From an uncultured archaeon (GTDB lineage: Archaea; Asgardarchaeota; Lokiarchaeia; Sigyniarchaeales; SOKP01): 28,353 nucleotides of DNA. The DNA lies in the NCBI GenBank assembly GCA_964493715.1, contig CAZBPC010000006.1, positions 61,292-89,644 on the forward strand, written 5' to 3'. The stretch's first letter is position 1, and every line of letters begins with the position of its first letter. Made by a program: the position numbers and the translations under genes. Positions 1 through 28,353 of this stretch are shown here, piece by piece. The notes under the pieces are model-generated. The model was not told the DNA's origin and made no database searches. It saw only the letters and a list, made by a program, of their open reading frames with translations.

Positions 1-587
1 TTTTGGTTAGATAACACATTTCCATAATTGACTGCTTGTTCATATAATTCTGGGTTTGAAAGCTTAAATTTGAGAATTGCATCATCAAATATCTTATCGA
101 ACAATTCAGCAAAATCAGTTTGCTGATTGTGTATCTCAAAACAATAAATGAAATTTAATTCTTGTGTTTTTCGAACTAAACTCAATCTACTAATCCTTAG
201 TCTGTCTTCACTGATTTTTTCGCTTTTTAAATTCATATCCACTGCTGCTAATACCTTGGAACCTTGGAAATTGTATAAATTATAAAATTCAAGAAAATTT
301 TCTTTTAGAATCTGAGTAATTGAATGTGGGTTATATAAATCAATAATTTGTATTATACCATCCAAGCACTCAATAGAATTATATACATCAACGAAATCTT
401 TAACTTTTTTAGCTTGAAACACTTTAACTTTCAATGGAATCGATTGGTAAATTATCTGAAATTTATTATTTAAAGGAGATGGAGAAGATGAAATTGCTAA
501 ACGAGAGAGGAATTCAAGAATCATATCCTTTCCCTTATTTTCTTCTCCAATGACTCCTAAATTCAATTTGTAATTGATTTTTTTCAA
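1..587 (-). CDS. Degenerate small-GTPase-fold protein (pseudo-GTPase), 3' end runs off the window
   Basis: Not in the ORF track; translated by hand. TTG start at 587, preceded by SD-like GGAAGGAGA. Open for 195 codons to the edge: MKKINYKLNLGVIGEENKGKDMILEFL...LKVKVFQAKK...LDGIIQIIDLYNPHSI...KVLAAVDMN...FIYCFEIHNQQTDFAELFDKIFDD. The layout matches Rab-like GTPases, but G1 ends GKD and G3/G4 are lost. Confidence 0.7.
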   Translation of the reverse strand, partial: MKKINYKLNLGVIGEENKGKDMILEFLSRLAISSSPSPLNNKFQIIYQSIPLKVKVFQAKKVKDFVDVYNSIECLDGIIQIIDLYNPHSITQILKENFLEFYNLYNFQGSKVLAAVDMNLKSEKISEDRLRISRLSLVRKTQELNFIYCFEIHNQQTDFAELFDKIFDDAILKFKLSNPELYEQAVNYGNVLSNQ

Positions 588-692
588 GAGATCTCCTTCC
601 TACAAAAATAAATTTATTATAAAAGCTAGTTTTAATCTTTATAATATAGATAAATAACTGTTCTATTAATTTTTTGTTTAAAGAATAATAAA

Positions 693-1610
693 ATGATGAT
701 TATTTATCTTCTCTTGGTTTTAATGATAGGAATATGGGGTTTCTCATTTGTTCTTGTAGATATAACATTTGAATTTATGCTTCCTCTATCCGTGGTTTTA
801 TACCGCTTTTTCATCGCGTCATTAACATATCTAATTATCGATTTTTGTTTATTTACAAAGAGAAAATTAAGAAATGAGTTTGCAAAAAAGAGACCCAAAT
901 ATTCAAGAAATGATTGGATAATGATAATCTTATCAAGCTTTTTTGGTGTTTCATTATTCTTCCTAGCTCAATATGTATCTATTGAATTAATTGGACCCTC
1001 TTTACCTGCTTTGTTCGTCTGCTTACTCTCTCCAGTATTTATCGCTCTTCTTGCTTTATTTCTCTTCAAAGAGAAATTAAGTAAAAAAAAAATATATGGA
1101 TTCGTTATTGCCTCCATTGGTGCATTTCTTTTGGTAACTGGAGGAAATATTCAAAATCTTACCCCTGAGTCACCAAATTTTATTGGATATTTTTTCGCTT
1201 TACTTACACCATTTCAGTGGGCATTATATTCTTCTTTCACTAAAAAGGTATCCAAAGGAAACTCCAAGATGAAATTAAACAAATATATAAGTTATTTTGG
1301 AGTATTTGAAACCTTTTTTATTATTTTATTGACTAACCAATTCACAGACTTTATTGAAAATCTATTTAATCCTATTGCATTTCTAACCGCTATTTACCTT
1401 GGGATTGGGTGTTATGTGCTTGGATATTATATCTGGCAAAAATCTCAGAGCACGTTAAAATCTTTTAAAGTAGCGTCATTTTTATATATTGAACCATTCC
1501 TTACGTTAATTTTTTCGATTATTTTGCAGAGAGCAGAAATTATTGTTTTGTGGAATATAATTGGAGGAATAATCGTTTTAGGAGCTGTACTGCTTATTAA
1601 TTACAAATAA
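693..1610 (+). CDS. EamA/DMT family transporter
   Basis: 305 aa, about 10 hydrophobic segments in two repeats; IWGFSF, LSPVFIALLA..LFKEK and FLYIEP..T motifs typical of EamA. Confidence 0.9.
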   Translation: MMIIYLLLVLMIGIWGFSFVLVDITFEFMLPLSVVLYRFFIASLTYLIIDFCLFTKRKLRNEFAKKRPKYSRNDWIMIILSSFFGVSLFFLAQYVSIELIGPSLPALFVCLLSPVFIALLALFLFKEKLSKKKIYGFVIASIGAFLLVTGGNIQNLTPESPNFIGYFFALLTPFQWALYSSFTKKVSKGNSKMKLNKYISYFGVFETFFIILLTNQFTDFIENLFNPIAFLTAIYLGIGCYVLGYYIWQKSQSTLKSFKVASFLYIEPFLTLIFSIILQRAEIIVLWNIIGGIIVLGAVLLINYK

Positions 1611-1635
1611 AGAGAATATAAAATAATAATTTTAA

Positions 1636-3063
1636 TTATTTAAGATGGTTCTTAGTAATTCGACTTAATTCTTTAAAAAGAATATCATCAATAGGTTTAA
1701 TGGCTGGTTTAGACTCCAATTTTTTTGCCTCAATTTTAGCTCTTTTTCTCGCTGAATTCGCTCCAGCATCATTCCAAGCATCGCGTGACATCCTATCAAT
1801 GACAGGTCCCGCAATAAAGAATTCTTTTCTAAATAGATTCAATGTTGATGGATGTGAGAGCAATTCTTCTGTTTTATTATAATCTTTTAGAATATCTAAA
1901 GCGAAAGGAGTTCCTCGATCCTCAATGCCTTTTAAAAACCATTTTACCATTCCAATGACCTCATTATCGATTATTAATTTCTCCACACTTTGGGTTGATT
2001 CAAAATCAAGCATGCCTGGACCAGATACCATGTTAATCCCTGCAAGTCCTGCTAAGAGAGCACCCATTCCTCCTTCAAATCCCGCTTGAGCATCTGGGAT
2101 TTTAGAATCACTCAAACTCATATAAGCATGGGTAGGCATTTTTAATAATTTACCAATTTCCACATCTCCCAGATTAATCATCATTGTTTCAATTGCGCCC
2201 ATAGGAGTAGTTCCATATTTCATATCTAATATTGCAGGAGATCCTCCCCAAATCAAAGGAGCACCCGTTTTAGCTAATTGGGCAATAACAACACCTGCTA
2301 AACATTCTGCACAATGTTGAGTTATTGATCCAATTAGGGTAATTGGAGCATTTGCACCTGCGAGGGGCATTGAAACGAATTCAGAAGGAATCATGCTTCT
2401 TGCAGCATCAATGAGTGATTGAGTGGTTAAATCTGACCATTTTAGTGGAGGGCTTGGACATGCATCAAATATAGCAAGTGGTTTTCTTGCCAGATCATCT
2501 TCAGACAATCTACAAGATAACAGAAGTTCTCTCATTATTGAGAAGCTCTCCTTTTTAAATGTTCCTGTAATGACTGGTTTGTAGCAATTGGACAATGCAA
2601 TAAAAAGTCTATGCCAATCTTGGGCTTCTTTGGGCACATCTTGATAAACCAAAGCCGTGCTTTGCGCTTCAATATATTTTAAATGATCAACTATTTTTGA
2701 AAAACGAATAAAATCATTCAAAGTTGCTTCTCTAGTTTCTCCAGAGTTTTCGTCTAAAATCAGAATTGCCGCGGAACCGGGATCAAAGTGTACATTGTCA
2801 TCTTTAAGAGTCATGTGTTCCTTCCCTTCTCTATCATATAAAACAATTTCATGTGGAACAGATTTTAAACACTTTTCCACTAAATCTGGAGGAATCAAGA
2901 ACGATAACCCTTCATTATTTACTCCTTGATTTTTTAATAACTCTCTTGCTTGTTTATTTTCCACAAATACTCCAAAAGTTTCCAATATCTCTTTTGCTTC
3001 ACTTAATATTGAAATCTTGTGTTCTTCATCTAACACTTTTATTTTTGGTCTTAATATTGACAT
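1636..3063 (-). CDS. Trimethylamine methyltransferase (MttB) superfamily protein, non-pyrrolysine (MtgB-like quaternary-amine:corrinoid methyltransferase)
   Basis: SPPLKW, PLAGANAPITLIGS, SDSKIPDAQAGFE and GPGMLD motifs. The residue before SDSK, where Pyl sits in MttB, is Leu; no in-frame TAG. Confidence 0.9.
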   Translation of the reverse strand: MSILRPKIKVLDEEHKISILSEAKEILETFGVFVENKQARELLKNQGVNNEGLSFLIPPDLVEKCLKSVPHEIVLYDREGKEHMTLKDDNVHFDPGSAAILILDENSGETREATLNDFIRFSKIVDHLKYIEAQSTALVYQDVPKEAQDWHRLFIALSNCYKPVITGTFKKESFSIMRELLLSCRLSEDDLARKPLAIFDACPSPPLKWSDLTTQSLIDAARSMIPSEFVSMPLAGANAPITLIGSITQHCAECLAGVVIAQLAKTGAPLIWGGSPAILDMKYGTTPMGAIETMMINLGDVEIGKLLKMPTHAYMSLSDSKIPDAQAGFEGGMGALLAGLAGINMVSGPGMLDFESTQSVEKLIIDNEVIGMVKWFLKGIEDRGTPFALDILKDYNKTEELLSHPSTLNLFRKEFFIAGPVIDRMSRDAWNDAGANSARKRAKIEAKKLESKPAIKPIDDILFKELSRITKNHLK

Positions 3064-3076
3064 ATTATGTCTCCCT

Positions 3077-3952
3077 TCACAAGTTCATTTCTTTTTTAAT
3101 TTCTTGAATTGTTTGAGGTGTTGTACCACAACATCCTCCCACAATTTTTGCCCCCAAATTTATTATCTTAACAATATCTTGAGCGAACTCTTGCACAGAT
3201 TGGTCATAAACGGTTTTAGATTCTTCAAGTCTAGGTTTACCAGCATTTGGTTTAATGGATATTGGTCTATCCGTAACGTTATTAAATTCTTTCATTAAAT
3301 CAACCATTTCATTTGACCCTAGAGTGCAGTTTGATCCAATAACATCTGCTCCTTCATTAATCTGGATTTCAACACATTTTTCCAAGGAATCTCCCATAAT
3401 AGTAAAGAATCCCCTTTTGGTTTTTTTATAGGTCATTGAACTAATAATTGGTTTAGAAGACACTTCCTTTATAGCTCGAATTGCAGCTCTCATTTCCTCA
3501 ATATCAGAAACTGTTTCGATGTGCCAAAGATGGACTCCTGAATTTAGAACCTCAACTTGTTTTTTAAAACTTGATTGCCACATGTCAGTTGTAGCTTTCC
3601 CCACTGGAGGTTTAAATACACCAGAAGGACCGATATCCCCAACGATGAGATGATTTTTTGGACAAATTTTATTAATTATTTCTAAAGCTTTTTGATTGAT
3701 TTCCACTAAACGTTCCTCAAGCTTATGATTTTTTAGGTTTAGATAGCTGGAGCCAAACGTATTCGTTTGGACCATATCGGAACCCGCTTCATAATAAGCT
3801 TGATGTATGCTCCTAATAACTTGAGGTTCTTCAATATTTAAGAGATCTGGTAGTTTTCCGGGTTTAATTCCTCTTTTAATAATTTCTGAACCCATTCCCC
3901 CATCAAATAATATTTTTTTTTTTTCATCTTTTAACCATTCTTTAAATAACAT
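3077..3952 (-). CDS. Homocysteine S-methyltransferase domain protein (stand-alone MetH N-terminal module)
   Basis: FDGGMG, TNTFG, GDIGP, ET.SD..E, and Zn-ligand motifs GSNC and GGCCGTTP. SD-like GAGGGAG upstream. Confidence 0.92.
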   Translation of the reverse strand: MLFKEWLKDEKKKILFDGGMGSEIIKRGIKPGKLPDLLNIEEPQVIRSIHQAYYEAGSDMVQTNTFGSSYLNLKNHKLEERLVEINQKALEIINKICPKNHLIVGDIGPSGVFKPPVGKATTDMWQSSFKKQVEVLNSGVHLWHIETVSDIEEMRAAIRAIKEVSSKPIISSMTYKKTKRGFFTIMGDSLEKCVEIQINEGADVIGSNCTLGSNEMVDLMKEFNNVTDRPISIKPNAGKPRLEESKTVYDQSVQEFAQDIVKIINLGAKIVGGCCGTTPQTIQEIKKEMNL

Positions 3953-3970
3953 CTTACATCACTCCCTCAA

Positions 3971-4609
3971 TCAGAGTTCTTTTACTAATTTAACCGCATC
4001 AACAGCACTATCAGCATATCCATCAGCTCCACATTCTTCAACCCATTTACGTGAAACTGGAGCCCCACCTAAAATGACTTTAAATTGTGAACGTAAGTTT
4101 CTCTCTTTTAATATTTCAACCACTTTCTTTTGCCCCGTCATTGTTGTTGTCAGAAGCGCAGATACTCCAATTATATTTGCGTGTACTTTAATCGCTTCAT
4201 TAACTATTTTTTCGGCTGGAACATCTGCTCCCAGATCATGCACATCATAACCATTTGCGCTAAGCATTGTTCCTACAATGGTCTTCCCGATGGAATGAAT
4301 ATCTCCTTCTATAGTTGCGATTACTATGGTTCCACGATTAAATGTCTCAGAATGCTCTTTCAAATGAGGGAGTAATAACTCCATTGCTGCTTGCATAATA
4401 TTTCCTCCTAACATCAATTCTGGTAGGAAAATTTCTCCTTCATCCCAGAGATCTCCAACTCTTCTTATCCCTGCCCCTAATCCGTGTTCAACTACGTCAA
4501 GCAAATTTAAACCATCTGTAATAGCCCGGTTGGCTAGTTCTAAAGCTTTTTCCTTATCTAAATTTACGATTGCTTCTGAAATTTCAGCATTTAATTTTTC
4601 ATTTGACAT
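3971..4609 (-). CDS. Methyltransferase cognate corrinoid protein (MttC/MtbC-like B12-binding protein)
   Basis: Cap domain (GEIFLPELM), GDIHSIGK (DxHxxG), DLGADVP, SALLTTTM, GGAP. Confidence 0.93.
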   Translation of the reverse strand: MSNEKLNAEISEAIVNLDKEKALELANRAITDGLNLLDVVEHGLGAGIRRVGDLWDEGEIFLPELMLGGNIMQAAMELLLPHLKEHSETFNRGTIVIATIEGDIHSIGKTIVGTMLSANGYDVHDLGADVPAEKIVNEAIKVHANIIGVSALLTTTMTGQKKVVEILKERNLRSQFKVILGGAPVSRKWVEECGADGYADSAVDAVKLVKEL

Positions 4610-4725
4610 ATATCTCTCAATCTAAAACTCCAATATCAATACTTTTAATTTAATTTTGTTTTGTAATTAATATTTCGGAAAAAATTAAGGCATTATCGGT
4701 AATAACACTATTCCTATTCGTAAGG

Positions 4726-4746
4726 AATTATACATAATGTATAATT
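4726..4746. promoter_or_regulatory. Perfect 10-bp inverted repeat, possible operator of the corrinoid operon
   Basis: AATTATACAT-A-ATGTATAATT, about 120 bp upstream of the corrinoid gene start. Confidence 0.35.
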
Positions 4747-4797
4747 ATTATTGAGAGAATAACTTATTTAGATGATATTTTATAAAATAAAATTTTA

Positions 4798-5877
4798 TTA
4801 TTTTAACTCAATTTTTTTCTTGATTATTTTCGCTATTAAATCAGCACCATCTTCTGGAGGTATAATTTTCTCTTCTTTATCTCGAAGATAAATCGCTCCG
4901 GAAGGACATTTGGATACACACACACCACATCCAATGCACCGCTCTCGATTAACATGTGAAACGTCATTCATAATAATAGCATCCATGGGACAAACCTCTT
5001 CACATGTACGACAACCTGTACATCCTTCCTCATCTACTTCTGAAAAATAATTTGTCGCAAATAATCTAGCCGGCTTTTCAAGCATATTAGCGTGAGATAA
5101 AATACCACAACAACAACTACAGCAAAGACAAAACCCTCCGGCGTTCTTAATATTTCCGGGTTGAATCACAAGTCCCTTTTCTTCAGCTTCTTGTAAAATC
5201 TGTAATGCCTCTGCTTTAGTTATTTCTCGAGCATCTCCAAGATCGAGATATGTCTGACTATTCACCATGCATCTTTCAATCATATCATGTTTGCATTTTT
5301 TTCCTATAAGCTCCCTTGATTGAACACATACACAAGGTGCAACAGCATAGGGGCCCTCCACATTCTCGAGAATTTCTCGAGCATTATCATAGCTCATTAG
5401 GTTATTTTCATGAGTGATAGCAGCGTTAATAGGAACTGTTCTCATCTGAGGAATTCCTGTCTTCTCACCCAAAAACTCCTTAATAAATGGTAGATCATAT
5501 TCGTCAAAAGCCTCCGCCATTTTTTTAGTAAGTCTATTAACGTGGGTTTCAAAGAACCCTATAGCATATGGCAAATTCCCGTAAAGTTTTTTATTTGTCC
5601 TAGGATTGACATTCTCATAAATAATTCTCTTTTGTACCATAGAATCTAATTTTTGTTCAGTTTGCTCCAAGGACATACCAAGATTTTTGGTTCTTGAGTA
5701 AATTTTCTTCAGGGATATAGGAATATATTCCAGGAAAGTAGCAAGGAGAGCTTCATCTGGCAAAAAAAATGCCTTTAAAACCTTTATATCTGCACCAGAT
5801 TCGGTAGAAGGAAATCCAACTGGCATGCTATTTAGATGTATTTGCAAATTACGGTAAATTTGATCATCTTGAGCCAT
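4798..5877 (-). CDS. 4Fe-4S dicluster-domain (ferredoxin-like) protein with an N-terminal extension
   Basis: CTGCRTCEEVCP and CIGCGVCVSKCP, plus PCVC and CLCCSCCCG Cys clusters. Confidence 0.88.
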   Translation of the reverse strand: MAQDDQIYRNLQIHLNSMPVGFPSTESGADIKVLKAFFLPDEALLATFLEYIPISLKKIYSRTKNLGMSLEQTEQKLDSMVQKRIIYENVNPRTNKKLYGNLPYAIGFFETHVNRLTKKMAEAFDEYDLPFIKEFLGEKTGIPQMRTVPINAAITHENNLMSYDNAREILENVEGPYAVAPCVCVQSRELIGKKCKHDMIERCMVNSQTYLDLGDAREITKAEALQILQEAEEKGLVIQPGNIKNAGGFCLCCSCCCGILSHANMLEKPARLFATNYFSEVDEEGCTGCRTCEEVCPMDAIIMNDVSHVNRERCIGCGVCVSKCPSGAIYLRDKEEKIIPPEDGADLIAKIIKKKIELK

Positions 5878-6003
5878 AATGTCTCATTTTTTTTTAATTA
5901 CTATTAGAATATTCAAAAATTAAGAACATCAGATCAATTAAGAAAGTAACTGTTTTAAGACAGAAAATTAAAAAAAAGATTTTTTTTGATTATTTTAATA
6001 CAT

Positions 6004-6717
6004 TTAAGAGGTTCTTTGTGGATGTGGCATGAAATTATACAACCATAATGCAAATTCACGTGGATTTCTTGATTGCATGATAACTCTTCCAGGACCCTTT
6101 AATTGAGCAACAACACCTTCTCCAGAAAGGAAAGTTGACTTCAAACCACCAACTTTCTTGATATCAAACGAAACGCTAGATTCCATTGCAACAAGATGAC
6201 CATTATCGCAATTAAATAGTTGATCCTTCTCCAAGGAAACTTCCATAAAAGCTCCCATAGAACCAATAAATAAATCCCCAGGACCGTTTAACGCGTCTAT
6301 CTGCAAATAAAACGCTCTTTCACCACCAAAAAAGGACCTCTTTAAACCTAAAAAGTTTGTTTGCGTTTCAAAATGCACTGAACTCGCAACAAAACATCCG
6401 CTAAATAAAATCCAACTATCATTTTGATTTAATGGAAGATGCATTAAATCTCCAGGGAAAGCCGGAGCTAGCCCCAAACTACCATCATCTAGAGCTTCAA
6501 AAGTATTCATAAAAAAAGTCTCTCCAGCAAGCACCCGTTTAAACGATTTTAAAAAACCACTCGATGCTTTCTTCGTAGATATTTCTAATGTGGGATCAAA
6601 AAATATCATCGTCCCTCCTTCACATTGAATTGTTTGACCCTTCTTTAGAGCTAATTCTATATAAGAAAAAGTAGGCTTTTTCCTTACTTCAAATTCATAT
6701 TCTATACCTTTTGTCAT
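6004..6717 (-). CDS. AIM24 family protein (TIGR00266-like)
   Basis: KRVLAGETFF.N.F, LAP.FPG, FFGGE, DNGHLVA, SGEGVV..LKGPG.V..QSR motifs. Confidence 0.9.
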   Translation of the reverse strand: MTKGIEYEFEVRKKPTFSYIELALKKGQTIQCEGGTMIFFDPTLEISTKKASSGFLKSFKRVLAGETFFMNTFEALDDGSLGLAPAFPGDLMHLPLNQNDSWILFSGCFVASSVHFETQTNFLGLKRSFFGGERAFYLQIDALNGPGDLFIGSMGAFMEVSLEKDQLFNCDNGHLVAMESSVSFDIKKVGGLKSTFLSGEGVVAQLKGPGRVIMQSRNPREFALWLYNFMPHPQRTS

Positions 6718-6963
6718 AAATTAACACTTTGCAATATTAATTATAGATTAAAGATCATTTCTAGTTTTATTAAACTTTTACACAATTCCCTTAATTCCAC
6801 CTTTAGGGCATCCATAGACAACATTAAGCCTCTTCTAAGAGGTGAATTTGAATTATTATTCCATTATTATTCAAATATTTAATATAACAAACATAAATAC
6901 ATTAAAACTAATACAATTTTAAAAACCATTATTGTGAATAATAGTAGATAAAGTGATTTAATA

Positions 6964-7452
6964 ATGAGTCGTCGATATTATGCTAAAGGAAAAAAGACGT
7001 ACGCAAAAAACCAGTCTTTCGAACAGGATCAGGTCGGAAAGGAAAAGGAACGTTATTTGATTAGCATATCCTTGATGAGTTTAAAAACTCTCAAGGATTA
7101 TGATATTATGGGGTGGCGCGGGGAATTTTATTTTAAATGTGATGGCGAAAAGCTGTTTAAAGCCCGTTGGCCTAACAAGGGAACCATCAAACTACAACGA
7201 AATCAGGAATTTACCTCCAAAGCCGATATGTCTTTATGGAGTCAATTTAAAACCGTGCGTGCCGATGAAAGTATCATAGTTCCCGTTAAAGTAATTTTAC
7301 GAGAAAAGGATCCAATGAAAAAGGACTCTACAATAGCTGAACAAGAATATGAAATCAGATTACCTCAGAAGACTGAATATGTCATTCTACAAGATGATAA
7401 GGAAAAAACAAAAGCTAAACTCAGAATACAAGCAACGAGGACACGATATTAA
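6964..7452 (+). CDS. Hypothetical protein, possible C2-like beta-sandwich
   Basis: 162 aa; patterns LKTLKDYDIMGWRGEFYF and VKVILREKDPMKKDSTIA resemble the two Ca-loop segments of C2 domains; basic N-terminus. Confidence 0.6.
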   Translation: MSRRYYAKGKKTYAKNQSFEQDQVGKEKERYLISISLMSLKTLKDYDIMGWRGEFYFKCDGEKLFKARWPNKGTIKLQRNQEFTSKADMSLWSQFKTVRADESIIVPVKVILREKDPMKKDSTIAEQEYEIRLPQKTEYVILQDDKEKTKAKLRIQATRTRY

Positions 7453-7603
7453 AAGACATACTTAATTTTTAATTTATTTATTTTTATTTTAAATCAATTT
7501 AGGGTTTGATTTAGCTGCTTATGCTCGAATCTTAAATATTCTGATTTCAAGAAAGATGAGATAGATACCTAAAATAGCTATTTTACGTGTTATAAAAATC
7601 GAA

Positions 7604-7825
7604 TTATTCCTCTTCGGAATATTCATTCGTTAAGTTGTTTGCAAGTTCAACTCCGAAATCAAAAAATGATTTCATTGACTCATAAAACAAATCTCCTATT
7701 AATTGATTCTCTTTATTATGTTCATTGGACTCAGTATTTGAATCATTCAATTCATGTAATAATTCTTTCTTTCTTTTTTTTAATTCTTCATCCAATTCTG
7801 GTATTCTTACTGGATCAATTTCCAT
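7604..7825 (-). CDS. Small acidic hypothetical protein
   Basis: 73 aa ORF with a strong SD (AAGGAGG), 24 nt downstream of the co-directional acyltransferase-like gene. Confidence 0.7.
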   Translation of the reverse strand: MEIDPVRIPELDEELKKRKKELLHELNDSNTESNEHNKENQLIGDLFYESMKSFFDFGVELANNLTNEYSEEE

Positions 7826-7849
7826 TATTAATTCCTCCTTTCTTAGTGT

Positions 7850-8539
7850 TTAAAAATCAGCTTTTCCTTTTAATGAATCGATGATATTGATAATATCTTC
7901 AGCTAATTCATATCGCTGATCCCGATATTTTTCTCGATTTAACCGTTTCTCAACTTTTAGTGGTGTTCCAATTTTTACCCGGATTCCTTGAGTATCGATC
8001 ATGTTCAATATTTTTGCTTTTTCCGTATAAATCGCAAGTGGAATAATGGGAGATTCAGCAGCCACCGCAAATTTTATAATTCCAGCCATCGCTTTTACTT
8101 GTATGTCTCGTTCTAATTTTGATTCTGGTGTCATTGCCACTAAATCACCTTTTTCATTGAGATAATGGAATACTTTATCAATTGGCTCAGTGTCTTCTTT
8201 ATCGAGAGTACTACGAAACATTCCTAAGGATTTCAAAACAGGACCAAAAATTTGATGTTTCATCATTTTATGATGAACCATGAAGTGAATTCTTCTCCCA
8301 GAGACTTGGCTGATAATCGCAATGTCTCGTAAAGAGTTATCACTAATAGTTGTTAATATAGCTTTCCCTAAGATCGGAATATTATTTTTTCCTTCAATTT
8401 TAAGATCTGTAAATGCTTCGAGACCAAATCCACTCAATCCTTTAACTCCAGCGTATAGCATGTCTAACACTAAATCCTTATTTGAAGATCCTTTCTTTTC
8501 CTCAGTGTCCGGTTTAATAGTAGGTGTAGTTTCGGTCAT
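7850..8539 (-). CDS. PlsC/LPLAT-fold protein with degenerate catalytic motifs
   Basis: IEGKNNIP..GKAIL, RRIHFM, MTPES (for FPEG), PIIPLAI, RVKIGTPL. The NHxxxxD His is absent (ISDNSLRD). Confidence 0.75.
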   Translation of the reverse strand: MTETTPTIKPDTEEKKGSSNKDLVLDMLYAGVKGLSGFGLEAFTDLKIEGKNNIPILGKAILTTISDNSLRDIAIISQVSGRRIHFMVHHKMMKHQIFGPVLKSLGMFRSTLDKEDTEPIDKVFHYLNEKGDLVAMTPESKLERDIQVKAMAGIIKFAVAAESPIIPLAIYTEKAKILNMIDTQGIRVKIGTPLKVEKRLNREKYRDQRYELAEDIINIIDSLKGKADF

Positions 8540-8773
8540 GAGATATCATATCACGATATTTATTTAATTAAAAGAATATTTAATTAAAAGATAAAGTCTT
8601 GTTACTATTAAAAGGTATTCATACGAATCAGAGTCTTCAAAAACTTAATAAAAAAGAAAGGAATTTTTAATAATGATTAATGTAAAACCTCAGAAATTAA
8701 TCTAAGTATTATCTAAAGTATAAAAATAATTAAAATTAGGATCACCACTTTATCTTCCATCTATGAAAGGAAA

Positions 8774-9388
8774 TTAGGTCAAGTTATTCTTGATATTTTC
8801 TCGAACTTCAAAATCCATAACATTAGGATATCGTTTTTTAAATTCAAAAATTAAACTTTTACAAGAACTACAAATGGGACCTTCTGATACAAGTAATGCC
8901 TTACCTTCTTTTAATTTGTTGAGTTCCCATAATTTAGCCATTGTTACAATCAATTTTCGTTCACTATGATACCATGGTTCATCTTCTTCATTAGTTTCTT
9001 GAGCCGGAAACATTTTTGAGATGACTGCGAAAGGATCGATTATTACTTCAGCTGGCTTATCTTTAGGTTCCACTACTGCTGTGCCAGGTATGAATTGCTT
9101 TCCTCTCAAGGCTAGTATATAACCCTTTTGAACGGTTTCATTAGAAAATTTGTAATTAAACTTCACGAATGCCACATTTCGATCTAGGTCCTTCCAATTT
9201 TTACTTTTTCTCACTTGAGTTATAATGGTTTTATCAGTTAATTTCGCATTTTTGTCCAAATTTAGAGCATTACGCAATTCTTCATCAATCTTCTTTTCAC
9301 TTATATCTTTGGAAGAAACAATCCAAGTCATTCTATTTTGATAAGCTTCTATTTCTTCTGGTATATTAAAGTCTTTTTTAAATGTCAT
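8774..9388 (-). CDS. Zn-dependent nucleotide/nucleic-acid deaminase-domain protein (polymorphic-toxin deaminase-like)
   Basis: HSERKL (HxE), LVSEGPICSSCK (PxCxxC), FEFKKRYPNV tail and an RNVAFV strand. Confidence 0.72.
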   Translation of the reverse strand: MTFKKDFNIPEEIEAYQNRMTWIVSSKDISEKKIDEELRNALNLDKNAKLTDKTIITQVRKSKNWKDLDRNVAFVKFNYKFSNETVQKGYILALRGKQFIPGTAVVEPKDKPAEVIIDPFAVISKMFPAQETNEEDEPWYHSERKLIVTMAKLWELNKLKEGKALLVSEGPICSSCKSLIFEFKKRYPNVMDFEVRENIKNNLT

Positions 9389-9511
9389 GAGATTGCACTA
9401 ATATCATTAATTTTTAGGCAATTACGCTCTGAAGTTTAAAATTTTTAATAAAGAATTGCTTTAAAACTTATAATATTTTTAAAATAGAAATAATTTTTAA
9501 AAAAGTTGGAA

Positions 9512-11182
9512 TCATATTTCTGGATCCTCATAAACCAGAAGATCCTTTAGTTTGGACATCATATTGTTCGTTAACCGTTTCAGTTCATCAATATCAGGAA
9601 CTTCTTTCCCCCAGTATTGTTGATGTTCCATGAATGGAGGTCCTGCTTTTAATATAGAACCTCTATAAAAATCCAACATTTTAGCGTGCTTTGGATAAGT
9701 ATTTTCGGTTCCCGTGATACCAACTAATATTATAGGTACCTGTTTTTCAATTGCTAAGCGCATAGCTCCTGTATGACCTTCAAGGAGTTCTCCATTTCCT
9801 GGATTTGTAGTTCCTTCAGGATAAATACACACTAAATGGCCTTGATCTAAAAGGTATTTTCCATAATTAAAGGAATCTACATCATGCATTCCTCTCTTAA
9901 GTGGGAATGCGTGGTGGTTACGAATCCAAGCATTTACTATTGGAAATTTGAATAAAGTTTGCTTGGCCATTTGATATATTATCCTTCTTGGTTGATTATG
10001 TATAATGCTCGTTGCTAATAAGATGACATCCCATTCAGAATTATGAGTCGAACATAGTACTGCTGGTCCTACCTTTGGAATGTATTTCTCAAAGTCAATA
10101 ACCTTGTAAGGTATCATCAATTGCGACCAATTGTGCACTATTTCGCCAGAAATTGTATAGACGAATTTTTGAAACGGTTCGCGTAGATGAAATTCTTCCA
10201 AAGCTCTTAAAGAACCATACCAAATATCGTCTAACGTCCACAAAAATCCCATTCCGAAATCTTTGAAAAATCTTTTGATATTAAAAGATGATTCCTTCTC
10301 TTTTTCAAGTGGTGCTTCTTTTAATTCTTCTTCTGTTTTACCATAAGTTCCTTCACGAAGTTCGAAAACTACCGTGCGTAATTCATTTGTAAGACGTTTT
10401 ATGTCTTCATAGGACATCTTGTTAATATCATATTTATCATAATATAAAGGATCTCCAACTCTTACTTTAACTTGAGTTGGTTTCATCAATAATTGACCTT
10501 TAGGAAGTGCATGTTCAGACCCTAAAACAGCCATCGGAACAATAGGAACTCCCGTTTCTATTGCTAACCTAACTGCACCCGTTTTAAATTCGCTTAATTC
10601 ACCCTCTTTGGAACGAGTGCCTTCCGGAAATATACCAACCCATTCACCACCTTCTATTATTTCTTTAGCCATCTTCCATCCAAGTGCAGGATTTTCTCTA
10701 TCCAATTTGAATGCCCCGAGATTTGTAAAGAGTGTTTTAGCAATAGGTGTTTTAAAATTGTCTAATTTACTCATATAACGTATACGTCTATGGCATGCTG
10801 CTCCTAGAAAGAAAGGATCTAGGTGTGATTGATGATTAGATACGACAATGCCTGGACCGTATTCTGGGAACATATTTTTATTTGGATATTCGGCTTTAAA
10901 GTTCCAAAGGAGCCGACAAACAAGTTTCACATAAAAATAGGCTGCCCACCACTGTAATCTACCCTCTTCTTTTTCAACATCAAGAGCCTTGATGAACTCT
11001 CGATATTTATCATTTATAGGATCAATAGGGTTAAGCTTCGTCAATTTATAAAGCAATTTTTCATGCCCTTTCTCGTATTCAAGATCAGTTTTCATCTTCT
11101 CTTCTAAGAGTTTCTCGTGATCTATTTCCTCATACGCATCATAATTTCTTTTTTCTAAGTCCATAGTCATGCACGTTTCCAA
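9512..11182 (-). CDS. Tandem two-domain lysophospholipid / 1-acyl-glycerol-3-phosphate acyltransferase (PlsC-like); true start may be ATG at 11170 or 11164
   Basis: Domain 1: NHQSHLD, IFPEGTRS, PIVPMAV. Domain 2: THNSEWD, IYPEGTT, PIILVGI. The ORF-track start is a TTG. Confidence 0.9.
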   Translation of the reverse strand: METCMTMDLEKRNYDAYEEIDHEKLLEEKMKTDLEYEKGHEKLLYKLTKLNPIDPINDKYREFIKALDVEKEEGRLQWWAAYFYVKLVCRLLWNFKAEYPNKNMFPEYGPGIVVSNHQSHLDPFFLGAACHRRIRYMSKLDNFKTPIAKTLFTNLGAFKLDRENPALGWKMAKEIIEGGEWVGIFPEGTRSKEGELSEFKTGAVRLAIETGVPIVPMAVLGSEHALPKGQLLMKPTQVKVRVGDPLYYDKYDINKMSYEDIKRLTNELRTVVFELREGTYGKTEEELKEAPLEKEKESSFNIKRFFKDFGMGFLWTLDDIWYGSLRALEEFHLREPFQKFVYTISGEIVHNWSQLMIPYKVIDFEKYIPKVGPAVLCSTHNSEWDVILLATSIIHNQPRRIIYQMAKQTLFKFPIVNAWIRNHHAFPLKRGMHDVDSFNYGKYLLDQGHLVCIYPEGTTNPGNGELLEGHTGAMRLAIEKQVPIILVGITGTENTYPKHAKMLDFYRGSILKAGPPFMEHQQYWGKEVPDIDELKRLTNNMMSKLKDLLVYEDPEI

Positions 11183-11394
11183 ATTTATTAAAATTAGTGT
11201 AAAAACTTAATAAAATCCTACTAATTTAACAGTTAAATTGCTTTACTAAAATATCCTTTTGTATAAAAGGATTTTGATTAGTATAATCTGATCAAGAATA
11301 TGAAAAATAAATCCTCTTAAAGATTTAGAAGGGTTTAATTGCTAAAAAAATGGCATTTTATATTGAAACGAATAATGATTTCATAAATTTTAAG

Positions 11395-12129
11395 CTATTT
11401 CTTCTCAGTAATTTTTATTAACTCCGAAAGAGAATCGATTACAAGCGAGGCTCCTTGTTCTGTTAATACTTCCTTACTGCTTACGCCTGTTGTTACTGCT
11501 ATTGTCCAAACACCTGCTTCTACACCAGCGATGATATCTGATGGCATATCCCCAATCATAACAAAATCTCTTAATCTACTCGTTTTGTAATTATCAAATA
11601 CGGGTTTCAATGAGTTTGGATCCGGTTTTAATGCAGGTAATATATCTGCACCATAAACACCTTTAAAGAGGTTCATTAAATTATGCTTTTCTAAATGTTC
11701 AATAATATTTTTAGTTTGGTTATGAGAAACAATATAGAGATCATATGACTTGTTTAATTTTTTAAGAATTTTGTCTGCATTCGGAAAAATTGGAGCTTCA
11801 TTTGCAAGAGTAAGGTATCGTGAGAATATTTTTGCTGCAATTTCTATTTTTTTCATGAATGTAAGAGATTTTAACGAACTGATATATTTAAACATATCAT
11901 AAGATTGTAGAACAATTTTAGGTAACGGATATCCTTGAATTGTTTCCATTAGTGCACCAATTTCTAGTATGGTCGTTTCCATATCAGAGATAATTTTATA
12001 TTCTTCGAAAACTTCTTTAATTGAGTTTTTAAGAGGTTCAGCAATATCTAAAAGGGTTCCATCGAAATCAAAAATTAAACCGCGAATAGATCCATTTTGA
12101 AGATTTCTAATCAATTGTTCTGAATGCAT
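11395..12129 (-). CDS. HAD-superfamily hydrolase (phosphoglycolate phosphatase-like)
   Basis: FDFDGTL, VSHN, KPDP, MIGDMPSDI motifs. Confidence 0.92.
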   Translation of the reverse strand: MHSEQLIRNLQNGSIRGLIFDFDGTLLDIAEPLKNSIKEVFEEYKIISDMETTILEIGALMETIQGYPLPKIVLQSYDMFKYISSLKSLTFMKKIEIAAKIFSRYLTLANEAPIFPNADKILKKLNKSYDLYIVSHNQTKNIIEHLEKHNLMNLFKGVYGADILPALKPDPNSLKPVFDNYKTSRLRDFVMIGDMPSDIIAGVEAGVWTIAVTTGVSSKEVLTEQGASLVIDSLSELIKITEKK

Positions 12130-12296
12130 GAGAATTGGTTGAATTAGTAATTACAGATTTATCTTAAGTTAAATACTCTATAAAAAGATAACCATACTAA
12201 AGAACGTATGATATGAATAGTCCCCACGATAAATTAAAATTCTAATTCTCATTTTACACTTCATATTTAACTTATTGATTAAAGGCTATGGATTAA

Positions 12297-13703
12297 ATGA
12301 TTGAGAGTCAAAATGTAAAATTCAATAAGATCCTCTGGCCGATATATTTTCTTAATGGGTTTCAAAGTATGTTATGGGGAGGTATTACTTTTCTAATAGT
12401 TCCTCTTTCTAGAATTATGTGGCCAAGTGATCCTACACATGCTTTAGAGATGGGGATAATTATCACAACTTTATCATGGTCTGCTTCAATTTCAGGATTA
12501 CTATTTGGACATTTTATAGACCGGTACTCTAGAAAAAAAATTCTAATCATCTTATCTATTTTTAGGGGATCTTCAGCGTTAATGCTTGGATTCGGAATAC
12601 AAGGAGGAGGTTATACCACTTGGATTTATTTCTTAATATTCGTAGCTATCTTTGGAGTATTTGGAGGACTTAGTTGGCCTACTATCATTTCATTGACTAA
12701 TGATATTGTACCTAAAGAGCAACGTTCTAGTTTCTTTGGCGTTTATGAACTCATAAGATCTTTGACCATGACCTTTGGGTTCCTTATAGGTGCATTTCTG
12801 GTTCAAATAGGGTTTTGGAGACTATTTTTTTGGAGTGCAGGAGTAGGCATGCTAATATTTGGATTCATTTTGGTCCTGCACATCAATGAACCAAAAAGAG
12901 GGGCTCAACAAGAAGAACTTACTTTCATTCTCCAAGAAGACATTCCTTATGAATTTAAGATCAATCGTGAAATGATGAAAAAAACAATGTTAAGTAAAAC
13001 AAACGTTGCTGCTTTAGTAGAGGGGGTTTTTACATGGATTCTAATGGGATCAATCAATTTTTTAATTCTGTATTTAATACAAAATGAGCCTCATAATATA
13101 TCAGAATTCTCCACAAGCATTTTTATGGTTTGTTTTGGTTTAAGTGGAGGTGTTGTTGGACAATTGGGTTTGGCAAGATTAAGTGATAGATTTGCAAGAA
13201 AACACATGAAAGCCCGAATTTATATGATATTAATCGCTATAATCGGAGGTATTATTAGTTTTGTGCTTTTCTTTTTCATTCCATGGCCCCATTTATCTGA
13301 TGAACAAGGAAAAGATGTGGGATTTCTTATGACCTTACCAATTATATGGCTAATGGGTTCATTGTTCTTCTTCTCACGGTCAATATTTTCATTGTATATA
13401 GTGAACCAATCACCTGTTTTACAGCAAATAAACTTGCCTGAAGCACAAGGTCAGATCGTTTCATGGAACCAATTTTTAGAAAATCTAGGGCGTGGCATAG
13501 GGCCCTCTTTAAGTGGGATTCTTCTTGTAGTAACTTTTTATAATTATCAGCTTACAATTTTATTCATCACCTTATGCATACTTCCAGGAATTATCTTATG
13601 GTCATTTGCTTTGAAATGGCTTACTCAAGATACCAATCAAATAAGAGAAATACTCAGAAAACGAGCAATTACTTTACAAGAACCTAAAGAAAGTACTTAT
13701 TAA
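12297..13703 (+). CDS. MFS transporter
   Basis: About 12 TM segments; motif A GHFIDRYSRKK, DIVPKEQRS, repeat LSDRF. Confidence 0.92.
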   Translation: MIESQNVKFNKILWPIYFLNGFQSMLWGGITFLIVPLSRIMWPSDPTHALEMGIIITTLSWSASISGLLFGHFIDRYSRKKILIILSIFRGSSALMLGFGIQGGGYTTWIYFLIFVAIFGVFGGLSWPTIISLTNDIVPKEQRSSFFGVYELIRSLTMTFGFLIGAFLVQIGFWRLFFWSAGVGMLIFGFILVLHINEPKRGAQQEELTFILQEDIPYEFKINREMMKKTMLSKTNVAALVEGVFTWILMGSINFLILYLIQNEPHNISEFSTSIFMVCFGLSGGVVGQLGLARLSDRFARKHMKARIYMILIAIIGGIISFVLFFFIPWPHLSDEQGKDVGFLMTLPIIWLMGSLFFFSRSIFSLYIVNQSPVLQQINLPEAQGQIVSWNQFLENLGRGIGPSLSGILLVVTFYNYQLTILFITLCILPGIILWSFALKWLTQDTNQIREILRKRAITLQEPKESTY

Positions 13704-13848
13704 TAAATTTCTTTTTAAAATTGAATAGGCTTACACAGTTTTTCGTTATGTAAAATATGAAGAAATCATTACGATCAATTTATTAGCATATAGAATAATA
13801 AAAATTTAAATTGATCATCTAATATATTAATGCTACCATATTTTATTT

Positions 13849-14433
13849 ATGAATCAATTTAAAGATAACACTCTTGTCTTTATTATGAATGAATATAGAT
13901 TCAAGCTTTGTATCTTTGGGGATGCTGGGGTCGGAAAGACTACTCTGATTCAGCGGTATTTAGAAGGAGTGTTTATAGCTACTTTTCGCGAGACAGTTGG
14001 TATGGATTTTTATCTAAAAAAGCTCGATATTGATGGAAAAAAAGTATCATTGCAAGTTTGGGACTTTGGTGGGGAAGAAAAATTTCGCTTTTTACTACCA
14101 GGTGCTGTTTCTGGAGCAAATGGTAGTGTTTTTTTGTACGACATTACACGATATTCAACTTTTAAAAACTTAGATAAGTGGCTCAATGTTTTCAATGAAG
14201 CGAACAAAGAACAGAGTCAAAAAGTATCTACAATCTTAGTAGGTAGTAAATTAGATTTAAAGGAGACACGAGCCGTGGCTGAAGTAGATGCTGCCAAATT
14301 TTCGAAAACTAATGGATTTAATTATATCGAATGCTCATCAAAAAGTGGAGACAATGTCGAGAAAGTATTTATAACAATAGCAGAATTGATGATGAAAAAC
14401 GCTACTTATTTGAAGAATGACAAAAAATTATGA
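13849..14433 (+). CDS. Rab-like small GTPase (start may be ATG at 13885)
   Basis: G1 GDAGVGKT, G2 ETVG, G3 WDFGGEE, G4 GSKLD, G5 ECSSK; no C-terminal prenylation Cys. Confidence 0.93.
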   Translation: MNQFKDNTLVFIMNEYRFKLCIFGDAGVGKTTLIQRYLEGVFIATFRETVGMDFYLKKLDIDGKKVSLQVWDFGGEEKFRFLLPGAVSGANGSVFLYDITRYSTFKNLDKWLNVFNEANKEQSQKVSTILVGSKLDLKETRAVAEVDAAKFSKTNGFNYIECSSKSGDNVEKVFITIAELMMKNATYLKNDKKL

Positions 14434-14547
14434 AAATTTGCTTTTTATATTTATTTCTTAAAGAAGATACAAATTTTAATATTTTCTGATATTTGATAAA
14501 ACAATAATGTTAATATTTTTCTCTTTTTTTCCCATATTTACGAGTTT

Positions 14548-16164
14548 TTGAAAATGAAATCAATGCATGAATTAGGTGTTCCAGTTCCCACTAAACGTTC
14601 TTTAGTGGTAAGAAACATAAAAGACGTTACTAAGAAGCAAAGAGAAATTGCCTTAAAAGAGACTGAGTATAGCATGTTTTCATTTCCTGCAGATATGCTT
14701 GTATTAGATTTTCTTTCTGATAGCGGAACAACATCAATGACTGATCTTCAATGGTCAGCCATTTTTCACGGAGATGAATCATATGGACGTAATAAAGGAT
14801 ATTATGTTTTGTTAGATGCCATTAGAGACATATTCGAACGGGGAGAACATACTAAAAAATCAATCCAGCTGATACTTTCGGGTGAAACGAATGTACAAAA
14901 ACTTATGGATGAGTTGTATCTAACTTCCTTTAATGGAGGATTTGTAAATGGTGGAATTTATCAATTAGAACGTCCTAATGCTTTCATTGTTCCTCAAGGT
15001 AGGTGTGCGGAATATTTATTATTCTCAACGATAGCTCAACTTAAACGAGAATTAAATAATAATAAATTATGGTATATCCCAAATAATGGTCATTTTGACA
15101 CAACAGAGGCAAATATTGCAGCAAACGGAATGCATCCTGTAAATTTATTCTCTACAAATTTATTTGAAGATTTTAATCATCTCGAGATGGATAAAAGCAA
15201 CCCGTTTAAGGGAAATATGGAAATTAAGGAATTGGAACAATTTGTTCAAGAAAAAGGAGCAGAATGTATTCCTTTAATTTATCTCACAATCACAAATAAC
15301 ACAGCTGCTGGACAGCCCGTATCCATGAAGAATGTAAAGGCAGTGCAAAAAATAGCTAAAAATTATGAAATCCCTCTTTTTTTTGATGCCTGTCGCTTTG
15401 CAGAAAATGCTATCTTTATTAAAAATTTTGAAGAAGGATATAAAAATAAATCAATTCCCGAAATTGTAAAAGAAATGTTTTCTTATGCAGATGGATTTAC
15501 CATTAGTTTCAAGAAAGATGGATTGGCAAATATGGGTGGTGGTTTATTCTTTAAAGATAGGGGAATATTTCATCGAAATTTCTCACTCAATGGAGATATT
15601 GGAATTCGATTAAAAGAAAAACAAATTTTAACTTTTGGTAATGATAGCTACGGAGGAATGTCCGGTAGGGACATTATGGCATTAGCTGTTGGATTGTATG
15701 AAATAGTTAAAGAACCCTATCTGAATGAAAGAATTCGTCAAGTGAGAGGTTTTGCCAGAAAATTAGCGATGAATGGCGTACCCGTAATCTTACCCGCTGG
15801 AGGACACGCGGTATACATAAATATGGATAAATTTTTTGAAAATACTGATATGAAGATTTCAGATTTCGGAGGCGTTGGGTTTACAATTGAATTAGTGAGA
15901 CTTTATGGCATAAGAGGCGCAGAACTAGGTCCTTTTGCTTTTGAATGGGATAACAAATCTGAAGAAGAGAGAAAAGGAATTTTACATTTAGTGCGCTTTG
16001 CTGTTCCCCGAAATGTTTATGATGCATCACATATTGATTACGCGGTTGCTGCAATAACAGAACTTTACAAAAATAAAGAAAGCATTCCAAAAGTCAGAGT
16101 TTCTCGAGGAGCAAAATTAAGATTACGACATTTTCAATCTGGACTTCAACCAATTTATAAATAA
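14548..16164 (+). CDS. Tryptophanase / tyrosine phenol-lyase family PLP beta-eliminating lyase
   Basis: DFLSDSGT, GDESY, PQGR.AE, HFDTT, NNTAAGQPVSM, DACRFAEN, PLP-lysine motif SFKKDG, YGGMSGRD, GGHAVY. Confidence 0.9.
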   Translation: MKMKSMHELGVPVPTKRSLVVRNIKDVTKKQREIALKETEYSMFSFPADMLVLDFLSDSGTTSMTDLQWSAIFHGDESYGRNKGYYVLLDAIRDIFERGEHTKKSIQLILSGETNVQKLMDELYLTSFNGGFVNGGIYQLERPNAFIVPQGRCAEYLLFSTIAQLKRELNNNKLWYIPNNGHFDTTEANIAANGMHPVNLFSTNLFEDFNHLEMDKSNPFKGNMEIKELEQFVQEKGAECIPLIYLTITNNTAAGQPVSMKNVKAVQKIAKNYEIPLFFDACRFAENAIFIKNFEEGYKNKSIPEIVKEMFSYADGFTISFKKDGLANMGGGLFFKDRGIFHRNFSLNGDIGIRLKEKQILTFGNDSYGGMSGRDIMALAVGLYEIVKEPYLNERIRQVRGFARKLAMNGVPVILPAGGHAVYINMDKFFENTDMKISDFGGVGFTIELVRLYGIRGAELGPFAFEWDNKSEEERKGILHLVRFAVPRNVYDASHIDYAVAAITELYKNKESIPKVRVSRGAKLRLRHFQSGLQPIYK

Positions 16165-16305
16165 ATTTGCTGATTTAGTAAGCAAGTGTTACTTTTAAGT
16201 ATAATTAACTCTTTTAAAAGGAGATTCATTTAAAATTTCGTGATCCATGCTCGCATAAATACTTTTCTTCGTAAATATTAAGTGATATAATCTTTTTGAA
16301 GAATT

Positions 16306-17175
16306 ATAGTTGAAAACGACTTTGAAAATATACGAATTCTTGATAATTTTTATCAAACATCTAGCTTTTTTCCAATGCCTGTAGTCCTCATTACTACGCT
16401 CTCTGAATCGGGACAAACTAACATAGGACCTTATTCGTTGTGTTTTCCTCATATCATCGCTGAAGATTATGCAATGATTTTAATCTGTAGATCTACAAGT
16501 AATACAGCCCAAAATATCAGAAGATCTAAATTATGTGCTATTAATTTCATTCCATATGACAAGAAAATGTTACGGAATTGTGTTAGTTTAGGATTTCCAG
16601 GGGAATCCACTGAAGAAAAAATGGAGAATAGCAATTTTTCGCTGATACCTTCTAAAAGAAATGGAAGAGAACACCAAAAAGATCTTAAATTCCCTGAAAT
16701 TGTCGGTGAATCTGTACAAGTATTTGAATGTGCCTGGGATGATTCTATACCAACATATAACAACGAAAAATCACTTGAAACTCATTTTATATTGAAAATA
16801 GATAAAATATTAATGAAAAAGAAATGGAAAGATAGTTTGCTGGAAGGTAGTGGATTTCCTTCTTTACCTGTTGATTTTGGGTTTCGCGACAATACTACTT
16901 TTTGGTTTAGCAAGCATAATTCACACTATTCAGAACCAATACCAAAGGATAAAGAAATGGATGTTAGCGCAGTAATATATGCTGCCAAAAGAACTGATCC
17001 TGATGTTGAATGGACAGAAGATGCATGCGCGAAATTAGTGAGTGTTCCAAGAATCTTCTTGAAAAAAACCCTGAGAGGTTGCGTTGAAATGGCGAAGGAG
17101 AAAGGTGTTAAAACCATAACTCCTAAATTCTTGGATAAGATAAGAGATAAAAGGAATGAAGAAAAACAAAATTAA
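16306..17175 (+). CDS. Flavin-reductase-like (split-barrel FMN-binding) protein with C-terminal PCP_red-like helical domain; start uncertain (ORF track 16375, frame open from 16300)
   Basis: PMPVVLITT...TNIGPYS...SNTAQNI fits flavin reductase-like proteins; C-terminal WTEDA.AKL..VP..F...A..KG...IT fits PCP_red. The upstream in-frame stretch VENDFENIRILDNFYQTSSFFP looks coding. Confidence 0.8.
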   Translation: MVENDFENIRILDNFYQTSSFFPMPVVLITTLSESGQTNIGPYSLCFPHIIAEDYAMILICRSTSNTAQNIRRSKLCAINFIPYDKKMLRNCVSLGFPGESTEEKMENSNFSLIPSKRNGREHQKDLKFPEIVGESVQVFECAWDDSIPTYNNEKSLETHFILKIDKILMKKKWKDSLLEGSGFPSLPVDFGFRDNTTFWFSKHNSHYSEPIPKDKEMDVSAVIYAAKRTDPDVEWTEDACAKLVSVPRIFLKKTLRGCVEMAKEKGVKTITPKFLDKIRDKRNEEKQN

Positions 17176-17244
17176 CATATCCTAAACTTAATTATTTTGT
17201 CTTCTATTTTACTCTCATAAAGAGACTTAATTTTAATAATTGGA

Positions 17245-17595
17245 TTAAATCTCTAAATGTCTTAATTGGCTTGACATATCTTTCCTTCTTAAAATCTTAA
17301 TGAAATCATTTTCACTTTGTTTTAACCTGGACAAAAAGCTATCTAACTTATCAAAATTATTAAACCAATGCTCTTCACCATTCACCACGATTTTTACTCC
17401 TTTATGTTCCGCATTAATTACTGCATAAATTCCTCCTATCTCAGAATCGTGTTTTATGAAAATTTTATCAGTTTCAGTCGAATCACTTTTTTCATTCCCT
17501 TTCTTAGCCCAAAATTGATTTTTAAGAAGGTAACTTCTATACATGCTCATCTCTTCACACACACCATTAGTTTTTTTAAAATTTTCACAAGTCAT
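17245..17595 (-). CDS. Hypothetical protein
   Basis: 116 aa ORF with normal composition filling the gap; no recognised motif. Confidence 0.65.
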   Translation of the reverse strand: MTCENFKKTNGVCEEMSMYRSYLLKNQFWAKKGNEKSDSTETDKIFIKHDSEIGGIYAVINAEHKGVKIVVNGEEHWFNNFDKLDSFLSRLKQSENDFIKILRRKDMSSQLRHLEI

Positions 17596-17805
17596 CGTGA
17601 TATATATAAAAATGACCTATGAAATAGTATCCAAGTATTATAAGATATGAATCTTTTATAGAATCGTGTGTTATCGGGAATATACCTACGTATTACCTTA
17701 ATTTTAATTTATGTGCTCCAATATATCCTTCATACTTTGATACTCTTTAATTTAAGAAAACAATCATTAGATATTTAAATAACAAAGTAAAATTCTTGGC
17801 ACCTT

Positions 17806-17827
17806 TTACCTAACAATAGTTAGGTAA
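17806..17827. promoter_or_regulatory. Perfect 9-bp inverted repeat in a divergent intergenic region
   Basis: TTACCTAAC-AATA-GTTAGGTAA between divergently transcribed ORFs (17595 minus, 17960 plus). Confidence 0.4.
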
Positions 17828-17959
17828 CGTCGAGTAAGAAAAATTACGAGTGGAAATTTGTAACATAGCAACGACCATGTGATTAATTAAGTTTGCTTTT
17901 TAGGCACTATATATAGATAAAAGTAAGAGAAAAAAATTAAAGATTTATGAATAAGCATT

Positions 17960-18244
17960 ATGATGACAGAAAATCAATTTTATATCTCTCTTTTTGATGA
18001 ATTTATGATTAATTCAGCTGATCCCGAAAAAAAAATTATGTGGAAGCTAAACTCAATCATCAGGCTCATGAATATGACGAAGAATTATGAAAGCGATTTC
18101 TGTGAAAATGCCCTTAGAATGATCATGATCCTTTTTAATGAGTTTGAATTTGAATCATGGGAATTAGTGAAAGGTAAACCAAGTGTGATTCCTGAAAATG
18201 AGAGAGATCTATTCACTCAAATTCTTTTTGATGAAATTTGTTAA
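17960..18244 (+). CDS. Small helical hypothetical protein
   Basis: 94 aa ORF, amphipathic helical pattern, convergent with the PUA gene. Confidence 0.65.
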   Translation: MMTENQFYISLFDEFMINSADPEKKIMWKLNSIIRLMNMTKNYESDFCENALRMIMILFNEFEFESWELVKGKPSVIPENERDLFTQILFDEIC

Positions 18245-18262
18245 ATTCATTCATGTGAGTGG

Positions 18263-18787
18263 TTATTTGAATTCTTTAGCAAATTTCCAAATATAATCAC
18301 TTTTATTTATCGTATGGAGGTTTTGGATAACTTTTCCAGATTTCAATGATTCCATCTCTTTTCCACTATATAATGCTTTCCCTACAACAAGAGATCTATC
18401 ATGAGTTTCATCAACAACCTCGATTATTTCACCTTTTTGAATCAAGGGGTCGATTTTTGTTATTCCTGGTCTCATAATATCCGCTCCACTCAGTGTTATA
18501 TATTTGATTGCTCCCATATCAACAACCACTTTTCTTAATCTTATCTTTTTATTTATTAACTGAGTAAGAACTGGAATAAAACCATGTTCATTAGATTTCC
18601 ATAACTTTAATTCATCATTAATTGCATATAATGTATCACCGTGATCCGTTAAAATTACTTCAATTCGCGATTTCTTTGGAAATAAACTATCTACAAAATT
18701 TTGATCGTAACGTTTTAAAATCTCATCCTTTAGTGCTTTAATCTCTGAGGATTTTATGAAATGTCGCTGTCTTATATTCATGCTCAT
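18263..18787 (-). CDS. PUA-domain RNA-binding protein (archaeal MCT-1/Tma20-like; DUF1947 + PUA)
   Basis: RHFIKSSEIK N-terminus, VVVDMGAIKYI..GADIMRPGI, GKVIQNLH...D.IW. Confidence 0.9.
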   Translation of the reverse strand: MSMNIRQRHFIKSSEIKALKDEILKRYDQNFVDSLFPKKSRIEVILTDHGDTLYAINDELKLWKSNEHGFIPVLTQLINKKIRLRKVVVDMGAIKYITLSGADIMRPGITKIDPLIQKGEIIEVVDETHDRSLVVGKALYSGKEMESLKSGKVIQNLHTINKSDYIWKFAKEFK

Positions 18788-18912
18788 TATGAGAAAACAA
18801 TTAATTGAATAAAAGTTTTACACATGCTTTCTAGTAGTAGAATTCTAAAAATAAAACAATTGATTTAAAAAATGTAAATCTATAATATAAATAATCGGTT
18901 TCAAAATAATAA

Positions 18913-19512
18913 ATGATCAAAATGAGTAAAGAATCAAGTGATATCGTTTTTCAAGGTCGGACTGAAGCGATTTATAAGGTAATTGTTATTGGAGACCCGG
19001 CAGTTGGTAAAACTAGCCTTCTCACGAAATTTGCAAAGAATAAATTCGAGGAACGTTACATCGCAACAGTCGGTGTTAATATAGTCAAAGAACCAATAAC
19101 TCTGACAAATAGAGATGCTACAATAAATCTAATGATGTGGGACGTGGCAGGACAATTGGAATACGAGATTCTCGTGCCAGTCTAACCGCAATTTTACATG
19201 CTACACCGTCCCTACTTCAATGGAGCGGATGCAATGATTTTAGTCTTTGACGTCACGCGCTCAAGCACTTTCAGTAACATTAATAACTGGTATAATACAG
19301 CAGTAAAATATGGCTTGAGCCATATACCACGAATTCTTGTTGGCAACAAAATTGATCTAAAGGATGATCGAAAGATTATCTTGCCAATGGCAGAACATTT
19401 AAGTGAAAAACTTGATGCTCCATATTACGAAACTTCTGCTCTAACTGGAAAGAATGTGAAGGAAGTATTTAATAAAATCGCAGAACTTGTATACGAATCA
19501 AAATCGTCTTAA
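18913..19512 (+). CDS. Rab-like small GTPase encoded in two exons, join(18913..19155,19186..19512); 189 aa spliced (186 aa from ATG 18922)
   Basis: The two ORF-track fragments are in the same frame. Exon 1 has G1 GDPAVGKT, G2 ATVG and G3 WDVAGQ. Exon 2 has PQFYMLHRPYFNGAD..LVFDVT, G4 GNKID and G5 ETSAL. Removing 30 nt restores normal Rab switch II spacing. Confidence 0.88.
19156..19185 (+). other. Putative 30-nt bulge-helix-bulge/loop (tRNA-endonuclease-type) mRNA intron
   Basis: Insert TTGGAATACGAGATTCTCGTGCCAGTCTAA. Central 4-bp helix GGAC(19150-53)/GTCT(19180-83). 5' bulge AAT(19154-56). Intron stem TGG/CCA plus TACGAG/CTCGTG with an ATT loop. 3' bulge AAC(19184-86). Cutting after the 2nd nt of each bulge excises exactly 19156..19185. 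Confidence 0.8.
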
Positions 19513-19586
19513 GATTTAATTATATATTTTTTTACCAAATTTTTCTATAATAAGAATTTTTAACTAAAAGTGTTAGTTCATTTTAA

Positions 19587-20228
19587 TTAATGCTTCAATT
19601 CTAATTTATTAATCCAAAAAGTGATTTTTTCACTTAGATGATCCTTTAAACTTGGCGAATTAGGATTTTCCATTTCAAAATTTTCTGATAATGATTTAAG
19701 AGTGTCAAGTCGATTAATGATTTGGGAAATTTCATATAAAATTCTGTGACCCCCTGTAAATTCAAAAATCTCTTCTTTAATTTTTTCAAGAGCCGGGATA
19801 ACATCTTTCGGGTTTTCCATGCGTGATATTTCAGATTGCAAATCTAATAAATCAGATCGAATTGAGTTTTTCATATCAGTAGCATCTTTTTTTCTTTCTA
19901 TTTTTTGAATTTCAGGTCTTTCTTTTTTGCTTATCCTATTTGCATTGGTAGCAAGTGTTTTAAGCAAATCAATTTCCTCTATAATAGTTTTTTGCCCTTG
20001 TATGATATTATAAAATTGCGGAGACATACTTTTGACATCTAGAGTAACATCATATAATTCATTAACCTTATCTGTTAACTTGTTTAATTTCATGTTCGTC
20101 TGACCTAATTTGGTTATCAAATCCAAACCAAATTTTTCTAATATCGATGAGAAGAGCGTTATTTTATCATTGAGTTCTTTATATATTTCTTGTAATGATA
20201 GTTCTTCATCGTCACTTTTATCAGTCAT
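19587..20228 (-). CDS. Hypothetical coiled-coil protein
   Basis: 213 aa, heptad-rich helical sequence, no recognised motif. Confidence 0.75.
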   Translation of the reverse strand: MTDKSDDEELSLQEIYKELNDKITLFSSILEKFGLDLITKLGQTNMKLNKLTDKVNELYDVTLDVKSMSPQFYNIIQGQKTIIEEIDLLKTLATNANRISKKERPEIQKIERKKDATDMKNSIRSDLLDLQSEISRMENPKDVIPALEKIKEEIFEFTGGHRILYEISQIINRLDTLKSLSENFEMENPNSPSLKDHLSEKITFWINKLELKH

Positions 20229-20436
20229 TAAAGATACAACCCCTTGATTTAGAAATGAATTGGCAATAATATTTACTTTCTAAAAAGATCAATTTTTTAT
20301 TATTCTTCTTTATTTATTAATATAGTATTTAAATTTAAATTCCTTTATCTTGAAAATATGATATAACATCATTTAAGATCGCTTCTTTGTGCGATATTTT
20401 AAGCTCCACTCCAAAATAAAATTATACAAGTATAAG

Positions 20437-20444
20437 TTTATATT
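20437..20444 (+). promoter_or_regulatory. Candidate archaeal TATA box for the longin-GTPase gene
   Basis: TTTATATT about 26 nt upstream of ATG 20470, consistent with a near-leaderless transcript; the AT-rich background limits certainty. Confidence 0.3.
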
Positions 20445-20469
20445 GAATACAGAATAAAAGGTCATTACG

Positions 20470-21357
20470 ATGATACAATACATCAATGTCTTAACTAAGG
20501 ATGGAAAGAGTCTATTATTTCGAAATTATGGTAGTTCGGATGTTGATAGAGATTTGTTAGCAGGATTTTTAAGCGCCTTTTCTGGATTTATGAAGGAAAT
20601 TAGCCAAAGTGATATAAGATCAACAGCAACAGACGAGTTTAAATATTATTATACGATTATCGAGGATATAATTATTGTAGTGTGTACTGATTTAGAAGAA
20701 GACGATGCTTCAATTAATTCAAAAATAACAACAATCAAAATCAAGTTCATTGAAAAATTCGGAGAAATCATAGCTAACGGTTCATGGGCGGGTAATCGAG
20801 CAGTTTTCAATAGTTTTGAAAAGGATATTGACGACATAATACTTGGTGCGATAAAAGTTTCGATTATAGGACTTGGAGGTGTGGGCAAGACTACTTTATT
20901 ACATTTGATATGTGGGAAGGATATTGACCTTGAATATATTCCCACGATCAATGTAGACATCACCTCCTTTAATAATTTTGAAGGGATTTATAGATCCGTA
21001 ATTTTTTGGGATTTTGCAGGGCAAAAAAATTTTCGCTCATTATGGAGAAGCTTGCTTGATAATACAGATATTGCCTTATTAGTATTAGATTCGAGCTTTG
21101 AAAATGTAAATCATAGCAAAGAAATTATAAAAGATATTCTTGATAAATATTACAATGACATTCTGGTAATTGGCATAGCCAATAAACAAGATCTTCCTAA
21201 TCGCCTTACACCTGAATTTTGCGAGCGAATTATATCCAAAGCAGATCGACAACCACCAATAAAAGTCCATGGAATGATTGCTATAAATGAAGTCTATCGA
21301 GAAAAAATACATGCAATAGTTAGGGATGCCATTAAACAAGTCTATCCCAATAGTTAA
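20470..21357 (+). CDS. Longin-like domain fused to an Arf/Rab-like small GTPase
   Basis: N-terminal MIQYINVLTKDGKSLLFRNY...LLAGFLSAFSGFMKEI (longin/sigma-adaptin-like pattern). C-terminal G1 GLGGVGKT, PTI, WDFAGQ, NKQD. Confidence 0.88.
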   Translation: MIQYINVLTKDGKSLLFRNYGSSDVDRDLLAGFLSAFSGFMKEISQSDIRSTATDEFKYYYTIIEDIIIVVCTDLEEDDASINSKITTIKIKFIEKFGEIIANGSWAGNRAVFNSFEKDIDDIILGAIKVSIIGLGGVGKTTLLHLICGKDIDLEYIPTINVDITSFNNFEGIYRSVIFWDFAGQKNFRSLWRSLLDNTDIALLVLDSSFENVNHSKEIIKDILDKYYNDILVIGIANKQDLPNRLTPEFCERIISKADRQPPIKVHGMIAINEVYREKIHAIVRDAIKQVYPNS

Positions 21358-21471
21358 TTAAAATGATTCAAGGATATATAAGTATTTTAAGAGATTAAAA
21401 TTGAGATTTACAAGCTATTTAATAAAACTTTTAAGATTTTCGATATTATTTAATATAAAATTTCAGTATAA

Positions 21472-23229
21472 ATGGTGTCTAGTCTGATAGATTTTGAAAT
21501 AGAAGAAATTAATAGTTATAAGAAAGACGATCGAGATACAATTCTTTTGCCAGAGTTAACTGAAGAAGAAAAACGAATTATAGATCCAATAGTAGCTCCA
21601 ACGTCAGGTTTAAGGATTCAAATATTTGATATCAGAGAGAAAAATCTCTATTTCTTAACACAAAGAAAGTTATTTCTATTTTTACGAGTCTTTAAAGCAA
21701 TTAGCTTGAAATATAAAAAATTGAAGAACAACAAAAATTTGAATGTTTTGATTGTAACTGATAATCGTCCTAGTAAGGATATATTGCTCCAATATTGTTC
21801 TGAAATTTTAGCAAGTGATGGATTCACTATATACCATCAAGAAGATGTTAAAGGAGAGTCAAAACTATCTTCTCCCTACGCAGCAGCTTCAGTCGCATTA
21901 CTCAAGGATATCAATCTAATATTAATGCTAACGGCGTCTCATAATGATTTATCATGGAACGGTATCAAATTTTACATTGATTATCCCATGCCCATGTCAG
22001 GTGATATGTTCAAAGAAATCTCTAAGTGTGCCATGGAATTAAATGAAATCACTCTGAAAAGGGATTATACTCCAGAAATAGTTAATGCAGAAAAAATAAA
22101 TAACGAACATGTGAAGCAATTATTATCAGATGTATTAGAAATTAAGAGTATTAACGGAAAAAATATAGTAATATGGCCTTATCTTGGAAAAGCTAGAGGA
22201 ATTGTGAATTTATTTAAGGATTATGGGGCAAATGTCATTCTTATAGATGAAGAAATCAATCCTCCAAACCCATTAAAAGAATTAAGACCAGAAAAATTGC
22301 AGAAAATAATGAATGAAAATCATTCTGATCTTGCTTTATTACTAGACGCAGATAGAGATAGAATAGCATTGTACACTAAGCAAAATGGTGAATACTACTT
22401 TTATATCCCAAACGAAATTTATTCCGCATTGCATAATATATTAGCAAAGAGTTATGGTAAAAAGATTTTTAATGTTAGGACCATTCCAAGTGATTTAAGA
22501 GGAGATAATTTAAGTTTCCTTAATATATTGACTGGCGTAGGTTATAAACATTTAGGTATTATTCTTTATTTCTTATTTGACGTGGAAGTTGAAAAATCGA
22601 AAGTCGATTCAGCTATTCTCTATTTAGAGGATAAAAATAAGAATTTAATAAAAATAGATAACCCAACTCTTCTGAAAGAGAAAATTTCAGATTTTTTAAA
22701 CCAAATCAAATCAAAGTTCTTTGATCGAAATTGGCTCATTGTTATGTGGGAGGAATCAGGAGGACACACTTTAAATGTCTTTAAAATTAATCCTGAAAAA
22801 GATCATGGGGAATATAAGTTCATAACTAAATTTCCACTAATAGCAGATAAATATCCCGTTACTGCTCTAGTTCTCATAGCTGAGTTAATTTCACGGGGTC
22901 ATGTTATTTCCGAATCAATAAATTGGTCAATAAAAGGAATTAATCAAACAATCCCCGCTATTGACGAAGAAAAGGTCAGAATTATGAATAACTTCAGTAA
23001 AAATGACGATCAAAATATAACGATTGCAGGGAAGAGTTATAATGTAAAAGCCTTATCAGACAATATAGGCAACGTAGACATATATCAATTAAAAAGCCAA
23101 AATTCGACTCTTTATTTTCGCCCGAGTGGAACTGGACCGGAGGTTCGGTTTTATATTTTTGGGAATCGAGAAACTCATCTTGCTGAGATTGGAGAAGTTC
23201 AAAAATATGTTAGTGAGAATTACAAATGA
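21472..23229 (+). CDS. Alpha-D-phosphohexomutase (PGM/PMM/GlmM superfamily)
   Basis: TSGLR, TASHN (catalytic Ser), DADRDR (metal loop), WEESGG, RPSGTGP. Confidence 0.9.
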   Translation: MVSSLIDFEIEEINSYKKDDRDTILLPELTEEEKRIIDPIVAPTSGLRIQIFDIREKNLYFLTQRKLFLFLRVFKAISLKYKKLKNNKNLNVLIVTDNRPSKDILLQYCSEILASDGFTIYHQEDVKGESKLSSPYAAASVALLKDINLILMLTASHNDLSWNGIKFYIDYPMPMSGDMFKEISKCAMELNEITLKRDYTPEIVNAEKINNEHVKQLLSDVLEIKSINGKNIVIWPYLGKARGIVNLFKDYGANVILIDEEINPPNPLKELRPEKLQKIMNENHSDLALLLDADRDRIALYTKQNGEYYFYIPNEIYSALHNILAKSYGKKIFNVRTIPSDLRGDNLSFLNILTGVGYKHLGIILYFLFDVEVEKSKVDSAILYLEDKNKNLIKIDNPTLLKEKISDFLNQIKSKFFDRNWLIVMWEESGGHTLNVFKINPEKDHGEYKFITKFPLIADKYPVTALVLIAELISRGHVISESINWSIKGINQTIPAIDEEKVRIMNNFSKNDDQNITIAGKSYNVKALSDNIGNVDIYQLKSQNSTLYFRPSGTGPEVRFYIFGNRETHLAEIGEVQKYVSENYK

Positions 23230-23252
23230 TATACCAATTTGAATGCTATAAT

Positions 23253-24896
23253 TTAGATATTCTGAATTATTCCTGGAATAGTTAATTTATTTGATTCAAT
23301 CCGTAAAATTCCTTTTTCTTGTAAACTTTTCATTGATTTTAGAGTTTTTTCCTCATCCCATTTTAAACCTTTCATAAAATCTTCCTTGTTTAAGGGTTTC
23401 TTTGAGATAGCATATTTGATGAATTTTTTTTCAGTAGGATTTAATTTTAAATCTTTAAATAAATACAGTTCGTACTGTCCTAATTTGATTGTACCAAGAA
23501 TTAACTGTAATTCTTTTAATTGGTTAATTGTTTTTGTAATTTCTTCATCCTTAATATTTGGATGATCCTTTAAAATGAAATTCTTAATCTTTTCGTATTG
23601 TATCAACCCACCATTCATAATAGAGTATTTTTCAAGGTAGCTCAATATTTTTTGAGAGATTATTTCAATTAAATCTGGTTGTTCTTCTTTAATATTTTCA
23701 ATTTCACTTTCTAATTGACTTTCTTCCTTTATTGATTGTGGTAAGATTTTCACTGCAGGCTTTTTATCGAACTTTATCTGTGGTATCAATTCTTCCTCTA
23801 ATTCATCGATTTTTTCAAGTTCTTCCTTGGCTTCATCTGATATTAGCTCTTGTTCCTCAATGTTAATCTTTTTCGTAGTAACTTCTAGTTGAGTTTTCAG
23901 CTTTTTCATTAGTTCTAATTGACGCTTGAGTTTTTCCTCCTCCTTTAAATTCTCTTGTTTAATTTGATTTTCAATTAACTCGTTCCATTTAGCTTTTTCT
24001 TTAAATAATTCGATTTGAATATCATCATCGCTTAAAGTAAGAATGCCTTTATCTACTAAACCCTTTAAAATCTTTGTTGCATAAATATAATCCCATTGCG
24101 TCAATTTTAATAATTCTTGTACAGACAGTTCAGGTTCATCATACCCGAATGTAATGACGACTTTTTCTGGATTAGTGAACTCTAAATCTACCTTTTTAAC
24201 GTATATAAGTTGGAGCGTAGTGTTGATCTCAATAATATCTCTTATTAAATGTGTTTTTTTCATTAGATTTAATATAGGCAAGATATCGCTATTTTTTAAA
24301 TTTCTAATGTCCTTAAATAAGTGATACTTTAAGTTTTGGATAGGTATAAATTTTAAAGAATCTAATTCATGTTTTTGGATTATTTTAATAAAACGTCGAG
24401 ACATTTTCTCATAATACAATCCACTACCAATATCAACCTTTCGAGAAGAATCATCAAATAGCTCGGTATCTAAGGATTCAAGTTTTTTAATGGTTTCTTT
24501 CAGATTTTTAATGTCAGTCATTAATTCTTCCTTGGTCTTTGGCATCGCTGATAACAATCCTGATGTCGATATCCGGTACTCTTTTCCTCCCTTTTCGACC
24601 ATCTCAGTTTCATAATTTCCTGACTTTACCTGCCCTTCAATGAGTTTTATCTTTTCTTTTACCGTATCTTCAACTTCGGTTTTAGTTTCATTAATTAACT
24701 TTGAGATTTTTAACAACTTCTCTGTCATAATATTCCGACTTTCTTTAACTACGTACTTTTCAACGTGTTTTACTTTCTGTTCAATTGTGGACCGTTTATC
24801 TCTTTTTTCAATATGGCTTTTATATCTGAGTGTAAATAAGAAAAAAAATATCAATAAACTTCCTGAAATGAGTAATGAGATGGCTTGTACTTGCAT
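23253..24896 (-). CDS. Membrane-anchored protein with two EAP30/Vps22-Vps36-like tandem winged-helix modules
   Basis: N-terminal TM (ISLLISGSLLIFFFLFTL) and coiled coil. Module 1 (~aa159-295): GLYYEKM...LSVQELLKLTQWD...ILKGLVDKGIL. Acidic coiled linker. Module 2 (~aa410-545): MNGGLIQYEKI...LNPTEKK...GLKWDEEKTLKSMKSLQEKGIL. Confidence 0.7.
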   Translation of the reverse strand: MQVQAISLLISGSLLIFFFLFTLRYKSHIEKRDKRSTIEQKVKHVEKYVVKESRNIMTEKLLKISKLINETKTEVEDTVKEKIKLIEGQVKSGNYETEMVEKGGKEYRISTSGLLSAMPKTKEELMTDIKNLKETIKKLESLDTELFDDSSRKVDIGSGLYYEKMSRRFIKIIQKHELDSLKFIPIQNLKYHLFKDIRNLKNSDILPILNLMKKTHLIRDIIEINTTLQLIYVKKVDLEFTNPEKVVITFGYDEPELSVQELLKLTQWDYIYATKILKGLVDKGILTLSDDDIQIELFKEKAKWNELIENQIKQENLKEEEKLKRQLELMKKLKTQLEVTTKKINIEEQELISDEAKEELEKIDELEEELIPQIKFDKKPAVKILPQSIKEESQLESEIENIKEEQPDLIEIISQKILSYLEKYSIMNGGLIQYEKIKNFILKDHPNIKDEEITKTINQLKELQLILGTIKLGQYELYLFKDLKLNPTEKKFIKYAISKKPLNKEDFMKGLKWDEEKTLKSMKSLQEKGILRIESNKLTIPGIIQNI

Positions 24897-25084
24897 TTTT
24901 CGACCAACTTGTACAATTCGATATTTAGATTAACATGTATATTTATTAATTTTGGTTAAATTTTTTTTTCTATTTCAAGATATCTAGTTCTATATTATAA
25001 ATTTATGTGCAATAAATAATTAAAACTACTTAACTAAAATCCTTTCACTGGATATTAATATAATAGGAAATTGAGTAAATTAGC

Positions 25085-26341
25085 ATGCAAGAAAAAATTA
25101 TTGATGATCAAATTCATGAAAAAATGACTTTGGGAAATGTATTCAAAATTTTCAATGACAACGTTTTTCCAATGTTAAATGAAGAGGAAAAAGAGTATTG
25201 TAATCAACTCCAAGAATTCTGCTTGGAGTTAAACCCAAAAATCGACAAGTCAAAAGATGTCTACGTCTTATTTCCCGAACTAGGAAAGCATGGATATATG
25301 CAGCGAATAAATCTTTGGAATGATTTCAAACCGTTCGGTATGAAAAAAGAAATATTGCTTGGAACCCATTTATCCATGTTAGATCCTCAATTGGAATTAG
25401 GGCGTTTGGCAAGCGGAATATTGTGTGGAAATCCAACCTTTCATTATTACAGCCATGGTGGAACAGGAGATACAATTCGCAAAGTACAAGATGAGTTGAT
25501 GTCTGGTCAAAAAATCGGATGTATTGGAATTACAGAACCTAATCGAGGATCAGATGCGGTTAACATGACCACCATCGCCTCGAAAGATGGAGATGCTCTT
25601 ATCTACAATGGTGAAAAAGTATACACCACAAACGGTCCCAAAGCAGATTATTTCTGTGCTTATGGAGTTCATAGCGCAGAAGATCCTAGAGGTACCATGG
25701 TTCAAGCAATGATCAAAAGAGATTTTGGAGTAAGAACTGAACGATTGAAAATAAATTCTGTACCAAGGGTCCATATTGCTCATACATATTTTAAAGATGT
25801 AAAAATTCCAAGAGAATACATCCTTGCAGATAATGGTCAAGGGTACGTTAGACTCTTTGAAGGTTTGGTTCCAGAAAGACTTGGTATCATGGGATCAGGA
25901 ATTGGCATATGTTGGGCCGGATTAATCTATGGAATCATCTATACAAACCTAAGAAAACAATTTGGCAAACCAGTTGTTCGATACCAAGGTGTAGGTTATG
26001 GACTTGCAGATTTATTAACGAAATCTACTGCAGCTACGAGTTTAGCATTACAAGCTGCAACGATCTATGATGATAAAATTCTTTTTGCTGAAAAGTCATC
26101 AAAGGAAGCAGAGAAGTGGGTAGCAGGAATTTCATCCCAAGGAAAATATTATGTTGCGAAGCTAACTCATGAGATCTGCTATGAAGTCCAACAGCATTGT
26201 GGTGGTGTCAGTGTAACTGATAATACACCTATAGATGAACTCACAGATGTAAGTAAAATTGAAGAGGTCATAGGTGGAGCAAGAAATATTCAACTTCTCC
26301 TAATTCAGAATCAAATTCAAAGATATTTGAGTTTATTTTAA
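25085..26341 (+). CDS. Acyl-CoA dehydrogenase family protein
   Basis: GCIGITEPNRGSD, NGEKVYTTNG, RKQFGKPV..YQGV, QHCGG, IEEVIGGA. Confidence 0.93.
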   Translation: MQEKIIDDQIHEKMTLGNVFKIFNDNVFPMLNEEEKEYCNQLQEFCLELNPKIDKSKDVYVLFPELGKHGYMQRINLWNDFKPFGMKKEILLGTHLSMLDPQLELGRLASGILCGNPTFHYYSHGGTGDTIRKVQDELMSGQKIGCIGITEPNRGSDAVNMTTIASKDGDALIYNGEKVYTTNGPKADYFCAYGVHSAEDPRGTMVQAMIKRDFGVRTERLKINSVPRVHIAHTYFKDVKIPREYILADNGQGYVRLFEGLVPERLGIMGSGIGICWAGLIYGIIYTNLRKQFGKPVVRYQGVGYGLADLLTKSTAATSLALQAATIYDDKILFAEKSSKEAEKWVAGISSQGKYYVAKLTHEICYEVQQHCGGVSVTDNTPIDELTDVSKIEEVIGGARNIQLLLIQNQIQRYLSLF

Positions 26342-26511
26342 TTCCTTACTTTATTTTTATTCTTTACTTTTGCACAAAGAGAAAAAATAATTTCATATTT
26401 AATTAGATTTAGCTAAATAATGTCTTTACTCACCTGAATTGAATTTCTCAAAAATGACAGTATTTATTATTTATTTGATTATAATATAAAAATTTATTAT
26501 TGGAATGGATT

Positions 26512-27276
26512 CTAGTAAAGAAGTAGACTAAGAATCGCGGTTATAATTGACTTTAGACTAATTATCAACAGAAAATAGAAAATAATTATCTGAAATTTTT
26601 TAACAGGTATCTTAGGAGTGAGTTTATGTCCAAACTTGATTCCTAGAAATATTACCGGAAATCCTAATAAAAATAATATGATTAATTCATAAGGAAAAAT
26701 ATCAGCGATAAAATAAAATGGAGCTCTTGCTAAAGACAGTGTAAATCCTATGATCGCGAAATTTTCAATAAAACTTTCTCTATAATGCCCTGTTTTTTCA
26801 AGCATCGCTACATTAAGTGGTCCTACCGCACTTATCAATGATGATAATAATCCATATGTGAGACCTCCTGCCATAATCAAAGAAGATGTCGTATTAAATT
26901 GCCTTTCTAATTCAACTCTATCATCTTTTTTATAATAACTATATAGTTTTATCGTTGAATACCCTAAAATAAAAGCTCCAAGTAAAAGTTCAATCCATTC
27001 CAACCTGATTTCAATGAATAAGAAAGCGCCTAAGATTGTTGCTGGGATTCCTAAGGAAATGAATCTGAAAAAATAGCCTCTATCTAAAAATTGACGATAT
27101 TTAATAAAATTGAGAAACGCTGTAAGGAGCCCCCATAAATTAACTAATATAACCGAGTTCTTAACTCCAATTATTGAAGTAATGATCGGTATTAAGATTA
27201 AAGCATCTCCAAATCCAATTACTCCATAAACTATGCTCGAAAAGAAAATAGCGATTAATGAAAAATAGATAATCAT
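26512..27276 (-). CDS. Sulfite exporter TauE/SafE family membrane protein
   Basis: GVIGFGDALILIP, GIPATILGA, about 8 TM segments in two repeats. Confidence 0.88.
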   Translation of the reverse strand: MIIYFSLIAIFFSSIVYGVIGFGDALILIPIITSIIGVKNSVILVNLWGLLTAFLNFIKYRQFLDRGYFFRFISLGIPATILGAFLFIEIRLEWIELLLGAFILGYSTIKLYSYYKKDDRVELERQFNTTSSLIMAGGLTYGLLSSLISAVGPLNVAMLEKTGHYRESFIENFAIIGFTLSLARAPFYFIADIFPYELIILFLLGFPVIFLGIKFGHKLTPKIPVKKFQIIIFYFLLIISLKSIITAILSLLLY

Positions 27277-27447
27277 ATGTTAAAACGTGTCATTTTTAGA
27301 ATTTATAGCCATTAATAATTACAATAATTAATGTTTCATAATTAATTTTCCATGTATGTTATAGTAAAAAGAGTAGAACTAATAGGTAGTGGTTATTTTG
27401 TTTAAAAAAACATAAAAACCTATTACCAAAATTGGATTACCCTTTTT

Positions 27448-28185
27448 TCAAATCTCATCTAGACTCCTTTGAGGATTAGTATCTTTTTTTCCAAACAAGA
27501 TTTCTTTATTTTTTTGTACGAACTTCCATCCATACCCTGAAAGCTTTGTTAATGGCCCTTCTATGCCTTTTGGGTTTCCAGTTTTAGTAAAAATTACTTT
27601 AGTATTTCTTATTGCTTTTAAAACGTTATAAGGAGTTTTAAAGTGCTCGATCAATTCTTTTGCTTTCTTTGGACCACTATCAATTAATCCCTCTATTATG
27701 AAAGCTCTTCTATCTTCAGTACTCATGCTTTTTGGCGCTTTTCTTGACATGATCGCATCATACCCTTTTGAATGTTCCCGAAATGCAATCCTCTCAATAG
27801 CAATAACCGTGTCCTCTAAATTTCTAGTAGGTATTACCGAAATACCCATAATATAGGAAACTTTACAAAGAGCCCCGTATATGGAATTAATTTTCATTCC
27901 CGTATTTTCAAATACGTTATCATTTAAGCCTTCTAAGATTAGGATAGGTTTTGAATAAGTCTCCTTTAAACGCAACATTTGTTCAAATAACCGATTATCA
28001 ATAATAGAGGATATAAAATCAGATCCTTCTTTCCGTTCGATTGCCACCTCCTCGCTGATTATAATATCTGCGATATCTAATTGTTCTACAGTGTAATTAA
28101 TAGTATCTTTTTTCTGATCCAAAATTTTCATTAACTTCCTTTCACGGGTATCAACTATGATATTTAGCATGCTGGATTGATTCAT
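27448..28185 (-). CDS. xpf: ERCC4-domain structure-specific nuclease (short XPF-type, with HhH)
   Basis: IIVDTRE, ADIII, AIERKEGSDF..SIIDNRLFEQ (ERKxxxD), HhH-like GPKKAKELIEHF, and a C-terminal PIP-like QRSLDEI. Confidence 0.85.
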   Translation of the reverse strand: MNQSSMLNIIVDTRERKLMKILDQKKDTINYTVEQLDIADIIISEEVAIERKEGSDFISSIIDNRLFEQMLRLKETYSKPILILEGLNDNVFENTGMKINSIYGALCKVSYIMGISVIPTRNLEDTVIAIERIAFREHSKGYDAIMSRKAPKSMSTEDRRAFIIEGLIDSGPKKAKELIEHFKTPYNVLKAIRNTKVIFTKTGNPKGIEGPLTKLSGYGWKFVQKNKEILFGKKDTNPQRSLDEI

Positions 28186-28353
28186 TAGAAATCACTAGAT
28201 ATTAAGATTCAAATTCTAATAGATGTTAGGCAATTAATTTTTAATTTATTTAAATAAAAATTTACTAAACGAATTATACTATTCTTGTAATTTTTGAGTT
28301 ACATTACTATCTTTTATGTAAGTGACTATTTTTCTAATACCATAAAGTTTGTT

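What the first reader, a model, noticed from the sequence alone, without database searches (positions are those of the whole stretch)
19150..19189. tRNA-type (BHB/BHL) intron in the mRNA of an Asgard Rab-like GTPase
Seen in sequence: the GTPase reads ...TGG GAC GTG GCA GGA CAA [TTG GAA TAC GAG ATT CTC GTG CCA GTC TAA] CCG CAA TTT TAC ATG CTA CAC CGT.... The 30-nt insert is in frame, ends in a stop, is not a duplication of its flanks, and sits right after the catalytic switch-II Gln. Both halves keep intact G1-G5 motifs with no other lesion. The RNA folds as: central helix G19150-U19183, G19151-C19182, A19152-U19181, C19153-G19180; 3-nt bulge A19154 A19155 U19156; intron stem U19157-A19179, G19158-C19178, G19159-C19177, then an AA bulge, UACGAG/CUCGUG and an AUU loop; second bulge A19184 A19185 C19186, with a relaxed exon-side closure (A19149.C19187 mismatch, then C19148-G19188 and G19147-C19189). 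Established knowledge: archaeal EndA cuts after the 2nd nt of each bulge and RtcB ligates. Archaeal protein-gene introns of this type are rare and best known from crenarchaeal cbf5; relaxed BHL motifs are cut by heteromeric endonucleases. Applying the rule gives cuts at 19155/19156 and 19185/19186, exactly the boundaries inferred independently from the protein. Inference: this eukaryotic-signature gene is expressed by EndA/RtcB splicing, and unspliced mRNA gives a truncated ~90 aa product. That would be a possible post-transcriptional on/off switch, conceptually like HAC1/XBP1 non-spliceosomal splicing. I am not aware of this being described for Asgard GTPases.
Basis: partly seen in the sequence, partly recalled or inferred. 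Interest (0 to 1): 0.95.

Follow-up and report, generated by a model that had tools for sequence, protein, structure and literature searches.

The report
tRNA-type micro-intron in Asgard GTPase mRNA
A 30-base insert that breaks a small GTPase gene of an Asgard archaeon looks like a genuine intron of the kind normally cut out of tRNAs, and it is one of at least fifteen such mini-introns in protein genes of the same genome, which would mean these relatives of eukaryotes routinely splice messenger RNAs.

Summary
A 30-nt in-frame insert (window 19156-19185) ending in TAA splits a Ras-family GTPase after WDVAGQ. Removing exactly these bases gives the sequence that 55 of 59 related gene copies encode without interruption.

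The RNA forms the strict half of a bulge-helix-bulge motif: a 4-bp helix between exon and intron, a 3-nt bulge and an intron hairpin. The exon-side closure is weak.

Seventeen other records carry a homologous insert at the same site. Across 13 distinct versions the helices co-vary, including exon Gly-codon changes compensated in the intron. Four metagenome contigs carry this very intron with 1 of 30 bases changed. Their exons differ at 46-67% of synonymous sites and evolve at dN/dS 0.05-0.11.

The genome encodes catalytic and structural EndA subunits, with the loop residues tied to relaxed-motif cleavage, and RtcB.

I found 15 such inserts in 11 genes: RtcB itself, LeuRS, EF-2, NadE, DnaG, thiolases, an aldolase and others.

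The proposed HAC1-like switch has no support. My literature searches found no report of this in Asgard archaea.

The parts
18913..19155 (+). Exon 1 of the small GTPase (G1 to G3 motifs, ends ...WDVAGQ). The true start may be the second ATG at 18922.
   Evidence: ORF list and translation. Pfam Ras profile 1-58 and Roc 1-66.
19156..19185 (+). 30-nt intron, in frame, ending in TAA. Boundaries follow the BHB cut rule and can slide by up to 2 nt without changing the product.
   Evidence: It is absent from 55 of 59 related gene copies and from 28 of 29 same-genus loci. It is 29/30 identical in 4 metagenome contigs.
19186..19512 (+). Exon 2 of the GTPase (PQFYMLHRPYF... through G4 and G5, stop at 19510-19512).
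   Evidence: Pfam Ras profile 60-160. dN/dS is 0.05-0.06 against contigs that carry the same intron.
19150..19153 (+). 5' strand of the central 4-bp helix H (exon GGAC), which pairs with 19180-19183.
   Evidence: MFE folds. Pair counts: the four H pairs are paired in 90.4% of cells. The third pair is A-U in 9 sequences, G-C in 1 and U-A in 1.
19154..19156 (+). 5' three-nucleotide bulge (AAU). The predicted cut lies between 19155 and 19156.
   Evidence: The cut rule reproduces the junction seen in relatives.
19157..19179 (+). Intron hairpin h': 3 bp (19157-59/19177-79), an AA bulge, 6 bp (19162-67/19171-76) and an AUU loop.
   Evidence: core -10.3 kcal/mol. The first three h' pairs all show changes on both sides, with 94.9% of cells paired. 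The one change seen in contigs L239, L240, L242 and L243, U19162 to C, turns a U.G pair into C-G.
19180..19183 (+). 3' strand of helix H (intron GUCU).
19184..19186 (+). 3' splice-site bulge or loop (AAC). The predicted cut lies between 19185 and 19186. This half of the motif is relaxed.
   Evidence: the exon-side helix in the BHB register adds no energy, and the MFE makes a 2x2 loop here; the pair next to this bulge is unpaired in 8 of 13 sequences.

Best explanation
Window 19156-19185 is a 30-nt archaeal (tRNA-type) intron inside the coding sequence of a Ras-family small GTPase of a Promethearchaeota (Asgard) archaeon.

In the pre-mRNA, four exon bases (GGAC) pair with the intron's 3' end (GUCU). 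A 3-nt bulge and an intron hairpin follow. This is the strict HBh' half of a bulge-helix-bulge motif. The 3' site lies in a relaxed loop.

The splicing endonuclease is inferred to be a heterotetramer of a catalytic alpha and a structural beta subunit, carrying the loop known to allow relaxed motifs. It would cut after A19155 and after A19185, and RtcB would join the exons. That restores ...WDVAGQ|PQFYMLHRPYF... and a full-length GTPase. Unspliced RNA would give a 90-aa fragment.

Shown here: the anatomy, the exact restoration of the conserved sequence, co-variation of the helices, purifying selection on both exons while the intron is kept, and the presence of the enzymes.

Inferred: cleavage and ligation in the cell.

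The intron is one of a population of roughly 30-nt micro-introns in protein genes and tRNA genes of this genus. They are inherited, strongly conserved where kept, and precisely lost in many lineages.
For: (1) Exact restoration. In 28 of 29 same-genus loci the motif W[DE]x[AS]GQPQFY[ML]LHRPY is continuous in open frames of 186-251 aa. In the wider scan 55 of 59 copies are continuous (51 matched the strict pattern, 4 are continuous variants) and 4 carry an insert at the same site. Pfam Ras profile runs 1-58 then 60-160.

(2) Structure. The core is the MFE fold.

(3) Co-variation. Over 13 distinct same-site inserts, 86.9% of cells are paired against 22.3-46.2% when the partners are slid. There are 19 double-change cells against 4.4 +/- 1.7 in shuffles (0 of 500 reach it). 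The covariation score is 0.462 against 0.128 (0 of 500). Exon GGA to GGG or GGU in the Gly codon is matched by an intron U to C or A.

(4) Selection with the intron present. G000 against contigs L240, L243 and L242: intron 29/30 identical, exon pS 0.46-0.67, dN/dS 0.05-0.11 for both exons. Among L168, L183 and L192: pS 0.63-0.71, dN/dS 0.05-0.08, intron differences 6-10 of 30.

(5) Enzymes. There are two PF01974 genes. One keeps Tyr, His and Lys, is closest to the A. pernix alpha subunit, and aligns K and R with the loop residues K44 and R46 (PMC3241643, abstract and passages). The other has Ser in place of the catalytic His. RtcB is present. PMC5829648 (passages) states that Asgard archaea have the (alpha-beta)2 type with the L1 loop, and that only this type and the epsilon2 type cut relaxed motifs.

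(6) Same class elsewhere in the genome. I found 15 inserts in 11 genes, all with an exon-intron helix of 4/4 or 3/4 pairs except one. RtcB has a 29-nt frame-shifting insert at Pfam positions 47|48, shared with G001, 28/29 identical, with exon-2 dS 0.40 and dN/dS 0.12. NadE is split at 143|144. The DnaG insert is present in 6 of 6 genomes examined.
Against: The 3' half of the motif is not a clean bulge. The exon-side pair next to the bulge is unpaired in 8 of 13 sequences.

My genome-wide motif-plus-ORF scan shows only a modest excess over frame-shifted decoy rules: 19 against 10-12 for lengths 27-33 at E <= -6, and 13 against 7-9 after an extra filter. The class therefore rests on homology, not on that statistic.

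One measure, pairs with a change on both sides (4 against 2.6), was reached by 53 of 500 shuffles.

The sequences compared are related, so shuffle counts overstate significance.

The exact 40-mer of the window was not found in metagenome contigs.

RtcB, which is needed for ligation, is itself interrupted.
Confidence: 0.85

Rival explanations
1. The intron is spliced, and the splicing is regulated, so that it acts as an on/off switch for this GTPase.
For: Every one of the 13 same-site inserts has an in-frame stop, so unspliced RNA cannot give full-length protein. The site is the catalytic switch II region.
Against: The same kind of insert sits in RtcB, LeuRS, EF-2, NadE, DnaG and metabolic enzymes. 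One of them has no stop at all (C65:15793-15822).

Presence at this site is patchy: 4 of 59 copies. Intron-less sisters sit next to intron-bearing genes in the tree. A needed regulator would not be lost so often.

No sensor or regulated nuclease was looked for or found.
Confidence: 0.08
2. The insert is not removed. The gene is dead, or is expressed as two polypeptides (residues 1-90, and a C-terminal half started at M19198) that reassemble.
For: An ATG lies 4 codons after the insert. No RNA data exist.
Against: Both exons evolve at dN/dS 0.05-0.11 over pS 0.46-0.67 with the insert retained, which rules out a dead gene.

A split protein does not explain why the insert itself is 29/30 conserved and its helices co-vary with the exon.

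Frame-shifting inserts of the same build in RtcB (29 nt, between GGVGY and DINCG) and EF-2 (31 nt, inside the P-loop) leave downstream pieces with no start codon at the junction.
Confidence: 0.04
3. Ribosomes hop over the insert. This would be programmed translational bypassing, as in phage T4 gene 60 or the 27-55-nt elements of some yeast mitochondria (both recalled, not read here).
For: The size and the internal hairpin resemble bypass elements. CAA occurs at 19153-55 and again at 19189-91.
Against: Landing on the second CAA would delete the Pro-Gln that 55 of 59 uninterrupted copies keep.

For the five phase-0 inserts I compared by eye (GTPase, LeuRS, EF-2 a, NadE, C145), the last exon codon never equals the last intron codon.

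Co-variation is between exon bases and the intron's 3' end in the BHB register, which bypassing does not need.
Confidence: 0.02
4. The insert is an assembly or sequencing artefact.
For: The exact 40-mer was not found in the metagenome contig collection. Raw reads could not be checked.
Against: Four independent metagenome contigs carry the same intron with one change, in diverged exons. Thirteen further records carry homologous inserts at the same site. The RtcB and LeuRS inserts recur in other assemblies, G001 and G023.
Confidence: 0.01

Closest known systems
BHB introns in the cbf5 pre-mRNA of Crenarchaeota (Watanabe 2002, Yoshinari 2006 and Yokobori 2009, as cited in PMC5829648, passages read; PMC2738675 seen as abstract in the listing)
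   Same: [quoted passage not shown] The host has a hetero-oligomeric endonuclease. Gain and loss occur among related species.
   Different: The phylum is different (Promethearchaeota/Asgard). The genes are many rather than a single one. Several genes carry 2-3 inserts. The size is a uniform ~30 nt. The ligase gene itself is interrupted.
Non-canonical tRNA introns of Asgard archaea (PMC11291895, passages; preprint 10.64898/2026.10.13.758758, passages)
   Same: The inferred machinery is the same. The tRNA introns ARAGORN calls in this genome include 29-30-nt ones, one of which (tRNA-Thr on C4, read by eye) has the same build: exon-intron helix, hairpin, and ...NNNNAA 3' end. The preprint reports two EndA paralogues in 44 of 60 genomes.
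   Different: Those papers describe tRNA genes only. The passages I read held no mention of mRNA introns (term counts: 'mrna' 0, 'cbf5' 0). Here the host RNA is a messenger, so the reading frame and translation timing matter.
HAC1/XBP1 unconventional mRNA splicing (recalled; named in the listing abstracts)
   Same: It is non-spliceosomal excision of a short intron from an mRNA, followed by RNA-ligase joining (RtcB in animals).
   Different: The nuclease there is Ire1 acting on two stem-loops in a stress response. Here the motif is BHB-like and the nuclease is inferred to be EndA. No stress link is known. I did not search the genome for Ire1.
SOS splicing of DNA transposons from animal mRNAs (PMC12779559, abstract only, listing)
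   Same: An inserted element is removed from the mRNA after base-pairing of its ends. The paper's term counts show RtcB is central to it.
   Different: That system is in animals, removes kilobase transposons and is triggered by inverted terminal repeats. Here the inserts are 30 nt and pair with the exon.
Translational bypass elements (T4 gene 60; mitochondrial 'byps'; recalled)
   Same: They are short hairpin-containing inserts inside ORFs that do not end up in the protein.
   Different: Matching take-off and landing codons are absent here. The pairing that co-varies is the BHB helix.

Membership tests
Archaeal BHB-type intron (EndA/RtcB spliced), relaxed HBh'/BHL form | A 4-bp central helix with a 3-nt bulge and an adjoining intron helix (strict half) | tested here: met
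   Helix 19150-53/19180-83 (G.U, G-C, A-U, C-G), bulge 19154-56, h' 19157-59/19177-79 plus 6 further bp. This is the MFE. Core energy is -10.3 kcal/mol.
Archaeal BHB-type intron, strict hBHBh' form | A second 3-nt bulge closed by an exon-exon helix h | tested here: not met
   The closure in the BHB register adds no energy (-10.1 against -10.3), and the MFE uses another register with a 2x2 loop. The pair next to the bulge is unpaired in 8 of 13 same-site sequences. The intron is therefore filed as relaxed, not strict.
Archaeal BHB-type intron | Cuts after the 2nd nt of each bulge give a functional product | tested here: met
   Removing 19156-19185 gives WDVAGQPQFYMLHRPYF, as in 28 of 29 genus loci and 55 of 59 copies. 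Pfam Ras runs 58|60. The rule also gives the homology-inferred junction in RtcB, LeuRS, EF-2 (both inserts), NadE, thiolases, the hydrolase, the TPP enzyme, DnaG and aldolase insert a.
Archaeal BHB-type intron | The helices are maintained by compensatory change among homologous introns | tested here: met
   13 distinct sequences give 86.9% paired against 22-46% when slid, 19 double-change cells against 4.4 (0 of 500), and three pair types at H position 3. An earlier set of 5 is. The sequences are related, so the shuffle test overstates significance.
Archaeal BHB-type intron | The host has a splicing endonuclease able to cut relaxed motifs | tested here: met
   There are two PF01974/PF02778 proteins. 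The alpha-like one has Tyr, His and Lys and the K and R of the A. pernix loop (PMC3241643). The beta-like one has Ser for His. The heterotetramer itself and its specificity are inferred.
Archaeal BHB-type intron | The host has the RtcB ligase | tested here: met
   PF01139 at C2:10967-12309(-), 484.5 plus 54.2 bits. The gene carries its own 29-nt insert. Its exon 2 evolves at dN/dS 0.12 against G001.
Archaeal BHB-type intron | The intron is excised and the exons are ligated in RNA | not testable with these tools
Programmed translational bypass element | Identical take-off and landing codons flanking the gap, giving the conserved protein | tested here: not met
   CAA to CAA hopping would delete the conserved Pro-Gln. 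None of the 5 phase-0 inserts I compared by eye has matching codons.
HAC1/XBP1-type Ire1 intron | Two stem-loops cut by Ire1 | not tested
   I made no search for Ire1. The structure found is a BHB core, not twin loops.

The most novel reading that the evidence does not exclude
Members of this Promethearchaeota genus routinely splice messenger RNAs with the tRNA-splicing machinery. Each genome carries some 15-30 heritable ~30-nt micro-introns. They lie mostly inside the most conserved motifs of essential genes: P-loops, switch II, and the active sites of RtcB, LeuRS, NadE and DnaG. They are gained, kept under strong structural constraint and precisely lost, lineage by lineage. The ligase mRNA itself needs ligase to mature.

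If so, translation in these closest relatives of eukaryotes must tolerate or wait for mRNA splicing. That would be a pre-spliceosomal instance of the problem that the nucleus is often said to solve.
Probability: 0.6. Interest if true: 0.92.

Novelty: new variant of a known kind. Interest (0 to 1): 0.86.

Why it matters
In the papers I read, tRNA-type introns in archaeal protein genes are documented only for cbf5 of Crenarchaeota. Here the same mechanism appears to serve many genes, including essential ones, in the archaeal group closest to eukaryotes.

- It gives a concrete, testable case of mRNA splicing without a spliceosome in that lineage.
- It provides natural presence/absence series for studying how introns are gained and precisely lost.
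- It raises the question of how splicing and translation are ordered in a cell without a nucleus.
- It matters for annotation. Gene callers will report these genes as truncated or split: RtcB, EF-2, LeuRS, DnaG and the GTPase are all affected here.

Tried and rejected
**1. Genome-wide scan.** I scanned for BHB geometry that also rescues an ORF. It is swamped by adjacent genes in this 31% G+C genome. The excess over frame-shifted decoy rules is small: 19 against 10-12, and 13 against 7-9 after filtering. I used it only to nominate candidates.

Several nominees were false:
- C2:103148-103173. SRP54 is continuous in the other frame, by my reading.
- C10:8171-8199. There is no family on either side.
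- C26:29052-29088. The SecY downstream piece starts at profile position 9, but the upstream piece has no match. This one is left open.
- C28:34412-34441. Only the upstream piece matches VWA_CoxE. This one is left open.

**2. Census against G017.** The events at C41:~9083-9110 and C67:~13259-13319 are a gene end followed by a gene start, not introns. Several 18-60-nt in-frame insertions without stops were treated as ordinary indels.

**3. Donor search.** A search for a donor copy of the 30 nt in the genome found none. The best other hit is 16/16 nt, E 0.013, inside a coding region on C21. I judged it chance.

**4. Rfam and ARAGORN.** On the window they give no RNA gene at the site.

**5. Metagenome scan.** The exact 40-mer gave 0 hits in metagenome contigs.

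**6. Tree of the downstream exon.** With 106 columns and 56 rows it is poorly resolved. It cannot say whether G000's intron is an independent gain.

**7. L034.** It did not match my motif pattern. One search lists it with an open frame of 232 aa and no stops. It is not counted as continuous in the 28 of 29.

**8. Not seen.** Supplements of the papers were not seen and may hold intron lists that bear on novelty.

Full report
**What is in the sequence.** A Ras-family GTPase gene runs on the + strand from 18913 (or the ATG at 18922). It stops at TAA 19183-19185 after ...WDVAGQ LEYEILVPV*. The same frame reopens at 19186 with PQFYMLHRPYFNGAD... and runs to the stop at 19510-19512. The upstream piece matches the Pfam Ras profile at positions 1-58 and the downstream piece at 60-160. 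One domain is therefore cut by a 30-nt insert, 19156-19185. Because AA precedes both junctions, the boundaries can slide by up to 2 nt without changing the product.

**The fold.**
- The exon GGAC (19150-53) pairs with the intron GUCU (19180-83).
- AAU (19154-56) is bulged.
- A hairpin follows of 3 bp, an AA bulge, 6 bp and a 3-nt loop.

The 49-nt stretch folds at -17.2 kcal/mol, z -3.13, with 2 of 200 shuffles as good. The 81-nt stretch is weaker, z -1.90, with 8 of 200. The core alone is worth -10.3 kcal/mol. The MFE instead pairs 19144-47 with 19186-89 (-17.0), leaving a 2x2 loop at the 3' site. This is the relaxed HBh'/BHL form, not a strict bulge-helix-bulge.

**Relatives without the insert.** Among 60 related genomes all have homologues. 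In 28 of the 29 best same-genus loci the motif W[DE]x[AS]GQPQFY[ML]LHRPY is continuous, in open frames of 186-251 aa across 32 gene copies. The 29th, L034, did not fit my pattern but is listed as an open frame of 232 aa. A scan of one genome per species found 67 loci, titled Promethearchaeota or Promethearchaeia (Asgard). Of the 59 copies with the downstream motif, 55 are continuous and 4 carry an insert at exactly this site. L168, L183 and L192 have 30 nt and L204 has 33 nt. Removing 19156-19185 therefore gives precisely what relatives encode.

**Relatives with an insert at the same site.** A degenerate pattern for the two exon flanks with a 27-36-nt gap found 14 metagenome contigs with 30-31-nt inserts.

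Four of them (L239, L240, L242, L243) carry the window's own intron with a single change, U19162 to C, which turns a U.G pair into C-G. Against three of these contigs (L240, L242, L243) the exons are 88-89% identical in protein. They differ at 46-67% of synonymous sites and evolve at dN/dS 0.05-0.11, upstream and downstream of the in-frame stop alike. This result rules out a recent dead insertion and an assembly artefact. It also shows the intron is far more constrained than silent sites.

L168, L183 and L192 tell the same story. Their pS is 0.63-0.71, dN/dS is 0.05-0.08, and the introns differ at 6-10 of 30 positions.

**Co-variation.** I aligned 13 distinct same-site versions. On the register H plus the first three h' pairs plus three exon-exon pairs:
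- 86.9% of cells pair, against 22.3-46.2% when the 3' partners are slid.
- 19 cells show changes on both sides, against 4.4 +/- 1.7 in shuffles (0 of 500).
- The covariation score is 0.462 against 0.128 (0 of 500).
- One measure, pairs with any double change (4 against 2.6), was reached by 53 of 500 shuffles.
- The third H pair is A-U in 9 sequences, G-C in 1 and U-A in 1. A silent change in the exon's Gly codon is matched by a change in the intron.
- The exon-exon pair next to the 3' bulge is unpaired in 8 of 13.

The sequences are related, so these counts are supportive rather than probabilities.

A tree of the downstream exon places L168, L183 and L192 in a clade with 100/98 support, together with 15 intron-less copies. 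That implies repeated precise loss. The position of G000 is unresolved.

**The machinery.** The genome has two EndA-family genes.
- The first is 207 aa and is closest to the catalytic alpha subunit of Aeropyrum pernix EndA (3p1z_B, E 1e-36). It keeps Tyr, His and Lys and aligns without gaps through the Crenarchaea-specific loop, including the K and R equivalent to K44 and R46. PMC3241643 (abstract and passages) shows that this loop confers cleavage of BHL and non-canonical introns.
- The second is 205 aa and has Ser where the catalytic His stands, as expected of a structural beta subunit.

PMC5829648 (passages) reports that Asgard archaea have (alpha-beta)2 EndA with this loop, and that only this type and the epsilon2 type cut relaxed motifs. 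RtcB is present.

**It is not alone.** The RtcB gene is itself split by a 29-nt frame-shifting insert between GGVGY and DINCGV, at Pfam positions 47|48. Its helix UUGG/CCAA, 3-nt bulge and 9-bp hairpin follow the same cut rule. Of the 57 of 60 genomes with RtcB matches, only G000 and G001 are split there, and 49 matches span 1-426 in one frame. The two introns are 28/29 identical while exon 2 has dS 0.40 and dN/dS 0.12.

By a motif scan, Pfam contiguity and comparison with relatives, I list 15 inserts in 11 genes:

| Gene | Location | Length | Evidence |
|---|---|---|---|
| GTPase | window 19156-19185 | 30 nt | above |
| RtcB | C2:12136-12164(-) | 29 nt | above |
| LeuRS | C44:26027-26056 | 30 nt | Continuous in G017, G032 and G025; shared with G023 at 27/30 |
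| EF-2 a | C76:5211-5240(-) | 30 nt | G017 continuous |
| EF-2 b | C76:5334-5364(-) | 31 nt | Lies inside AHID\|HGKTT; G017 continuous |
| NadE | C39:8748-8777 | 30 nt | Profile 143\|144; relatives' frames 255-273 aa |
| Thiolase | C28:22400-22430, ~22709-22738, 23007-23036 | 31, 30, 30 nt | Three inserts in one gene |
| DnaG | C17:13937-13974 | 38 nt | Present at 34-38 nt in all 5 relatives examined |
| Alpha/beta hydrolase | C2:119236-119265 | 30 nt | Absent in 3 relatives, present in G023 |
| TPP enzyme | C53:2033-2062(-) | 30 nt | Absent in 4 relatives |
| Thiolase-like | C145:299-328(-) | 30 nt | G017 continuous |
| DeoC aldolase a | C65:15793-15822 | 30 nt | No stop, perfect HBh' |
| DeoC aldolase b | C65:~15893-15924 | 32 nt | No good BHB |

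The usual build is 1 + 9 bp + 5-nt loop + 9 bp + 4 + 2 = 30 nt.

In a motif-free comparison with about 1.15 Mb of G017, G000 has 6 inserts that G017 lacks and G017 has 4 that G000 lacks. That suggests some 20 per genome and lineage-specific turnover.

ARAGORN finds only 27 tRNAs in this genome, which is estimated 100% complete. Twelve have introns, several of 29-30 nt.

**Rivals.**
- A dead gene is excluded by selection on both exons.
- A two-piece protein does not explain the conserved, co-varying insert or the frame-shifting cases.
- Ribosomal hopping fails. CAA to CAA would delete the conserved Pro-Gln, and none of 5 phase-0 inserts has matching take-off and landing codons.
- An artefact is excluded by independent assemblies.
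The class sits in housekeeping genes and is patchily lost.

**Known or new.** Seven full-text searches found pre-mRNA BHB introns only for crenarchaeal cbf5, and Asgard intron papers only on tRNA genes (passages read). Papers outside the library and all supplements were not seen.

Noticed in passing
G000 C2:12136-12164 (-), locus L003 about 2667-2695: The RtcB ligase gene is itself interrupted by a 29-nt frame-shifting BHB-type insert between GGVGY and DINCGV. The insert is shared with G001 (28/29 identical; exon dS 0.40, dN/dS 0.12). The ligase mRNA would need ligase to mature.
   Followed up: yes
G000 C17:13937-13974; loci L217-L221: A DnaG insert (AIFGQ|TEGLL) is present in all 6 genomes examined, at 34-38 nt. 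Its 5' AGATAA and 3' ATCGGCTAA ends are invariant and its middle is variable. It looks like an old, genus-wide mRNA intron.
   Followed up: yes
G000 contigs C44, C76, C39, C28, C2, C53, C145, C65 (coordinates in the full report): Thirteen further ~30-nt inserts lie in LeuRS, EF-2 (2), NadE, a thiolase (3), a hydrolase, a TPP enzyme, a second thiolase-like gene and a DeoC aldolase (2). Nearly all fall inside highly conserved motifs such as the P-loop or active sites. This could be detection bias or a real site preference.
   Followed up: partly
G000 C65:~15893-15924: A 32-nt frame-shifting insert in the aldolase (GAVGV..GRNIFQ) has a 7-bp hairpin but no acceptable exon-intron helix in the BHB register. 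It is the one class member that does not fit.
   Followed up: partly
Window ORF starting near 25079 (+) (G000 C6 position 86370); G017 locus L106 about 23477: The G017 orthologue of this window gene has a 33-nt stop-containing insert (LFEGLVPERLGI|MGSGIGICWAGL) that the window lacks. G017 also has 33-, 30- and 42-nt inserts elsewhere, one right after the P-loop GHIDHGK of an EF-1-alpha-like gene.
   Followed up: partly
Window 2016-2115 (-): Rfam PYLIS_3 (pyrrolysine insertion sequence of mttB) matches at 55 bits against a cut-off of 38. This suggests a pyrrolysine-containing methyltransferase gene in this Asgard genome.
   Followed up: no
G000 whole genome: ARAGORN finds only 27 tRNA genes (12 with introns) in a genome rated 100% complete. 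Many tRNA genes are probably hidden by multiple or non-canonical introns.
   Followed up: no
Window 20470-21357 (+): A neighbouring 295-aa protein has an N-terminal domain fused to an Arf/Ras-like GTPase (WDFAGQ). It is not interrupted at the equivalent site.
   Followed up: no
G000 C21:24463-24478: There is a 16/16-nt identity to the first 16 nt of the GTPase intron, inside a coding region that reads LLEYEI. E is 0.013, so this is probably chance.
   Followed up: partly
Locus L204 (33-nt same-site insert): The downstream exon of this copy hits stops soon after PQFYMLHKPY. It may be a further insert, a frameshift or a decaying copy.
   Followed up: no
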